Notes: generated from the sequence alone by a model not told the origin. 64,000 nucleotides of DNA from Thermodesulfobacteriota bacterium (GCA_030017685.1 JASEHH010000008.1:685-64684); one strand, 5' to 3'. Positions 1-64,000 are shown, counted from the stretch's first letter. Program-made: numbers and translations.

Positions 1-1
1 T

Positions 2-880
2 TTCTTTGACCATTGAGCAGAGGAGTTCCTCGGTCATCTCCATCATTTCCATATAGGTGGCGTAACTCTGGTAGAATTCAAGCATGGTGAATTCCGGATT
101 ATGAAGCGTGGAGATTCCTTCGTTGCGGAAACTCCGGTTGATCTCAAAAATCCTCTCGAACCCGCCGATCACGAGCCGTTTAAGGTAGAGCTCCGGAGCG
201 ACCCTGAGAAAGAGTTCCATGTCGAGGGCGTTGTGATGCGTCCCGAAAGGTTTGGCTGTTGCTCCTCCGGGAATGGGGTGGAGCATGGGAGTTTCGACCT
301 CACAGAAGCCCTTGCCGTTAAAGAACTCACGGATCCTCTGGATGACAAGGGCGCGCGTGAGGAAGACCTCTTTAACCTTCGGGTTGGCGATCAGGTCGAG
401 GTAGCGCTGGCGATACCGAATCTCAATATCAGTAAGGCCATGCCACTTCTCCGGAAGGGGACGAAGCGACTTTCCGAGAAGACGGAACTTCTGAACCTGA
501 AGGGTCAGCTCTCCTGTCTTCGTCCGGAAAACTTTTCCTTCCAATCCGATAAAATCTCCGATATCGAATTTTTTAAAGAACTGGAAGGGTTCTTCCCCGA
601 CGATCTCTTTCTGAAAGTAAACCTGTATCTTTCCATTCCGGTCCTTAACCTGAATAAAACTGGCCTTGCCGAAATTCCGGATGGCTACGATCCTTCCTGC
701 GAGGCAGAAGGTCTCCGAGATTGATTTGAGTTCCTCATCCGACATGGGGCCATAGGTCTTCAGGATGTCTCCGGAGGTATGGGTCACCTTGAAATCGTTA
801 GGATAAGGGTTGACCCCTTCCTTCCTCAATGCCTCCAGTTTTCGTACCCTCTGCTGGACCAGTTCATTCGTCTCATCCAT
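2..880 (-). CDS. lysS: Lysine--tRNA ligase, class II (5' part; runs off window start)
   Basis: Manual translation from ATG at 880: MDETNELVQQRVRKLEAL...LPEKWHGLTDIEIRYRQRYLDLI...EVETPML...GGATAKPF...LRVAPELYLKRL...FRNEGISTLHNPEFTMLEFY. Absent from the ORF track because there is no stop in the window. Confidence 0.96.
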   Translation of the reverse strand, partial: MDETNELVQQRVRKLEALRKEGVNPYPNDFKVTHTSGDILKTYGPMSDEELKSISETFCLAGRIVAIRNFGKASFIQVKDRNGKIQVYFQKEIVGEEPFQFFKKFDIGDFIGLEGKVFRTKTGELTLQVQKFRLLGKSLRPLPEKWHGLTDIEIRYRQRYLDLIANPKVKEVFLTRALVIQRIREFFNGKGFCEVETPMLHPIPGGATAKPFGTHHNALDMELFLRVAPELYLKRLVIGGFERIFEINRSFRNEGISTLHNPEFTMLEFYQSYATYMEMMEMTEELLCSMVKE

Positions 881-1000
881 CTCTATCTACCGCATTCTCC
901 TGATTAAAAATAAATGTAAGATTAAAGGGTTATCCCACTCATTTCAAGATTTCCTAAACTAACCCATTTTCCCATCTCCGTCAAGTAACGGGGTCTTAAC

Positions 1001-2008
1001 GGGGTCAGGCCTGCAATGTTGCAATTTAGCGAACCTCTTCCAATAATTCGGCCATCAAATGGGCCAATTTTCTATCATTATTTGACAAAATCTGTATGCG
1101 TTTTGCTGCTGAACTTAGGGTAGTAGCATCCCGTTTGATCAGTTTGCTCAACTCTGATAGAGTTGAATTTCCAGACTCCAAAACTAACCAAGCTAATATT
1201 CCTCGAATCTTAGATAATTTATGGTCTTTGCCAAGAGCTGACAGATCCTTTTCTTTTATAGCAAAGCGATTGCATACTTTCAAAACGATCTCGTTGAGGT
1301 CTTTATTCTGTTTCAATCTCATACGATGATTTCCCAAAACTTTATCGATAAACTTATCATCCCCAAGAATACGATGGTCAATATTAGAACCACTGCAATA
1401 TTCCTGCTGGCGTCCAATTCCTATTCCATCGTTAATGAATTTCTCGTATGCTTTTCGGGCGTGGTCAAGTCGCTGTGAAAACTGCGATAATACCCAATCG
1501 GTGGTAAGCCATGATGTTTTTTCTATCCCAAGATAGGTACGGTGTCCACTCCACAAATAACTCTTCGGTTCTTTAACGATACCAGAGCGGACTGGATTAA
1601 GATGGATATAACGTATAAGTTCCAGCAAATAAGAGTCTGCATCGACCAAGATCGCCTTATAACGTCCCTGGAAAAGGTGACCTGTCCGACCCTGCCGTCT
1701 ATTTATCCAACGTGTAAAGCGAAAACAAACATTTTGAAATATACGGGAGAGGGGAATATCCTCTACTTGAACGGCTAAATGGATATGGTTTTTCATCAAG
1801 CAGAATGCATGGATACGATGCTTATATTGTTCAACCCCTTCCTGGAGTAGAGAATAGAAATGGTAGCGATCCTTGTCATTGAAAAACACAGATTGTCCTG
1901 CATTACCGCGTAATATGACGTGATATAATGCCGATGGATAATGGACTCGTGGTTTTCGTGCCATGGCCAATATTACATTTAAAATTCCATTATTGCAAGC
2001 CTGACCCC
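1001..2008. mobile_element. RAYT/Y1 transposase element with 17-bp inverted ends
   Basis: GGGGTCAGGCCTGCAAT at 1001-1017 and ATTGCAAGCCTGACCCC at 1992-2008 (16/17 inverted match) enclose an AT-rich transposase gene. Confidence 0.7.
1026..1964 (-). CDS. REP-associated tyrosine (HUH/Y1) transposase with C-terminal HTH (DnaA-C-like)
   Basis: MARKPR..YHVILRGN, FCLMKNHIHL (HUH), GHLFQGRYKA, RYIHLNP (catalytic Tyr), Y.WS; C-terminal LSELSKLIKRDATTLS helix-turn-helix. Confidence 0.9.
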   Translation of the reverse strand: MARKPRVHYPSALYHVILRGNAGQSVFFNDKDRYHFYSLLQEGVEQYKHRIHAFCLMKNHIHLAVQVEDIPLSRIFQNVCFRFTRWINRRQGRTGHLFQGRYKAILVDADSYLLELIRYIHLNPVRSGIVKEPKSYLWSGHRTYLGIEKTSWLTTDWVLSQFSQRLDHARKAYEKFINDGIGIGRQQEYCSGSNIDHRILGDDKFIDKVLGNHRMRLKQNKDLNEIVLKVCNRFAIKEKDLSALGKDHKLSKIRGILAWLVLESGNSTLSELSKLIKRDATTLSSAAKRIQILSNNDRKLAHLMAELLEEVR

Positions 2009-3336
2009 ATTGTCATTTGGATCGTACCAATGAGATCATAGGGTAGGGCCTGGGTGATCAGGGCCTCCACCCAATCGCCGGGTCGGGCCTTGCCTTTCAG
2101 AAAGACACAACCATCGATCTCAGGGGCCTGGGTTTGAATTCTTCCTCTCAAAGCGGTTCTCTGGAGATCCGATCCCTCGACCAGGACCTCTGTTTTTCGT
2201 CCCACCATCCTTCGATATTTTTTAAGCGAAATTTTCTTTTGAACCTCCATCAGGATTCTCAACCGCTCTTCTTTCACATCCTCAGGGACTGGATTGGAAA
2301 GCCTAAAGGCTGGCGTTCCCTCTTCAGGGGAGTATTGAAAGACTCCGAGGTGATCGAACTGAACCTCTTCGACGAAATGGAGTAGGGCTTTGAACTGACT
2401 TTCATCCTCTCCTGGAAATCCGACGATGAGGGAGGTTCGAAGAGCGATTCCAGGAACAGAGGTTCGAATCTTCTGAATGAGGTCCCGAATCTCTTGGCCT
2501 TTCGATCGCCGGCCCATCCGCCTGAGGATCTCATCATCGATGTGCTGGATGGGGAGATCGAGGTAAGGGCAGATCTTCTCTTCCCGTCCGATGAGTTCGA
2601 GAAGGCTCTCCGTGAAGCGGGCTGGCTTCGGGTAGGCGTAGAGGATCCGGATCCAACGAAACCCCTCCACCCTGATCAACCCCTTGAGAAGTCTTTCCAG
2701 GGAGGTTCCATCCCGAAGGTCTTTTCCGTAGGCGGTCGTATCCTGTGCGATCAGGATCAACTCCTTGACACCCTGATCCGCCAGCCTCTCCGCCTCTTTC
2801 AGGATGGAACGAATCGTTCTGCTCCGGTAGGGGCCCCTGATTTTTGGCACCGTGCAGAAGGTGCAGGTTCTGGAGCAGCCTTCTGCGATCTTCAGATAAG
2901 CGGTAGATGGAGGAGTGGAGAGGATCCGGGGCGTCTGGTCGTTATAGAGAAAGGCCTGCCCGGAGAGAAAGCTCTTTCTCTTTCCTCCCTGTGAGATGAG
3001 CTGTGGAATCTTTTGAAAGGATCCTGTGCCGACAAAGAGGTCCACCTCCGGCAACCCCTTCTCCAGAATCCTGCCGTAGCGCTGGGGAAGGCAACCGGAG
3101 ACGATGAGGAGACGACAGCACCCCTCTCTCTTATAAGGAATAAGCTGAAGGATGGTCTCAATCGCTTCCTGAGCGGCATCCTTAATAAAGGAGCAGGTAT
3201 TGACGATGATGATATCACCCCTTGAAGGATCGGTGGTGAGAGGATGCCCCTCTTTTGAGAGGAGGCCAAGGATCACTTCGGAATCAACCAGATTCTTCGG
3301 GCAGCCCAGACTGACCAGACAGACGGTCTCTTTCAT
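1990..3336 (-). CDS. rimO: Ribosomal protein S12 methylthiotransferase
   Basis: SLGCPKNLVDSE N-terminus, radical SAM CSRTCTFC, QAPEIDG TRAM region. Confidence 0.95.
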   Translation of the reverse strand: MKETVCLVSLGCPKNLVDSEVILGLLSKEGHPLTTDPSRGDIIIVNTCSFIKDAAQEAIETILQLIPYKREGCCRLLIVSGCLPQRYGRILEKGLPEVDLFVGTGSFQKIPQLISQGGKRKSFLSGQAFLYNDQTPRILSTPPSTAYLKIAEGCSRTCTFCTVPKIRGPYRSRTIRSILKEAERLADQGVKELILIAQDTTAYGKDLRDGTSLERLLKGLIRVEGFRWIRILYAYPKPARFTESLLELIGREEKICPYLDLPIQHIDDEILRRMGRRSKGQEIRDLIQKIRTSVPGIALRTSLIVGFPGEDESQFKALLHFVEEVQFDHLGVFQYSPEEGTPAFRLSNPVPEDVKEERLRILMEVQKKISLKKYRRMVGRKTEVLVEGSDLQRTALRGRIQTQAPEIDGCVFLKGKARPGDWVEALITQALPYDLIGTIQMTMGSGLQ

Positions 3337-3457
3337 GGCCTTTCATTATACCTTACAGATGTCCAATGTCCAATCGTCCCATTTAATCAATCCTTGTTTT
3401 GTCCTTTGAAAAGTTGCAGAATTTATGATAACGAATGATTCGTTCAGGAGATTTTCA

Positions 3458-5473
3458 ATGGGACTCCTTCAGAAACAGTATGAATCTTTAAGAAAGAAGA
3501 TCAAAAAATCCGAACTGGAGAATCAGAGGCGGGCCTTCAGGGAGACCCGGACCCGCCAGAAGCAGAATCTCCATCTCTTCGACGATTTTGAAAAGGTGAA
3601 GGAAGAGGTGAAACGGATTCGCTCTCAATCCCTGGAAAACCTGGATCTCCTTGAGGAGGCGATCACCCATCTCGAGAAGAACCAATTTAAGGTCTTTCGA
3701 GCGAAAGATTGTGAAGAGGCCCACGCCATCTTCCTGAAAGAGATCGGAGAGGAGAGGCTCGTTGTCAAATCGAAATCCAACCTCTCCAAAGAGATCGGGC
3801 TTACCCCCTTTCTCACCGGACACGGGATCGAGGTCATTGAGACCGATATCGGCGACCGAATCATTCAGCTTGCAGGTGGACGGCCCTCCCATTATACCGG
3901 GCCGATTGTCCACCTCTCCCGGTATGAAGTGGCGGAAATCCTCTCTGGACATTTGAAGAGGAAGGTTCCTCCTGTTCCGGAAGAGGAGATGCAGGCAGTC
4001 AGGGAGGATATCGAATCTTATCTCCAGAGGGCAAAGGTGGGGATCACGGGCACCAATGCGATCGCCGCAAGAGAAGGGGCAATCCTGATCATTCACAATG
4101 AAGGAAATGTGACAAGGGTTCGGACGAGATCGAAGCATCTCATCATCACCTCCATCGATAAGGTCTATCCGGATATGAACGATGCCATCCGCATGGCAAA
4201 GCTTGAGACCTATCTGGCCACAGGTTCTATCTTCCCTTCTTTCATCGACATCATCGGAGGAAGGTCCAAATCTTCGGATGTGGAGAAGATCCCTTTTTAC
4301 GGAATGCATGAGCCGAATGAACTGGTGATCATCCTCCTCGATCATGGAAGGAGCGGGATTCTAAAGGAGGCGGAAGACTTCTCCGACCTCCTCTACTGCA
4401 TCGGATGCGGCAACTGCCTTCTCGATTGCCCCACCTATAATGCCATCGGCCCCTCCTTCGGGACAGATGGCATGTTAGGCGGAAGGGGAGTGGCCCTCTC
4501 CTCACTGATCCATGGCATGAGAGAAGGGGTTGAGGATGGCCTCTTTCTCTGCACCACCTGCGGTCTCTGCGGAGAGGTCTGTCCGGTCGGGATCGATGCG
4601 GGAAAGAGGCTCAAGGACCTGAGGCGATTGAGTTTAAGGAGTCCAGAGGTCTCCTCTGAACTCGATGAAGTGACTCAGCTTCAATCCACGATCGATCGGT
4701 TCGGAACGCCCTATGGCGAGATGGAACGGACCTCATTTCCGTCCCTCAAGAAGAAAGGTCCTGTCGTCCTATATATCGGCTGTGTGGGATTGACGACAGA
4801 GGTGGAATCTGCAGTGAGAATGATTGAACTTCTACAGCGATTGGGCGTCGATTTCACAGTGATCGATGAGGTCTGCTGTGAGGCTGTGAAGGGGGATACG
4901 GGATCGAGCCCCAATTCGGAGCGAATCAAACAAAACATTGAGAGAATAAAAGAAGCCGGCGGCCGCGAGGTTCTCTTCCTCTGCCCCACCTGTCTTAAGA
5001 CTTTCTTAGAATATGACGAAAAACATCCCACCGGAATCACCTTTGAAACACTGCTTTCCTATCTTCGGAAACATTTTTCCTTTATCTCATCGGAGGAAAA
5101 TCCAGCCACGATCACCTATCACGATCCCTGCCACCTCGGAAGAGGGCTTGGCTCCTTTGATGGAGCGAGAGAACTGTTAAAAGGCATTGGGGCCAAGTTC
5201 GTTGAGATGGAGCATCATCACCGGGAATCGCTCTGCTGCGGAGCCGGAGGAGGGGTGAAAGGGTTTTACCCGAAATTCTCAAGAGACATTGCGCGAAGAA
5301 GGGTGAAAGAGGCAGAGGAGGTAAAGGCAGAAACCTTGCTGACTGACTGTCTCTCCTGCAGACATAACCTGAGACAGGGTGTGCCGTTTGACGGGAAGAT
5401 GAGAGTGATGACGACTCCGGAATATCTTCTGGAGAGAATCGAGGCTGAAAAAGTTAAGTCCTCACGAAAATAG
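3458..5473 (+). CDS. LUD (LutB/LldF-like) domain + 2x[4Fe-4S] + two CCG domains oxidoreductase
   Basis: VVKSKS, ETDIGDRIIQL, PSH, GITGTN, NEGN; CIGCGNC..C and CTTCGLC..VCP; YHDPCHLGR and CCGAGGG. RBS AGGAG precedes ATG 3458. Confidence 0.85.
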   Translation: MGLLQKQYESLRKKIKKSELENQRRAFRETRTRQKQNLHLFDDFEKVKEEVKRIRSQSLENLDLLEEAITHLEKNQFKVFRAKDCEEAHAIFLKEIGEERLVVKSKSNLSKEIGLTPFLTGHGIEVIETDIGDRIIQLAGGRPSHYTGPIVHLSRYEVAEILSGHLKRKVPPVPEEEMQAVREDIESYLQRAKVGITGTNAIAAREGAILIIHNEGNVTRVRTRSKHLIITSIDKVYPDMNDAIRMAKLETYLATGSIFPSFIDIIGGRSKSSDVEKIPFYGMHEPNELVIILLDHGRSGILKEAEDFSDLLYCIGCGNCLLDCPTYNAIGPSFGTDGMLGGRGVALSSLIHGMREGVEDGLFLCTTCGLCGEVCPVGIDAGKRLKDLRRLSLRSPEVSSELDEVTQLQSTIDRFGTPYGEMERTSFPSLKKKGPVVLYIGCVGLTTEVESAVRMIELLQRLGVDFTVIDEVCCEAVKGDTGSSPNSERIKQNIERIKEAGGREVLFLCPTCLKTFLEYDEKHPTGITFETLLSYLRKHFSFISSEENPATITYHDPCHLGRGLGSFDGARELLKGIGAKFVEMEHHHRESLCCGAGGGVKGFYPKFSRDIARRRVKEAEEVKAETLLTDCLSCRHNLRQGVPFDGKMRVMTTPEYLLERIEAEKVKSSRK

Positions 5474-5481
5474 GTCCATCC

Positions 5482-6726
5482 ATGGAAAAGGGGATCGCCC
5501 CCTTTTTAAAGAGGATAGAGAGATTGGGCTGGGATTTTGATGTCATTGTGGTGGGTGCGGGGCCGGGAGGATCGACTGCGGCTCGTTTCTGCGCCCGGTA
5601 CGGATTGAAGACACTCTTGATCGAGAAGGAGAGGTTCCCCAGGTACAAGCCCTGCGGAGGATGCCTCTCGCTCAAGACCATTCATCTACTGAATTTCGAT
5701 CTCACTCCTGTCATCGAGAATACCATCCTGGGAGCAAAATTCAGTTACTGCCTCAAAGAGCCTTTCCACATTGAGTTGAGAGAGCCGATCGCCTTTCTGG
5801 TGATGAGAGACCGCTTCGATCAGTTTTTGAAGGAGAAGGCGTTAGAAGAAGGGGCGGAGATACTGGAGGGAGAAAAGGTTGTAAAAGTTCAGGAGAAGGG
5901 AAAAGGGATCGAGGTTGAGCTGGCCGGCGGAGAGAAATTCCATTCACACTATCTCATCGGCGCGGACGGCGCTGAAAGTATTGTCGCAAGATCCATCTCT
6001 TTGTCTCCGCATGGAAATGATGGAAACGGAATTGCCATCCAGAGTGAGATTCCATTCGACTCTTCCATCCCTTTCCCTGAAAAGGAACTTCATTTTATCC
6101 ATTTGGATTTCGGCGGAATCCCCAACGGCTATAGCTGGGTTTTTCCTAAAAAGGATTGGCTCTCGATCGGAATCGGCGGGATGTTCAGGGAGACGAAAAA
6201 GATGAATCCCCGCCGGTACCTGGATCATTTTCTTAAGGGTTTGACCTATGTCCCGGAGGGAAAGACGGAAATAATGAGAGGCCACCTTCTCCCCTCTTTT
6301 TATGATGAATGGCAGAAAGTTTCACAGGGAAGGATCCTTCTTGTGGGAGATGCCGCCCATTTAATGGATCCTCTGCAAGGAGAGGGGATCTACTATGCGG
6401 TCCGAAGCGGGATGCTGGCCGCGGAGGCTATCATCGAATCAAAGGAGAAAGGAATTTCCCCATCCGATCTCTATCAGAAAACAATCCGTCTTCACATCTC
6501 TGAAAATCTGAAATGGGCTCTCTCTTTTTCCAGATTCATTTTCAGGTTTCCGAAGCTTGCCTACCAGACTCTGAGGCACTACCCCGAATTAAGTAGCCTC
6601 TACCTTCAGGTCCTGGAGGGAAGAGAGACCTATCAGGGATTTGTGTCAGGGGTCAAGGGGCGAATCAGGGATTTCATGAAGGGAAGGCTGAGTGAGAAGA
6701 TCAGAAGGGCCATGGCAAAGGCATAA
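5482..6726 (+). CDS. Geranylgeranyl reductase-family FAD-dependent oxidoreductase
   Basis: VVGAGPGG, RYKPCGG, GADG, GYSWVFPK, LVGDAAHLMDPLQGEGIYYA. Confidence 0.88.
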   Translation: MEKGIAPFLKRIERLGWDFDVIVVGAGPGGSTAARFCARYGLKTLLIEKERFPRYKPCGGCLSLKTIHLLNFDLTPVIENTILGAKFSYCLKEPFHIELREPIAFLVMRDRFDQFLKEKALEEGAEILEGEKVVKVQEKGKGIEVELAGGEKFHSHYLIGADGAESIVARSISLSPHGNDGNGIAIQSEIPFDSSIPFPEKELHFIHLDFGGIPNGYSWVFPKKDWLSIGIGGMFRETKKMNPRRYLDHFLKGLTYVPEGKTEIMRGHLLPSFYDEWQKVSQGRILLVGDAAHLMDPLQGEGIYYAVRSGMLAAEAIIESKEKGISPSDLYQKTIRLHISENLKWALSFSRFIFRFPKLAYQTLRHYPELSSLYLQVLEGRETYQGFVSGVKGRIRDFMKGRLSEKIRRAMAKA

Positions 6727-7411
6727 AGATTTAAAAGCGAAGGTAAAAAGGCTCGCCCTCCTTCTGGAAAAAGGATACGGCGCCCCTCAGAGGGAGAGGG
6801 GAGCTAACCCTCTCGATGTCCTCATCCAGACCATTCTCTCCCAGAATACGAATGACCTTAACCGGGATCGAGCCTATCAAAGGTTAAAAAGCCGGTTTCC
6901 CCTCTGGGAAGATGTCCTCAACGCAAAGACAGAAGAGGTCATTTCAGCCATCCGGCCCGGCGGCCTTGCCGGACAGAAGACCGGACGCATCCGGGAGATC
7001 CTCCGCTGGATTAAGAAGAGGGAAAAAAGATTGAGCCTCTCCTTTCTGAAGGGGATGGATTCGGAGGAGATCAAGAAGTTGATCGGAGGACTAAAGGGGA
7101 TCGGTCCCAAAACAGTCCATTGCCTCCTTCTATTCGGCCTGGAAAGGGATGCCTTCCCGGTGGATACCCATATCCTCAGAATCGGAAAGCGTCTTGGTTT
7201 CATTCCGGAGAGGATGGAGGCAGTCAAAGCCCATCCCTGGATGGTTCCGCTCATTCCCAAAGGGAAATCCCTATCGCTTCACCTCAACCTCATACGGTTT
7301 GGAAGGGAAATCTGCAAAGCGAAAAACCCGAAATGTTGTAATTGTTTTCTTAATAAGGAATGCCTCTATTCCAGTCATTGGGTGACCGTGTCCGTGCCTC
7401 GTGCCCGTTAA
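6692..7411 (+). CDS. nth: Endonuclease III-like HhH-GPD DNA glycosylase
   Basis: LIQTILSQNT, LKGIGPKT, FPVDTHI, C-terminal CKAKNPKCCNCFLNKEC [4Fe-4S] motif; start codon uncertain. Confidence 0.8.
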   Translation: MRRSEGPWQRHKDLKAKVKRLALLLEKGYGAPQRERGANPLDVLIQTILSQNTNDLNRDRAYQRLKSRFPLWEDVLNAKTEEVISAIRPGGLAGQKTGRIREILRWIKKREKRLSLSFLKGMDSEEIKKLIGGLKGIGPKTVHCLLLFGLERDAFPVDTHILRIGKRLGFIPERMEAVKAHPWMVPLIPKGKSLSLHLNLIRFGREICKAKNPKCCNCFLNKECLYSSHWVTVSVPRAR

Positions 7412-7901
7412 AGAATATTCAAATGGCTTGTATAAAGGGGCTCATCACGAAACTTCTTCATATCACATCGAAGGTACTCCTGAACGGACGGCCCTGGCCT
7501 ATTCCATCGGCATCTTCTTAGGATTCTCACCTTTTTTAGGCTTTCACGCCCTGGGAGGCATAGCCATCGCTTTTCTATTCAATCTCAATCGTGTGGCTGT
7601 GCTTGCAGGGGTTTGGACCAATACCCCCTGGTGGATTGTTCCTTATTACATGATTGCCACCTGGCTTGGGATGTGGGTGGTTGGGTTTAAAATCAATAGC
7701 ACAACCCTTCAGGAGATATTCCAGTTAGGAATGAATCAGGGATTCATCAGTTCGGATTTCTGGAATCGGATTACCTCCCAATGGGGCCTGCTGCTCTCTT
7801 TTACAGTCGGCTCTCTCATTTTATCCATTCTTCTCGGATTGGTTGCCTATCCCCTTTCCCTGAAATGGATCCGGTTCTATCGGTCAAAAAAGGGAAAGTA
7901 G
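7401..7901 (+). CDS. DUF2062-like membrane protein; probable 5' frameshift (native start likely 7423)
   Basis: TPERTALAYSIGIFLGFSP..G.H and NTPW motifs; three hydrophobic segments. Confidence 0.7.
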   Translation: MPVKEYSNGLYKGAHHETSSYHIEGTPERTALAYSIGIFLGFSPFLGFHALGGIAIAFLFNLNRVAVLAGVWTNTPWWIVPYYMIATWLGMWVVGFKINSTTLQEIFQLGMNQGFISSDFWNRITSQWGLLLSFTVGSLILSILLGLVAYPLSLKWIRFYRSKKGK

Positions 7902-7924
7902 GCCTCGTGCAATCAACAGATTCC

Positions 7925-10852
7925 TTACGATGGTTTAAGACCTTCCTTTCTTTTAATTTCCTCAGGTAACAATTCGTCAGAGCGAGTAATCATTTTCACA
8001 ATATCAGCCACTATCTCTCTTTCTTCAACCTGAAGACTATAGTATCTCTGGATATCCTTACTATAAATGATCTCTATTGCCATAATGATTGGTTTCAAGA
8101 GTTCTCGATAATCGTCTCCTTTTAGTGTTATAATTTCATTCACTGCAGCCTTGATGAGCGAAATTTCTCCGGTGCTCGCTGTCTTCTTTAGGAATGTCAT
8201 TGTTAATTCAGCAATATTGTTAGCTTTCAGTTTATAGCTTTTACTATAGGCACTCTCGATCAATTTTCCTGCGTTTCCGCGATTACCAACTTTCAGTTCA
8301 TTGATCGCAATACTAAAACTGATATCTATAAGGTTTACAAGGGCATATTCATAATCTGGGTCAATTTTTATTGCTTTTTCAAGGGCTTGCAGTGCCTCCT
8401 CGTATCTGCTGAGATTTTCTAATGTTAATCCCTTATTTGTGAGCGCCCATTTATCATTTGGGTCGATTTCTAGTGCCTTATTAAAGACTTCCAATGCCTC
8501 CTCATACCTGCCTAATTTTGCCAAAGTAGATCCCTTGTGTGAAATGGTTTCTTCATTTTTAGAATTAATTTCCAATGCTTTATCAAAAATTTTTAAAGCA
8601 TCCTCATGCCGATGTAGCCCGCAACTTAAAACATGACCCTTTTGTGTAAGTAAGTCTATATCATTTGGGTTATTTTCTAAAGCACGGTTAAAAGTATCTA
8701 ATGCTTCCACGGATTTTCCCAAAAATACTAATGCGATACCCTTATAATACAATGTATAGTCGCAATTCGGTTCAATTTCTAGAGCCTTGTTGAAAGCCTC
8801 CAATCCTTCATCTTCTCTATTGAGATTAAATAACGCCAATCCTTTATTTGCTAAAGCACGATGGTCCTTTGGATCGATTTTAATAGATTCATTTAAAATT
8901 TCCAGTGCCTCTTCAAACCTGTCAATGTTTAATAAAACCTCTCCCTTATTAGCCAATGTATAGCTATCATTTGGATCGATTTCGAGAGCCTTATTGAAAG
9001 CTTCCAATGCCTCCTCATATCGGTTGAGGTTAACTAATGCAAAGCCTTTTCTTGATAAGGCATAAGCATCCATTGGATCGATTTTGAGAGCCTTATTGAA
9101 GGCTTCCAATGCATTCTCATATCGGTTGAGAGTTAACAACAAGGATCCTTTATTTTCTAGTGTAATGCCATCCGTTGGATCGATTTTGAGAGCCTTATTG
9201 AAAGCTTCCAATGCCTCCTCATATCGGTTAAGAATAAATAATGCAATGCCTTTTCCTGATAAGGCATAAGCATCCGTTGGATCGATTTCGAGAGCCTTAT
9301 TGAAGGCTTCCAATGCCTCATCATATCGATCAAGACTTTCTAACGCGTCACCTTTCCCTTTGAGAGCAAGTTCGTTTTTGGGATTAATTCCTAGAACCTT
9401 GTCGAAGGCTTCCAGTGCATTTTCATATCTTTCTTTAGAAAGAAGTAGGGATCCCTCATACAAGGTTATAATATTTTTTAATTTATCATTTTTAGTATCA
9501 GTTGCAGTTTCCTTAAGTTTCTGAATTTCATATTCAGCCTCATCCCACTCGCCAAGGGCTAGCAGTTTGGATGTAACTTTCAGTAGAGCATCTGGCTTAA
9601 ATTTAAGTGGTAAAGTTTCAGCATAGTAGCATATGTCTCTGATTGCAGTTCTTTCCCCAGCTTCAAGAAGTTCAAATTTTGCTTTAAAAAGTTCTCTCCG
9701 TTCGTCCGGGGTATACCAAAGTTGTAAGAACTCCATAAGAATCGAAACCCTTTTTCGGCCAAAAGGCTGCCTCATCTCCCTCCATAGCCGAAAGAGCCTT
9801 TCCCTCACTTCGTAATAGGTCCGTCTCCCAGTAGGCCTTGAGATAATATATCCATCCTTCTCCAATCTCCTAAGCTGCGTTGTTACAGTGGGGAGGTCGA
9901 TTCTGGCTTTATTTGAGATTTGTTTGGGAGTAATAGGTGCCCCAGCTGAGATGAGTATATCGAAAATTCTTCTTCGCTGCGTTGGTAAAATCTGAAATAT
10001 CTCTTGATAATAAGGGGTATGCTCATCAATTATTTTCAAAAAAGCTTTCTCTATATTCTCAAGTTCTCCTTTTGTGATCATCTCATAAAACAGTATAACA
10101 AGCCTTGGACTGCCACCTGTGAGATGAGCCATGCCGTGAATCCTCGGCTCATATTTTTTGAATTCTTCAATGAATTTATTATTTCCCTCTACTTCTGCAA
10201 TTTTTTGGATTAACTCCATTATCTCAGGAAGTGAAAACTCTCTAAGGTGTTGAACATCGAAAAAATTAAAAAAGGGTTCCTCATGGTCGGATATAGCTGG
10301 GAAAATCATTGGTGCGGTAGCTATAATAGAAAAGAAATTATGTTCTTGAAAGATGGACCTCAATTTTTGTAATTCCTCTGTATCTAGCTGTCTGAATAGT
10401 TCATGCAGGTTTTCAACAAAGATGACATACCCTTTCTTATCTCTTTTTGATATCTGTTTAAGCTTTTCTAATGCGGCATCAAGGATTTCATCTTCTTCCT
10501 TGGAAGAAAGAATATCTGAGGTCATTTCTGATTTCTCTTCTAATATTCTCAGTAAAAGGTCAGATGCACGGAAAACAGAATATTCTTCTTCGGCGAGTTT
10601 GATTGGGATCAGCAGGGAACCCAATTTATTCTGGATTTCAAAGTATAGCAAGACTAAGAAATGTGATTTCCCAATTCCCCTTGGTCCTACAATTAAATAG
10701 AATCTTGGAGTCTTTTTTCTTGCTGCATTTTCAATTTCCTTAAAGAGACTTTCGAGAAGCTTTTGTCTACCTACGAAAAGCTTCTCCAGGGTGGTTTTAT
10801 CCATGTTTTCTGGTGAAAATCTGTAAAAAATGATGTTACTCGATGTCGCCAT
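7925..10852 (-). CDS. STAND-like P-loop ATPase + winged helix + 11 TPR repeats
   Basis: LFVGR, Walker A GPRGIGKS, Walker B VIFVENL, LTGGSPR, wHTH (ITPKQIS..PTVTTQLRRLEKDGYI), then 11 TPRs of about 34 aa; AT-rich. Confidence 0.85.
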   Translation of the reverse strand: MATSSNIIFYRFSPENMDKTTLEKLFVGRQKLLESLFKEIENAARKKTPRFYLIVGPRGIGKSHFLVLLYFEIQNKLGSLLIPIKLAEEEYSVFRASDLLLRILEEKSEMTSDILSSKEEDEILDAALEKLKQISKRDKKGYVIFVENLHELFRQLDTEELQKLRSIFQEHNFFSIIATAPMIFPAISDHEEPFFNFFDVQHLREFSLPEIMELIQKIAEVEGNNKFIEEFKKYEPRIHGMAHLTGGSPRLVILFYEMITKGELENIEKAFLKIIDEHTPYYQEIFQILPTQRRRIFDILISAGAPITPKQISNKARIDLPTVTTQLRRLEKDGYIISRPTGRRTYYEVRERLFRLWREMRQPFGRKRVSILMEFLQLWYTPDERRELFKAKFELLEAGERTAIRDICYYAETLPLKFKPDALLKVTSKLLALGEWDEAEYEIQKLKETATDTKNDKLKNIITLYEGSLLLSKERYENALEAFDKVLGINPKNELALKGKGDALESLDRYDEALEAFNKALEIDPTDAYALSGKGIALFILNRYEEALEAFNKALKIDPTDGITLENKGSLLLTLNRYENALEAFNKALKIDPMDAYALSRKGFALVNLNRYEEALEAFNKALEIDPNDSYTLANKGEVLLNIDRFEEALEILNESIKIDPKDHRALANKGLALFNLNREDEGLEAFNKALEIEPNCDYTLYYKGIALVFLGKSVEALDTFNRALENNPNDIDLLTQKGHVLSCGLHRHEDALKIFDKALEINSKNEETISHKGSTLAKLGRYEEALEVFNKALEIDPNDKWALTNKGLTLENLSRYEEALQALEKAIKIDPDYEYALVNLIDISFSIAINELKVGNRGNAGKLIESAYSKSYKLKANNIAELTMTFLKKTASTGEISLIKAAVNEIITLKGDDYRELLKPIIMAIEIIYSKDIQRYYSLQVEEREIVADIVKMITRSDELLPEEIKRKEGLKPS
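8973..9330. repeat. 102-bp tandem DNA repeats encoding TPR units
   Basis: GGATCGATTTYGAGAGCCTTATTGAARGCTTCCAATGC recurs at 8973, 9075, 9177 and 9279. Confidence 0.9.
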
Positions 10853-12052
10853 AATATATCCTCCACCAGTCTCTGAGCATCTTCGAGTAAAATTTAAGCC
10901 CCCTTTTGGGGTCGTGTTCTATGTAAAAGTCATGGCTCAGGTCCGCTATTAAATCCATAAATTTCTCATAATCATCTTGGCCTGTTTCTTGTTTGAAAAT
11001 ACCAAAGGCAATATCAACCGGGAAGTATTCTTGGTTGCATACTTTCCTTAATATAGCTTTAGCGGCTTTTTCTTCCAATCCTGCCATTCCTGTATAGAAA
11101 ATTTTAAGTCTCTGGAAATAGTGCTCAAAATAATGTTTCCCTTCGTTACCAAGTATGCAAAAATTATAAACGGTTTCAATTAATTTCTCGTTAATTTCCT
11201 TACCCTTCAAAATTTTTTCTTCCTTTATTGCACTTAGCATCACGGCGATAAAATATGGTATGCAATCCTCTCCGATACAGTCCAATATTTTTTCTCCGAA
11301 AGGAATCTTGTACTTCCACCCTTCTTCCTTAAAAACTTTCTCAATAAGAGATAACGCTATCTCTGTCTGAAATCCACCTATTCTAAATCTCTTAAAATCG
11401 TTTATGGTGGTAACCCCGCCGACATCCCTTACAACACGATCTATGCTTACCGATCCTCCGGCAATAAACCTCAGGTTCCTGTTCAATTGCCTCAACTTCC
11501 TGAACCAATGCAAAAACTTCTCTGTTTTAGTCTTATCTGCTTTGCTCATATTCTTAATAGCAACCGGAAATTCATCGATGACGATATAGACTTCTGATGT
11601 TTCCTTTCCGATTATCTCAAAAATTTGTCTGGATCTTTCCATCCAATCTTTTTTTAAATCTTCCTCTATGTTTCTTCTCAACTTTACTTTGAACTCGGAT
11701 ATTCCAATTTCTTCTATATTTTCTCTGATATTTTCTTTGATCCATTTAGTGCCTTTTCTTAAAGCATGAAAAAGTTTGGTCTTCTTTCTGATTCTTTCAT
11801 TTTCAATCAGAGCCATAATAATCTCAGTGAGGAAGCGTTGAGGGGAGTAAACGTCTTCCACTTCGAGGAAAACACTTGTTTTATCCTTGCCCAACAGCTC
11901 TTTTTCCACCCCTCGCATGATAGAGGTCTTTCCAAACCTACGTGGTGCGATTAAAAGAACACTATCCTTGTCAACCATTGAAATTATTTGAGAAATTCAT
12001 ATTCACGGTCAAAAAAATCATCTCCAACTGCTGGGCTGCCTACTGGTATCAT
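10836..12052 (-). pseudogene. P-loop ATPase (archaeal-ATPase/STAND-like); one frameshift near 11995 (real or assembly error)
   Basis: RBS AAGGAGA, then ATG 12052 MIPVGSPAVGDDFFDREYE, stop soon after; a -1 shift continues ISQIISMVDKDSVLLIAPRRFGKTS (Walker A)...IVIDEFP (Walker B). Track ORF 10836..11978 is the downstream part. Confidence 0.75.
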
Positions 12053-12068
12053 GGTTGTCTCCTTACAG

Positions 12069-12119
12069 TTTTGTTATATAACTATTTTGTTATATAATCA
12101 ATCTGTTTTAAAATGTCAA
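12069..12119 (-). promoter_or_regulatory. Sigma70-like promoter with tandem operator-like repeat, upstream of the ATPase pair
   Basis: Minus strand TTGACA-17 nt-TATATA; TTTTGTTATATAA at 12069-12081 and 12085-12097. Confidence 0.55.
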
Positions 12120-12273
12120 GAGAAATTTTAAGGTCTCTTTCAAGATAAGCCTCACTTTTTCTTTAGAAAGCAACCCCTTCCCTTAAGTAGAAAAGAACAA
12201 GAAAGATGGAGGTAGCATGATATTGTGAGGAAGCCTTGACACTTCAACGATTTTAAGAGAAAAATAAGTAAAT

Positions 12274-15200
12274 ATGGCAGATTGGATAAAGGAAAAACCC
12301 CCTTCTATTTCAGTATGGTTTGACTCAGAACCCTGGAAGAAGTGGAAGCGGATCGGTCTGACCGGATTGAAGGGATCCTCCAGGGCCTATCTCTTATCCC
12401 GGTGGAAAGAGAAGGTGAGAGGTCCTATTCTGGTCATTACGCCTCACCTCCGTGACGCCGAATTCCTCCTCGAAGACTTCCGCTTTTTTCAGAGGGAAGG
12501 CAGCGGGATCGCCTGTCTCTTTCCTCAGTGGGAGACACTTCCCTATGATGAGATCCCTCCCCATCCGGAGAGCATCCGGGAGAGGGTAAATTGCCTCTTC
12601 ACGCTCATGAGGGATGAAGGTCCGGTTATCTTCTCCTCGGTAAAAGCCCTGATGCAAAGGGTTCTCCTCTCTTCGGACTTAAGGAGATTGACCTATACCC
12701 TTACGAAGGGAGAAGAGGTTGAACGGGACCGCCTCGTCCATTTTCTTCATGAAGGCGGATATGCTTCCGCAAGGATCGTTGAAAAGAGGAGTGATTTCAG
12801 CCTTCGGGGAGCGATCATCGATATCTTTAGCCCGCTTTATGAGGAACCCCTCCGGCTCGAATTCGATGGAGACCGGCTGGAATCGATCCGGAGGTTTGAT
12901 GTTGAAAGCCAGCGGTCGATCAGAGGGGCTGAGATGGAGAAGGCCACTCTTCTGCCTGTCAGAGATATTTCAAGAGATCCCTCTGCTCAGACCATGGCCA
13001 CCCTCTTTGACTACCTTAAGAAAGGGGGATGGGTTTTTATCGTTGAAGGGGAAGAGGTGGAGAGGGAGGCAGAGGCCTTCTCCCATATGGCCGAAGCCCA
13101 TTATGAGAAGGTCCGGGTTAAGAAAGGCTCTGTTCCTCTGCCCGATTCGCTTTACCTCCGTTCTGAGGATCTCCTCAACGTTCTCGGAAGATTTCAAACG
13201 GTCTTTCTCCAGGAAGGCCCTGTTGCTCCTCCCCGATGTGAGCGCATTTATCCATTGGATGTGGAGAGCAACGAAGATCTTCAGAGGGAGATCAAATCGA
13301 TCTTTCAAACAGAAGAGCGTTCGACCGAAGGTTCACCCTTGTCCATTCTCCTGAAACACCTTCGCCACTGGCAGAGAGAGGGAAAGGGCGTCTTCATCGT
13401 CTCCCATACCACGGGCCAGGCTGAAAGGATGAGGGACCTTCTTTCCCACTACGAGATCGCCTCCCGCCTTGAACGGGGGAAGAGGTTCGGTGAGGTGATA
13501 GAAGAAAGAGGAATGATCACACTCCTCATCGGGCTGCTCTCCTCCGGGTTTCGAGCCTTTGAAGAGGGCTGGGTTCTCTTGACAGAAGAGGAGATCTTCG
13601 GAGAGAGAAGAAGGCTCAAGGAGGAGAAACCGGGGAAACGTCTGCCGAAAGGGGAAGGCGCTCCTCTTTCCTCCTATGGCGAACTCCGTGAGAACGATTT
13701 TATCGTCCACACAGACTATGGCATCGGCCTCTACAGGGGGCTGAGACACCTGAAGATCGGGACCGTTTCAAACGACTACCTCCTCCTGGAGTATCTCGAT
13801 GCGGATAAGCTCTATGTTCCTGTGGACCGGCTCAATCTCATTCAGCGTTTCATCGGAGGCGACGGAAACCATCCCCGGCTCGATAAATTGGGGGGTCGCT
13901 CCTGGCAGAGGGCGAAGAAGAGGGCGAAGGACGCCATCTCGGAGATGGTCAAAGAGATTCTCGACCTCTATGCCGCGAGAGAGGCTTTCAAGGGAATGAC
14001 CTTTGCTCCGGTTGATCAATTCTACAGGGAGTTTGAAGCGACCTTTCAATACGAGGAGACACCCGATCAGATCAGGGCCATCGAAGAGGTGATGAACGAT
14101 ATGGGAAACCCGAGGCCCATGGACCGGTTGGTCTGCGGGGATGTGGGATTTGGAAAGACCGAAGTCGCCCTCCGGGCGGCCTACCGCGCCGTGATGGATG
14201 GAAGACAGGTTGCGTTCCTGGTTCCCACCACTGTTCTGGCCCAGCAGCACCACCAGACCTTTTGTGACCGGTTCAAGAATTATCCGGTCGTCATCGAGAT
14301 GTTGAGCCGGTTTAAAAGCCCCCGGGATCAGAAGAAGATCCTTCAGCGGCTGAGAGACGGGAAGGTGGACATCATCATCGGGACGCACCGGCTCCTCCAG
14401 AAGGATGTCTCCTTTCATGATCTGGGTCTGGTGGTCGTCGATGAGGAGCACCGATTCGGCGTGAGCCACAAAGAGAAACTGAAACAGATGAGGAAAATGG
14501 TCGATGTGATCACCCTGACGGCCACACCCATCCCGAGAACGCTCCAGCTGGCCGTCTCCGGGATCCGTGATCTCAGCCTCATTCAGACCCCTCCTGAAAA
14601 CCGCCTTTCGATCCGCACCTTCGTGACCCGCTATGAGGATGAGATCGTCCGGGAGGCGGTTCTGAGAGAGCTTGCCCGCGGAGGACAGGTCTTCTTTGTC
14701 CACCATCGCGTCCAGAATATCTATTCGATGGCCGCACATCTCAGAAAGCTTGTTCCCGAGGCGCGGCTGGCCATTGCCCATGGTCAGATGAAGGAGAGGG
14801 AACTGGAGGAGGTGATGCTCCAGTTTGTGAGGGGAGAACATAACCTTCTGGTCTGCACGAGCATCATCGAGTCCGGCCTGGACATCCCGGCGGCCAATAC
14901 GATCCTGATCAACCATGCCGAGCGCTTCGGCCTTGCGGATCTCTACCAGCTACGGGGACGGGTGGGACGGGGAAGGCATCAGGCCTATGCCTATCTTCTC
15001 ATCCCCTCAGACCTCTCCCTTTCGAGGGATGCGGCAAAAAGGTTCCGGGCGATTCAGGAGTTGAGTGAATTAGGATCCGGATTCAAACTGGCCCTCCAGG
15101 ATATGGAGATCAGGGGGGCGGGAAATCTTCTCGGCCGTTCCCAATCCGGACATATTTCCGCCGTGGGGCTCGAATATTACACCCAGTTGATGGAGAAGGC

Positions 15201-15672
15201 GGTCAGAGAGTTGAGGGGAGAGGAAGTGATCGAAGAGATCACACCGGAGATTCATTTCCATCTTCCCGCCTTCATTCCCGAGAAGTATGTGGAGGACCCG
15301 GAAGAACGGCTGCGCCTCTATCGGAGGCTTTCACATTCCCGCTCGGATGAAGCGGTGGAGATGATCCGGGGAGAACTGGCGGATCGCTTCGGTAAGATTC
15401 CGGAGGAAGCGGGCCATCTCTTTGAAGTGATCAAGGTGAAGATCCTCCTGACGAAGCTTTCCATCCGGAAGTTCGACGAGACCCCCTCGCAAATGGTTTT
15501 GACCTTCGATGAAACGACACGGATCTCTCCTCAGAGAGTGGTCGAATGGGTCCAGCAGGGAGAGGGGAGATATCGACTCACCCCTGACTCCAGGTTGGTC
15601 GTTGAAGGGTGGCCGGGGATGAAGAAGAACCCCTTTGAGGCGGCGAGAAAGCTATTGCAAGCACTGGCCTGA
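12274..15672 (+). CDS. mfd: Transcription-repair coupling factor
   Basis: UvrB-like N-terminus, RID (VHTDYGIG), CGDVGFGKTEVA, DEEHRFGV, TATPIPRTL, QLRGRVGR, TRG region. Confidence 0.97.
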   Translation: MADWIKEKPPSISVWFDSEPWKKWKRIGLTGLKGSSRAYLLSRWKEKVRGPILVITPHLRDAEFLLEDFRFFQREGSGIACLFPQWETLPYDEIPPHPESIRERVNCLFTLMRDEGPVIFSSVKALMQRVLLSSDLRRLTYTLTKGEEVERDRLVHFLHEGGYASARIVEKRSDFSLRGAIIDIFSPLYEEPLRLEFDGDRLESIRRFDVESQRSIRGAEMEKATLLPVRDISRDPSAQTMATLFDYLKKGGWVFIVEGEEVEREAEAFSHMAEAHYEKVRVKKGSVPLPDSLYLRSEDLLNVLGRFQTVFLQEGPVAPPRCERIYPLDVESNEDLQREIKSIFQTEERSTEGSPLSILLKHLRHWQREGKGVFIVSHTTGQAERMRDLLSHYEIASRLERGKRFGEVIEERGMITLLIGLLSSGFRAFEEGWVLLTEEEIFGERRRLKEEKPGKRLPKGEGAPLSSYGELRENDFIVHTDYGIGLYRGLRHLKIGTVSNDYLLLEYLDADKLYVPVDRLNLIQRFIGGDGNHPRLDKLGGRSWQRAKKRAKDAISEMVKEILDLYAAREAFKGMTFAPVDQFYREFEATFQYEETPDQIRAIEEVMNDMGNPRPMDRLVCGDVGFGKTEVALRAAYRAVMDGRQVAFLVPTTVLAQQHHQTFCDRFKNYPVVIEMLSRFKSPRDQKKILQRLRDGKVDIIIGTHRLLQKDVSFHDLGLVVVDEEHRFGVSHKEKLKQMRKMVDVITLTATPIPRTLQLAVSGIRDLSLIQTPPENRLSIRTFVTRYEDEIVREAVLRELARGGQVFFVHHRVQNIYSMAAHLRKLVPEARLAIAHGQMKERELEEVMLQFVRGEHNLLVCTSIIESGLDIPAANTILINHAERFGLADLYQLRGRVGRGRHQAYAYLLIPSDLSLSRDAAKRFRAIQELSELGSGFKLALQDMEIRGAGNLLGRSQSGHISAVGLEYYTQLMEKAVRELRGEEVIEEITPEIHFHLPAFIPEKYVEDPEERLRLYRRLSHSRSDEAVEMIRGELADRFGKIPEEAGHLFEVIKVKILLTKLSIRKFDETPSQMVLTFDETTRISPQRVVEWVQQGEGRYRLTPDSRLVVEGWPGMKKNPFEAARKLLQALA

Positions 15673-15729
15673 TGTGGTAGATTTGCGTAGAAAATAAAGA
15701 TTCCGTCTAAAAGCATAGGTTAAGGTTAC

Positions 15730-15806
15730 GGTAACGAGGCCCGCCCTGTACCATGCTAGGTTCAGGGCGGGCCTCGTTACCCTTACCGTTAGACTTTTAT
15801 TTTCTA
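15730..15806. repeat. Palindromic repeat family B (19-bp perfect stem; possible terminator after mfd)
   Basis: GGTAACGAGGCCCGCCCTG-14 nt-CAGGGCGGGCCTCGTTACC; tail shared with the copy at 41809-41927. Confidence 0.75.
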
Positions 15807-15836
15807 GGCAATGCATCGCACTTTCTGGGAGGGAGG

Positions 15837-16739
15837 ATGATGAAAAAGATAATCATTTTCATCTTCGGTGTCTTTCTCTTATTGAACACCTCGAGTTGCG
15901 GGAAGTCAGGGAAGGAGGAGTTGGGCAGAAAGGAACTGGCGAGGATCAATGCTCTCTCCATCTCTCTCGAAGAATTTCGCCAGATGTCGGAGAAACAGCC
16001 CCTTGAGGGAAAGATGAGACTCCTTGATGAAAAGGGGATGAGAGATTTTCTTGAGAATTATATCATCACCCGGGAGGTGCTTTATCAGGAGGCGAAAAAG
16101 AAGGGTTTCGACAAGAGCAAAGAGATCCTGGCCAAAGTGGAAGATTTCAGAAGGGCAATGATCATCGATGGACTCATTGAGGAGGTGTTGAAGGGAAAAA
16201 GCGAGGCCACCGAAGACGAGATCCAGCGGTACTATAAGGAGAATAAATTACTCTTTACTGAACCCCTTGAGGTGAAGATTCGACACATCGTGGTCAACTC
16301 CGAACCCGTGCTCAAGGAGGTGTTGACGAGGCTCTCCAAGGGAGAGAATTTTGAGAAGTTAGCCTCCACTTACAATATTGACCGGACACGGGAGGATGGT
16401 GGAAGCCTCGGCTATATCCGGAGGGGACAGATGGCTCCCTCCTTTGCTCAATTTGAGGAGGCCGCTTTTTCACTGGTGAAGAAAGGGGATATGAGCGAGG
16501 TCGTGAGAACGCCCTATGGATACCACATCATCCAGATGGAAGAGATGCGGGGGGCCAGCCTGAGGCCATTCGAACAGGTGAAGGAGAAGATTCGGTTTTT
16601 CCTTCAAGCAAAGAAAAAGCAGGAGGCTTACATCGAATATGTGAAAGAGGCGAAATCGAAGGCTAAAATCCTGATCAATGAGAAGTTATGGGCCGAAGAA
16701 GAGAAGAAGGGAGGAAAAACAAAGGAAGAGAAAAAATGA
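15837..16739 (+). CDS. PpiC/parvulin-type peptidyl-prolyl isomerase (lipoprotein)
   Basis: Signal peptide ending ..TSSC, IRHIVV, GENFEKLA, GGSLGY, RTPYGYHII; RBS GGAGG. Confidence 0.88.
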   Translation: MMKKIIIFIFGVFLLLNTSSCGKSGKEELGRKELARINALSISLEEFRQMSEKQPLEGKMRLLDEKGMRDFLENYIITREVLYQEAKKKGFDKSKEILAKVEDFRRAMIIDGLIEEVLKGKSEATEDEIQRYYKENKLLFTEPLEVKIRHIVVNSEPVLKEVLTRLSKGENFEKLASTYNIDRTREDGGSLGYIRRGQMAPSFAQFEEAAFSLVKKGDMSEVVRTPYGYHIIQMEEMRGASLRPFEQVKEKIRFFLQAKKKQEAYIEYVKEAKSKAKILINEKLWAEEEKKGGKTKEEKK

Positions 16740-17668
16740 GTAGGTTCCTTTTCCATCTCTGTTTACCTCTCATCCTCCTTTTATTTCCGGGATGCGGGTT
16801 GTGGGAGGGAGGGCTTCCAGAGCATATTATTGCGCGAATCGATCGTGAAGAGATTACAATCGATGAATTCAACCAGGAATTTAAAGAGCTGGTCACCGAT
16901 CAGAACCGGGAAGGGAGCCGATCAGAATTAAGAGAGGTTAAAGAAGCCTATCTCAATCAGATGATCGAACGGAAGATCCTGGCACAGGAGGCCAGGCGAT
17001 TGGGAATTCGGGTCTCCGCAGAGGAATTGAGCCAGGCCATCCTTGAGATCAAAAAGGACTACCCCGGAGAGGGATTCGGGGAGAAATTGGGCCTCACGGG
17101 GATGAGCCTGGAGAAGTGGAAAGTTCGCCTGGAGGAGAAGTTACTGGCGGAGAAGATGGTCCGGGGCAGCCACCCATATAAGGGAAAGATTGAGGAGAAG
17201 TCGGCCCGAGAGTTCTATGAGACCCATCGCTCCTTATTTCAACTTCCGCGAAGGGTGAGGGTCCGTCAGATCGTTGTGACGGATGGAAATGAGGCGATCC
17301 AGATCCAGAAGCGGTTGAAGAAGGGGGAAAGTTTTGAAAGACTGGCAAAGGAAAAGTCGCTGGGACCTGAAAAGGTCCAGGGAGGCGACCTGGGCTATTT
17401 CAGCGAGGGAGAGAGACCTGCGGAATTTGATCATGTCTTCTCCATGGAGGTGGGCGCCATCAGTGAAGTGATCAAGAGTCCTTATGGCTATCACCTTTTC
17501 AAATTAGAGGAGAAGTCGGAGCCCCGGGAGATCTCTTTTGAAGAGGCGAAAAAGAGCATTCTTCAGAGGCTTGAGCGGGAGAAGGGAGAGGAGGAATATC
17601 AAAGGTGGTTCAAAGATCTAAGAGAGAAAGCAAAGGTGAAGGTCAACAGAAAGTGGTTGAGATCATGA
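16736..17668 (+). CDS. PpiC/parvulin-type peptidyl-prolyl isomerase (PrsA/SurA-like)
   Basis: ATGA overlap with the upstream gene; VRQIVV, GGDLGYF, KSPYGYHLF. Confidence 0.88.
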   Translation: MSRFLFHLCLPLILLLFPGCGLWEGGLPEHIIARIDREEITIDEFNQEFKELVTDQNREGSRSELREVKEAYLNQMIERKILAQEARRLGIRVSAEELSQAILEIKKDYPGEGFGEKLGLTGMSLEKWKVRLEEKLLAEKMVRGSHPYKGKIEEKSAREFYETHRSLFQLPRRVRVRQIVVTDGNEAIQIQKRLKKGESFERLAKEKSLGPEKVQGGDLGYFSEGERPAEFDHVFSMEVGAISEVIKSPYGYHLFKLEEKSEPREISFEEAKKSILQRLEREKGEEEYQRWFKDLREKAKVKVNRKWLRS

Positions 17669-18630
17669 GAAGAAGAGGTTCTTTCATCCTGGGGATTCTC
17701 TTGCTCCTATCAGGCCCCCTCTCTTCGAGCGAGGCCGTGGTCGATCGAATCGTGGCCGTTGTCAATCGGGAGATCATCACCCTCTCGGAGGTCGAGAGGA
17801 TGATCGGTCACCTCAAGGAAGAGATCGAAGGGAGAAACCGCCTGGAGAGGCGGGGGCGCATCAATGAACTTTCTCGAATGGCGCTTGAGAAACTGATCGA
17901 GGAGAAGCTGATCGATCAGGAGGCCAAGAGGTCTGGAATCAAAGCGGCTGCCAAAGAGATCGATGGAGCCATCGATGAGATCAAACGGAGAAATGCGGCC
18001 ACTCAGGAGGACCTGGAAAAAGCCCTGGCCAAAGATGGGTTGACCCTGGAGGTATTTAAGAAAGAGATCGAGAAGAAGATGATCCGGACCAAGCTGGTTC
18101 AATTGGCAGTGAAAGTGGAGCCCAATGTGGGAGAGAAGGAATTAAGGGATTTCTATCTGAAGAATGCGGATCGATACAGGACAGAGGAGTCCTATCGACC
18201 CGGCCACATCCTTTTAAATGTCCCGAAAGAGGCCACCCCTGAAGGGGTTCGCGAAATCAGGGCAAAATGTCAGAAGGTGCTGGCAAAGATTAAGGCAGGA
18301 GAAGATTTCGGAGAGATCGCCATCCTCTACTCAGAGGATATCTCGAGCAAGGATCGGGGAGATCTGGGCGTTTTCAAAAAGGGGGAGCTCCTTCCTGCGT
18401 TTGAAAAGGAGGCGCTACGGCTGAAGGTTGGAGAGGTGAGCGAGGTCTTTAGAACCGATTTCGGTTTTCACATCATCAAACTCCTCGACCGCAAAGGAGG
18501 AGATCCTCTTCCATTTGAGGAGGTGAAAGAGAAGATCCGGCAGGACTACCTTGAAAGGGAATTTGAAAAAGGGCTCAAACAGTTTCTCACCACGCTCAGG
18601 GAGAAATCGATCATCGAAATCAAACTATGA
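17665..18630 (+). CDS. surA: SurA-like periplasmic chaperone/PPIase
   Basis: VDRIVAVVNREIITLSE N-terminus, GHILL, GDLGVF, TDFGFHII; lies directly upstream of pdxA. Confidence 0.82.
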   Translation: MRRRGSFILGILLLLSGPLSSSEAVVDRIVAVVNREIITLSEVERMIGHLKEEIEGRNRLERRGRINELSRMALEKLIEEKLIDQEAKRSGIKAAAKEIDGAIDEIKRRNAATQEDLEKALAKDGLTLEVFKKEIEKKMIRTKLVQLAVKVEPNVGEKELRDFYLKNADRYRTEESYRPGHILLNVPKEATPEGVREIRAKCQKVLAKIKAGEDFGEIAILYSEDISSKDRGDLGVFKKGELLPAFEKEALRLKVGEVSEVFRTDFGFHIIKLLDRKGGDPLPFEEVKEKIRQDYLEREFEKGLKQFLTTLREKSIIEIKL

Positions 18631-18656
18631 ACAGTTCGGAGTAAAAACTTATCCTT

Positions 18657-18760
18657 TTAGAATCCAGAAATCAGAATCCAGAATCCAGAATCCAGAATTA
18701 AAATATCCAACGTCCAAAATGACAAATGATCACCCCATCTCTCCATCCCCCCATCCCCCC
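18657..18760. repeat. Heptamer array (CAGAATC)n and low-complexity spacer
   Basis: AGAATCCAGAAATCAGAATCCAGAATCCAGAATCCAGAATT. Confidence 0.7.
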
Positions 18761-19771
18761 AGAATCAACGCCCTTCCTATCATCGGCATCACCATGGGTG
18801 ATCCCACGGGTATCGGGCCTGAGATTATTGTGAAGGCCCTGTCAGCGGGAGAGCCATTTCAAGCCTGCCGGCCCATTGTCTTCGGAGATGAACAGGTTCT
18901 TCTGGAGGCGATTCGAAGAGAAGGCCTCCCTGGTCGGATAAAAGTCATTGATGAAATTCCTGAAGAGGGATATCAACCCGGGGAAATCTTTCTCTTCCCC
19001 TCAAGCCGATTGGAGGCCAACTCCCTCTCTTTCGGAAAGCCCGACCGGAAGTGCGGCGAAGCCATGGTGAGATATGTCCAAGAGGCAGTGAGGTGGCTGA
19101 AAAGAGCAAAGATCGATGCCATTACCACCTGCCCCATCAATAAACAGGCGATGAACAAAGCCGGCCATCCTTTTTCGGGCCATACCGAGCTCTTAGCCCA
19201 CTTAACTCAAGTCTCTTCTGTGGCGATGATGTTCTTAGGATCGAAGTGGAAGGTGGTTCTGGTCACGACCCATCTTCCCCTCAAAGAGGTGTCGAAATGG
19301 ATTACCCGTGGTCGCATCCTCACTACCATCCGCCTAACCGGGGAGGGCTTGAGAAGATACTTCGGAGTTTCTCAACCCCGGTTGGCTATACTTGGCCTTA
19401 ATCCCCATTGCGGAGAGGAAGGGCTTTTAGGAGAGGAAGAGAAGGACGAGATTATCCCGGCCATTGAGGAGGCGAAAACCCTGGAAATGAAAGTTCAGGG
19501 ACCCTTTCCTGCCGATTCCTTTTTTGACATTTCAAGCCTCCGTAACTTCGATGCTGTGATTGCCATGTATCACGACCAGGGCCTTATTCCCATAAAGATC
19601 TTCGATTTTAGAGAGTCGGTCAATTTCACTCTCGGCTTGCCATTTGTCCGGACCTCTGTTGGACATGGAACCGGTTATGATATTGCGGGGAAGGGATTGG
19701 CTGATCCGGCCAATCTGATCAAAGCTGTTGTCACTGCCGCCAACCTATTAAAATTTAAAAGAGAATTTTAA
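18719..19771 (+). CDS. pdxA: 4-hydroxythreonine-4-phosphate dehydrogenase
   Basis: ITMGDPTGIGPEI, GHTE, LVTTH, GLNPHCGE, GPFPADS, MYHDQG, RTSVGHGT; start codon uncertain. Confidence 0.93.
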   Translation: MTNDHPISPSPHPPRINALPIIGITMGDPTGIGPEIIVKALSAGEPFQACRPIVFGDEQVLLEAIRREGLPGRIKVIDEIPEEGYQPGEIFLFPSSRLEANSLSFGKPDRKCGEAMVRYVQEAVRWLKRAKIDAITTCPINKQAMNKAGHPFSGHTELLAHLTQVSSVAMMFLGSKWKVVLVTTHLPLKEVSKWITRGRILTTIRLTGEGLRRYFGVSQPRLAILGLNPHCGEEGLLGEEEKDEIIPAIEEAKTLEMKVQGPFPADSFFDISSLRNFDAVIAMYHDQGLIPIKIFDFRESVNFTLGLPFVRTSVGHGTGYDIAGKGLADPANLIKAVVTAANLLKFKREF

Positions 19772-19936
19772 TGTCCTGATTTTAGAAAAAATTGTTGACA
19801 AAAGAAAGGATTTGGGCTAAAAACCATACTTGTGAAAAAAATCTTTTGAATTAATCCGGGTCAGGAAACCCGAATCTATACCCTACGGAAACGAACAAAT
19901 CTTCTGACTTACGTTTATTATTAAAAGGAGAATCAT

Positions 19937-21220
19937 ATGAAGGAAGTTGTTGTTGTGAGCGGTGCGAGGACTGCCATTGGTAATTTTGGAGGTTCTCTGA
20001 AGGATGTTCAGGTGGTGAAACTGGGCGCCACTGTCATCAGAGAGGCCTTAAGGAAAGCAGGCCTTAAACCCATCCCGAAGAAGGAATATTCGGAGATTGG
20101 CCCTGATCTACTAAAAGGAGCGGGTATGACCGACCTGGAGAAGACTCATTACCAGTGGGATGGGTCTCTCAAAGAGGTGGAAGTCGATGAGGTTATCATG
20201 GGCAATGTGCTTCAGGCCGGACAGGGACAGAACCCGGCCCGGCAGGCCGTGATCTATGGAGGCATTCCAAAGGAGACGAATGCCTTTACGATCAATAAGG
20301 TCTGCGCTTCGGGTCTCAAGGCGGTTGCCTTAGGGACTCAGGCGATTCAGACAGGAGAAGCGGAGGTGGTCATTGCGGGCGGGATGGAGAATATGAGCCA
20401 GGTTCCCTATGCCTTTCCGCAGGGCCGCTGGGGCGCTAGAATGTTCAACCAGGAGATGGTGGACCTCATGGTCTTCGACGGCCTCTTTGAAATCTTTTAT
20501 GGATATCATATGGGGCTCACCGCTGAAAATATTGCAGAAAAGTACGGGATCTCAAGAAAAGATCAGGACGAAATCGGGCTGCTCAGTCACCAGAGGGCAA
20601 GGGCCGCCATTCAGAAGGGGATTTTAAAAGAGGAGATCATTCCCGTTATCATCCCTCAAAAAAAGGGGGAGCCGCTCATCTTTGATACGGATGAGAGGCC
20701 GATGGATACCTCGCTTGAGAAGATGGGCAAGATTCCCACGGCCTTCAAGTCAGGAGGAACGGTCACGGCCGGCAATGCCTCAGGGATCAATGATGCGGCG
20801 GCAGCGGTTCTTCTGATGTCAAAAGAGAAGGCCAAGGAGATTGGCCTGGAGCCTCTGGGAAAGATCAGAGGTTGCTCCTCCGCAGGGATCGATCCGGCCT
20901 ATATGGGCCTGGGTCCCATTCCTGCGGTGAGAAGGGTGCTTAAAAAAACCGGTCTCTCCCTTGGAGACATCGAACTGATCGAACTGAATGAAGCTTTTGC
21001 CTCCCAGGCGATCGCCTGCATCCGGGAACTGAAGTTCGATATGGAGAAGACCAATGTCAATGGAAGCGGAATCTCCCTGGGCCATCCCATCGGCTGCACA
21101 GGGGCGAGATTGATCGTCTCGCTCCTCTACGAGATGAGAAGGAGGAAGGTGAATCTCGGGCTGGCCACGCTCTGCATCGGCGGCGGCCAGGGCATGGCGA
21201 TGGTCGTGGAAAAGAGTTAA
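19937..21220 (+). CDS. Acetyl-CoA C-acyltransferase (thiolase)
   Basis: [34 protein letters not shown]. Confidence 0.95.
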
Positions 21221-21379
21221 ATTCGAAGCACGAAATCCCTGCCTTCGCCGAAGCGGCTTCGCGCAGGCAGGCGAAATACGAAACAATTTCAAAATTCAAA
21301 TGATCTAAACTTGTTTTGAATTTCTGTCATTCGATATTCGAATTTGTTTCGGATTTGTGAGACACAAGAAGGAGGAACG

Positions 21380-22162
21380 ATGGAATATAAAAATATTATG
21401 GTATCGTTTGAAAGGGAGATCGGAATCCTGACGATTAACCGTCCCAAGGCCCTCAATGCCTTAAACGTCGAAACGCTCCAGGAGATCCGGTTGGGCATTG
21501 AAGAGGCGAAGGATCAACCGGGGCTAAAGGTTCTCATCGTCACCGGAGCCGGAGAGAAGGCCTTTGTGGCCGGAGCCGATATCCTTCAGATGAAGGAGAT
21601 GAATTCGATCGAAGCCCTCAACTTTTCAAAGACAGGCCACCACACCTTGAAAATGTTACAGGACTTTCACTGTCCGGTCATTGCGGCGGTCAATGGTTTT
21701 GCCCTGGGAGGGGGAACGGAAATCGCCCTTGCCTGTGATTTTATCTATGCCTCTGAGAATGCGAAGTTCGGCCTTCCGGAGGTGACCCTGGGCATCTTTC
21801 CCGGTTTCGGAGGAACACAGAGGCTTCCCCGCCTGATCGGAAAAGGGAATGCAAAGGAACTGATCTTCACCGGGAAGATGATCAGCGCCCAGGAAGCATT
21901 TCAGATGGGGATCGTCAACAAAATCTTTCCCCAGGCATCACTCATGGAAGAGACGAAGAAGGCGGCCCTCCAGATTGCCGGAAATGGAGCCATCGGCGTG
22001 AGGCTGGCAAAGATGGTTATGAATGGCGGCTTCAACATGGATCTCGCAGAAGCCTGCAACCTGGAATCTTATGCCTTTGGCATCGGGTTTTCCTCGGAGG
22101 ATCAGAAAGAAGGGATGCGGGCTTTTATCGAGAAGAGAAAACCCGATTTTAAGGGGAGATAA
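21380..22162 (+). CDS. crt: Enoyl-CoA hydratase (crotonase)
   Basis: INRPKALNAL, AFVAGAD, NGFALGGGTE, PEVTLGIFPGFGGTQRL. Confidence 0.9.
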   Translation: MEYKNIMVSFEREIGILTINRPKALNALNVETLQEIRLGIEEAKDQPGLKVLIVTGAGEKAFVAGADILQMKEMNSIEALNFSKTGHHTLKMLQDFHCPVIAAVNGFALGGGTEIALACDFIYASENAKFGLPEVTLGIFPGFGGTQRLPRLIGKGNAKELIFTGKMISAQEAFQMGIVNKIFPQASLMEETKKAALQIAGNGAIGVRLAKMVMNGGFNMDLAEACNLESYAFGIGFSSEDQKEGMRAFIEKRKPDFKGR

Positions 22163-22173
22163 GGAGGAGCGAA

Positions 22174-22968
22174 GTGAAGATCGTTGTCTGTATCAAGCAA
22201 GTTCCTGATACCACGGATGTGAAGATCAACCCCGAGACCAATACCCTGGTCCGCGAGGGTGTGGCCAGCATTACTAACCCCTTTGATGAGTTTGCCATCG
22301 AAGAGGGACTCCGCACCAGGGAGAAGTATGGCGGTGAGGTTCATGTGATTACCATGGGGCCTCCGCAGGCGATCGAGGTTTTAAAGAATGCGCTGGCCGT
22401 GGGTTGCGACAAAGTCTATCTCGTCTCGGACAGGGCTTTTGCAGGGGCCGATACGCTGGCGACCGCCTATGCCGTGTCCAAGACGATCGAACATATCGGA
22501 GGCGCGGACCTCATCTTCTGCGGAAAGCAGGCCATTGACGGAGATACGGCGCAGGTCGGTCCGGGCGTTGCCACCCGTCTGGGGATCCCGCAACTGACCT
22601 ATGTCTGCAAGGTGAGGGAGATCAATGTCGAACAGAAAAAGGTCGTGGTGGAACGAATGATGGAGAATGGAAGAGAGGTGGTCGAATCGTCGCTCCCCGC
22701 TCTTATCACCGTTGTCAAGGATATCAACGAGCCCAGGCTTCCTTCCCTCCTGGGGATCAAGAGGGCGGCCAAGGCGCAGATCCCGACCCTTTCGGCAAAG
22801 GATATCAATGCCGACGAGAACCGCCTCGGACTGAAGGGCTCGCCCACCTGGGTGACAAAGGTCTTCACGCCCGAGGCCAGAGGGGGAGGAGAGGTCTTGA
22901 AAGGGGAGTTGACGGATGTGGTTCCACTCCTGATCAATAAATTGATGGATTCGAAGTTCATAAAATAA
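22174..22968 (+). CDS. etfB: Electron transfer flavoprotein beta subunit
   Basis: CIKQVPD, NPFD, FAGADTLAT, CGKQAIDGDTAQVGP. Confidence 0.95.
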   Translation: MKIVVCIKQVPDTTDVKINPETNTLVREGVASITNPFDEFAIEEGLRTREKYGGEVHVITMGPPQAIEVLKNALAVGCDKVYLVSDRAFAGADTLATAYAVSKTIEHIGGADLIFCGKQAIDGDTAQVGPGVATRLGIPQLTYVCKVREINVEQKKVVVERMMENGREVVESSLPALITVVKDINEPRLPSLLGIKRAAKAQIPTLSAKDINADENRLGLKGSPTWVTKVFTPEARGGGEVLKGELTDVVPLLINKLMDSKFIK

Positions 22969-23023
22969 AGGACGCTAAGCGCTTAGCGCTTTGCGCATAG
23001 CGTAAAAAATAGGGGGAGAGAGA

Positions 23024-24223
23024 ATGGCGACATTATTGATCGATAAAGAGACGTGCACGGGATGCGAAGCCTGCATTCCTTCCTGTCCCTTCGGGGCATT
23101 GAGCATGAAGGAGGGGATTGCCGTCGTTGACGAGAAGTGCACCTTCTGCGGGGCCTGTGTGGATGTCTGCCCGGTAAGCGCGATTACTATGGAGAAGGAT
23201 GAGAAGGCTGTGACGATCGACGCCGGCGCCTACAAGGATGTCTGGGTCTTCATCGAGCACGAACAGGGAAAGGTCTCCAGCGTCTCCTTTGAACTCCTTG
23301 GAGAGGGAAGAAAGCTGGCCGATGCCATCGGATGCAAATTAAGCGGGTTCATCTTCGGAAAAGAGGCCGAGGGATTTATTAAGGAGGCGATCGCTTACGG
23401 GGCGGAAAAGGTCTATGTGACCGAAAGCTCCCTGCTCGAACCTTATCGGACCGACCCCTTTGCCTGCGCCGCGGTCAACCTCATCCGAAAATATAAACCC
23501 GAAATCGTCCTCTTCGGAGCCACAATTCAGGGACGGGATTTTGCCGGGACGGTTGCCACCACTCTGGGGACAGGACTGACTGCCGATTGCACAGGCCTGG
23601 AGATCGATCCCGAGACGAAATATCTCAAACAGACACGGCCCGCCTTTGGCGGCAATATCATGGCGACCATTCTCGACTATCCCAATTACAGGCCCCAGAT
23701 GTCCACGGTGAGGCCCAAGGTCTTTCCCATGCCCCGAAGGGATGATTCGAGAAACGGGGAGGTGATCCGGGAACCCCTGCCGATGACCGAAGACCAGATC
23801 CGGACAAAGGTTCTGGAATTCATCAAAGGAGCGGAAGCAGTCAATCTGGCTGATGCAGAGATCATCGTTTCAGGAGGCAGAGGGATTGGAAGCGCAGAGA
23901 ACTTCAAGGTGGTCCGCGAACTGGCAGGCGTTCTTGGGGCGGCCGTAGGGGCCTCTCGTGCCGCCGTGGATGCGGGCTGGATCCCTTATGAGCACCAGGT
24001 GGGACAGACCGGCAGGACGGTCAGGCCGAAGATCTATTTTGCCTGCGGCATTTCAGGTTCGATTCAGCATCAGGCCGGGATGAAGACCTCGGACATCATC
24101 GTTGCCATCAATAAGGACCCGGAAGCCCCCATCTTTAAGATTGCCACCTATGGCGTGGTCGGCGACCTCTTCACCATCATCCCCATGATAAAGGAGGAAT
24201 TCAGGAAGAGGCTGGGACGGTAA
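23024..24223 (+). CDS. etfA: Electron transfer flavoprotein alpha subunit with N-terminal 2x[4Fe-4S] ferredoxin domain
   Basis: CTGCEAC..CP and CTFCGAC..CP; GLTADCT, RPAFGGN, QVGQTG, GISGSIQH. Confidence 0.95.
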   Translation: MATLLIDKETCTGCEACIPSCPFGALSMKEGIAVVDEKCTFCGACVDVCPVSAITMEKDEKAVTIDAGAYKDVWVFIEHEQGKVSSVSFELLGEGRKLADAIGCKLSGFIFGKEAEGFIKEAIAYGAEKVYVTESSLLEPYRTDPFACAAVNLIRKYKPEIVLFGATIQGRDFAGTVATTLGTGLTADCTGLEIDPETKYLKQTRPAFGGNIMATILDYPNYRPQMSTVRPKVFPMPRRDDSRNGEVIREPLPMTEDQIRTKVLEFIKGAEAVNLADAEIIVSGGRGIGSAENFKVVRELAGVLGAAVGASRAAVDAGWIPYEHQVGQTGRTVRPKIYFACGISGSIQHQAGMKTSDIIVAINKDPEAPIFKIATYGVVGDLFTIIPMIKEEFRKRLGR

Positions 24224-24277
24224 AGCTACAAAAACAGTAATCAGTGACCAGTATTCAGGATCAAGCATCTTGCTTCC

Positions 24278-24473
24278 GCAATCCATCAGTTACGGGGAGT
24301 CACAAAATTCCTGATAAAAATTTAATTACACCTGATAGGCGGGACATTCTCTCCGAGCCAGAGGCTCTTCTGAGCCGGAGGCCTGTCCCGCCTATGTTGG
24401 AAGCGGGGTTAGACCTGCAGCAGGCCCCGCCTATCGACTCCTACTATCAATGAAATGAAATTACTGTAATTAC
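24278..24473 (+). mobile_element. MITE-like repeat family A, copy 1 (lacks the internal module)
   Basis: GATAGGCGGGACATTCTCTCCGA...GGGGTTAGACCTGCAGCAGGCCCCGCCTATCGACT, shared with 38717-38910 and 51890-52127. Confidence 0.8.
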
Positions 24474-24575
24474 CAGCATCCAGGATCAAGCATCTAACCC
24501 TCCTTTTTTTCTCCTTGCTTTTTTCCCTCCCTTTCATCATAATTGGAAGAAATCATTTGAAGGGGGTTTCCGTCC

Positions 24576-25544
24576 ATGATCGTCACCTGCGCCTCCTGTT
24601 TGACAAAGTATCAACTCGATGATTCAAAAATTTCAGAAAAGGGGGCAAAGGTTCGATGTTCCCGGTGCAAACATGTATTCTATGTCGTCTTGCCTCCGGA
24701 GACGAAAGAGGAAGTGACTGAGAATTTCGAGTCTTTTGCCAAATATCATGAAGAACTGATGGGGCCGGATCAGAGGGGAGTGGGAATTTCCACTCCGGAG
24801 GAAGAGGAAGAAAGGGGAAAAGAGGCGGCGCCCAAGGAGGGGGAAGAGGAGGAGGAAAAATTTCTCTTTTCAGACCAGACTCCTGCAGAGAAAGTGGAGC
24901 CCTTTTCTCTCCCGGAATTTGAAGAAGAGGCGGAGACCGAGATCAGGGAGGCCAAACCGAAAAAAACCGCCATTGATCAGTGGAAAATGAGAGGGGAGAG
25001 AAGAAGGCCTTCCCGTTTATTTGCCCTTGTTGTCGTCATTGCCATTCTAATATTCGGTCTTTTCTACTTATGGGCGGAGATGGAGTCCGGAGGAAAGCTT
25101 TCTTCCTATTTAGAAAATCCCATCAAGAAAGTGACCCAGTTGTGGGAGAAGGTCTGGGGAGCCGAGAAAGAGGGCCTGGTCGTAAAAGACCTGACCGGAT
25201 ATGAGGAAAAGGTGGAAGAATTTCCCCTTTATATCATCGAGGGAAAGGTGGATAACCAATCCCAGAAAACGAAGAAGCTTATTAAAGTGAAAGTGGTCAT
25301 CTTTGATCAGAACAGGATGAAAGTGACTGAGAAGGAGACTCTTTGCGGCCGGACCATCGGCCGAGGAGAGCTAAAAAATCTTCCCTCCGACTTCTTTTCC
25401 GGAGAAATGATCATCCAGCCTAAAACGGAGAAGGAGATGATCGCCCCTTCGGGCAAGGCCGTTCCCTTTGTGGTCGTCTTCAAGGACTTGCCCGCTCAGG
25501 CCAAAGAGTTCAAAGTCGAGATCGTCGAAGCCCCAAGCCTTTAA
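24576..25544 (+). CDS. MJ0042-type zinc-ribbon / DUF3426-like membrane-anchored protein
   Basis: MIVTCASC..KVRCSRCKHVF zinc finger, acidic linker, one TM helix, periplasmic beta domain. Confidence 0.8.
   Translation: MIVTCASCLTKYQLDDSKISEKGAKVRCSRCKHVFYVVLPPETKEEVTENFESFAKYHEELMGPDQRGVGISTPEEEEERGKEAAPKEGEEEEEKFLFSDQTPAEKVEPFSLPEFEEEAETEIREAKPKKTAIDQWKMRGERRRPSRLFALVVVIAILIFGLFYLWAEMESGGKLSSYLENPIKKVTQLWEKVWGAEKEGLVVKDLTGYEEKVEEFPLYIIEGKVDNQSQKTKKLIKVKVVIFDQNRMKVTEKETLCGRTIGRGELKNLPSDFFSGEMIIQPKTEKEMIAPSGKAVPFVVVFKDLPAQAKEFKVEIVEAPSL
25503..25544 (+). repeat. Direct repeat, left copy (3' end of the zinc-ribbon gene)
   Basis: AAAGAGTTCAAAGTCGAGATCGTCGAAGCCCC; 31/32 identical to 34548-34579. 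Confidence 0.85.
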
Positions 25545-25575
25545 AAAAACTAAGTCCGTTACTTTATCGAACTGC

Positions 25576-27159
25576 TCAAATATTGAGGATCTCCTCTGTC
25601 TTCGATTTATCCATATCCATCACATACTTGATGCCGCTGATTTCCGATGCCTCGCGTGTCAGGGCGGCAATGTCATCCCGGGATAGGAATTCGAGAGAAA
25701 ACTTTCGGCTCCCGGCCATGAGCTGGCGAAGACCCTGAGCCAGACGTTCATAGTAGGTATAGAGGCCAAGGGCGCCGGTAGGTATTTTCTCGAACTCTAC
25801 ATCACCCAATTCCTTACGCAATGAACTTGCCGTTACAAAAATTTCATCTTTGGTTTGACCGAAGCGTTCGATATAGACAGGAACCTGATGGTTTTCGATC
25901 GTCCGGCCAATGGTCTTTCCCACCATGGCCGCAGCGACCGGAGCCCTGGCCATCCCGACGAGTTTGACAAAAGGGGCGCCCAGGGCAAGGGCCTTGAAGA
26001 TGCTGTCTTCGAAGATGAACCCTCCTCCCACGGCCAGGGGAGGCACATATTTTTTATTCAGGTGGAGATAGGAGGCATATCGATAGAGGAGGGAGTGAAG
26101 TTCGACAGGAGGGACTCCCCATTCATTCATCATTCGCCAGGGGCTCATGCCGGTTCCGCCTCCGGCGGCATCCACCGTGAGAAGGTCGAGCCTATATTTT
26201 GAGGCGAAGGCGATTGCCCTGGCAAGGTCAGCCGGGCGATAGGCGCCGGTTTTGAGGAAGAGGTATTTGGCCCCGGCTTTACGCAGGGCTTCGACTCTCT
26301 CTGCAAAAGATTCTTCCGAGACCATCCCTACCCGTGAGTGCCGTTCAAACTCCTTAAAGGCCTTGCGCTCGAATGCCCTGATCACATCGGGATCGGTCGG
26401 ATCGGGCAGGACGATATAACCCCGTTCATGGAGCATCTGGGCTTTTTCAAGATCTTTGACCTTTACTTCGCCGCCGATATCCTTTGCTCCCTGCCCCCAT
26501 TTAAGTTCAATACATTTGACCCCAAGGTTTTCAATGGCGTACTCATGAGTTCCAAGACGGGTATCTTCAATATTGGCCTGAACAACGATTGCTCCATAGC
26601 CATCGCGCTGGTAATCCTTATAGAGTTGGACCCGGCGTTTCAGTTCCACCGTATCGATGACCCTGCCATCTTTGATCACAGCCTCCGGGTCCATGCCAAC
26701 GACATTTTCTCCGATGGTCAGGCCAGTCCCTGAAAGGGCGGATCCAATTGCCAACCCTTCCCAATTGTTTTTGGCAATGTCGGTTGAGCCGATTCCGGAG
26801 ATCAGCCAGGGGTAACGAAACTTTATCCCTTTATCATGGCCGATCGTCACTGCGAGATTGACCAATGGAAAGATCGCCTTATCACTGTCCGGTTCGATCC
26901 CCTGGGCCCCTACCGCAGTGCCCATAATATTAAAATGGGAGTAATCCACAGGGTAATTCTTTTCGGAAGCGGTGGTGATGACTCCGAAGGGTTGCGGGTA
27001 GATCACTTCATGGCCCCGGTAAGCGGATTTGCCGATCTCGCACATTCCGATACAACCATCCACACAGGTCACGCACATCCCTGAAGCGGGGACCACGGAA
27101 CCTTCGGTCCTGTTTTTCGTCAGGGTTGCTGCCGAGGCATTGATCCTGGATAAGGACAT
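25576..27159 (-). CDS. Stand-alone FMN-binding glutamate-synthase-like protein
   Basis: N-terminal CVTCVDGCIGMC, IELKWGQGAKDIGGE, TVDAAGGGTG, KALALGA..VGMAR; no glutamine amidotransferase domain. Confidence 0.82.
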   Translation of the reverse strand: MSLSRINASAATLTKNRTEGSVVPASGMCVTCVDGCIGMCEIGKSAYRGHEVIYPQPFGVITTASEKNYPVDYSHFNIMGTAVGAQGIEPDSDKAIFPLVNLAVTIGHDKGIKFRYPWLISGIGSTDIAKNNWEGLAIGSALSGTGLTIGENVVGMDPEAVIKDGRVIDTVELKRRVQLYKDYQRDGYGAIVVQANIEDTRLGTHEYAIENLGVKCIELKWGQGAKDIGGEVKVKDLEKAQMLHERGYIVLPDPTDPDVIRAFERKAFKEFERHSRVGMVSEESFAERVEALRKAGAKYLFLKTGAYRPADLARAIAFASKYRLDLLTVDAAGGGTGMSPWRMMNEWGVPPVELHSLLYRYASYLHLNKKYVPPLAVGGGFIFEDSIFKALALGAPFVKLVGMARAPVAAAMVGKTIGRTIENHQVPVYIERFGQTKDEIFVTASSLRKELGDVEFEKIPTGALGLYTYYERLAQGLRQLMAGSRKFSLEFLSRDDIAALTREASEISGIKYVMDMDKSKTEEILNI

Positions 27160-27181
27160 TTGTCATTCTCCTTTCTTTTTC

Positions 27182-27859
27182 TCAATCTTTTTTGATCTCG
27201 CAGGCCACACAGGGCTCCATATAACACATCATGTCATCGAAAGAATTCTTCTCAAGGCAGGGCGGACTCAGATTGGCGCATCCTCCACAAATTGCCTTAT
27301 CAGGCTCCGTATAGGTGCATCGAAGCTGACAGGCCGGACAGACATACATGCAGGCCCCGCACAGACGGCAGACCTCTGACTTGAGGTCAAAGGGAGTGCC
27401 CAGGCTTCTTTTCTCACCCCGACTACGGAAACCGATGGCCTTGGCCGCCATCTGCTCTTCACAGACCCGGACGCACCGGCCACAGAGAATACAATCGTCA
27501 TGCTCCTGTTTGAAACGTTGCTGGCGAACGTCATAACTGGAGGCCAGATCCTGAATGGTCTTTGATTGCGGGCAGGAGGCGAGAAAAAGCTCCAGAATCA
27601 TCTTCCGGGCTTTGACCACCCGCGAGGAGGCGGTGCGCACCTGAAGGCCTTCTTCAACCGGATAGGTGCAGGAGGTGACCAGTTTGGCGTTCGCTCCCTG
27701 GCCGATCTCCACCACACAGAGACGGCAGGCCCCATAGGGGGAGAGTCCGTCAAGATGACAGAGCGTGGGGATAGGGAACCCATAGAACCTTGAGGCCTCA
27801 AGCAGAGTTGTTCCCTCTTCCGCCGAAACTTCTAAGCCATTGATATGGAGAGTGACCAT
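27182..27859 (-). CDS. NuoG/HoxU-like [2Fe-2S]+2x[4Fe-4S] subunit with Cys-rich tail
   Basis: IPTLCH..GACRLCVVE..SC; CILCGRCVRVC; CRLCGACMYVCP; extra C-terminal cysteines. Confidence 0.85.
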   Translation of the reverse strand: MVTLHINGLEVSAEEGTTLLEASRFYGFPIPTLCHLDGLSPYGACRLCVVEIGQGANAKLVTSCTYPVEEGLQVRTASSRVVKARKMILELFLASCPQSKTIQDLASSYDVRQQRFKQEHDDCILCGRCVRVCEEQMAAKAIGFRSRGEKRSLGTPFDLKSEVCRLCGACMYVCPACQLRCTYTEPDKAICGGCANLSPPCLEKNSFDDMMCYMEPCVACEIKKD

Positions 27860-27885
27860 GGTTTTAATCCTTGTTTTGAGTCCGT

Positions 27886-29736
27886 TTATCTTATGTCTAT
27901 GGCATTCAATTTACAGACATCCCTGCAGGCCCCACACCTGATGCATTTGGCCTGGTCAATCAGATGGACTTTCTTCTTCTCTCCCGTGATCGCCTCGACG
28001 GAGCAGGTTCGCACACAGAGCTGGCATCCCGTGCAATTTTCGTTAATGGAGTAGGTGATAAGACTTTTACAGACCCCTGCCGGACAGCGATGGTGTTCAA
28101 TATGGTTCAAATACTCCCGGCGAAAATAGAGAAGCGTTGAGAGAACAGGATTGGGTGCGGTCTGTCCCAGTGCGCACAGGGTTGTGTCCTTCACCGTAGC
28201 GGCGAGTTCTTCAAGAAGGTCCAGCGCTTCCCGAGCGGCCCTGCCCGCGGTGATGTCGTCCAGAATCTCATACATCCGCTGTGTCCCTTTGCGGCAGGTG
28301 AAACATTTTCCGCAGGACTCCTCTTTGAGAAAGTTCATAAAATATTTGGCGACATCCACCATGCAGGTGCGCTCATCCATGACGATCATCCCGCCGGAAC
28401 CCATGATGGACCCAGCCACCTTCAAACTCTCATAGTCAATGGTCAGGTCAAATCGTGAGGCAGGGATGCAGCCACCGGATGGGCCGCCTGTCTGAACCGC
28501 TTTGATTTCAGTCTTTCCGGAAGAGCCTCCTCCTATTCCGTAGACGACTTCTCCGAGAGTGATCCCCATCGGGACCTCGATCAACCCCGTATTCTTTACC
28601 TTACCCACGAGGCTGAAGATCTTTGTGCCGTAATTTCGTTCCTTCCCAATTTTTTTAAAACTCTGAGCGCCGGTGTTCATGATGATCGGAACATTGGCCC
28701 AGGTCTCGACATTGTTAATGAGGGTGGGTTTGCCATAAAGCCCTTTCTGCACAGGGAAAGGAGGCCTCTGAACAGGCTCTCCCATCATTCCCTCAATGGA
28801 CTTGATCAATGCCGTCTCCTCACCGCATACGAAAGCGCCTGCTCCCCTGACGAGTCTGAGGTCGAATGAAAACCCTGTTCCGAGAATGTCCGAACCCAGC
28901 AAGCCGAGTTGATAAGCCTGACGGAGGGCGATGACGAGGTGTTTGATGGCAAGAGGATATTCGTTGCGGACATAGAGGATGCCCTCGTTTGCTCCGGTTC
29001 CATAGGCCCCGATGATCATTCCCTCGATGATGCTGTGAGGATTTCCTTCGAGAACGCTACGGTCCATGAAGGCGCCCGGATCGCCCTCGTCGCCGTTGCA
29101 GACCAGGAATTTACCATGGCCATTGGGTTGTCCGGCGAGTATCTCCCACTTCAGCCCTGTGGGAAACCCTGCCCCGCCACGACCTCGAAGTCCGGAAGCC
29201 TTGATCTCCTCAATGACCCATCCGGGATTGCCTTTGGAAAGGACTCTGACCATTGCCTGGTATCCGCCATGCTCGATGTAGTTATAAATGCGGATCGGGT
29301 CCACTTTTTCGTTGAAGCCAAGCAGAGTCCTGACCTGATTCTTGAAAAAAGGGATTTCATCCTGTGTCTCAATTCTCTTTTCGGTGGTCGGATCCGCAAA
29401 GAGGAGATCCTCGAGGATTGCATCTGCGGCCACAGCATCAACGATTCGATCCATGTCCCTGGGGGTCACCTTTGGGTAGAAGGTTCTCCTGGGCTCCACG
29501 AGGACTGATGGCTCCATCTCGCAGAACCCGTGGCAGCCGGTAATGCGAAGATGAATTTTCTTTGTGAGTTTTTTGCTCAGAAGTTCGCGCTTGGCAATTC
29601 GAATGAGGTCGTTAGCGCCGCTTGCCTGACCGCAGGTTCCTGCAGAGATGATGAGCGTTGGAATGCCTGGGTCTCTATCAGCAACCAGCCGGGCTTGAAG
29701 TGTTAGAAAGTTGTCAATCGTTTTTAGAGTTTCCAT
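27886..29736 (-). CDS. NuoF/HydB-like NADH/FMN-binding diaphorase subunit
   Basis: GLRGRGGAGFPTG, CNGDEGDPGAFMDR, GAGAFVCGEETAL, ESCGKCFTCR, N-terminal thioredoxin-like 2Fe-2S domain and C-terminal 2x[4Fe-4S]. Confidence 0.92.
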   Translation of the reverse strand: METLKTIDNFLTLQARLVADRDPGIPTLIISAGTCGQASGANDLIRIAKRELLSKKLTKKIHLRITGCHGFCEMEPSVLVEPRRTFYPKVTPRDMDRIVDAVAADAILEDLLFADPTTEKRIETQDEIPFFKNQVRTLLGFNEKVDPIRIYNYIEHGGYQAMVRVLSKGNPGWVIEEIKASGLRGRGGAGFPTGLKWEILAGQPNGHGKFLVCNGDEGDPGAFMDRSVLEGNPHSIIEGMIIGAYGTGANEGILYVRNEYPLAIKHLVIALRQAYQLGLLGSDILGTGFSFDLRLVRGAGAFVCGEETALIKSIEGMMGEPVQRPPFPVQKGLYGKPTLINNVETWANVPIIMNTGAQSFKKIGKERNYGTKIFSLVGKVKNTGLIEVPMGITLGEVVYGIGGGSSGKTEIKAVQTGGPSGGCIPASRFDLTIDYESLKVAGSIMGSGGMIVMDERTCMVDVAKYFMNFLKEESCGKCFTCRKGTQRMYEILDDITAGRAAREALDLLEELAATVKDTTLCALGQTAPNPVLSTLLYFRREYLNHIEHHRCPAGVCKSLITYSINENCTGCQLCVRTCSVEAITGEKKKVHLIDQAKCIRCGACRDVCKLNAIDIR

Positions 29737-29752
29737 ATCTTAGTTCTTTCGG

Positions 29753-30607
29753 TCAAAGGTTTACGCCTGTCAAATCCAACATATGACCTTTGCATCCCCG
29801 ACGGGAGCAAATCTGAATCATTCCCCCTTCTCCACGAACCAACATCGGGACCATGGGGGCGCCGCAGGTCATACACTCCGAGGCGCCGATCAGCTCCGCA
29901 TGGCAGTGGGGACAAAAGAAGTTGACCACCGTGTCCCTTGGCGCCTCATACTCCTGGTCAACAGAGAAGCTGCCATAAAGGCAGGAGAGCCTGACCCAGC
30001 CGTGTTTCTGTCCGAAGGACACAGTCACCCGAATCGAAGGATAACCATCAATATAATGGTGGCGATCCATAAGACTGTGATTGCAGCGGGGACAGGCGAC
30101 TTCTACCGGAAAGATTCGCTCGTCTGTTTGAATATCCACTCTGTCAAGGCCAGCCTTGGCCTTATGAATAATCTCTTTTACCCTGGGGGAAGTGACATTC
30201 GAAAAATAGCGCCCATCCACTGTGACAATGGGGCCAAGGGCACAGGCGCCGAGACAGTTCACCGTCTCCAGGGTGATCTCCCTATCCTTGGTGGTCTCTC
30301 CTGTTTTGATCTCTAATTGACGCTCAAACTCCTCAGCAATATGGGGCCCGCCCCTGACATGGCAGGCTGTGCCCAGGCAGACGGAGATGAGGTGTTTCCC
30401 CCTTGGCTTCAGACTGAAGGCTTTATAGAAAGTGGCAACGCCATAAATATCCACAAGGGAACGCCCTGTCTTCTCAGCCACGATCTTTAAGGCTTCTTCC
30501 GGGAGGTAACTGTATTGAGCCTGGATGTCCTCCAGAATAGAGATGATCCCGGCCTTCTTTCCTCCCTCATGATGATCAATGATTTCCCTGATATGCTCCG
30601 GATGCAT
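29753..30607 (-). CDS. NuoE/HydC-like [2Fe-2S] subunit with C-terminal Cys-rich extension
   Basis: VATFY, VCLGTACHVRG, NCLGAC; extension CPRC..CPHC..CMTC..CSRRGC. Confidence 0.88.
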   Translation of the reverse strand: MHPEHIREIIDHHEGGKKAGIISILEDIQAQYSYLPEEALKIVAEKTGRSLVDIYGVATFYKAFSLKPRGKHLISVCLGTACHVRGGPHIAEEFERQLEIKTGETTKDREITLETVNCLGACALGPIVTVDGRYFSNVTSPRVKEIIHKAKAGLDRVDIQTDERIFPVEVACPRCNHSLMDRHHYIDGYPSIRVTVSFGQKHGWVRLSCLYGSFSVDQEYEAPRDTVVNFFCPHCHAELIGASECMTCGAPMVPMLVRGEGGMIQICSRRGCKGHMLDLTGVNL

Positions 30608-30655
30608 TCCTTTTCCCCCGACTAAAGACTCCCTGACAATGGCCGACAGGTCTTT

Positions 30656-31126
30656 TTAACAATACTCCTCACAATGCCACACTCCTCCCTCTGGTTTCGG
30701 ATAGGTACAGGTATTGAGGCCATCGCAGTAAGCGCATAAGCCTCTTAAAATGGACAGACTTTGAGCGTCGGGAATTGGTCCTGAGAAGCGATTCACAGAG
30801 GGTTTTTCCACACACTTCATCATCTGGTTCAGAGGGGGAGAGATTCCATCAAACTCATCGCACTGGAGGACCGGCCTTCCGGAGTCTCTTGGATAGGTGC
30901 AGGCCGGAGCGCAACTGCAACATGAGCAGAGCCCTAAATAGTTCTTTACCCCGTTAGAAATAATGGACCGCTGCTCTGCAGCGGGGTTAGATTTTAGAAT
31001 AATTCCGGTGGAGTTTAAAGCCCCGCTCGGTTTCGAGTCGCAACGACTGGAATTTCTAACGGGGTTTACTTCTGTGAGGATTTTTCCCTTGACTACTTTC
31101 AGTTCCGAGTTGGTTTTCCTCTTCAT
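30656..31126 (-). CDS. Small Cys-rich protein (two GLCxxC..CTYP repeats) carrying an in-frame 40-aa MITE insertion
   Basis: GLCSCCSCAPACTYP..QCDEF and GLCAYCDGLNTCTYP..HCEEY; RBS AGGAGG upstream. Confidence 0.7.
   Translation of the reverse strand: MKRKTNSELKVVKGKILTEVNPVRNSSRCDSKPSGALNSTGIILKSNPAAEQRSIISNGVKNYLGLCSCCSCAPACTYPRDSGRPVLQCDEFDGISPPLNQMMKCVEKPSVNRFSGPIPDAQSLSILRGLCAYCDGLNTCTYPKPEGGVWHCEEYC
30945..31069. mobile_element. 120-bp MITE inserted in-frame
   Basis: Perfect 14-bp inverted repeat ACCCCGTTAGAAAT (30948-30961) / ATTTCTAACGGGGT (31052-31065); TTTAC at 30945 and 31065, 120 bp apart. Confidence 0.85.
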
Positions 31127-31167
31127 CCTGCACCCTCCTTTGCGTCAATAGGTAACGACTTGGATAG

Positions 31168-31183
31168 TGCAAACTCTTTGCCA
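31168..31183 (-). promoter_or_regulatory. Sigma-54 (-24/-12) promoter
   Basis: Minus strand TGGCAAAGAGTTTGCA, GG-N10-GC spacing; about 40 bp upstream of the operon and next to an NtrC-type gene. Confidence 0.75.
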
Positions 31184-31347
31184 GCGGAGGCGGCAAAGGG
31201 TGAATGGAGATGGCTTATTAGAGGGAGAGTCAAAAGTGGAGTTAAAACAATAAATTAACTGTGGAAAGAGAGTTTACTTCTGACAGGACTGCATGAAAGA
31301 GGTCTCAGAAAAAGAGGATATGGATGGGGAATTTTGAACCGCTGGGG

Positions 31348-32724
31348 TTAAATGCCTCGGTTTTTCGATTGGGTTGGGTCGCTTTTTTCGATTTTATTTA
31401 ATTTTTCTCGCAATGTCTTGCGGTCAATTCCGAGGATCTTGGCTGCCTGGGTCTTGTTGCCGGTGACACAGGTCAACACATTTTGAATATAATCAAATTC
31501 CACCTCGGCAAGGGTTCGGTTGAAACCATTCTCCCTCAGTGCAGAGAAGCGCATCAGGGAGGGCAGGTCAGGAACCTCGATGAGATCTCCATCTGTCATG
31601 ACCACGAGACGCTGAATGACATTTTCCAGTTCTCTCACGTTGCCTGGCCAATGATAGTTTTTTAGCATTTGTAGTGCATTATCGGAAAACCGAAGTGTCG
31701 GTTTTCCCAATTCTTCGGCAAACTTATTTGTGAAAAAGTGGGTTAAGAGCAAAATATCATCCCCTCTTTCCCGCAACGGGGGTATTTCTGTTGTGATCAC
31801 ATTGATTCGGAAAAAGAGGTCTTCCCGAAATACTCCCTTCTTGATCAAACCGGACAAGTCTTTGTTGGTCGATGCCAGAATCCTCACATCTACCCTTCGA
31901 GAACGGCTTGATCCAACCATACAGACTTCCTTATCCTGGAGCACTCGTAGAAGTTTTACCTGCATTGAGAGACTGGTCTCGCTGATTTCGTCAAGAAAGA
32001 TAGTTCCACCATCTGCTGTCTGGAAGAAGCCTGCCCTGGTTTCAGTGGCGCCGGTAAAGGCCCCTTTGATGTGGCCGAAAAGTTCACTCTCCAAGAGCTC
32101 GTTCGGGATGGCGCCGCAATTGACTGGAATAAAAGGAGCTGAGGCCCTCGGGCTATTGTAATGGATTGCCCTTGCTACCAGCTCCTTACCCGTGCCGCTT
32201 TCTCCAGCGATCAGAACCGTGGCAGAGGTGAACGCAACCTTTGCAATCGAATCCCTGACCCTTGCCATGGCCTCTGACTCGCCGATAAGTCCATAAGGGG
32301 CTGAAGCCCTTCCCATCAGGGGAGCCTTCGTGATCATCCGGAGGTGGAGTTTGTCGAGGGTTCGGCTGACGGCAGAAAGGAGCTCCTCATCTGTAAAGGG
32401 TTTGACAAGGTACTCTTCAGCTCCCTTCTTCACTGCCTCCACCGCCCCCTCCACGGTGGGATAGCCCGTGATCATCATCACCTCGGTCTCTTTAAAGTTT
32501 TCTCGGACATGCCTGATTAAATCAAGACCGCTGACCCCCGGCATTTTGAAGTCCGTGATGACCAAATCAATGGGTGTCACATCAAGTATTTTGATGGCTT
32601 CAGCCGCCTGAGAGGCAATGAAGGTTTGGTATCCCTGGGATGTCAGGTTTCTCTGAAGCACCTCCAATGTATTTGGGGTGTCATCAACAATTAGAATCCG
32701 TTCTTTCCTGACTGAATCTGCCAT
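31348..32724 (-). CDS. Sigma-54-dependent NtrC-family response regulator
   Basis: REC domain (ILIVDD..D..MPG), GESGTGKE, GAFTGA, WPGNVRELEN, Fis-type HTH. Confidence 0.95.
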   Translation of the reverse strand: MADSVRKERILIVDDTPNTLEVLQRNLTSQGYQTFIASQAAEAIKILDVTPIDLVITDFKMPGVSGLDLIRHVRENFKETEVMMITGYPTVEGAVEAVKKGAEEYLVKPFTDEELLSAVSRTLDKLHLRMITKAPLMGRASAPYGLIGESEAMARVRDSIAKVAFTSATVLIAGESGTGKELVARAIHYNSPRASAPFIPVNCGAIPNELLESELFGHIKGAFTGATETRAGFFQTADGGTIFLDEISETSLSMQVKLLRVLQDKEVCMVGSSRSRRVDVRILASTNKDLSGLIKKGVFREDLFFRINVITTEIPPLRERGDDILLLTHFFTNKFAEELGKPTLRFSDNALQMLKNYHWPGNVRELENVIQRLVVMTDGDLIEVPDLPSLMRFSALRENGFNRTLAEVEFDYIQNVLTCVTGNKTQAAKILGIDRKTLREKLNKIEKSDPTQSKNRGI

Positions 32725-34479
32725 TTATTGACCCACTTCAACCTCTTGCGAACCCGTAACGGGTAATTGAATCTCGAATCTTGAACCTTGATTGAGTTTG
32801 CTCTCAATTTTAATGGAACCTCCGTGCGATGTCACAATTCCATGAACAACGGGTAGTCCCAACCCGGTTCCCTGGCCAACGTCTTTCGTCGTAAAAAATG
32901 GAGTGAATATCTGCTTCATGACCTCTTCGTCCATGCCGATGCCTGTATCTTCTACAATAAGCGAGATGTGTTCTTTACCGGCAAGAGTCCGTATGGTCAA
33001 TCTGCCGCCTGTTTTCATTGCCTGGAAAGCATTGATGATCAGATTGACAATCACTTGATTCAACTGTGCCGGATCGGCCGGGATCTCCGGCAAGTCGGGA
33101 GAAAGTGAACGGAGAAGTTCAATGCCCTCATTGGCGCACTGGGATTCAAAAAAATTGAGCCCCTCTTCGACCAACTGATTCACATTTACGTTTGTCTTTC
33201 TTGGAGGCAATTTTCGAGCAAATATCAGAAGCTTCTTGACGACTTCCCGTGCATTCAAAGAAGCCGTCAAGATCTTTTCGATGTCCCACTCCGCCTGTTT
33301 GGGTAGTCCCGGGCATTTTTTTGCAAGTTGGGCAAATCCCAGGATATTCCCTAAAGGCTCATTCAGTTCATGGGCTACACCTGCGGAAAGTTGTCCGATA
33401 GTGGCCAATCGCTCAGCATGTCGAAGCTGCTCCTGGAGCTCCAATTTTTCCTGCTCAGCCTGTCTCCGCACGACAATAATTGCCACCTCTTTTGCAACCG
33501 TATCCAGAAGATTTCGCTCCTCTTTCAGAAAAGGGCCTTCATCGAGTTCCGGTCTCTCCTTTACATAGAAGATCTCGGCCTGTCCCCGTGTTTCTTCATT
33601 GACAACGATATCTGCAGTCTGTTTCCATCTTCCCTCTTGGAAGTGAGGGGTTGAATACGAATGACCGTCCATGACGATCCGGGCATAGGCGACCTCAGGG
33701 TATAGCCAGGCAGAAGGGAGAAGTTCTACAATACCACGCAAAATTCCTTCCAGCGTTATTCCGGGCTGGGAAACCAGGCGAGCGATACCGTAAAGGCACG
33801 TCAGTTCCTTGACGCGTTCACGTAAATCTATCTGGGCATCCCGGTGTGCTGCGGCAATTTCAAGACTTCGGGCGAGGCCTTCATAGAGTTCTATTTTATC
33901 CTTTTTAAAGTAGTTCCTGGAATTGCTTTTCAACTGCAACAGTCCAATACTTTGTTGATTGACTAAGAGGGGTATCAGGAAAAGGGATGGGTGATGACCG
34001 CTAATTTTGAACTCTCGATCATGCAATTTTCTGAAAGGTTTCAAACGAAGTGAAAATGGTTTTTTCGAATTGGCTGTCAAGAAACTTCCATTTTCTGTTA
34101 ACATAGAAGAAGGTTCAACCTGACCTCGGACGATGTTGTTGCAAAGACAGATTAGGTCTGGGTCATCATCCGGCCCCGGGAGGATCTCCCCGTTCTCATT
34201 TTGTGCGGATGATCTGATTCCAAAAAGGAAGGGTTTTTTGGGATGGCGCTTCACCACGCTACGGAAGTATTTACCATGGTCCTTCAGCCACAGCTCAACC
34301 TCATCGGCCCCTGAAAAGTCGAGTATCATTTGAGAGACTTCCCGTTGGAAATGAGGCCTCAAGGCGCCCCGGTTGGCAAATTGGAGAATCTGGTTGGACA
34401 GCGCCTGGAATTCTTCAATCAACTTACGATAAGATAAATTCTTTTTGATTCGATTCGGACTGTTTTCCCTTGCCGACAT
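32725..34479 (-). CDS. Cytoplasmic GAF-like sensor histidine kinase
   Basis: AGVAHELNEPL H-box, NLIINA, DTGIG, FTPFFTTK, GTGLGL; no TM helix seen. Confidence 0.9.
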   Translation of the reverse strand: MSARENSPNRIKKNLSYRKLIEEFQALSNQILQFANRGALRPHFQREVSQMILDFSGADEVELWLKDHGKYFRSVVKRHPKKPFLFGIRSSAQNENGEILPGPDDDPDLICLCNNIVRGQVEPSSMLTENGSFLTANSKKPFSLRLKPFRKLHDREFKISGHHPSLFLIPLLVNQQSIGLLQLKSNSRNYFKKDKIELYEGLARSLEIAAAHRDAQIDLRERVKELTCLYGIARLVSQPGITLEGILRGIVELLPSAWLYPEVAYARIVMDGHSYSTPHFQEGRWKQTADIVVNEETRGQAEIFYVKERPELDEGPFLKEERNLLDTVAKEVAIIVVRRQAEQEKLELQEQLRHAERLATIGQLSAGVAHELNEPLGNILGFAQLAKKCPGLPKQAEWDIEKILTASLNAREVVKKLLIFARKLPPRKTNVNVNQLVEEGLNFFESQCANEGIELLRSLSPDLPEIPADPAQLNQVIVNLIINAFQAMKTGGRLTIRTLAGKEHISLIVEDTGIGMDEEVMKQIFTPFFTTKDVGQGTGLGLPVVHGIVTSHGGSIKIESKLNQGSRFEIQLPVTGSQEVEVGQ

Positions 34480-34547
34480 GCTGCACCTTCATGCAGATCC
34501 ATTTTATGCGTTCCAATGAATTATTGCAAGAGACCCCGCCAGGGGCA

Positions 34548-34589
34548 AAAGAGTTAAAAGTCGAGATCGTCGAAGCCCCCGGACTTTAA
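34548..34589 (+). repeat. Direct repeat, right copy (orphan 3' end of the zinc-ribbon gene)
   Basis: Translates KELKVEIVEAPGL* versus KEFKVEIVEAPSL* at 25503-25544. Confidence 0.85.
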
Positions 34590-34654
34590 TAAAAATTCGG
34601 AGTTCGGAGTCCACAGTTCGGAGTTTTTTTTATTTACTCCAAACTCCGAACTCA

Positions 34655-35719
34655 TTACTCCGAACTTCTTATTCCCTGGGCATAGATTTCAATGAGGGTG
34701 AGAGAAAGGGTCATGATCAGGGGACCAGCGACCAGCCCGATCATCCCGAAGGCCTGAATTCCTCCAAGAACAGAGAAAAAAAGAAGAAGGGGATGGATCT
34801 TCGTTCGGGTGCTAACCAAGAGGGGACGGAGAAGATTGTCGATCATACCGATGAGTAAAATTCCCAAACCCAGAAGAATGATCCCTTTCAGAAAAGCTCC
34901 CTGAATGAATAAGAAGAGGGCTGCCGGACCCCAGATGAGGGCTGTTCCGCCCATCGGGATGAAGGAGAGAAAAGCCATGGCTGTCCCCCAGAAGATCGGA
35001 GAGGCAAGCCCTAAAATCCAGAACGATAACCCGCCTAGGATCCCCTGAATGATTGCAATCAATATTCCTCCATAGATAGTGGCAGAGACCATATCTTTGA
35101 ATCGCTGAATAATCAGTTTACTCTCCCTTGCAGGAAGAGGGACTATCTCTTTAAGCCTGTTCAGGAGGCGATCTCCGTCTTTGAAAAGGTAGTAAAGGGA
35201 GAGAAGGGTGAAAAAGAAGCCGACGACAAAGGTGGAGATGGACTTCAGGAGATTGGAGGTCTGGTTGAAGAGAAAAGCGCTGATCTGTTGAACATTCTTC
35301 AACAGAAAATTGAATGGGTCTGCCTGGGATAGATCAACATAATGTTTGAACCTTTCCAGAACCCCTCTGAGCAGGGGGAGCTCCCCGATCCGGTTCAAAT
35401 AGGATTGCAAACGTCCGGTTTTGATCATCTCGTCCAAGTGATGGTAAAAATCGATCACTTCATTGGCCAGAGAGACCATCAGGAGACCAGCTGGAAGAAC
35501 GATCACCAGGACCACGAAGAGTGTCATCGCAAGAGCGGAAAGAACCCTCTTTTTCTTCAAAAGGCGTTGGAGTTTCAGAAAGAGGGGGTAGAAGACGATG
35601 GCCAGAAGAATCGCCCAGAGGATGGGCGCTAAAAAAGGAGAGAGGACCTGGTAGAGGTAGTAAAACGAGAGAGAGGCAAGAAGAAGAATAAAGATCAGAA
35701 AGATGTGCTCTTTTTTCAT
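34655..35719 (-). CDS. AI-2E family transporter
   Basis: Polytopic membrane protein; SFIPMGGTALIWGP, IDNLLRP, FGMIGLVAGP. Confidence 0.9.
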   Translation of the reverse strand: MKKEHIFLIFILLLASLSFYYLYQVLSPFLAPILWAILLAIVFYPLFLKLQRLLKKKRVLSALAMTLFVVLVIVLPAGLLMVSLANEVIDFYHHLDEMIKTGRLQSYLNRIGELPLLRGVLERFKHYVDLSQADPFNFLLKNVQQISAFLFNQTSNLLKSISTFVVGFFFTLLSLYYLFKDGDRLLNRLKEIVPLPARESKLIIQRFKDMVSATIYGGILIAIIQGILGGLSFWILGLASPIFWGTAMAFLSFIPMGGTALIWGPAALFLFIQGAFLKGIILLGLGILLIGMIDNLLRPLLVSTRTKIHPLLLFFSVLGGIQAFGMIGLVAGPLIMTLSLTLIEIYAQGIRSSE

Positions 35720-35757
35720 TTTTAATTCCGCCTTTTTGCAGATGCGGGGTCAGCCGT

Positions 35758-36369
35758 CTATCGTCTATCGTCTATCGTCCTCAATCTATGTTCTTTATGA
35801 CTTCTTACAAGATAGATCAAGGGAAGACTGACGAGGGTGATGGCCATCTTCACCACATACTGACCTTTGATCAGGGGCCAGACCGGCATGAGACCATAGA
35901 AGGCAAGGGTGATGAAGACCACACTGTCCACCCCGGTCGAGAGCGTATTGCTCACCAGAACCCTCAACCACTTCGGGCCACGGATACGGGATCTCCAGAA
36001 GGCAAAGATCTCCGTATCGATGAGCGAACTGATCAGGTATGCCGTAAGACTTGCAAAGACGATCCTTGGAGTGCTTCCCAGGACACCTGCAAAACCTTCC
36101 TGCCCTTTATAGAAAGGGGCAGAAGGAAGGGCAACGGCAAATTGGGCATAGGCCGCGAGGAGGAGGTTTGCGATGAAAGCGGTCAGGATCACCCTCCGGG
36201 CTCCCTGTTTGCCCATCGATTCGTTGATCAGGTCAATGAGGGTGAAGGTGAGGGCATAGATGAAGATGGCCGCCGGAACGACCAGGCCTCCTATCTGGAC
36301 GGGTTTGGAAGCGGTCACATTGGCGATCAACTCACAGGCGATATAGAGTCCGATCAGGATCGTATCCAT
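35758..36369 (-). CDS. Queuosine precursor transporter (YhhQ/VUT family)
   Basis: ANVTASK, FTLIDLINESMG, RIVFASLTAYLIS, R..VS..STGVDSVVFITLAF. Confidence 0.85.
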   Translation of the reverse strand: MDTILIGLYIACELIANVTASKPVQIGGLVVPAAIFIYALTFTLIDLINESMGKQGARRVILTAFIANLLLAAYAQFAVALPSAPFYKGQEGFAGVLGSTPRIVFASLTAYLISSLIDTEIFAFWRSRIRGPKWLRVLVSNTLSTGVDSVVFITLAFYGLMPVWPLIKGQYVVKMAITLVSLPLIYLVRSHKEHRLRTIDDRR

Positions 36370-36394
36370 TGCTCAGGAGATAAGAGTTTCGTTC

Positions 36395-36539
36395 AACGGT
36401 AACGGTAAGGATGCCCGTATCGTTAATAAAAGGTTATGTTTGTCGTCTCTCGATTCTTTACATGAAACCGTAACCGATAACCGAAACGGGCCCTGAACCT
36501 AACATGGTACAGGGCGGGCTTCGTAACCGTAACCGAAAC
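36395..36539 (-). repeat. Repeat family B copy with nested 28-bp hairpin insert
   Basis: Reverse complement of 41809-41912 plus CCCTGAACCTAACATGGTACAGGG, flanked by duplicated CGGGC. Confidence 0.75.
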
Positions 36540-36604
36540 CTAAGAACTTGAGTAATTTTCATTGTTCAAGGGTGATGAAGCCGTCATGAAAGATTCCGAA
36601 GGAT

Positions 36605-37042
36605 TCAATCCTTTGAACGTATTAGGAGGATGGGGGTCTCCGCCCGTGTTAAGACCTTAAGAGCGATGCTTCCCAGGACCCACCGGGTAATTCCGGATCG
36701 GCCATGGGTGCACATAACGATCAGATCAGCCCCGCTCTCTTTTGCAAAATCGATGATCTCCACAGCCACCTGCTGACCTGTCTTCACCGTGGCCGAGACC
36801 TTGAGGCCCCTCTGTTTCAACTCCTCTCCCAGACCCAGAAGATAACGCTCCGCCGCCTCCTTCTGCTTCTCATCAATGATCAGGGGCGTGACCAGTTCGG
36901 GCGATCCATAGATGGGCATAAAGGGAACGACCTGGAAGAGAATGATTTCAGAACCAAAAGTATGGGCCAGTTTCTCAGCCTGAGGCAGGGCTTTTTTGGC
37001 CAACTCCGAACCGTCGAGAGAAACTAAAATCTTCTTATACAT
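36605..37042 (-). CDS. Universal stress protein (UspA family)
   Basis: MYKKILVSLDGS, ADLIVMCTHGRSG..GSIALKVL; RBS GGAGGAGG. Confidence 0.92.
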   Translation of the reverse strand: MYKKILVSLDGSELAKKALPQAEKLAHTFGSEIILFQVVPFMPIYGSPELVTPLIIDEKQKEAAERYLLGLGEELKQRGLKVSATVKTGQQVAVEIIDFAKESGADLIVMCTHGRSGITRWVLGSIALKVLTRAETPILLIRSKD

Positions 37043-37280
37043 ATCGACCTCCTCCACAAAGATGATTATTGGAATAGTGGAAGGTTGGGTTGAACACTTT
37101 GAGGCTTAGGTTAAGGTCAAGATTTTCTTAACCTCATCCTTAGCCTTAACCTTTTATTTTTCCAATATTCCAACATTCCATTATCCCAGTATTCCAATTT
37201 ATACCAATTTTACTTTCTTAAGGCAACAGAAAAGAGATATAGGTGCAATTCAGACACTGGACTTCAGACGTAAGACATCA

Positions 37281-37392
37281 GACTCCTCTAATAGATGAAA
37301 TTAATTCTATATTTCACTCTTTTGAAATTTTTTCGTGTATACCAAGAGTGCCATTTCCACTGTTACCTGTTAATCTTTTATCTTTATGTCAT
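37281..37392 (-). pseudogene. Possible decayed four-helix-bundle (23S rRNA-IVP-like) gene inside an inverted heptamer array
   Basis: KD*QV..EMALLVYTKKFQKSEI / ELISSIR resembles the family motif KDLxVW..VY..TKxFPKxExYGLxSQIRR; contains stops and frameshifts. Confidence 0.4.
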
Positions 37393-37650
37393 CTCTGGCT
37401 ATTTCTACTCTTCAGTCTAAATTCTGATGTCTATAGTCTTACTGTCTGAATCACAGAGATATAGGAATCCCCGTTAAAATGGGAAGGGAGGTATCGAAAA
37501 AACCGATTTGACTTCTTTCGTCAAGAGATTAAAATAGTCTGGAGAAGACCGTTGGCAAGAGGAGATGCAGGAGTGAAGATCGATAGGGTCCATCTGATAG
37601 AGAGATATTTTAAGAAATTGAGATTGAAATTATCCAACAGGAGGAGAGGA

Positions 37651-38691
37651 ATGAACGAGGTTCGCCTGACAGCAACGGTTAAAAAGGCGGGTTGAGCTTC
37701 AAAGGTAGGTCCGGAGGATCTGGACCGGGTTTTAAGGGAGTTGCCCATTCGGCGAGACCCAAATGTGCTGGTGGGTCTGGAGACATCGGATGACGCAGGG
37801 GTCTATCGTTTGAACGATGAGATGGCCCTCGTTCAGACGGTCGATTTCTTCACGCCCATTGTGGACGATCCCTTCACCTTCGGCCAGGTGGCGGCCGCCA
37901 ATGCCTTAAGCGATGTCTATGCGATGGGAGGAACACCCCTGACGGCGATGAACCTGGTCGCCTTTCCGATCCAGACCCTCTCCTCATCCATCTTAAAAGA
38001 GATCCTTCGAGGGGGACTCTCAAAAATCGATGAGGCGGGCGTGGCCCTGGTGGGAGGGCATACGATTGAGGATCAGGAGATCAAGTACGGTCTCTCCGTG
38101 ACAGGGATTGTCCATCCGGATAAGATTCTCTCCAATGCAAAGGCTGTGGCCGGAGACAAACTGGTTGTGACCAAACCGCTCGGTACAGGAATCATCTCCA
38201 CGGCGCTCAAGGGCGAGATGGCTTCTGAGAAGGCAGTGAAAGAGATGGTGGAAACCATGATTGCTCTCAACCAAAAGGCATCGGAGCGAATGAAGGCCTT
38301 TGGAGCCCATGCTTGCACCGATATCACGGGATTTGGGTTTATCGGCCATGCCCTTGAAATGGTGATGGCCAGCCGGATCGGGATGGTCATTGACTCAAAG
38401 AAGATTCCCCTTCTTTCAGGGGTAATGGAATATGCAGGCCTGGGTTTGATTCCAGGAGGGGCTCATTCCAATCGCCGATTTTATTCCTGCCGGGTCGAAG
38501 TCAATTCCAGCGTATCGAACCTTCTGATGGATATCCTCTATGATCCTCAAACCTCCGGTGGACTTCTCATCTCCCTGCCCTCCGGTCAAGCAGAAGCGCT
38601 GGTGGAAGCCCTGAAGAGAGAGGGAGGGGTGAATACCTCCATCATCGGAGAGGTTGTCGCAGAGCCCGAAGGAAAGATCCGGATCACCTGA
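37651..38691 (+). CDS. selD: Selenide, water dikinase (selenoprotein; Sec15 from UGA at 37693-37695)
   Basis: RBS AGGAGAGGA, then MNEVRLTATVKKAG-UGA-ASKVGP, continuing in frame to DDAGVY, TVDFFTP, GGHT, TDITGFG, DPQTSGGLL. Confidence 0.93.
37708..37726 (+). promoter_or_regulatory. Putative bacterial SECIS hairpin
   Basis: GGTCCGGA-GGA-TCTGGACC stem-loop starting 12 nt after the UGA. Confidence 0.65.
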
Positions 38692-38716
38692 TTGCCGATT
38701 GCAGATTTGCGATTTT

Positions 38717-38910
38717 AGTCGATAGGCGGGGCCTGCTACAGGTCTAACCCCGCTTCCAACATAGGCGGGACAGGCCTCCGGCTCAGGCTCCGCCCCAGAG
38801 GGGCTTCTGCCCCGGAGGGAAGAGCCTCTGGCTCCGAGAGAATGTCCCGCCTATCGGGTGCAATTAAATTTTTTCAGGAATGTGGTGTTCCCCCATAACT
38901 GAGGAATTAC
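38717..38910 (-). mobile_element. MITE-like repeat family A, copy 2 (inverted, one end missing)
   Basis: Near reverse complement of 51890-52082. Confidence 0.8.
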
Positions 38911-38988
38911 CCTAATTCCTTTTCCCTTGCGAGAAACTCCATTTCCCAATATAATGGATTTGAAGAAGAAGAGGGGGGACTTTATTCC

Positions 38989-39465
38989 ATGGAAAAGGTA
39001 GCTCTACCTGGCCATTCCACCCAGAACCTGGTTGTGGCGAAGTATTGGGATGGAAGGATGATCAAAGGGGTAACCTATAATTTTGGGTCTGAAAAAAAGG
39101 CATTCCATGTCATCCCCGTACCGGAGGAGAAATCGGAGGAGAAATCGGAGGAGAAAGAAGAGGGGACAAGAAAGGGCGTGGAGGTCGTTATCCCCGAATT
39201 GAAGGCCATCTTTTTTGTGAAGTCCCTTGAAGGAAGAAAAGGGCCCCGAACCCTCGAAGGGCTCCTCGAAGAAGAAGAGGAGGAACAGGCGAGCGCGATG
39301 AAGGTGAGGGTCACATTTCAGGATGGAGAGACCCTGATCGGAATGACACATGGATATTCGAGAGAGAAACAGGGTTTTTTTGTCGTCCCCCTGGAGAAGG
39401 AGAGCAATAATCTGCGAATCTTTGTTGTTTTTAATGCGGCCAAGGAGATTGATATCCTGAAATAG
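38989..39465 (+). CDS. Conserved hypothetical protein (DUF6982-like, two-repeat beta fold)
   Basis: VVAKYWDGRMIKGVT..LKAIFFVK and VRVTFQDGETLIGMT..GFFVVP..SNN. Confidence 0.65.
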   Translation: MEKVALPGHSTQNLVVAKYWDGRMIKGVTYNFGSEKKAFHVIPVPEEKSEEKSEEKEEGTRKGVEVVIPELKAIFFVKSLEGRKGPRTLEGLLEEEEEEQASAMKVRVTFQDGETLIGMTHGYSREKQGFFVVPLEKESNNLRIFVVFNAAKEIDILK

Positions 39466-39498
39466 ATATTTTAAGGCAGGAGGTTGGAGCAGATTTTG

Positions 39499-39738
39499 AT
39501 GGAAATTGAAGTGAAACTCTTTGCTACATTGCGAGATTATCTTCCGAAGGGGAGTGGTCGTTTTTCATGCCGGATGGAGATCGACGGACAGACGAGGGTT
39601 GAAAAAATCCTGACACGGCTCAACATACCCGAAGAGATGCCCAAAATCATTCTCATCAACGGCGTCCACGGAAAAAAAGATCAGGTTTTGAAGGAAGGAG
39701 ATGTCCTCTCTATTTTCCCTCCAGTGGCAGGAGGGTAG
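39499..39738 (+). CDS. MoaD/ThiS ubiquitin-like sulfur carrier
   Basis: IEVKLFATLR..ILING..LKEGDVLSIFPPVAGG, ending in GG. Confidence 0.9.
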   Translation: MEIEVKLFATLRDYLPKGSGRFSCRMEIDGQTRVEKILTRLNIPEEMPKIILINGVHGKKDQVLKEGDVLSIFPPVAGG

Positions 39739-39937
39739 TCAAAATAACCAAATCCCAAGCACCAATCACCAAATAATCTCCAAATTCCAATAACCAAAAC
39801 TGAAATAAGTTATGTGAATTACGGTATTGATTTTTTACATTTGGAATTTGGTGATTCCTGCCTGCCGGCAGGCAGGGGATATTATTTGGTGTTTGACCTG
39901 CCTGCAGCAGGCAGGGATTTGGTGATTGGGATTTGTG

Positions 39938-41686
39938 CTATTTCTTTCCCTTCAATTCCTCAATCTTCTTCTTCAGCCTTTCCATCTGATCGGGTTTCGG
40001 ATTCAGGGTGAGCGCCTTTTCGTAAAACTCCCTTCCCTTCTCCCTCCGGCTCAGTTTGGAATAACCATCTGCCAGATGTTCTGTGATGACGGGATCATTT
40101 GGGGTCAGCTGGTTTGCCTTCTCGAGTTCAATCACCGCCCGCTCGTAGTCCCCGAGTTTGAAATAGGCCCAGCCCAGACTGTCGGTGATATAGCCCATAT
40201 TGGGTTTTAATGCCATCGCCTTCTGAATCAACTGGAGAGCCTCTTCGAGATGGATATCTTTCTCTGCATAGGAGTACCCCAGATAGTTAAGGGCATCGGC
40301 GTGATTGGGATCGAGCCGCAGGGCCTCCTTCATCTCGGAGACCATCTTCTCAAAGTCTCCCATTTTATCATAGAGTGCGCCGAGCTGATAATGGAGGTCA
40401 ACATTCTCCCTGTTTTGCGACAGCCCTTTGTTTAGAGTTTGGAGGGCCTTCGGCAACTGCTCCTCTTTTTCGAAGAGAGCGGCGAGAATGAGATAGAGGT
40501 CCACCTCTTTTGGTTTGGCCTGAATCGATTCTTCCATGACTTGAATGGCCTCTCCCATCTTTTTCTGTTTGCTTAACACCAGGACAATGCTTCTCCGGGA
40601 GTCAGCAAAGAGATTCGATTCAGCGGGGATCTTTTTGAATTCCGAAATAGCCAGATCGAGCGCCTCTTTCTCCACATAGGCGGCTCCCAGGTAGTACCTG
40701 ACCCGGTCGTCTCCGGGCGTGGCGCCAAGGACAAAGTTAAACTCGAGGATGGCCTGGTCCAGTTTCCCCTGTTCGAGATAGATCAGACCAATCTTTGTCC
40801 GGATGTTGAGATCGTCTGAGCTTGATTTCTGGAGCTCCTGAAATAGGGTCAACGCTTCATCCAGCTTCTTCTCTTTGATATAGGTCTGTCCCAGCCGGTT
40901 TCTCGCCCCTTTGTGGTCTGGATGGAGGGTGAGAATCTTTTGATAAACCTCTGAAGCCTTCCGGGTCTCGTTCCGGATTTCATAGACGATCCCCAGATCC
41001 ATCAGGGCAGAGATCTGATTCGGCTCGATGGCGAGCGCCTTTAAAAAATACTCCTCTGCCCTGTCATAAGATTTTGTCTCGGCGTAAATCCTTCCGAGGG
41101 AGTAGAAACCGAGTGCGGAGTTGGGTTCAATTTTTAGAAACTGCTGGAGGAGAAGAATCGCCTTCTCATACTCCCGGCCCTCTGCATAGAGGGAGCTGAG
41201 GTAGAGATAGCTTTCACGATGCCGGGGCGAAATCTCAATGGCCTTCTTATAGGCGTCGATGGCGAGCTCGTTCTTTTTCAGGGAGGAATATATTCCGCCC
41301 AGCAGGAGGTGGGCCGTCAGGTGAAGGGGGTCCGCACGAACAGCCGCCTGACACTCCTCAATCGCCTCGTTCATGCGTCCCTTATAGATAAAGAGGGAGG
41401 CCAGCTCCACGCGGAGTGAAGGCTCTTTTCCATCGTGGTTAATCGCCTCTCTCAGTTCTTCGATGGCTTCATCGAGCTTTCCCTCCCGCAGTTTTAACTG
41501 GGAGAGAAGGAAGTGATAATAGGCGCGGGGTTTGGGAGGAGGCGCCTTTTTCTGAAGGGATTCTTTAACCGGTGGAGAAGGGGCTGACTGGGGCGTTGAG
41601 GGGTCAGCCTTCTGAGCACTTGCGCACGAAGTGAGAAGGACAAGGGAAAACAGGACGGAGAGGGCTCTTGCTGTAAAATGTCTCAT
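39938..41686 (-). CDS. TPR-repeat lipoprotein
   Basis: Lipobox LTSC, many TPRs, ALNYLGYSYA..ITDSLGWAYF..I.EHL.D. Confidence 0.88.
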   Translation of the reverse strand: MRHFTARALSVLFSLVLLTSCASAQKADPSTPQSAPSPPVKESLQKKAPPPKPRAYYHFLLSQLKLREGKLDEAIEELREAINHDGKEPSLRVELASLFIYKGRMNEAIEECQAAVRADPLHLTAHLLLGGIYSSLKKNELAIDAYKKAIEISPRHRESYLYLSSLYAEGREYEKAILLLQQFLKIEPNSALGFYSLGRIYAETKSYDRAEEYFLKALAIEPNQISALMDLGIVYEIRNETRKASEVYQKILTLHPDHKGARNRLGQTYIKEKKLDEALTLFQELQKSSSDDLNIRTKIGLIYLEQGKLDQAILEFNFVLGATPGDDRVRYYLGAAYVEKEALDLAISEFKKIPAESNLFADSRRSIVLVLSKQKKMGEAIQVMEESIQAKPKEVDLYLILAALFEKEEQLPKALQTLNKGLSQNRENVDLHYQLGALYDKMGDFEKMVSEMKEALRLDPNHADALNYLGYSYAEKDIHLEEALQLIQKAMALKPNMGYITDSLGWAYFKLGDYERAVIELEKANQLTPNDPVITEHLADGYSKLSRREKGREFYEKALTLNPKPDQMERLKKKIEELKGKK

Positions 41687-41808
41687 AAATAATTAATAAC
41701 ACTGTTTCTTAATGTAGTCAACGAAACCGCGGCAGGAGGATCAGGAGGTTAAGATTCTGATTTGAAATTTTTGAAAAACCATTGAAATTTCTGTCATCGT
41801 TTTCTCGA

Positions 41809-41927
41809 TTTCGGTAACGGTTACGAAGCCCGTTTCAGTTACGTAAAAAGAATTAAGAGACGATAAACGTAGCCTTTTATTAACGATACGGGCCTCGTTA
41901 CCCTTACCGTTAGCCTTTTATTTTCTA
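41809..41927 (+). repeat. Repeat family B copy without the nested hairpin
   Basis: TTCGGTAACGGTTACGAAGCCCG|TTTC...CGGGCCTCGTTACCCTTACCGTTAG. Confidence 0.75.
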
Positions 41928-41932
41928 ATCAA

Positions 41933-43297
41933 TTAAGGGGATTCCCCGGAGGGACCCTTCTTTTCGAACCGGTAGAGCGTTCTGGGATTGACCTTTAAAA
42001 TTTCAGCGGCCGTTTTTTTATTCCCATTGGTCTGCTTCAATATCTGGACGATATATTCGGCCTTGATCTCATCGAGGGATTTACGGCCCTTTGCCCCTCT
42101 TCTGATCAGGAAGGAAAATCCTTCTATCAAATCTCCGGGAAGATCCTGAGGGGTCAAAAATTCTCCGTCCGCCATGATGACCGCCCTTTCAATGGCGTTC
42201 TCCAGTTCCCTGACATTTCCCGGCCAGTAATATTCGAGAAGGAGGTTCATCGCCTCTTTCGAGATTCCTTTGATCTCTTTTTTTGCTTCCTTCGAATAGA
42301 GATCGAGGAAGTGATAGGCCAGGAGGGAAATATCTTCCTTTCTTTCTTTCAGGTCCGGGAGGAAGATGGGAAAGACATGGAGCCGGTAGAAGAGATCTTC
42401 CCGGAATTTCCCATTCTTCATATTGGTTTCGAGATCTTCGTTCGTGGCCGCAATCATCCGGACATCGATCTTCGTTCTCTCGGTGCTTCCTATTTTCATC
42501 ACTTCCTTTTCCTGAAGGACCCTGAGAAGTTTAACCTGAACGGATGGGAGGACCGTGGAGATTTCATCGAGGAAGAGGGTCCCGCCATGGGCTTCTTCAA
42601 ACAGCCCTTTCTTGGTTTGAACCGCTCCGGTGAAGGCGCCGCGAGTGTGACCGAAGAGTTCGCTCTCCACAAGGGTTTCGGGAATGGCGCTGCAATTGAA
42701 AGGGATAAAAGGCTGATCCGTCCTCGGGCTGTTGTAATGGATGGCCTTGGCAACGAGTTCTTTCCCGGTTCCGCTCCCTCCGTAAATGATGACCGTGCTG
42801 CTGCTCGAAGCCACCTTTTCGATGAGGGAGAAGACCTCCTGCATCTTCCGGCTTTTTCCGATGATGTTGGAGAACTCGAATTTTTTTCTTACCTCCATTC
42901 TCAGGAGACGGTTCTCCTGCAGGAGGCGGTTTTCCTGATGGACTTTGGAGATGCGGAGGAGGAGGTCTCTGAGGTCAACGGGCTTGGTGATGTAATCATT
43001 GGCCCCGGTCTTCATCGCCTCCACAGCCGTATCGATCGATCCATAGGCTGTCATCATGATAACCGGCATCTCCGGCCTGGTGCCCTTGATCATCTTAAGA
43101 AGTTCCATGCCGTCCATCTCCGGCATCATCAGATCGGTTAAGATGAGATCGAAAATATCCTTTTCGATCTTTTCGATCGCCTCCTGACCATTTGGGGCGA
43201 CTTCGACAGAGAACCCGCCCATCTGAGCCAGGCCCCTTTGAAGGATCTCCCGGAGAGGGGCTTCATCATCCACCACTAATATCTTTAAGGGCTCCAT
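41933..43297 (-). CDS. Sigma-54-dependent NtrC-family response regulator
   Basis: REC domain, GGSGTGKE, GAFTGA, WPGNVRELEN, HTH. Confidence 0.93.
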   Translation of the reverse strand: MEPLKILVVDDEAPLREILQRGLAQMGGFSVEVAPNGQEAIEKIEKDIFDLILTDLMMPEMDGMELLKMIKGTRPEMPVIMMTAYGSIDTAVEAMKTGANDYITKPVDLRDLLLRISKVHQENRLLQENRLLRMEVRKKFEFSNIIGKSRKMQEVFSLIEKVASSSSTVIIYGGSGTGKELVAKAIHYNSPRTDQPFIPFNCSAIPETLVESELFGHTRGAFTGAVQTKKGLFEEAHGGTLFLDEISTVLPSVQVKLLRVLQEKEVMKIGSTERTKIDVRMIAATNEDLETNMKNGKFREDLFYRLHVFPIFLPDLKERKEDISLLAYHFLDLYSKEAKKEIKGISKEAMNLLLEYYWPGNVRELENAIERAVIMADGEFLTPQDLPGDLIEGFSFLIRRGAKGRKSLDEIKAEYIVQILKQTNGNKKTAAEILKVNPRTLYRFEKKGPSGESP

Positions 43298-43415
43298 ACA
43301 CCTGCTTCCGTAGAATATAAATATGTTTATCAAAAAACCTTCTCGAAATCAAATGAAATTTGAAATGAAATTTGGGGTTGACTCCTGCTCCATTTCTTAT
43401 TAAATAGATAGGCAT

Positions 43416-44438
43416 ATGAAGGAAGAGCGGATATTGATTGTTGATGATGAGGAGGTCATCTGCAACGTTTTAGACCGGAGGTTGACGAGGGAAGGGTATT
43501 TCTGCACTACGGCCCATAACGGAAAGGAAGCCCTCAACCATTTTTATAAAGATTCTTTTTCCCTCATCATCTCCGATATCAAAATGCCTGAGATGACCGG
43601 GATTGAACTATTGCAGAAGGTAAAAGCCATTGACCCCAAGATGAAGATGATCATGGTGACCGCCTACCCAGAGATCGATCTGGCGGTGAATGCGATGAGA
43701 CTGGGGGCTTATGATTTCATCATCAAGCCGGCCGACCTTGACCTGATCGTCATGAGCGTGAAGAAAGCCCTTGAGAGCAAGCGACTCGAAGAGGAGATCG
43801 AGGCTTATCACAATCATATGGAAGAACTGGTGGAGGAACGGACCATAAAACTTAAGCAGGCTTATCGGACTCTGAAAAAAGCCCATCTGGATTCGGTAAA
43901 AGTTCTGGCTGAGGCGATCGATGCGAAAGACCCATATACCCGGGGGCATTCCGACCGGGTGAAACGGATGAGCCTGGCGATCGCCAAGAAGATGGGTTTT
44001 TCGGAAGAGAGGCTGGAGAATCTGGAATATGGAGCGCTTCTTCACGATATCGGCAAGATCGGCATCAAGGACGAGGTCCTTCAGAAGCAGACCCCGCTGA
44101 GTTCCGAAGAATACCAATATATTCAGGAGCACCCGCTGATCGGAGTGAAGATTGTGGAGGGGGTGGAATTTTTTAAGGATAAGATTCCGATGATCCGTCA
44201 CCACCATGAACATTATGATAGCAATGGTTATCCCGACGGGCTGGCAGGCGAGGCCATCCCCCTGGAGGCACGGATCATCAGCCTTCCTGATGCGTTTGAT
44301 GCCATGACGAGTGCAAGACCCCATCGAGGGGTGATGCCCCTTCAGGATGTCCTTGCGGAACTGGAGAAGTTCAAAGGCAAACAGTTCGACCCGAAGGTGC
44401 TTGAGATTTTCCTGCGGGAGAAGATTTATAAATTATAA
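43416..44438 (+). CDS. Response regulator with HD-GYP phosphodiesterase domain (RpfG-like)
   Basis: REC domain; KDPYTRGHS, LHDIGKIG, HHEHYD..GYPDGL. Confidence 0.93.
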   Translation: MKEERILIVDDEEVICNVLDRRLTREGYFCTTAHNGKEALNHFYKDSFSLIISDIKMPEMTGIELLQKVKAIDPKMKMIMVTAYPEIDLAVNAMRLGAYDFIIKPADLDLIVMSVKKALESKRLEEEIEAYHNHMEELVEERTIKLKQAYRTLKKAHLDSVKVLAEAIDAKDPYTRGHSDRVKRMSLAIAKKMGFSEERLENLEYGALLHDIGKIGIKDEVLQKQTPLSSEEYQYIQEHPLIGVKIVEGVEFFKDKIPMIRHHHEHYDSNGYPDGLAGEAIPLEARIISLPDAFDAMTSARPHRGVMPLQDVLAELEKFKGKQFDPKVLEIFLREKIYKL

Positions 44439-44638
44439 CTGCGAGATAAATACATGGAATAATGGAAGATTGGAATACTGGAAGGTTGGGTTTGTATTAC
44501 AGTTTGCAAAAGTAATAAATCTTCCCCATTATTCCCTGTGTGCCGACAGGCAGGCATTATTCCAACATTCCATGCAAAACGGAACGATACGGGTACTGAT
44601 GAGGTTTAGATATTCCCGGTAGGTATAGCGTCAAGATT

Positions 44639-45625
44639 ATGCCAGCCAATCTCACCCCCCAGTATTTAGAAGCAGAGGCCAAGTTCAAGCAGGCCAAATC
44701 CGTTCCCGAAAAGATCAAGGCCCTTGAGGTGATGATGGCTGTCATCCCGAAGCACAAAGGGACGGAGAGGCTCCGGGGGCAACTGAAGTCCCGGATGGCC
44801 AAGTTGAAAGAGGAGCTTCAAAAAAAACCCGCGGTCAGCAGGGCAGAGCAGGCCTATAATGTCAAAAGAGAGGGTGCGGCCCAGGTGGTGCTTCTGGGCC
44901 TTCCCAATACGGGAAAGTCGAACCTCTTCACCCACCTCACCCATGCTCCTTCCGAGGTCGCGGATTACCCTTTTACCACACAGAAACCCATTCCGGGGAT
45001 GATGAAGTTTGAGAACCTCCAGATTCAACTGGTGGATGCGCCGCCCATCCAGATGGACCGGATCGAGCCCGGATTTCCCAATCTCATAAGGAACGCCAAT
45101 GCCGTTCTCATCGTACTTGACCTGACAGATGATCCCGTCTTCCAGATGGAGGTCCTTCTTGAAGAGTTGAACCGGATGAAGATAAAAATAGGAGATAAAG
45201 ACCCGGTCCATTCCATCGAGGAAGGGTGGGTTTTTAAAAAGGCGTTTCTTCTTGGGAATAAGGCTGATCTCAGGAATGCGACGGATGGACTCCGGGCGCT
45301 CGAGGGCCATTTCAAGGGAGAATGGATGGTCCTGCCGGTCTCTGCAAAGGAGGAGATGAATTTCGAAGAGGTGAGGAAAGAAGTCTATGGCCGCCTGGAT
45401 ATCCTCCGGGTCTATACCAAAATTCCAGGGAAAGAGCCAGACCTGACAGAGCCTGTGATTCTGAGGAGGGGAAGCACGATCGAAGATGTGGCCCTTTCGG
45501 TTCATAAGGATTTCGCCGCCAAACTGAGGTATGCCCGGGTCTGGGGGTCGGGGAAATTTGACGGCCAGATGGTGAAGAGGGACTATCGGGTGAGCGAGGG
45601 CGATGTGATTGAGCTGCATCTTTGA
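44639..45625 (+). CDS. DRG/OBG-family GTPase with TGS domain
   Basis: PKHKGTE, GLPNTGKS, YPFTT, NKAD, SA; TGS domain RVYTK..VHKD..YARVWG..GDVIELH. Confidence 0.88.
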   Translation: MPANLTPQYLEAEAKFKQAKSVPEKIKALEVMMAVIPKHKGTERLRGQLKSRMAKLKEELQKKPAVSRAEQAYNVKREGAAQVVLLGLPNTGKSNLFTHLTHAPSEVADYPFTTQKPIPGMMKFENLQIQLVDAPPIQMDRIEPGFPNLIRNANAVLIVLDLTDDPVFQMEVLLEELNRMKIKIGDKDPVHSIEEGWVFKKAFLLGNKADLRNATDGLRALEGHFKGEWMVLPVSAKEEMNFEEVRKEVYGRLDILRVYTKIPGKEPDLTEPVILRRGSTIEDVALSVHKDFAAKLRYARVWGSGKFDGQMVKRDYRVSEGDVIELHL

Positions 45626-45806
45626 AACCAGTTCGGAGTAATGAGTTCGCCTGTCCGTCCGGTAGGCGGGGAGTTCGGAGATCAGAAAAAAATAAAAAAG
45701 GTCGGAGTTCGGAGTAATGAGTTCGGAGTTTTTCAAAAAATTTTCAAGTCTTTTTTATTTTACACAATTACTCCGAACCCCGAACTCTGAACTCCGAACT
45801 TATCAT

Positions 45807-46652
45807 TTGACGAGAAGAAATTTTTTTCGGTGGATTTTAGGATTATCATTCCTTCCCATTTTCCCTTTCTATGTTCGGGAAACAGGAGCAAATTCCTATT
45901 CTGCATCGAGAGGGGAGAGAAGATCCATTGCCGAATTCTTTAAAGGGGAAGGACTCTCTTACGAGGTCGGGTTCTGGCTTTTTAAAAGGGCGGCCCTGGG
46001 TAAATTGAGCTTTAAAGAGATGGAGAAGAAAGGCCGTTACATGGCCATCCTTCAGGCGGAAACACTGGGCGTTCTGGGATTCGTTGTTCGTTATCGGGTG
46101 GACACCTACCGTTCCGTGATGGAAGAGGTGGATGGCGGGAGGCGTCTCAGAGCCCTGTCTTTCGAAGAGGATGTGAAGATCGGGGAGAGGCTGAGACGAA
46201 AAACCCATCTTTTCGATTATCAGAAGATGAGATGGATTCAAACGAAACTGAAAAAGGACGGGACCTTGGTGAAGACGGAAGAGGGGATCCCTTCCGGAAA
46301 GATCTATGATGATTTTTTGACCGCCTCTTACAATTTCCGGTATGGCGTTTATGGAGAAATAGACAGGGGCAAGAGATATTCCGTTGCTACCTTTCCAAGA
46401 AAGGGTTCGAGCGCTTATGAAGTGAGCGTGGCATCCAGGGAGGATGAGGAAAAGAGAAGGAGATCGGAAAAATTGAAAGACGGGAAGGAGTACTATCTTA
46501 AACTTGCATTAGATCCCGAAATCACCCATTCAAAAGAAGGCCTGATTGAGGGGTGGTTGTCAAAAGAACTCTGTCCCACCGAGGGGACAATTCGGGATGT
46601 CGTCCTGTTCGGGGATGTGACAGGAAGGCTGATCAACAAAGTTCGGAGTTAA
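45807..46652 (+). CDS. Exported DUF3108-like protein (Tat-like signal)
   Basis: TTG start giving TRRNFF plus a hydrophobic stretch; GEGLSYEVGFW..; the longer track ORF begins in repeat DNA. Confidence 0.6.
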   Translation: MTRRNFFRWILGLSFLPIFPFYVRETGANSYSASRGERRSIAEFFKGEGLSYEVGFWLFKRAALGKLSFKEMEKKGRYMAILQAETLGVLGFVVRYRVDTYRSVMEEVDGGRRLRALSFEEDVKIGERLRRKTHLFDYQKMRWIQTKLKKDGTLVKTEEGIPSGKIYDDFLTASYNFRYGVYGEIDRGKRYSVATFPRKGSSAYEVSVASREDEEKRRRSEKLKDGKEYYLKLALDPEITHSKEGLIEGWLSKELCPTEGTIRDVVLFGDVTGRLINKVRS

Positions 46653-46764
46653 TAAGAGTGACCTAAAGTGACTAAAGTGCCTAAAATGCCTAAAGTTTAA
46701 AATCTTTTCTCACTTTAGTTCACTTCAAACTTTAGATCACTTTAGTCACTTTTACCATCGCAGA

Positions 46765-47010
46765 ATGGACACTCATTCAAAATATTTTAGGCTGAGGCGG
46801 AAGGATATCGCCTATTTCAAGTTCATCATCGAATCGCACGAGGGGATGGCTGTGGTGAGAACGAAAGACCCTCATGAAGCGATTGTGGAATTAATGATTG
46901 CGCCGGGCTGGGAAAAGGATGTGGAGGAGGTTTTGGATGGACTCAGAGGAGAGATGACCATTGAACCTTTAGAGATGGAATATTTTCCCAATAAAAATGG
47001 TCGGTCTTAA
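46765..47010 (+). CDS. DUF4911-like small protein
   Basis: RKDIAYFKFIIESHEGMAVVRTKDP. Confidence 0.7.
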   Translation: MDTHSKYFRLRRKDIAYFKFIIESHEGMAVVRTKDPHEAIVELMIAPGWEKDVEEVLDGLRGEMTIEPLEMEYFPNKNGRS

Positions 47011-47075
47011 ATCCGAAGCACAAAGCACGAATTTCGAAACAAGCACGAATGTTCAAAATTTAAATGACAGAAACC

Positions 47076-47269
47076 TAATACCTAAATTGAGCGATTTATT
47101 ATCCTAAATGTAGCCGCAACCTTCCCGCTGCGCCGGAGCGCATGCGAGGCGAGTAGGTTGCGTGATTTTATCGGAAACGATTTCTCACCCAAGGGGTGAG
47201 AGGAAACCGCCCCGGTAAACCGGGACGACTACAGGTTCCTTTCAAAAGAATCGCTCAATTTAGGTAATA
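47076..47269. mobile_element. MITE with 16-bp TIRs and 5-bp TSD, enclosing a GTAG...CTAC REP pair
   Basis: TAATA-CCTAAATTGAGCGATT (47081-47096) ... AATCGCTCAATTTAGG (47249-47264)-TAATA. Confidence 0.8.
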
Positions 47270-47293
47270 GTCACCTCAAATCAGGGGAATAGA

Positions 47294-48712
47294 ATGACAG
47301 AACATATTCCGTTTGAGAAGATTCTAAAGGAGGCCCTCAAGGAGGGTGGGGAGTTTGCGGATCTCTTCTTTGAGCAGACCTATTCGGTTGTGGTCGTCTG
47401 TGAAGAGGATCGTATCGAAAAGATGATTTCGGGCCAGGACACGGGAGTGGGACTTCGGGTCCTTTTCGATGGAAGAACCTTTTACAGTTTTACCAACCGG
47501 CTGGAAGAAGAGGGCCTTCTTGATTTGGCCAGGGTGGTCAGCCGCGCAGTTAAAGAAGACCGTGGAGAAAGGATCTTCAATCTCCTCCATCAGGGAAAGG
47601 CTGCTCCCTCCGCCCCTTCGGTTCATTCTCCCCTTGCGCCGATTGAGAAACATCCCCGGGGGATTCCGGTCGGAGAGAAGGTTTCAATGGTGAATCGGGC
47701 CAATGAGGTTGCACGGAAACTCGATTCCCGGGTCCGCCAGGTCAAGGTCCTCTACCGGGATGTGAGCCAATCTCTTTCCATTGCCAATTCGGAAGGTTTA
47801 TGGATAGAGGGGGAGAGAGTGGGGACGGTCTTTTCCGTTCAGGTTGTTGCCTCTCAAGAGGAGATCATCCAGACCGGATACGAACCGATAGGAGGAACGA
47901 CGGGCTTTGAGCTCTTCGACCTCTGCCCTCCGGAGCGAGTGGCTGAGATAGCGGCAGAGAGATCACTCCTCATGCTATCGGCAAGGAAGGCTCCCATGGG
48001 GAGAATGGCCGTTGTCCTGTCGAGCGATGCAGGTGGGACGATGATCCATGAAGCCATTGGACATGGACTGGAGGCAGACCTGGCTCAACAGGGCCTCTCC
48101 GTCTATTCAAAGAAGATTGGAGAGAAAGTAGCCTCTTCTCTGATCACCGTAGTCGATGATTCCAAACTCTCACAAAAGAGAGGTTCTTATGCCTTTGATG
48201 ACGAGGGAGTTGTTTCTCAAAGGACAGTCTTGGTAGAAGGAGGAATCTTAAAGAGGTATCTTTACGATCGTCTTACCGCCTTCAAAGACGGTGTTTCATC
48301 AACCGGAAACGGAAGGAAGGAATCCTATCATCACAAACCCGTTCCCAGGATGAGCAACACTCTCATTCTTCCAGGGATCACGAAGCCCGAAGAGATCATC
48401 CGCTCTGTGGAGAAGGGTTTATTCGTGAAGAAGATGGGCGGCGGGCAGGTCAATACGGTCAATGGTGATTTTGTCTTTGAGGTGAGCGAGGGATACCTGA
48501 TCGAAAAAGGGAGCATCGGAGAACCGGTCCGTGGAGCCATTCTGATCGGCAACGGGCCTCAGGTATTAAAAGAGATCGACATGGTCGGCGATGATTTGGG
48601 ATTCGGAATCGGGACCTGTGGAAAGGATGGTCAGGGCGTCCCGGTTGCAGACGCCCAACCCACGCTGAGGATTCCGGAGATCGTTGTGGGAGGACGGGAG
48701 AACCCTGATTAA
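47294..48712 (+). CDS. tldD: TldD metalloprotease
   Basis: GGEFADLFFE, HEAIGHGLEAD, FDDEG, TGNGR, PRMSNT, CGKDGQ. Confidence 0.92.
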   Translation: MTEHIPFEKILKEALKEGGEFADLFFEQTYSVVVVCEEDRIEKMISGQDTGVGLRVLFDGRTFYSFTNRLEEEGLLDLARVVSRAVKEDRGERIFNLLHQGKAAPSAPSVHSPLAPIEKHPRGIPVGEKVSMVNRANEVARKLDSRVRQVKVLYRDVSQSLSIANSEGLWIEGERVGTVFSVQVVASQEEIIQTGYEPIGGTTGFELFDLCPPERVAEIAAERSLLMLSARKAPMGRMAVVLSSDAGGTMIHEAIGHGLEADLAQQGLSVYSKKIGEKVASSLITVVDDSKLSQKRGSYAFDDEGVVSQRTVLVEGGILKRYLYDRLTAFKDGVSSTGNGRKESYHHKPVPRMSNTLILPGITKPEEIIRSVEKGLFVKKMGGGQVNTVNGDFVFEVSEGYLIEKGSIGEPVRGAILIGNGPQVLKEIDMVGDDLGFGIGTCGKDGQGVPVADAQPTLRIPEIVVGGRENPD

Positions 48713-48926
48713 AGAAGATGGGGAGATGGGGGGATAGGGAGGTGGGGAGAACAAATGCGGATTTCGGATTGCGGAATGCGGAATGAAAACACGAATACAG
48801 AGATAGGGAGGTGGGGAGACGCGGTGATAAAGTTCGGAGTTTAAAGTTCGGATTTTAGATTTTGGATTTAAAAACTTGAAACTTGCATCTTGAACCTTGC
48901 AACTTGCAACTATCTACACCTAACAC

Positions 48927-49081
48927 TGATTAAATCGTAAAAAGGTCATTCCCGTGAAAACGGGAATCCAGAGAATTCTAACTACTTGAAAATGCTGGAT
49001 TCCTGCTGGAGTTTACCCCGTACTTGATACGGGGCAGGAATGACTGATGATGGGCTTTTCAGACTTTTTACGAGACAATCA
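48927..49081 (+). mobile_element. Repeat family C (dRS3/REPIN-like inside TCGTAAAAAG..TTTTTACGA ends), copy 1
   Basis: GTCATTCCCGTGAAAACGGGAATCCAG...CTGGATTCCTGCT[insert]GCAGGAATGAC. Confidence 0.8.
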
Positions 49082-49084
49082 ACA

Positions 49085-50407
49085 CTATGTATCATTCATT
49101 TCTCCGGCGGGTTCGGGAAGTTTTTCTAATTTTACCTTTGAGATCCTCCTACCCACCATTTCAACGATATGAATTCTTTTTCCTTCAACCTCCACCCAAT
49201 CATTGTCCTCAGGAATCTTTTGCAGAGTGGCCATCAGGAATCCCCCCAGGGTTTCGTATTCAGGGGATTCCGGAAGTGAGATCTGATAGTCCTCTTTTAA
49301 ATCTCTCAGGCTGATCGATGCATCGATCAGGAGGGTTCCGTCTTTCAACGGGGTAACAGGACTTTCGGTATCATGTTCGTCCCTGATCTCCCCAACAATC
49401 TCTTCGATCAAATCCTCGATGGTCACTAAACCAGAAACGCCGCCATATTCATCTACCACGAGGGCCATATGGATTCTTCTCTTTTGCATTTCTTTTAGGA
49501 GGAGACTGATGTTCATTGTCTCGGGGATAAAGAAAGGGGCACGGATGGTCTTCCGAATATCCACCTGGCCTGTTTTTCCAAGGAGGGTAAGAAAATCTTT
49601 TGCATTGAGGATTCCTCTGATGTCATTCGGCTCCCTTCCGAAGACAGGGTATCGGGAGAACTGTTCCTCTTCGATGATTGAAAGAATTTCCTGGGTTGGT
49701 CGATCGATCTGGATCGCTACCATCTGTGTGTCGGGGACCATCACTTCTTTGACAGACATGTCCGTAAATTCAAAAACGCTTTGAAGGATCTTTTCTTCCG
49801 TAGACTCAAAAACGCCATGTTTTCCGCCTTCTTTGATCAAGAGCTTTACCTCTTCTTCGGTAATATAAGCCCTTTCAGTAAAAGGCTTTCTACCAAAGGG
49901 GGCGAGCACGAGGGAGGTGCTGAAGGTGAGAAACTTGACAAAGATGGAAGCAACCTTTGAAAAAGCATCAACGGTTCTTGCGGTCCAGAGCCCGACTGTT
50001 TCAGGATGCATCAAAGCAATGGACTTCGGCACGAGTTCACCGAAGATCACGGAGAAATAAGTAATCAAGACGACCACGATCCCAATGGCAATAGGCTCAG
50101 CGGCAATTGAGATGGCTTTTATGGGAACCGACTGTAAGGCCGGTTTGATCACCTCGGCAGCGGCGGCTCCTCCAACCGCAGAGGCAAGAACACTCACGCC
50201 GGTAATTCCAATTTGGATCGTTGCTAAAAACCGGTCAGGATTTTCTTTCAGCCTCAGCAAGATTTTCGCATTTCTTTTTCCACTTTCAACCATCTGCTGG
50301 ACCCGGCTCTTCCTGGCCGTGACCACGGCGATCTCTGTGCCGGCGAGATAACCATTCAAGAGAATAAGGATGGCAATAAAAAATACCTCTCCAAAAAGTT
50401 CTTGCAT
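49085..50407 (-). CDS. HlyC/CorC (CNNM-CBS-CorC) family transporter
   Basis: FLATIQIGIT, GELVPKSIA, FSRYPV, VVDEYGG..GLVTIEDLIEEIVGEI.DE, YETLGG. Confidence 0.92.
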   Translation of the reverse strand: MQELFGEVFFIAILILLNGYLAGTEIAVVTARKSRVQQMVESGKRNAKILLRLKENPDRFLATIQIGITGVSVLASAVGGAAAAEVIKPALQSVPIKAISIAAEPIAIGIVVVLITYFSVIFGELVPKSIALMHPETVGLWTARTVDAFSKVASIFVKFLTFSTSLVLAPFGRKPFTERAYITEEEVKLLIKEGGKHGVFESTEEKILQSVFEFTDMSVKEVMVPDTQMVAIQIDRPTQEILSIIEEEQFSRYPVFGREPNDIRGILNAKDFLTLLGKTGQVDIRKTIRAPFFIPETMNISLLLKEMQKRRIHMALVVDEYGGVSGLVTIEDLIEEIVGEIRDEHDTESPVTPLKDGTLLIDASISLRDLKEDYQISLPESPEYETLGGFLMATLQKIPEDNDWVEVEGKRIHIVEMVGRRISKVKLEKLPEPAGEMNDT

Positions 50408-50453
50408 TTCGACCTCCCTACCTTTTCATAAAAATATGGAAGAAGTTTAAAAA

Positions 50454-50586
50454 TGGTAGAATCGTAAAAAGTCGTCATTCCCGTGAAAACGGGAATCCAG
50501 AGAATTTAACTAAATGAAAATACTGGATTCCTGCTTGCGCAGGAATGACAGAAAATCTCCCTTTCAGATTTTTTACGAGACCATCA
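50454..50586 (+). mobile_element. Repeat family C, copy 2
   Basis: Same GTCATTCCCGTGAAAACGGGAATCCAG...CTGGATTCCTGCTTGCGCAGGAATGAC core. Confidence 0.8.
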
Positions 50587-50647
50587 AAAATGACAGAAGA
50601 AAACTGTCGGGTTTCATTCAACAGTTTTTTCGAAGGAAGAGATTTTT

Positions 50648-51814
50648 TTAAAAATTGATCTTCTTGAGTCGTTCGATTGCCTCTTGTAACCTCGACTCAT
50701 CCACCGTCAGGGTCATCCGGATATAACCCTCTCCTGCTTCTCCGAAACCATTGCCCGGAGTGGCGACGATTCCTGCCTTTTCAATCAGGAGCGTGGCGAA
50801 TTGGGCGGAAGTGTATCCTTGCGGAACCCGGATCCAGAGATAAAAGGTAGCCCTCGGCATGTCCACTTCCAGGCCCATCTCCCGGAGGCCTTTTACCATC
50901 ACATCCCTCCGGCCCTCATAGATGCGGATGATGTTGGGGATGGGCGTATCATAGCGGTTAAGGGCTTCTATTCCGGCTTCCTGGATCGCCTGAAAGAGGC
51001 CCGAGTCGATATTGGTCTTGACCCTTCCCAATCCGGAGACAATTTCAGAATTGCCCACGGCAAAACCGATTCTCCAGCCTGTCATGTTAAAGGTTTTTGA
51101 AAGGCTGTGGAATTCGATTCCCACTTCTTTCGCCCCTTCGACCTCAAAGAAGCTGAGCGGCCGATAGCCGTCGAAAGCCAGTTCAGAGTAAGCCGCATCA
51201 TGGCAGACGATAATCCTGTAACGCCGGGCAAAGGCGACCACCTCTTCAAAGAAAGGTTTCTCGGCGATAGCCGATGTTGGATTATTGGGGTAATTGATGA
51301 AGAGAAGTTTCGACCTCTCCGCAACTTCTTTTGGGATTTCAGAAAGTTTTGGCAGAAAGCCATTCTCCTTGAGAAGGGGCAGGAAGTAGGGAGTTCCTCC
51401 TGCGAGGAGGGTCGCCACACGATAGACCGGATATCCCGGACTGGGCACAAGCACATAATCTCCCGGATTGACAAAGGCCAGGGGGATATGGGCAATGCCT
51501 TCTTTTGAGCCGATTAAGGTGAGCACCTCTGTTTTTGGATCAAACGTGACACCAAATCTCCTCTCAAACCATTGAGCCGCCGCAGTTCTGAATTCGATCA
51601 TCCCTTCATAGGAGGGATAATGGTGATTTCCTGGGTCTTCGGAGGCTTTTTTCATTCGTTCGATGATCGGCTGAGGAGTGGGAAGATCAGGGTCTCCGAT
51701 CCCCAGGTCGATGAGATCCATCCCCTTCTTCCTCATCTCCTCTTTCTTCTTGTCGATCTCCGCAAAGAGGTATGGGGGAATTTGGTCAATCCGTTTCGCT
51801 TTTTCAATCCGCAT
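50648..51814 (-). CDS. dapL: LL-diaminopimelate aminotransferase
   Basis: PPYLFAEID, LGIGDPD, GSKEGIAH, NYPNNPT, HDAAYSE, HSLSKTFNMTGWRIG. Confidence 0.85.
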   Translation of the reverse strand: MRIEKAKRIDQIPPYLFAEIDKKKEEMRKKGMDLIDLGIGDPDLPTPQPIIERMKKASEDPGNHHYPSYEGMIEFRTAAAQWFERRFGVTFDPKTEVLTLIGSKEGIAHIPLAFVNPGDYVLVPSPGYPVYRVATLLAGGTPYFLPLLKENGFLPKLSEIPKEVAERSKLLFINYPNNPTSAIAEKPFFEEVVAFARRYRIIVCHDAAYSELAFDGYRPLSFFEVEGAKEVGIEFHSLSKTFNMTGWRIGFAVGNSEIVSGLGRVKTNIDSGLFQAIQEAGIEALNRYDTPIPNIIRIYEGRRDVMVKGLREMGLEVDMPRATFYLWIRVPQGYTSAQFATLLIEKAGIVATPGNGFGEAGEGYIRMTLTVDESRLQEAIERLKKINF

Positions 51815-51889
51815 GCGTTTCTCCTTCCCACCCGGTGTAAATATCTTTTATCCTATGACCATCCGAAATTCAAGAAGAAAAGAAGCATC

Positions 51890-52127
51890 GTAATACCTCA
51901 TCTATGGGGGTCACATAATTCCTGATAAAATTTAATTAGACCCGATAGGCGGGACATTCTCTCCGAACCAGAGGCTCTTCCCTCCGGGGCAGAAGCCCCT
52001 CTGGGGCGGAGCCTGAGCCGGAGGCCTGTCCCGTCTATGTTGAAAGCGGGGTTAGACCTGCAGCAGGCCCCGCCTATCGACTCCACCTATCAATGGAATG
52101 AAATTACTCCCATGACTGAGGGGTTAC
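51890..52127 (+). mobile_element. MITE-like repeat family A, copy 3 (most complete)
   Basis: Imperfect ends GTAATACCTCATCTATGGGG / CTCCCATGACTGAGGGGTTAC with nested internal hairpins. Confidence 0.8.
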
Positions 52128-52146
52128 AGGGCTTAAGTTTTTAATA

Positions 52147-52175
52147 TTGACATCAACCCCCCTTCCTATCATAAT
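52147..52175 (+). promoter_or_regulatory. Sigma70-like promoter for bamD-lptA
   Basis: TTGACA-17 nt-CATAAT. Confidence 0.6.
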
Positions 52176-52203
52176 TATAGGCAATTTTTAAAAAGAAGGT
52201 CCG

Positions 52204-53859
52204 ATGAAAAAGAAGCCTGTTATTCAAATACTCCTTCTCCTTTTCATTCTCTTCTCCCTTTTGAACGGATGCGCCGGGAAGGGAAAGGATGTCAAAACGA
52301 TCAAGGGAGATCCGGAAGTCCTCTACCGCCAGGGATTGGAGCTGTTCAATAAGAGGGACTATTCCGAGGCATTAAAGATATTTGAACAGATCAAGTCCAA
52401 CTTTCCGGATAGCCCGCCTTATACCCAGTGGGCAGAGGTAAAGGTCGGGGATTGCCATTTCTTTAATAAGGATTACGTGGAAGCCATCGCCGCCTATGAA
52501 GAGTTTAAAAAGACCCGTCCCACCCATGAAGATATCCCTTATGTTCAATATCAGATCGGTATGGCTTATTTCAACCAGATGCGAACCCACGACCGGGATC
52601 AGACCTCCACCCAAAAGGCCCTCTCCAACTTCGAATATTTAGTCGCCAATACCCCTCCCGGCATTTTCACTGACAAGGCTAAAGAAAAGATTGAGACCTG
52701 CAAGAAGCAGTTGGCTGACCATGAGTTCTATATTGGAAATTTTTATTACAAAAAGGGAAAATATCTGGCTGCAGCCTCCCGGTTCGAAGGATTACTGGAG
52801 AAGTTCCCGAAGAGGACTGAAGAGGATAAGGCGCTTTATCTTTTAGGGAAAAGCTGTCTTGAACTCGATCAATGGGAGAAGGCCAGAGAAGCCTTTACGA
52901 GGATTGTCAACGAATATCCGAAGAGTTCCCATTACAGGGAGGCCAAATCGATCCTGGATCAGGGCAAGAAGGAGAAGACGGTTATTCGCAAGGCAAAAGC
53001 CAAAGATCCCAAAAAGAAGGGGGATGCGAAAGAGGGAGAGGCTGAAACAGTTGCTCTGGCCAAATTCGATGAAGAGAGAAGACGGCCGGTTTTACTGAAA
53101 GATGATAAGATGGAGTTAAGGAGGGAAGAGAGGAAGGTTGTTCCTCCTTCCGCTGAAAAGCCGGGAGAGCCGGTAGTTCCAAAAGAAGAGACCAGGAAAG
53201 TGACCCCGCCATTGGTAAAATATGAAGAGGAAGGAAGACAACCTCGTGCTCCCTCCCCCCTGCCTCCTCCGAAGGAAGAATTAAAGGTCGAGGCAAAACC
53301 GGAGGATGAAAAGCGGATGGCGCCGCTGCCCCTCCCACCTGCAACACCTGAGACCAAGGAAATACCGCCCCTCCCCTCAATGAAGGAGAGGGAGATTTTG
53401 AGAAAGGAGACTCCCGCTGAATCCAAGGAAGTCAAATTGGGGGACACGGGCGAGCCCATTGACATCACTTCGGACAGGGTGGAGACCTTTTCCAAAGAGA
53501 ATCTGATTGTCTTCAAGGGGAATGTGATGGCCCGACAGAAGGATATGGTCATCTATTCCGATTCTCTCGAGGCCTTGGTCTTTGAAGATGGCAAGGGGAT
53601 TGAGAGGGTGGTGGCCGGAGGGAATGTGAAAATCCAGCAGGGGCTTCGGGTCGCCAATTGTCAGAAAGCGGTCTTTTATAATCGGGATCAGAGAGTGGTT
53701 TTGACCGGCGACCCAAAAGTATGGGAAGGCGATAATTTGGTCTCCGGAGAGGAGATCATCTTCGATATTGCGAAGAATCGTATAGAGGTAAAAGGAGGAC
53801 CGGGAGGGAGAGGGAAGGTGAGAGTTCTTCCCGGAGGAGAATTTGAAAAGTTGAAATGA
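52204..53859 (+). CDS. bamD: BamD lipoprotein fused through a Pro/Lys/Glu-rich linker to an LptA/OstA-like domain
   Basis: Lipobox LNGC; BamD motifs (YVEAIAAYEEF..P, RDQ, LADHEFYIGNFY..AAASRF); C-terminal PIDITSDR..FKGNVMARQ..AGGNVKIQQ..LTGDPKV..GEEI. Confidence 0.85.
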   Translation: MKKKPVIQILLLLFILFSLLNGCAGKGKDVKTIKGDPEVLYRQGLELFNKRDYSEALKIFEQIKSNFPDSPPYTQWAEVKVGDCHFFNKDYVEAIAAYEEFKKTRPTHEDIPYVQYQIGMAYFNQMRTHDRDQTSTQKALSNFEYLVANTPPGIFTDKAKEKIETCKKQLADHEFYIGNFYYKKGKYLAAASRFEGLLEKFPKRTEEDKALYLLGKSCLELDQWEKAREAFTRIVNEYPKSSHYREAKSILDQGKKEKTVIRKAKAKDPKKKGDAKEGEAETVALAKFDEERRRPVLLKDDKMELRREERKVVPPSAEKPGEPVVPKEETRKVTPPLVKYEEEGRQPRAPSPLPPPKEELKVEAKPEDEKRMAPLPLPPATPETKEIPPLPSMKEREILRKETPAESKEVKLGDTGEPIDITSDRVETFSKENLIVFKGNVMARQKDMVIYSDSLEALVFEDGKGIERVVAGGNVKIQQGLRVANCQKAVFYNRDQRVVLTGDPKVWEGDNLVSGEEIIFDIAKNRIEVKGGPGGRGKVRVLPGGEFEKLK

Positions 53860-54070
53860 TAAGATGGCTCCTCGGTCTGATCTTTCTCCTTTTATTCATT
53901 CACGCCTGCCAGACCTCTTCTGATATAAGACTAAAGATTCCAATCTAAAATCCCGAATGGAAGCATCTCCAATTCCGTGATGACAGAATGGACTCCAGAG
54001 GGGCAGGCGGACCAGACTCCGAAATCTTTAGGATTGATCATTAGCATGTTGCTGAAAAAGTCTTTTTATT

Positions 54071-54195
54071 CAGGATGCTCAAAAATGCCCAGATACGAGG
54101 TGCCCGAAATCCTGAGGAGTGAGACGTACTTGGACGTACGTCGCAACGACGAAGGATGAGGGGAACGAAGTAGATGGGCGTTTTTCAGAATCCTG
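54071..54195. mobile_element. MITE-like palindromic element, flanked further out by a 21-bp inverted pair (53995-54015 / 54302-54322)
   Basis: CAGGATGCTCAAAAATGCCCA ... TGGGCGTTTTTCAGAATCCTG. Confidence 0.7.
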
Positions 54196-54444
54196 TTAGA
54201 CGTTTAAGGGAAACTTTCATAGTCAATGAAAATGAGGTTTTTATTGGTTTTGGAGCGTCCGGAGTTAATCCTTAAGCGGTGCCGCCCTAAATCTTTCTCC
54301 GCTGGCCCGCCTGCCCCTCTGGATTTGGCATTCCCATGGATTTCTATCACGGGAAAAAAGATGCTTACATCCCGAATGGGGAATTTGACAATTCGGAAAA
54401 AAAATTATTAAAATGAATCATTTAGCGAATTTCGGGCATGGGCC

Positions 54445-55785
54445 ATGTTTGACAATCTTTCATCCAAATTAGATGGCGTTTTTAAGAAACTTCGAGGCCA
54501 CGGAAAGTTAACGGAGCAAAATATCCAGGAGGCCCTCAAAGAGGTGAGGGTGGCCCTGCTCGAGGCGGATGTCAATTTTAAGGTGGTGAAGGATTTCGTC
54601 CAGTCTGTCCAAGGGAGAGCCATCGGTCAGGAGGTGATGGCAAGCCTTACCCCTGCTCAGCAATTGATCAAGATCGTGAAGGAGGAGATGACTTCACTGA
54701 TGGGCGGCCAGGAGCAGAGGATTCAACTTTCAGGAAGTCCTCCTGTCCCGATCATGCTGGTCGGCCTGCACGGATGTGGAAAGACAACCACTGCGGCCAA
54801 ACTGGCACGCCACTTCCAGGGGATGAAGAAACGACCCTACCTCGTCCCAGCGGATGTCTACCGTCCGGCCGCCATCGAGCAGTTGCAAAAATTAGGGGAG
54901 GAGCTGAAGGTCGATTTCTACCGGCCCGGATCCTCGCAGATGCCGCTCGATATCTGCCTCAAGGCGAGGGATGCGGCCCTGAAGGGGGGATACGACCTGA
55001 TGCTCATCGATACGGCTGGAAGGCTTCATATCGATGAGGCATTGATGCTTGAACTTAGAGAAATCAAAACGCAGATCAAACCGAGAGAGGTTCTTTTCGT
55101 CGCCGACGCCATGACCGGACAGGATGCCGTCAATGTCGCAAAGAGTTTTAATGAGCGGCTGGGCGTCGATGGAATCATCCTGACCAAAATGGACGGGGAT
55201 GCCCGTGGAGGAGCGGCCCTTTCGATCAAAGCGGTGACGCAGAGACCCATTAAATTCATCGGCGTCGGGGAGAAGTTAGATGCCCTCGAAGTCTTCCATC
55301 CCGAACGGATGGTTTCAAGAATTCTGGGCATGGGTGATGTCCTGACCCTGATCGAGAAGGCAGAGGCCACCTTTGATGAGAAGAAGGTTAGAGAATTAGA
55401 GAAGAAGATCCGGAAGGATTCTTTCACGCTGGAGGATTTCCGGGATCAGCTCCAGCAAGTCCGGAAGATGGGATCGCTCGAATCGATCCTCAATATGATC
55501 CCCGGGCTTCCCAAAAAGATGAAAGGGATGGAAGGCCTCCAGGTGGATGATAGGGAACTGTTGAGAGTGGAGGCCATCATCAACTCGATGACGTTCAGGG
55601 AGAGGGCCAATTTCACGATCATCAACGGAAGCCGGCGATTAAGGATTGCGACGGGAAGCGGGACAACCGTTCAGGAGGTAAATCGACTCTTAAAACAGTA
55701 TGCCCAGGCCCGAAAGATGATGAAACAGTTTTCCAAAATGGGAGGAAAAGGATTGGGAAGAGGACAGGTACCATTCTTTTCGTAA
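54445..55785 (+). CDS. ffh: Signal recognition particle protein
   Basis: [40 protein letters not shown] domain. Confidence 0.97.
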
Positions 55786-55907
55786 AGACGCATAGCGCAT
55801 GGCGCATAGAGCATAGCGTCTTAGATTCAGTTTCAAGTAAGGTTTTCGCTATGCGCTTTGCTCTCTGCCCTATGCGATTTTTTGATAAAGGAGGTGATCA
55901 AAGCAAT

Positions 55908-56177
55908 ATGGCTGCATCAATGAGATTGATGAGATTTGGTGGGAAGAAGAAGCCTTTTTATCGGATTGTGGTTGCAGACCGCCGTTCTCCGAGAGATGGA
56001 AGGTTTATCGAACAAGTAGGGACTTACAATCCCGGGAAAGATCCGGCAGAAGTCCGAATTAAGGAAGAGAAGGCGATAGGCTGGCTGAAAAAGGGAGCCC
56101 AGCCCACCCCGACCGTCCGTCAGCTTCTGATTCGATCAGGTGTGACGAAGAAGTTGGCGGAGAGCAAAAAAGAGTAG
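55908..56177 (+). CDS. rpsP: 30S ribosomal protein S16
   Basis: [34 protein letters not shown]; RBS AGGAGG. Confidence 0.96.
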
Positions 56178-56202
56178 ATTGCCTTTTCTTCCTGGATTGA
56201 TA

Positions 56203-56371
56203 CGTTCGACGGCGCCAAACCCCGATTTTTAAATCGGGGTAATGGTTCGACAAGCTCACCATCCCGAGCAGAGTCGAGGGAAAAGCGCCGCTCAGTATCA
56301 ACCCTGAGCATACCCCGGGCGCCTGTCCTGAACGAAGTTGAAGGGTCAGACCGGGGAGTCGAATGGGTTGA
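56203..56371. repeat. Nested REP-like composite (TTCGAC..GCTCA / CCTGAGC..GTCGAA family)
   Basis: TGGTTCGACAAGCTCACCATCCCGAGCAGAGTCGAGGG and GCCTGTCCTGAACGAAGTTGAAGGG nested within outer palindromes. Confidence 0.65.
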
Positions 56372-56416
56372 TTTCCAAGGATCTCTCCGAGAGCGGTTGC
56401 TCGAATTGGAGGTGGG

Positions 56417-56656
56417 ATGATGACGACAAAGGAGTTGATTGAGTTTATCGCCAAGGCATTGGTCGACCATCCGGAGCAGGTCAGGGTTTCTGAAGTCGAA
56501 GGAGAGAGGACCTCGGTCATCGAGCTCTCCGTAGCAAAGGATGATTTGGGGAAGGTGATCGGAAAACAGGGCAGAACGGCAAGATCCATCCGTGTGATTC
56601 TGGGAGCGGCTTCTGCCAATCTGGGTAAACGCTCTGTCCTGGAAATCATCGAATAG
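56417..56656 (+). CDS. khpA: KH-domain RNA-binding protein
   Basis: [27 protein letters not shown]; conserved position after rpsP. Confidence 0.93.
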
Positions 56657-56662
56657 CGACCC

Positions 56663-57190
56663 ATGGAGCAAACTCTTTACCCGATCGGGAGGGTGGGCAA
56701 GCCCCATGGGGTCAGGGGGAAGATCAAAGTAGATTATTTCGGGGAGGACCCCGACCGCTTTCTCCTTTATCAGAAGATTTTCATCAAGGACGACTCAGGA
56801 AGACCGGAACCCTTTGAAGTTCTGGAAGTCACCCCTCAACCGCCACGCCTCATCCTAAGATTGAAAGGGATCGAAAGGATCGAAGAGACGGAGGGTCTCA
56901 TCGGTAAGGAGATTCTCGTCCGCAGAGAAGATCTTCCCGAGCCGGAAGAGGGGGAATATTACTGGTTCGAGATTCTGGGGATGGCGGTCGAGACAGAGAA
57001 AGGCAAAAGGATCGGCACGGTGAAGAAGATCTTTCCAACAGGCGCCCATGATGTCTATGTCGTCGAGGGAAAGAGAGGAGAGATCTTTCTGCCGGCAACC
57101 GAAGGGGTGATCCAAGGCATTGACCGTCAAAGAAGGGTGATGACGGTGGTCCGGATGGAAGGGTTGTGGGAGGAGGAAGATGAGATTTGA
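56663..57190 (+). CDS. rimM: 16S rRNA processing protein
   Basis: [31 protein letters not shown]. Confidence 0.95.
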
Positions 57191-57917
57191 CATCCTCACC
57201 CTTTTCCCGGAGATGTTTTCTTCTCCCTTTCAGGAGAGCATCCTGGCCAAAGCGATTGAAAAAGGGCTGATCGAGGTGAGGACGATCAACATCCGGGACT
57301 TTGCCCTTGATAAGCGCCGGATCGTCGATGATGCTCCCTATGGCGGAGGGCAGGGGATGGTGATGAAAGTGGAACCCATTGCCCGGGCCATTGAACAGGT
57401 GAAATCAGAAGATCCATCGGTCAGGACAATCTATCTAACCCCCGAAGGAAAGCCGTTGAATCAGGAGATGGCCAGGCAACTCTCTTCCCGATCCCATCTG
57501 ATCCTTCTCTGCGGCAGGTATGAGGGAGTGGATGAGAGGGTAAGGGAGCTCTTCATCGATGAAGAGATATCGATCGGGGATTATGTTCTGACCGGAGGAG
57601 AACTGGCCGCCATGGTTCTGATCGATACGGTCTCAAGGCTTTTGCCCGGAGTGTTAGGGTCGGACCGGTCGGCGGAGGAAGATTCCTTCTTTGGCTCTTT
57701 GCTGGAATATCCCCAGTATACCCGGCCTGCAAGTTTCAGGGGGTATGAAGTTCCCGAAGTCCTTCTTTCGGGAAACCATCAGGCGATCTCTCTCTGGAGA
57801 AGGAAGGAGGCCCTGAGACGAACGTGGATGAGAAGGCCGGATCTGTTAAGCAAAGCTTCTCTTTCTGAGGAAGATAAAAAGATCCTGGAAGAGATATCAA
57901 AAAAGGATGTTTCGTGA
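57180..57917 (+). CDS. trmD: tRNA (guanine37-N1)-methyltransferase
   Basis: [42 protein letters not shown]. Confidence 0.97.
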
Positions 57918-58127
57918 CGGGTGCATTTCCCATCGAATGAAAAAAATGGCCTTTTAGGCAAGGGGAAGAGGTTAGGGCTATGAAGCCAGTTTGGAGAAAG
58001 GTCAATGGGTTAGGGTTAATGATTCTTGAACCCGGGGTAGACAGATTTAAACACCAATGACCTAACCTAACGACTAAACGGGCATCTTTACCCTTACCTT
58101 TAGACGGTACACTTTACTTTCTAAACA

Positions 58128-58694
58128 ATGGGCTCTAATCTCTATTTAGGATTGGTTCACCATCCTGTCTATGACAGGAGAAGAGAGGTGGTCACGACCG
58201 CTGTGACCAACTTCGATATTCACGATATTTCCCGCTGTGCGCGGACATTCGGACTGGGAGGCTTTTTCATCATCACTCCCCTTGAAAGCCAGGTGGAGTT
58301 GGTGGAGAGGATCATCGGCCATTGGAGGCAGGGGGCAGGCTCAGTGTATAATCCCACGAGAAAGGAATCCCTCTCCCTTGTCCGGGTGTCCCGGAGCATT
58401 GATGAGGCGGATCAGGAAATTTCACGTCTCCATCAAAAGAAAGCCAAGAGGATTGCCACAGGAGCCTCCTCTTATCCTGATTGCATCGGTTATGGAGACT
58501 TGCGGAGACTTCTAAAAGATCGGGAAACTCCGTTTTTTCTTCTGTTTGGGACTGGATGGGGTTTAACCCAGGAGGTTAAAGGAAGTTCAGATTATGTATT
58601 GGCACCGATCGAAGGAAAAGGTTATAATCACCTCTCAGTTCGTTCAGCCGTTGCCATCATCTTAGATCGGCTGTTGGGAGAGCGAATCGAATAA
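58128..58694 (+). CDS. SPOUT-class RNA methyltransferase (DUF2168-like)
   Basis: LVHHPV..TAVTNFDIHDISR, FGTGWGL, YNHLSVRSA..IILDRL. Confidence 0.85.
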   Translation: MGSNLYLGLVHHPVYDRRREVVTTAVTNFDIHDISRCARTFGLGGFFIITPLESQVELVERIIGHWRQGAGSVYNPTRKESLSLVRVSRSIDEADQEISRLHQKKAKRIATGASSYPDCIGYGDLRRLLKDRETPFFLLFGTGWGLTQEVKGSSDYVLAPIEGKGYNHLSVRSAVAIILDRLLGERIE

Positions 58695-58822
58695 TTTCGG
58701 AATTCGCCTGCCTGCCGCAGGCAGGGATTTCGGAATGCGGAATTTTTAATAACATGGTTTAAAGATCTTCTATTCCGCAATCCGCATTCCACATTCCGCA
58801 ATCGAATAGAAGGGAGAGTAAG

Positions 58823-59176
58823 ATGAATCCGTTAGAGTTGGTTGAAAGAGAACAGTTACGGACGGACCTCACCCCATTCAAGGTGGGTGATACGGTCCGG
58901 GTCCACGTGAAGATCATCGAGGGAGAAAAAGAGAGAATACAGCCATTTGAAGGAGTGGTCATTCGCAAAAAGGCAGGAGGGATCCGGTCAAGTTTCACCG
59001 TCAGGAAGATCTCCTACGGGATAGGGGTGGAAAGAATCTTTCCTATGCATTCCCCCAGAATTGATCGGATCGATGTGATCAGCCGCGGGAAGGTGAGACG
59101 AGCCAAACTCTTCTACCTGAGAGGCCTGAAAGGCAAGGCGGCCAGGATCCGGGGCGAAAAGAAACAAGTAGCCTAG
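58823..59176 (+). CDS. rplS: 50S ribosomal protein L19
   Basis: [42 protein letters not shown]. Confidence 0.97.
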
Positions 59177-59298
59177 AAAAACATCAATGCAAAGTGTAAA
59201 ATTAGCATTGAAAATTTTAAATTAAGATTGTTAAATTTTCATTTTGCATTTTGCAATGAGTGGTTATCATGCTTTTTCCTTCTCTTCCCGCTCAGCCC

Positions 59299-59895
59299 AT
59301 GGACTATTTCGAAAAGATGTACCGTGGGCAGGGCTACCAGCGAGTTGCCGGTGTGGATGAGGTGGGAAGAGGCCCTCTTGCTGGGCCTGTCGTGGCCGCG
59401 GCTGTCATCCTTCCGGAAGAAGGTATCGGTCAGAAGCTCTTCGATTCGAAGAAGATATCCTCCAAGAAACGAGAAGAACTTTACAAACACATCTATCAGA
59501 AAGCCCTTGGCGTCGGGCTCGGTGTAGTCCATCACAAGGAGATCGATCTCCTCAATATCCTCCGGGCCACTTTGAAAGCGATGGTCCTGGCTGTTGAGAA
59601 TCTTCCCTTGTCCCCTGATTTTATTCTGATCGATGGAAATCAGACCCTCCATTTTCCCGTACCCCAGAAGCCCATCCGCAAAGGAGACCAGATTTGCAAC
59701 TCCATTGCGGCGGCATCCATCGTGGCCAAGGTTACCCGGGACCGTATGATGCTGGAATGCCATCAAAAATACCCGCAGTATAATTTTGCAAAACATAAAG
59801 GCTACGGAACAAAGGAGCACCGGAAAGCCATTGAGACATTTGGCGTCTGCGAACTCCACCGGAAGACCTTTCGGGGAGTAAAAGAATATTTGTAA
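59299..59895 (+). CDS. rnhB: Ribonuclease HII
   Basis: GVDEVGRGPLAGPV, DSKK, IDG, SIAAASIVAKV.RD, HKGYGT. Confidence 0.95.
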   Translation: MDYFEKMYRGQGYQRVAGVDEVGRGPLAGPVVAAAVILPEEGIGQKLFDSKKISSKKREELYKHIYQKALGVGLGVVHHKEIDLLNILRATLKAMVLAVENLPLSPDFILIDGNQTLHFPVPQKPIRKGDQICNSIAAASIVAKVTRDRMMLECHQKYPQYNFAKHKGYGTKEHRKAIETFGVCELHRKTFRGVKEYL

Positions 59896-60005
59896 TAAAG
59901 GGTTCAAGGAGTCCAGGGTTTGAGTGGTCAAGTGGGTGTCAAAAAAATTAAAAGGAAAACTTGAATCCTTGAATCCTCGAACCCTCGACCCCTTTGAGTA
60001 AAAAG

Positions 60006-60371
60006 ATGCAGAAAAAAGAACTCGGCAAAAAGGGCGAAGAGATAGCCCTCCGGTTTTTAAAAAAGAACGGATATCGCATCCTTGAAAAAAATTATGTCTG
60101 TAAAATGGGGGAGATGGACATTATTGCCAAAGAAAAGGATACTCTGGTCTTTATCGAAGTGAAAACTCGAACCTCCACAGAATTTGGCCCCCCTCAGCTG
60201 GCTGTCAACTCTCGGAAACAAAGGCAGCTTTCAAAAGTTGCCCTGAACTATTTAAATGAGAAGCGACTCAAAGATGTAAAGGCAAGGTTTGATGTCGTAG
60301 CCATTCTCCTCAGGCAAAAAGGAGAAAAGATCGAACTGATCAGGGATGCCTTCGATTTGAGTTGGGGATAA
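60006..60371 (+). CDS. yraN: YraN family (UPF0102) protein
   Basis: G..GEEIA..FL, GEMDIIA, FIEVKTR, RFDVV. Confidence 0.9.
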   Translation: MQKKELGKKGEEIALRFLKKNGYRILEKNYVCKMGEMDIIAKEKDTLVFIEVKTRTSTEFGPPQLAVNSRKQRQLSKVALNYLNEKRLKDVKARFDVVAILLRQKGEKIELIRDAFDLSWG

Positions 60372-60410
60372 AAAAAGTTAGGAGTTCGGAGTAGTTAGTC
60401 CGGAGGTAAA

Positions 60411-60674
60411 ATGTCTTCAAAAGATTTGAATTTTGCAGGAGAAGCTGTGTTTGAAGCAATCAATAACCAAATCCAAGATCAGAATCCACCTGAAACCAAA
60501 CAAACTTATGATAGGCTTATGAAAGAAATAAAGAACCATGATGAGGTCATGAAATACATCGGCCTAGTGATGATGGCTGAAATATTGGATATATTAAAGA
60601 GTAAAAAACCATTCAACAAAAAAAGATATATAGAACGGTTAAATAAACTACCAGATACATCATGGGCTGAATAG
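60411..60674 (+). CDS. Small AT-rich hypothetical protein
   Basis: RBS GGAGG, 87 aa, helical-looking; NQI.D..PPET..TY.RL..F...RY...L..LP pattern. Confidence 0.65.
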   Translation: MSSKDLNFAGEAVFEAINNQIQDQNPPETKQTYDRLMKEIKNHDEVMKYIGLVMMAEILDILKSKKPFNKKRYIERLNKLPDTSWAE

Positions 60675-60993
60675 ATATCAACTGCTTAACAATTCAATCC
60701 AGAGGTTGAGGAACTCGTGTCTTCAGGATCAGATTTAATTACTGAGATTTTTTCTTGCTCTCCTTAAAAACAAGATAATCTTTCGTTCTGTCCTTAAATG
60801 TCAATATTTAAGTCTGACCCCAGGGTTTCACCTCCCAGGGATTTCAAGATTTGCACGACGTGGCCTGGCTATTCATGTCCGTTGATGTCATAGAAGGCGT
60901 CTAAAGGATGGCGACCTTTTTTAACGGCCCCCAGCATTCAGAGATCACTAGGAAAAAGTGGAGATTTTCAAAAATATTTCTGGTTCACCTCGA

Positions 60994-62394
60994 ATGTTCA
61001 ATCACGTCCTGTGCGTGTACCCGTATCGTCGTGAGTTAAACCACTCAGGCTTCTGCCCTCCCCTGGGACTCGAGTTCATCGCAGCGGTTCTCAATCCACA
61101 CGCTCGCACGCTCGACCTCGTGGACCTTCGAAAGGAATCCGGCAGCACAAAGGACTTTTTTCGCCCGGAAACCGATATGGTTTGTTTCTCAATCAACTGG
61201 GACCGCGATCCGGAATCCTTGGACAAGGAGATCCTTTCTGTGCCTCCCGGGATTTTCACCCTGTTGGGCGGGCGGTACGCTACGGAAAATCCCGACCACT
61301 GGCTGACCACCTATCCAAACGTGACCGCTGTCGTTCGCGGGGATGGTGAGGAGGCCACGGAAGAGATTTGCCGGGGCATGCCGCTCGAAAAGATTGCCGG
61401 CCTCAGCTACCGTAAAAACGGACAGATCTTCCACAACCCAAACCGCAAAGTAGGCCCTATACGGGACGACCTTTTCCCCATTCGGCGCTTGCGCCGGCAT
61501 GCCTATGAGGTCACCCTGGATGGCATCGACACGGGCCTTTCAATTGATACGGTGGCCGCCTCGCGCGGTTGCCCGTTTAACTGTACCTTTTGCTCCTTCA
61601 ACCGCAACCCCTGGGGCGAAAAGCGGCCATGGTCGGCACGCTCTCCTGAATCCGTGGTAGAGGAGCTCGCCGGCATCGAGTCCAATGTCGTTGGTTTCAC
61701 AGACGACCTGTTCACCCATGACATGGATCGCGTGGGGCAGATCTGCGAATTGATCTTGGCCCGCGGCATCCGTAAGAAGTACATTATTAATGCACGGCTG
61801 GAAATCGCCCAGCGACCGGATATCTTGCGGAAGATGGAGCGGGCCGGGTTCACCATGCTCCTGCTGGGCATTGAGTCAGCCCAGGATAAAACCCTGCGCG
61901 CCATGCGCAAAGGCTTCGACACCGCTCAGATTCGGAAACACTTCAAGGTGCTCCGGCGCAGCCGCATGTTTCTCCACGGCTACTTTATCCTCGGGAATAT
62001 CGGGGAGAACATGGAAGAAATGCTTTATATCTCAACCTTCGCGCGTGAGCTGGGCCTTGACACGCTGGGTCTTTCGACGTTGCGCTTTAATCCTTACTCA
62101 GGTTTGGATGAACTCATTGCCCAGAACCCGGGCTATTACATCGCTCCCGATGGGAATGTTTATTCCGACCATTGTTCTAAGCATGAGCTCAAGCAACTGC
62201 GCCGCCGGATTCTCCGGGAATTTCATACCGCTGGCCGGCTCTTTCATCTCATGCACAAAGGGCTCCAGAATGGCGCGCTCTGCTTTCTCCCAGCCTTGCT
62301 TCCAAGGCTGCCCGCCATTGTTTGGCGCGTGGGGCATCGCGTGGTCAAGAAGACCAAGCGACGTGAACACCGTCAGATCCACCGTATGAAGTGA
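60994..62394 (+). CDS. B12-binding-domain radical SAM protein
   Basis: PPLGLEFIAA, GG, VVRGDGE, SRGCPFNCTFC, FTDD, GIES. Confidence 0.88.
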   Translation: MFNHVLCVYPYRRELNHSGFCPPLGLEFIAAVLNPHARTLDLVDLRKESGSTKDFFRPETDMVCFSINWDRDPESLDKEILSVPPGIFTLLGGRYATENPDHWLTTYPNVTAVVRGDGEEATEEICRGMPLEKIAGLSYRKNGQIFHNPNRKVGPIRDDLFPIRRLRRHAYEVTLDGIDTGLSIDTVAASRGCPFNCTFCSFNRNPWGEKRPWSARSPESVVEELAGIESNVVGFTDDLFTHDMDRVGQICELILARGIRKKYIINARLEIAQRPDILRKMERAGFTMLLLGIESAQDKTLRAMRKGFDTAQIRKHFKVLRRSRMFLHGYFILGNIGENMEEMLYISTFARELGLDTLGLSTLRFNPYSGLDELIAQNPGYYIAPDGNVYSDHCSKHELKQLRRRILREFHTAGRLFHLMHKGLQNGALCFLPALLPRLPAIVWRVGHRVVKKTKRREHRQIHRMK

Positions 62395-62817
62395 AAAGGT
62401 GAGATCATTCCATTTTCCCTTACTCTGTTTTTAGATACTATTTATTTGAAATCATAGTTGCTGTAGAGGCTTGGTTACAGGCGCCTCAGAAAAAGGAACC
62501 TGGGTTCGCCTATTCCACCCGACGGTGGGAGGAAAACTGATACGAGGGTTTGAAGGTCTCGATGTCGGAGATCGAGTTCGCGTTGAGCCCATAGGGATTG
62601 ATGCCGAACGAGGATTCATCGACTTTAGCCGAACAGGATGAAGACAGGAGGATTGAGATTCGCCCGTTTTAGGTGAAGGAGATCGTTTCGCACCAATACA
62701 GCGCAGGCCTCAGATTTGTGAAGAAAAGGCAGACTTGGTGAAGGGGTATTTCGACTAATTTTCATATCACTGAAAAAAAGTCTTGACTTTTTTACGTATT
62801 TATGAAAAAAAGTCGGT

Positions 62818-64000
62818 ATGGAAAGGTTGGTCGGAAAATATATCTTTGACCCTGAGATCAGTGCTGGAAAGATGGTTTTCCTAACGGGTCCTCGCCAGGT
62901 CGGCAAAACCACTTTTGCAAAAAACTGGCTTTCTTCCGAAAGAGTTGAGGATACTTACTTCGACTGGGATGATCCGGCAGTCAGGAGCGAGTACAACCGG
63001 AACCCTCTTTATTTCCGAAATATTGTCAACGCTAAGTTTAAGGGCAGACCTGTTCCCATGGTTTTTGATGAGATACACAAGCAGAAAAACTGGAAGAACA
63101 TTCTCAAAGGAGTCTACGATCCCAACAGGGAAAAAGTGCAACTCCTTGTGACAGGGAGTGCCCGTCTGGGGCTTTATCGGAAGTCAGGGGATTCCCTTGT
63201 CGGCAGATACTTTTCCTTTCAGATGTTCCCTATGGGGCTACCCGAGGTTGCGAGTGATTTTTCCCGGATTCTTGAAGAAGATAGTCCCCTTGTTGCCGGC
63301 GAATCACTGATGGAACACGCGAGGAAGGTTAATAACAAACACGTCGAAGAAGCTCTTGAAAAGCTCCTGACCTTTGGAGGATTTCCAGAGCCTTTCTTGA
63401 AAGCTTCGGCCAGGTTCCATCAGCGATGGATCAAGGAGTATAAAACGCTGCTGACAAGAGAGGAGGTTCGGGATCTTTCAAGGATCTCAGACATTAGAGG
63501 TCTTGAACACCTGATTGACATCCTTCCCTCGAAGGTGGGTTCCCCACTCAGTATTAATTCATTGAGAGAAGACCTGGGATATCATCACAGTACCCTCGTC
63601 AATTGGATCAATATCATCAAGGAGCTCTATCTGGTGTTTACCATCCGCCCGTGGTACAGAAATATCCTCCGTTCAATCAAGAAAGAAACAAAACTCTTCT
63701 TTTTCGACTGGTCCAGCCTTCCGGATCCGGGAAGGCGTTTCGAAAACCTGATGGCAGTAAGCCTTGTCAGGATGGCTGTTAGGTTCACAGAAATGGGTTT
63801 GGGAAGTTTTGAAATCATGTATATTCGGGACAAAGAAAAGCGCGAGGTTGACTTCGTCCTGATTAAAGATAACAAACCAATGGCGCTCTTTGAAACAAAG
63901 GAAGGAGATTCCGAAATCAGTCCTTCCGGGAGATATTTTGGGAAAAGGCTCGGAATCCCCCTTTACCAGATCGTCCACCGTTTTGGAAGGTGCGAAGCAT
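62818..64000 (+). CDS. AAA_14 + DUF4143-type ATP-binding protein (runs off window end)
   Basis: Manual translation: MERLVGKY..GPRQVGKTT..FDEIHK..VTGSAR..DSLVGR..FGGFPEPF..FENL..REVDF. Confidence 0.88.
   Translation, partial: MERLVGKYIFDPEISAGKMVFLTGPRQVGKTTFAKNWLSSERVEDTYFDWDDPAVRSEYNRNPLYFRNIVNAKFKGRPVPMVFDEIHKQKNWKNILKGVYDPNREKVQLLVTGSARLGLYRKSGDSLVGRYFSFQMFPMGLPEVASDFSRILEEDSPLVAGESLMEHARKVNNKHVEEALEKLLTFGGFPEPFLKASARFHQRWIKEYKTLLTREEVRDLSRISDIRGLEHLIDILPSKVGSPLSINSLREDLGYHHSTLVNWINIIKELYLVFTIRPWYRNILRSIKKETKLFFFDWSSLPDPGRRFENLMAVSLVRMAVRFTEMGLGSFEIMYIRDKEKREVDFVLIKDNKPMALFETKEGDSEISPSGRYFGKRLGIPLYQIVHRFGRCEA

Follow-up and report, generated by a model that had tools for sequence, protein, structure and literature searches.

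Several described groups of ATPases resemble parts of the two-gene cassette analysed here. The archaeal proteins PABY2304 (structure 2qen) and SSO1545 (2fna), members of the PF01637 (ATPase_2) family, are built, like both proteins of the cassette, from an AAA+ domain with lid and winged helix; they are encoded by single genes of unknown function, and neither is known to come with a partner gene, an array of TPRs or an operator. The Orc1/Cdc6 proteins, for instance Orc1-1/Orc1-3 of S. solfataricus on origin DNA (2qby), likewise consist of an AAA+ domain followed by a winged helix, and two paralogues accompanied by repeated DNA elements are common to them and to the cassette, whose proteins would presumably act on these elements. 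The GG.PRL motif in the lid of gene 2 stands at the place of the Cdc6 sensor-2 arginine. In contrast to Orc1/Cdc6, the cassette occurs also in bacteria, is patchy and single-copy, and includes TPRs. In MalT, AfsR/SARP and GutR a single protein unites ATPase, TPR-like sensor and DNA-binding domain, and its switching depends on ligand and ATP. Gene 2 shares this combination, but its DNA-binding domain is internal and MarR/ArsR-like rather than a terminal LuxR or SARP domain (neither GerE nor Trans_reg_C was found by Pfam in the window proteins), a second ATPase gene is always attached, and the sole conserved DNA target, a putative one, is the cassette's own promoter.

The STAND/NLR-like antiviral proteins (Avs, bNACHT, Apaf-1-like) have the same core of nucleotide-binding, helical and winged-helix domains as gene 2, in which a variable TPR array follows, though not in all members of its family; patchy spread and apparent horizontal transfer are a further likeness. 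The cassette differs in having no N-terminal or fused effector and in the D/E-N Walker B of gene 2; moreover, Avs as described in the accessible part of PMC12803255 has neither an obligatory paralogous ATPase partner nor an operator-bound winged helix, the latter being putative in the cassette. Finally, the iSTAND ternary systems, in which MoxR-vWA is joined by an inactive STAND protein (Kaur et al. 2020, PMC7159879, accessible part), share the theme of an active AAA+ protein beside a STAND-like degenerate site, but the cassette has neither MoxR nor vWA, its active partner being a PF01637-like paralogue, and that part of the source does not describe the pair.

The layout of the locus and the frameshift in gene 1

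The window, that is, the whole stretch of DNA that was analysed, comprises 64,000 nucleotides of a Thermodesulfobacteriota bacterium (GCA_030017685.1 JASEHH010000008.1:685-64684). The cassette consists of two minus-strand genes, gene 1 at 10836-12052 and gene 2 at 7925-10852, with the following features in window coordinates:

7401..7901, plus strand: DUF2062 gene (PF09835, E 3e-25 in Pfam), context only
7928..8317, minus strand: conserved helical C-terminal domain, gene 2 residues 846-975 (sequence and region identities)
8318..9442, minus strand: 11 TPR units, gene 2 residues 471-845, the frame (RYEEALEAFNKALEIDP) being conserved and the inner positions variable
9443..9757, minus strand: helical linker, gene 2 residues 366-470 (model secondary structure)
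9758..10027, minus strand: MarR/ArsR-like winged helix-turn-helix, gene 2 residues 276-365 (profile matches)
10028..10852, minus strand: AAA+ nucleotide-binding domain and lid, gene 2 residues 1-275 (Walker motifs, model, Foldseek)
10836..10852, minus strand: overlap of the gene 1 end and gene 2 start, 17 nt shared (ORF listing)
10836..11978, minus strand: gene 1 main frame, an AAA+ ATPase with helical lid and C-terminal winged-helix-like domain
11984..12052, minus strand: gene 1 5' fragment, 22 codons (MIPVGSPAVGDDFFDREYEFLK) and a stop, severed by a 1-nt frameshift
11993..11998, minus strand: frameshift site in a short A/T run, with one extra base in other public samples
12059..12064, minus strand: ribosome-binding site AAGGAG, separated by 6 nt from the ATG at 12052 (read from the sequence)
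12073..12082, no strand: box 2, GTTATATAAC, a perfect palindrome of 10 bp at a distance of 16 nt from box 1
12089..12098, no strand: box 1, ATTATATAAC, 9/10 palindrome positions, repeat family D9
12096-12091, minus strand: -10-like TATATA, inside box 1, at a 17-nt spacer from the TTGACA at 12119-12114
12114..12119, minus strand: -35-like hexamer TTGACA, read from the sequence, of putative promoter function
12274-15672: mfd (TRCF, CarD_TRCF_RID and UvrB_inter domains in Pfam)

An earlier note on this DNA had described an AT-rich pair of genes sharing 17 bp, inserted between a DUF2062 gene and mfd, and these points are borne out; the pair is, moreover, foreign to the host lineage. The ORFs of gene 1 (main frame, 380 aa) and gene 2 (7925..10852, 975 aa) share positions 10836-10852, and the same 17-nt overlap recurs in the ORF coordinates of several close relatives (e.g., L002-L006 and L008). 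GC content is about 37% in both genes and about 50-55% in the flanks (gene 1, 0.372; gene 2, 0.375; endonuclease III, 0.512; mfd, 0.549); the 500-nt bins from 8001 to 12000 range from 0.35 to 0.43, and those to either side from 0.45 to 0.59. Both flanking genes are matched by Pfam. In this genome endonuclease III and mfd are kept apart by a block of which the DUF2062 gene is part; in four genomes of the same genus the two adjoin directly, and a search with the DUF2062 protein of the window gave no match in five genomes of that genus. The cassette itself was not found in any of the 40 relatives searched.

The frameshift is real in this assembly: the ATG at 12052, preceded by AAGGAG, opens 22 codons ending at a stop at 11986-11984, and the main frame lies one base off register. 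Intact gene 1 relatives of 395-405 aa read ...DRE.EISQIIS... across this point. An extra T behind 11995 (plus strand) is present in a 134-nt contig from another sample with no other differences (run X5, record 28) and in a 628-nt record with 34 differences (run X2, record 12). The copy in the window may therefore be inactive, or the assembly may be in error. That the cassette of this genome is a decaying remnant without present function, whatever the family does elsewhere, seems improbable to us. The frameshift does cost gene 1 its conserved first 22-25 residues, in DNA that is foreign, AT-rich and was not found in the 40 relatives searched, but it is a single lesion, both long frames, promoter, boxes and ribosome-binding site being otherwise intact, and it falls in a short A/T run, a kind of sequence prone to assembly errors. 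Against decay stand also the 134-nt contig, identical apart from the extra base, and a related bacterium (L087) with an intact 405-aa gene 1, reading MIPVGSPAIGDDFFDREYEISQIIS..., at the same site beside mfd.

Two paralogous ATPases

The Walker A (APRRFGKTS) and Walker B (IVIDEF) motifs that the earlier note had pointed out are present in the 380-aa ORF of gene 1, and D135 and E136 are invariant in the alignment of its family. The structure model (pLDDT 86.5) is matched best in Foldseek by 2qen (E 4.7e-9, TM 0.59-0.63), followed by 2qby_B (Orc1/Cdc6), 2fna in third place and further Orc1/Cdc6 chains; the fold, AAA+ with a C-terminal winged helix, is that of the Orc1/Cdc6 structures 2v1u, 2qby and 1fnn. 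Although this fold is shared with the solved members of PF01637, the truncated gene 1 protein of the window scores 20.6 bits for that family, below the Pfam gathering cut-off of 33.2; many of its full-length relatives have precomputed PF01637 hits. No DUF234 match was obtained in the Pfam search.

Gene 2 was found, as had been proposed, to comprise an ATPase, a winged helix and 11 TPRs. Its Walker A is GPRGIGKS and its Walker B VIFVEN (VIFVENL in the ORF), where N148, preceded by D or E, is invariant in the family and occupies the position of the catalytic Glu of AAA+ ATPases; a GGSPRL motif lies in the lid. Pfam recognises AAA_16 at residues 26-171 and 10 TPR_1 stretches. The model of the N-terminal part (pLDDT 87.4) matches Orc1/Cdc6, 2qen, 2fna (E 2.6e-8, 20% identity), CED-4 (4m9s, E 3.6e-8), Apaf-1 (1z6t) and plant NLR resistosomes; thus the description of gene 2 as STAND-like holds, the nucleotide-binding, lid and winged-helix core resembling those of Apaf-1, CED-4 and plant NLRs and being followed by the TPR array. 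Likeness to ORC4 in a sequence profile search is marginal (E 0.003). The winged-helix profile matches MarR, ArsR, AspA and TFE structures with E from 1e-5 to 1e-2, and Csa3 wHTH models of PADLOC match residues 283-362 and 275-369. An hhalign comparison of the two genes (A2 vs A3) gave a probability of 97% and E 1.8e-11; the two AAA+ ATPases are paralogues and have the fold of Orc1/Cdc6, PF01637 and STAND proteins.

No Pfam family was matched by the linker of gene 2 or by its C-terminal domain, for which an Atlas search was uninformative. The 11 TPR units follow a 34-residue register, seen in the DNA as a 102-nt tandem array. Judging from sequence comparisons, this array is fast-evolving: the N-terminal part is 87% and 76% identical to the relatives P0124 and P0130, respectively, and the TPR region 56% and 43%. 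TPR number varies among relatives from none to many, and the C-terminal domain is kept also where they are missing, so far as sequences tell. The TPRs are optional within the family: the proteins of about 550 aa in Methanoculleus are devoid of them and are nevertheless kept in 27 of 48 genomes, so that the repeat sensor is not essential to the core function.

Palindromic boxes in front of gene 1

Tandem palindromes in front of gene 1 are a new observation. The boxes follow the 10-bp consensus GTTRTAYAAC with a 16-nt period and lie upstream of gene 1 between the promoter and the ribosome-binding site. At least one precedes gene 1 at 73 of 75 loci and a chain of at least two at 55, as compared with 54 single boxes and no chains in 4406 control windows. 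At the two remaining loci variant boxes precede a RelA_SpoT gene that itself precedes gene 1, and the recognition helix of gene 2 is altered as well. A single promoter for both genes had also been proposed. The elements TTGACA and TATATA at a 17-nt spacing are indeed there, and TTGACA recurs in L001 and L087, the closest relatives, as well as ahead of the boxes at many of the bacterial loci listed. The promoter itself is a plausible candidate; the consensus scanner did not list the site, its rule demanding that the second hexamer end in T.

The perfect palindrome GTTATATAAC occurs once in the 3.96-Mb genome, and in the six genomes checked (G000, G043, G044, G211, G219 and G221) the tandem boxes are restricted to the promoter of the pair, being found solely upstream of it in the last five. 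Thus the cassette is probably self-regulated. The boxes are likely to be bound by the gene 2 winged helix. The same tandem boxes precede mutS-mutL in G042, so that targets beyond the own promoter exist in at least one genome.

These boxes bear on a non-defence alternative, an ATP-dependent switch of signal transduction or transcription like MalT, AfsR or GutR, in which gene 2, through its TPR array and C-terminal domain, would respond to a metabolite or protein of the cell and, jointly with gene 1, would regulate its own promoter and possibly a small number of distant ones. A real MarR/ArsR-type winged helix, conserved operator-like boxes and the mutS-mutL boxes agree with it, as do the mostly housekeeping neighbours, a response regulator and a histidine kinase overlapping the gene 2 end in two Nitrospirota loci (L061 and L070), and the fair stability of the pair in Methanoculleus, with partly conserved synteny. 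A 2026 preprint (PMC12803255) points the same way in its accessible part, where 198 of 589 STAND clades are defence-associated and the others include transcription regulators. However, no regulon is visible in the six genomes, the neighbourhoods differ between lineages and thus hold no adjacent target operon, and patchy spread with cross-domain transfer is unusual for a housekeeping regulator. We regard such a switch as possible, though not likely.

Distribution, context and possible function

A homologue of the gene 2 N-terminal part lies directly downstream of gene 1 on the same strand at 71 of 79 genome loci, the two staying adjacent and often overlapping across archaea and bacteria, which upholds the view that the pair is conserved as a functional unit; no third gene family is common to more than eight of the loci in the neighbour survey. 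The pair is found in many bacterial phyla and in 27/48 Methanoculleus and 9/151 Methanosarcinaceae genomes, as a single chromosomal copy in varied contexts, and the survey revealed no replicon or integrase genes common to the loci. In a quick tree the window sequence forms a clade with L087 and L001 (support 100) inside a clade of 24 rows (support 98), whose named members are Methanosarcinales, Methanoperedens and ANME-type archaea with the exception of L037, labelled Desulfobacteraceae. The closest named relatives are therefore archaeal, and this nesting within a Methanosarcinales clade suggests transfer of the cassette from methane-cycling archaea into this bacterium.

Searches of the IMG/VR viral contigs and of 50,697 phage records revealed no member of the family, and 72,556 plasmid records yielded one distant match (24% identity). 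A plasmid or chromosome partition system with a ParA-, ParM- or TubZ-type NTPase does not fit, the NTPase being AAA+ and the plasmid records giving this one match.

A DNA segregation or replication-initiation module, with gene 1 as NTPase, gene 2 as DNA-binding adaptor and the repeats as a centromere- or iteron-like site, after parMRC, AspA-ParBA or Orc1 with ORB repeats, appears very improbable. The layout of NTPase, winged-helix protein and upstream tandem repeats would fit, the Orc1/Cdc6 heterodimer on origin DNA is among the best matches by fold, the winged helix weakly matches AspA (E 0.005), and one genome (G093) has at least eight tandem boxes without the pair. Yet the family is nearly absent from plasmids and was not found in the viral collections, its single chromosomal copies share neither contexts nor replicon or integrase genes, it extends to bacteria, whose replication does not rely on Orc1, and the TPR array would be left without a role. 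Origin context was seen at no locus, and the patchy occurrence (9/151 Methanosarcinaceae) is unlike that of a core replication gene.

The earlier note had proposed a paired-NTPase conflict system without a visible effector. The pairing is confirmed, and no enzymatic or effector domain was found in either protein by Pfam, NCBIfam or PADLOC. PADLOC 2.0.0 matched no system model, Avs and NLR included, so that the pair corresponds to no named system, in line with the earlier note; its partial matches were confined to TPR, Csa3-wHTH and weak mad8 or AriAB hits. For the conflict role itself the defence context is modest: a PADLOC-recognised gene stands among up to four nearest neighbours at 7 of 31 loci (a raw count without matched background), neighbours are mostly housekeeping genes, and the family was not found in the phage and viral collections searched. 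A defence role is plausible but unproven.

Genes or domains added near or in the pair are rare and clade-specific. In rare fusions gene 1 is joined to an AbiEi or Schlafen AlbA_2 domain, and two loci (L074 and L075) have a RelA_SpoT gene in the operon, matching PADLOC candidate PDC-S33; these are hints of a conflict role.

A more specific reading, which we hold to be unlikely, takes the pair for an NLR-type sensor in immunity or conflict that has no effector and has not been described before, its two components being paralogous ATPases like Orc1/Cdc6. ATP-locked gene 2, with its D/E-N Walker B, winged helix and variable TPRs, would rest on the tandem palindromic operators of its own promoter; once an invader protein was recognised, gene 2 would come off the DNA, the operon would be induced, and released gene 2 would assemble with hydrolysing gene 1 into an active complex. 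At least one crossing from methanogenic or methane-oxidising archaea into bacteria would have brought it here.

The broader reading, which we prefer while judging it not quite an even bet, is a self-contained, self-regulated two-ATPase sensor cassette, horizontally acquired, with Methanosarcinales-type archaea as its closest named relatives. The MarR/ArsR-like winged helix of gene 2 would bind the tandem boxes and, since the bacterial boxes cover the -10 region, would repress the operon. With Walker A kept and Asn in place of the catalytic Walker B Glu, gene 2 would act as an ATP-binding switch and sensor, and gene 1, with its canonical DE Walker B, would be the hydrolysing partner in a putative hetero-oligomer. 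The trigger, probably a protein, would be recognised by the TPR array, which is variable, and the C-terminal domain, which is conserved; as for the output, either the ATPase assembly itself or genes added in particular clades would provide it. Overall, the cassette is a widespread yet unstudied unit, and its biological role may be NLR-like sensing of an invader or of stress, a guess that falls a little short of probable.

A conserved pair of paralogous ATPases

The region between the DUF2062 gene (7401-7901) and mfd (12274-15672) was described in the earlier note as an AT-rich insertion of two overlapping genes, and all parts of this description hold. Two long minus-strand frames occupy positions 7925-11978 and have 17 nt in common (10836-10852), an overlap found identically in the ORF coordinates of several close relatives. 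Their GC content is 0.372 (gene 1) and 0.375 (gene 2), compared with 0.512 for the endonuclease III gene and 0.549 for mfd. No convincing flanking direct or inverted repeats marking a mobile element were seen around the island.

Genes of the cassette
10836-11978, minus strand: gene 1, main frame, 380 aa as listed; Walker A APRRFGKTS, Walker B IVIDEF
7925-10852, minus strand: gene 2, 975 aa; Walker A GPRGIGKS, Walker B VIFVEN

A frame of 22 codons, MIPVGSPAVGDDFFDREYEFLK, precedes the listed gene 1 start; it begins at an ATG at 12052 with the ribosome-binding site AAGGAG and stops at 11986-11984. Since intact relatives of 395-405 aa read straight through the frameshift point as MIPVGSPAIGDDFFDRE.EISQIIS.VDKDS, the window lacks one base, located near 11995 in a short A/T run. 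Two other public samples each provided a single low-depth contig with one extra T behind 11995 (plus strand); the first (134 nt) shows zero other differences from the window, and the second (628 nt) is about 95% identical to it. The frameshift is therefore either strain-specific or an assembly error, and we judge it improbable that the window's copy of the cassette is inactive. Among the public runs listed there was no RNA sample to give evidence on the cassette; every public run contained 0.30 or less of the sampled words, and the source sample is thus probably absent from these runs.

In Pfam, gene 1 falls just under the threshold for AAA-ATPase_like and ATPase_2 (PF01637), and gene 2 matches AAA_16 and ten TPR_1 stretches. 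AlphaFold models built from the family alignments are confident (pLDDT 86.5 for gene 1 and 87.4 for gene 2). The best PDB matches of the gene 1 model are 2qen (PABY2304), 2qby_B (Orc1/Cdc6) and 2fna (SSO1545), followed by more Orc1/Cdc6 chains; 2qen and 2fna we take to be archaeal ATPases of the PF01637 family. The N-terminal 430 residues of gene 2 match Orc1/Cdc6, 2qen and 2fna, and also CED-4, Apaf-1 and plant NLR resistosomes. A segregation- or replication-like module, for which the Orc1/Cdc6 matches of both proteins would speak, is in our opinion very improbable. Judged by profile-profile comparison, the ATPase domains of the two proteins are paralogues (probability 97%, E 1.8e-11); the profile of gene 2 has a further match, ClpA domain 1, around Walker B (E 1.8e-8).

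Gene 2 indeed contains the proposed winged helix, as the profile of residues ~283-357 matches those of MarR, ArsR, AspA and TFE. It is followed by a helical linker, the expected 11 TPR units, in which the frame is conserved and the inner positions vary, and a helical C-terminal domain of 130 residues. The latter is kept even in relatives lacking the TPRs; it matched no Pfam family and gave uninformative results in an Atlas search (scores <=0.76, TM <=0.51). Over 23-26 diverse sequences both proteins retain Walker A, and gene 1 has an invariant D135-E136, whereas Walker B of gene 2 is always hhhh(D/E)N with N148 invariant. In AAA+ enzymes, loss of the second acidic residue of Walker B slows or abolishes hydrolysis and leaves ATP binding intact. 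Because this residue is replaced by Asn, gene 2 should hydrolyse ATP slowly or not at all, with binding retained.

The conservation of the pair, which the earlier note had left to be checked, is clear. A scan of one genome per species yielded 79 loci with a gene 1 relative, and 71 of these continue, immediately downstream and in the same orientation, with a relative of the N-terminal part of gene 2. Five of the eight remaining loci (L034, L047, L050, L060 and L076) end <=161 nt after gene 1, and in L067 the beginning of a gene-2-like frame is present. The last two, L071 and L079, have room after gene 1 and no gene 2 match; the gene 1 match is truncated in L071 and itself weak in L079 (24%, E 8e-5). 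When 860 frames were clustered all against all, no third gene family reached beyond 8 loci. In an exhaustive profile search, the gene 1 family comprised 970 clusters (50% identity) at E <= 1e-30 and 2188 at E <= 1e-10. The pair is present in Methanosarcina acetivorans (AAM03532 and AAM03533), a genetically tractable methanogen.

Tandem palindromes in front of gene 1

Between a -35-like hexamer and the ribosome-binding site of gene 1 stand two copies of a 10-bp palindrome. The conserved site GTTRTAYAAC, repeated with a 16-nt period, is new in this analysis.

Promoter elements of gene 1
12119-12114, minus strand: -35-like hexamer TTGACA
12098-12089: box 1, ATTATATAAC, 10-bp palindrome containing a -10-like TATATA
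12082-12073: box 2, GTTATATAAC, 10-bp palindrome, 16 nt from box 1

This arrangement recurs in front of gene 1 across the family. Counting boxes with at most one mismatch to GTTRTAYAAC within 180 nt around the gene 1 start, we found at least one in 73 of 75 loci and a chain of two to four with a 15-17 nt period in 55 of 75, whereas 4406 other 180-nt windows from the same loci contained a single box in 54 cases and a chain in none. Among the loci listed, those of Methanosarcinales and Methanomicrobiales have GTTATATAAC-type boxes, and those of bacteria and Thermoplasmatota have mostly GTTGTAYAAC, a few (e.g., L055 and L058) carrying GTTATATAAC.

The two box-less loci, L074 and L075, belong to a distant bacterial clade (Marinifilum, Desantisbacteria), and in both a small upstream RelA_SpoT gene matching the PADLOC candidate PDC-S33 (L074 903-1631; L075 235-708) overlaps the gene 1 start. 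In L074, variant boxes ATTGTGCAAY with the same period follow a consensus promoter upstream of this gene. The predicted recognition helix in these two loci reads TAVIKTL or TAIINTL, as opposed to T.QL(R/K)RL elsewhere. A role of the gene 2 winged helix as the reader of the boxes fits these data, the changed helix and the changed boxes coming from related sequences that are not independent.

The window's genome of 3.96 Mb has a single GTTATATAAC, and the tandem is confined to the promoter of the pair; likewise, the palindromic tandem lies solely upstream of the pair in genomes G043, G044, G211, G219 and G221. Two exceptions were observed. Genome G042, whose own pair is on another contig, has three boxes (GTTATATAAC, N6, GTTATATAAC, N6, GTTATATGTT) upstream of mutS-mutL and divergent from a Bro-N domain gene (locus L085, G042:C36 3005-3055), which may be an additional target of the regulator. 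In G093, a Methanosarcinaceae genome lacking the pair, the interval from a hydrolase gene to a MutS-like gene contains at least eight tandem 16-nt units GTTACATAACAAAACT, with a stretch of N interrupting them (L086, G093:C50, about 3940-4180). The gene order of this site recurs around the pair in loci L012 and L042, and the array could be a scar of pair loss or an expanded operator array.

Origin, distribution and neighbours of the cassette

At E <= 1e-10, gene 1 was not found in 40 relatives of the window's bacterium (12 members of its genus, 12 from the family's other genera, and 16 from its class or phylum), and endonuclease III directly adjoins mfd in four same-genus genomes. The island is not an assembly chimera, since the same cassette stands beside mfd in the metagenome contig L087; the mfd N-termini of this related bacterium and of the window are 63% identical. 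The contig encodes an intact gene 1 of 405 aa (91% identical), divergent from mfd and with the same promoter and boxes, and its GC content is 37% in the cassette compared with 47% in the mfd part.

In a gene 1 tree obtained by quick maximum likelihood, without a completed careful search and with a midpoint root, the window, L087 and L001 (labelled "uncultured archaeon" on the basis of a 3.3-kb contig) form a clade with support 100 within a larger clade of 24 rows (support 98). Except for L037, labelled Desulfobacteraceae, all named rows of this larger clade are Methanosarcinales, Methanoperedens or ANME-type archaea; its sister is a Methanoculleus/Methanomicrobiales clade, and the remaining bacteria form distant clades at 24-37% identity. 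The most economical reading of the tree is that the cassette moved from an archaeon of the 24-row group into the bacterial lineage. The retained boxes are now framed by the TTGACA -35 hexamer and an AGGAG ribosome-binding site. For L037 and L088, a 4-kb contig binned into a Desulfobacteraceae MAG carries a pair whose gene 1 has the same sequence as in a metagenome contig; its position in the tree is nested within Methanosarcinaceae sequences, and either archaeon-to-bacterium transfer occurred a second time or the contig was wrongly binned.

As for the surroundings of the island, the last 11 nt of the endonuclease III gene are shared with the DUF2062 gene, whose protein, used as a query, was not found in five same-genus genomes, in which endonuclease III adjoins mfd. 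The DUF2062 gene's GC content of 0.467 is intermediate between host and island values, and thus it may be a separate, older insertion. Two more AT-rich patches, at 1001-2000 and 19501-20000, appear in the composition profile of the window (GC 0.40-0.41 against ~0.50).

Gene 1 is single-copy in the window's own genome and occurs in 27 of 48 Methanoculleus species genomes and 9 of 151 Methanosarcinaceae genomes. Neither IMG/VR viral contigs nor 50,697 phage records yielded a match, and the single one among 72,556 plasmid records is 24% identical. The 117 nearest neighbours in 30 loci are mostly housekeeping genes (argininosuccinate synthase, tRNA synthetases, transketolase, PEPCK, Obg). Defence or candidate-defence genes of PADLOC occur among the neighbours of 7 of 31 loci, a raw count without matched background, and the defence-gene signal is at most mild.

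PADLOC matches among the neighbours
L003: BrxP-like protein
L015: PDC-S01
L017: type I methyltransferase
L024: type II methyltransferase and MkoA-like helicase
L068: two PDC-S03 proteins
L074: PDC-S05 and PDC-S33
L075: PDC-S33

Tightly linked added genes vary by clade. In the magnetotactic-type Nitrospirota loci L061 (10142-12201) and L070 (10776-12826), a gene for an OmpR-type response regulator overlaps the gene 2 stop by 4 nt, with a gene for a HAMP histidine kinase behind it; some Methanoculleus loci have AAA_14-DUF4143 downstream. Gene 1 of the L074/L075 clade, and likewise the family representatives P0307, P0365 and P0385, has an extra N-terminal domain of ~140 aa of no known family. A word search for longer fused forms of gene 1 returned none, which is weak evidence, and the later exhaustive profile search gave a few, with two N-terminal conflict-domain fusions among the best 150 family representatives.

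Gene 1 fusions
P0338: full AbiEi
P0379: Schlafen AlbA_2 and HATPase_c_4

A link to DNA repair, hinted at by the mfd and endonuclease III neighbours, the MutS-like gene downstream in L012 and L042, and the mutS-mutL boxes of G042, was rejected as a general rule. In same-genus genomes, endonuclease III is directly next to mfd and the island is absent, and the MutS-like neighbour is lineage synteny, since G093 retains it without the pair.

Proposed mechanism and significance

The observations on which a mechanism can be based are that the two ATPases are paralogous, that gene 2 has an internal winged helix and a TPR array that is optional and changes fast, and that tandem palindromes stand at the pair's own promoter. 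We propose that gene 2 would occupy the boxes and keep the operon repressed, as suggested by the boxes covering the -10 region in bacteria. Gene 2 would bind ATP and hardly hydrolyse it, and gene 1 would be the hydrolysing partner within a mixed oligomer, similarly to ORC or sensor-helper NLR pairs. A ligand bound to the TPR array and C-terminal domain of gene 2 might then flip the switch. Tentatively, we favour an invader- or stress-sensing conflict system, a role that has somewhat less than an even chance of being right. A non-defence regulatory switch, to which the mostly housekeeping neighbours and the response regulator loci would be congenial, seems rather unlikely, and other roles share what is left.

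The folds and the logic of combining an ATPase, TPRs and a DNA-binding domain are already known from Orc1/Cdc6, PF01637 proteins, NLR-like STAND proteins and MalT/AfsR regulators. Within the literature outside subscription journals, we found no description of the obligate paralogous pair, of the invariant D/E-N Walker B of the sensor, of the conserved operator array before gene 1, or of the cross-domain transfer of the pair. The 2026 survey of STAND clades (PMC12803255) reports 589 clades, and its clade tables might list the family. Literature searches for COG1672 with defense and for PF01637 gave nothing relevant beyond a 2007 paper on PD-(D/E)XK nucleases; those for archaeal defence or TPR ATPases gave nothing on the pair, those for AAM03532/AAM03533 gave nothing, and the guessed M. 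acetivorans locus tags MA0079 and MA0080 matched unrelated motif identifiers only.

The cassette provides a clean example of archaeon-to-bacterium transfer, as far as the tree can be trusted, in which the operator was kept and a bacterial-type -35 hexamer precedes it in the window's clade. The PF01637-like "archaeal ATPases" are many and have solved structures, and to our knowledge no function has been assigned to them. A large PF01637-like subfamily is now defined by the obligate pairing of two genes and by a recognisable DNA site, which turns an opaque family into a set of predictions on the box-binding protein, the ATP-hydrolysing partner and the ligand of the TPR array. If the pair is an immune sensor, it would represent an NLR-like system working without a classical effector.
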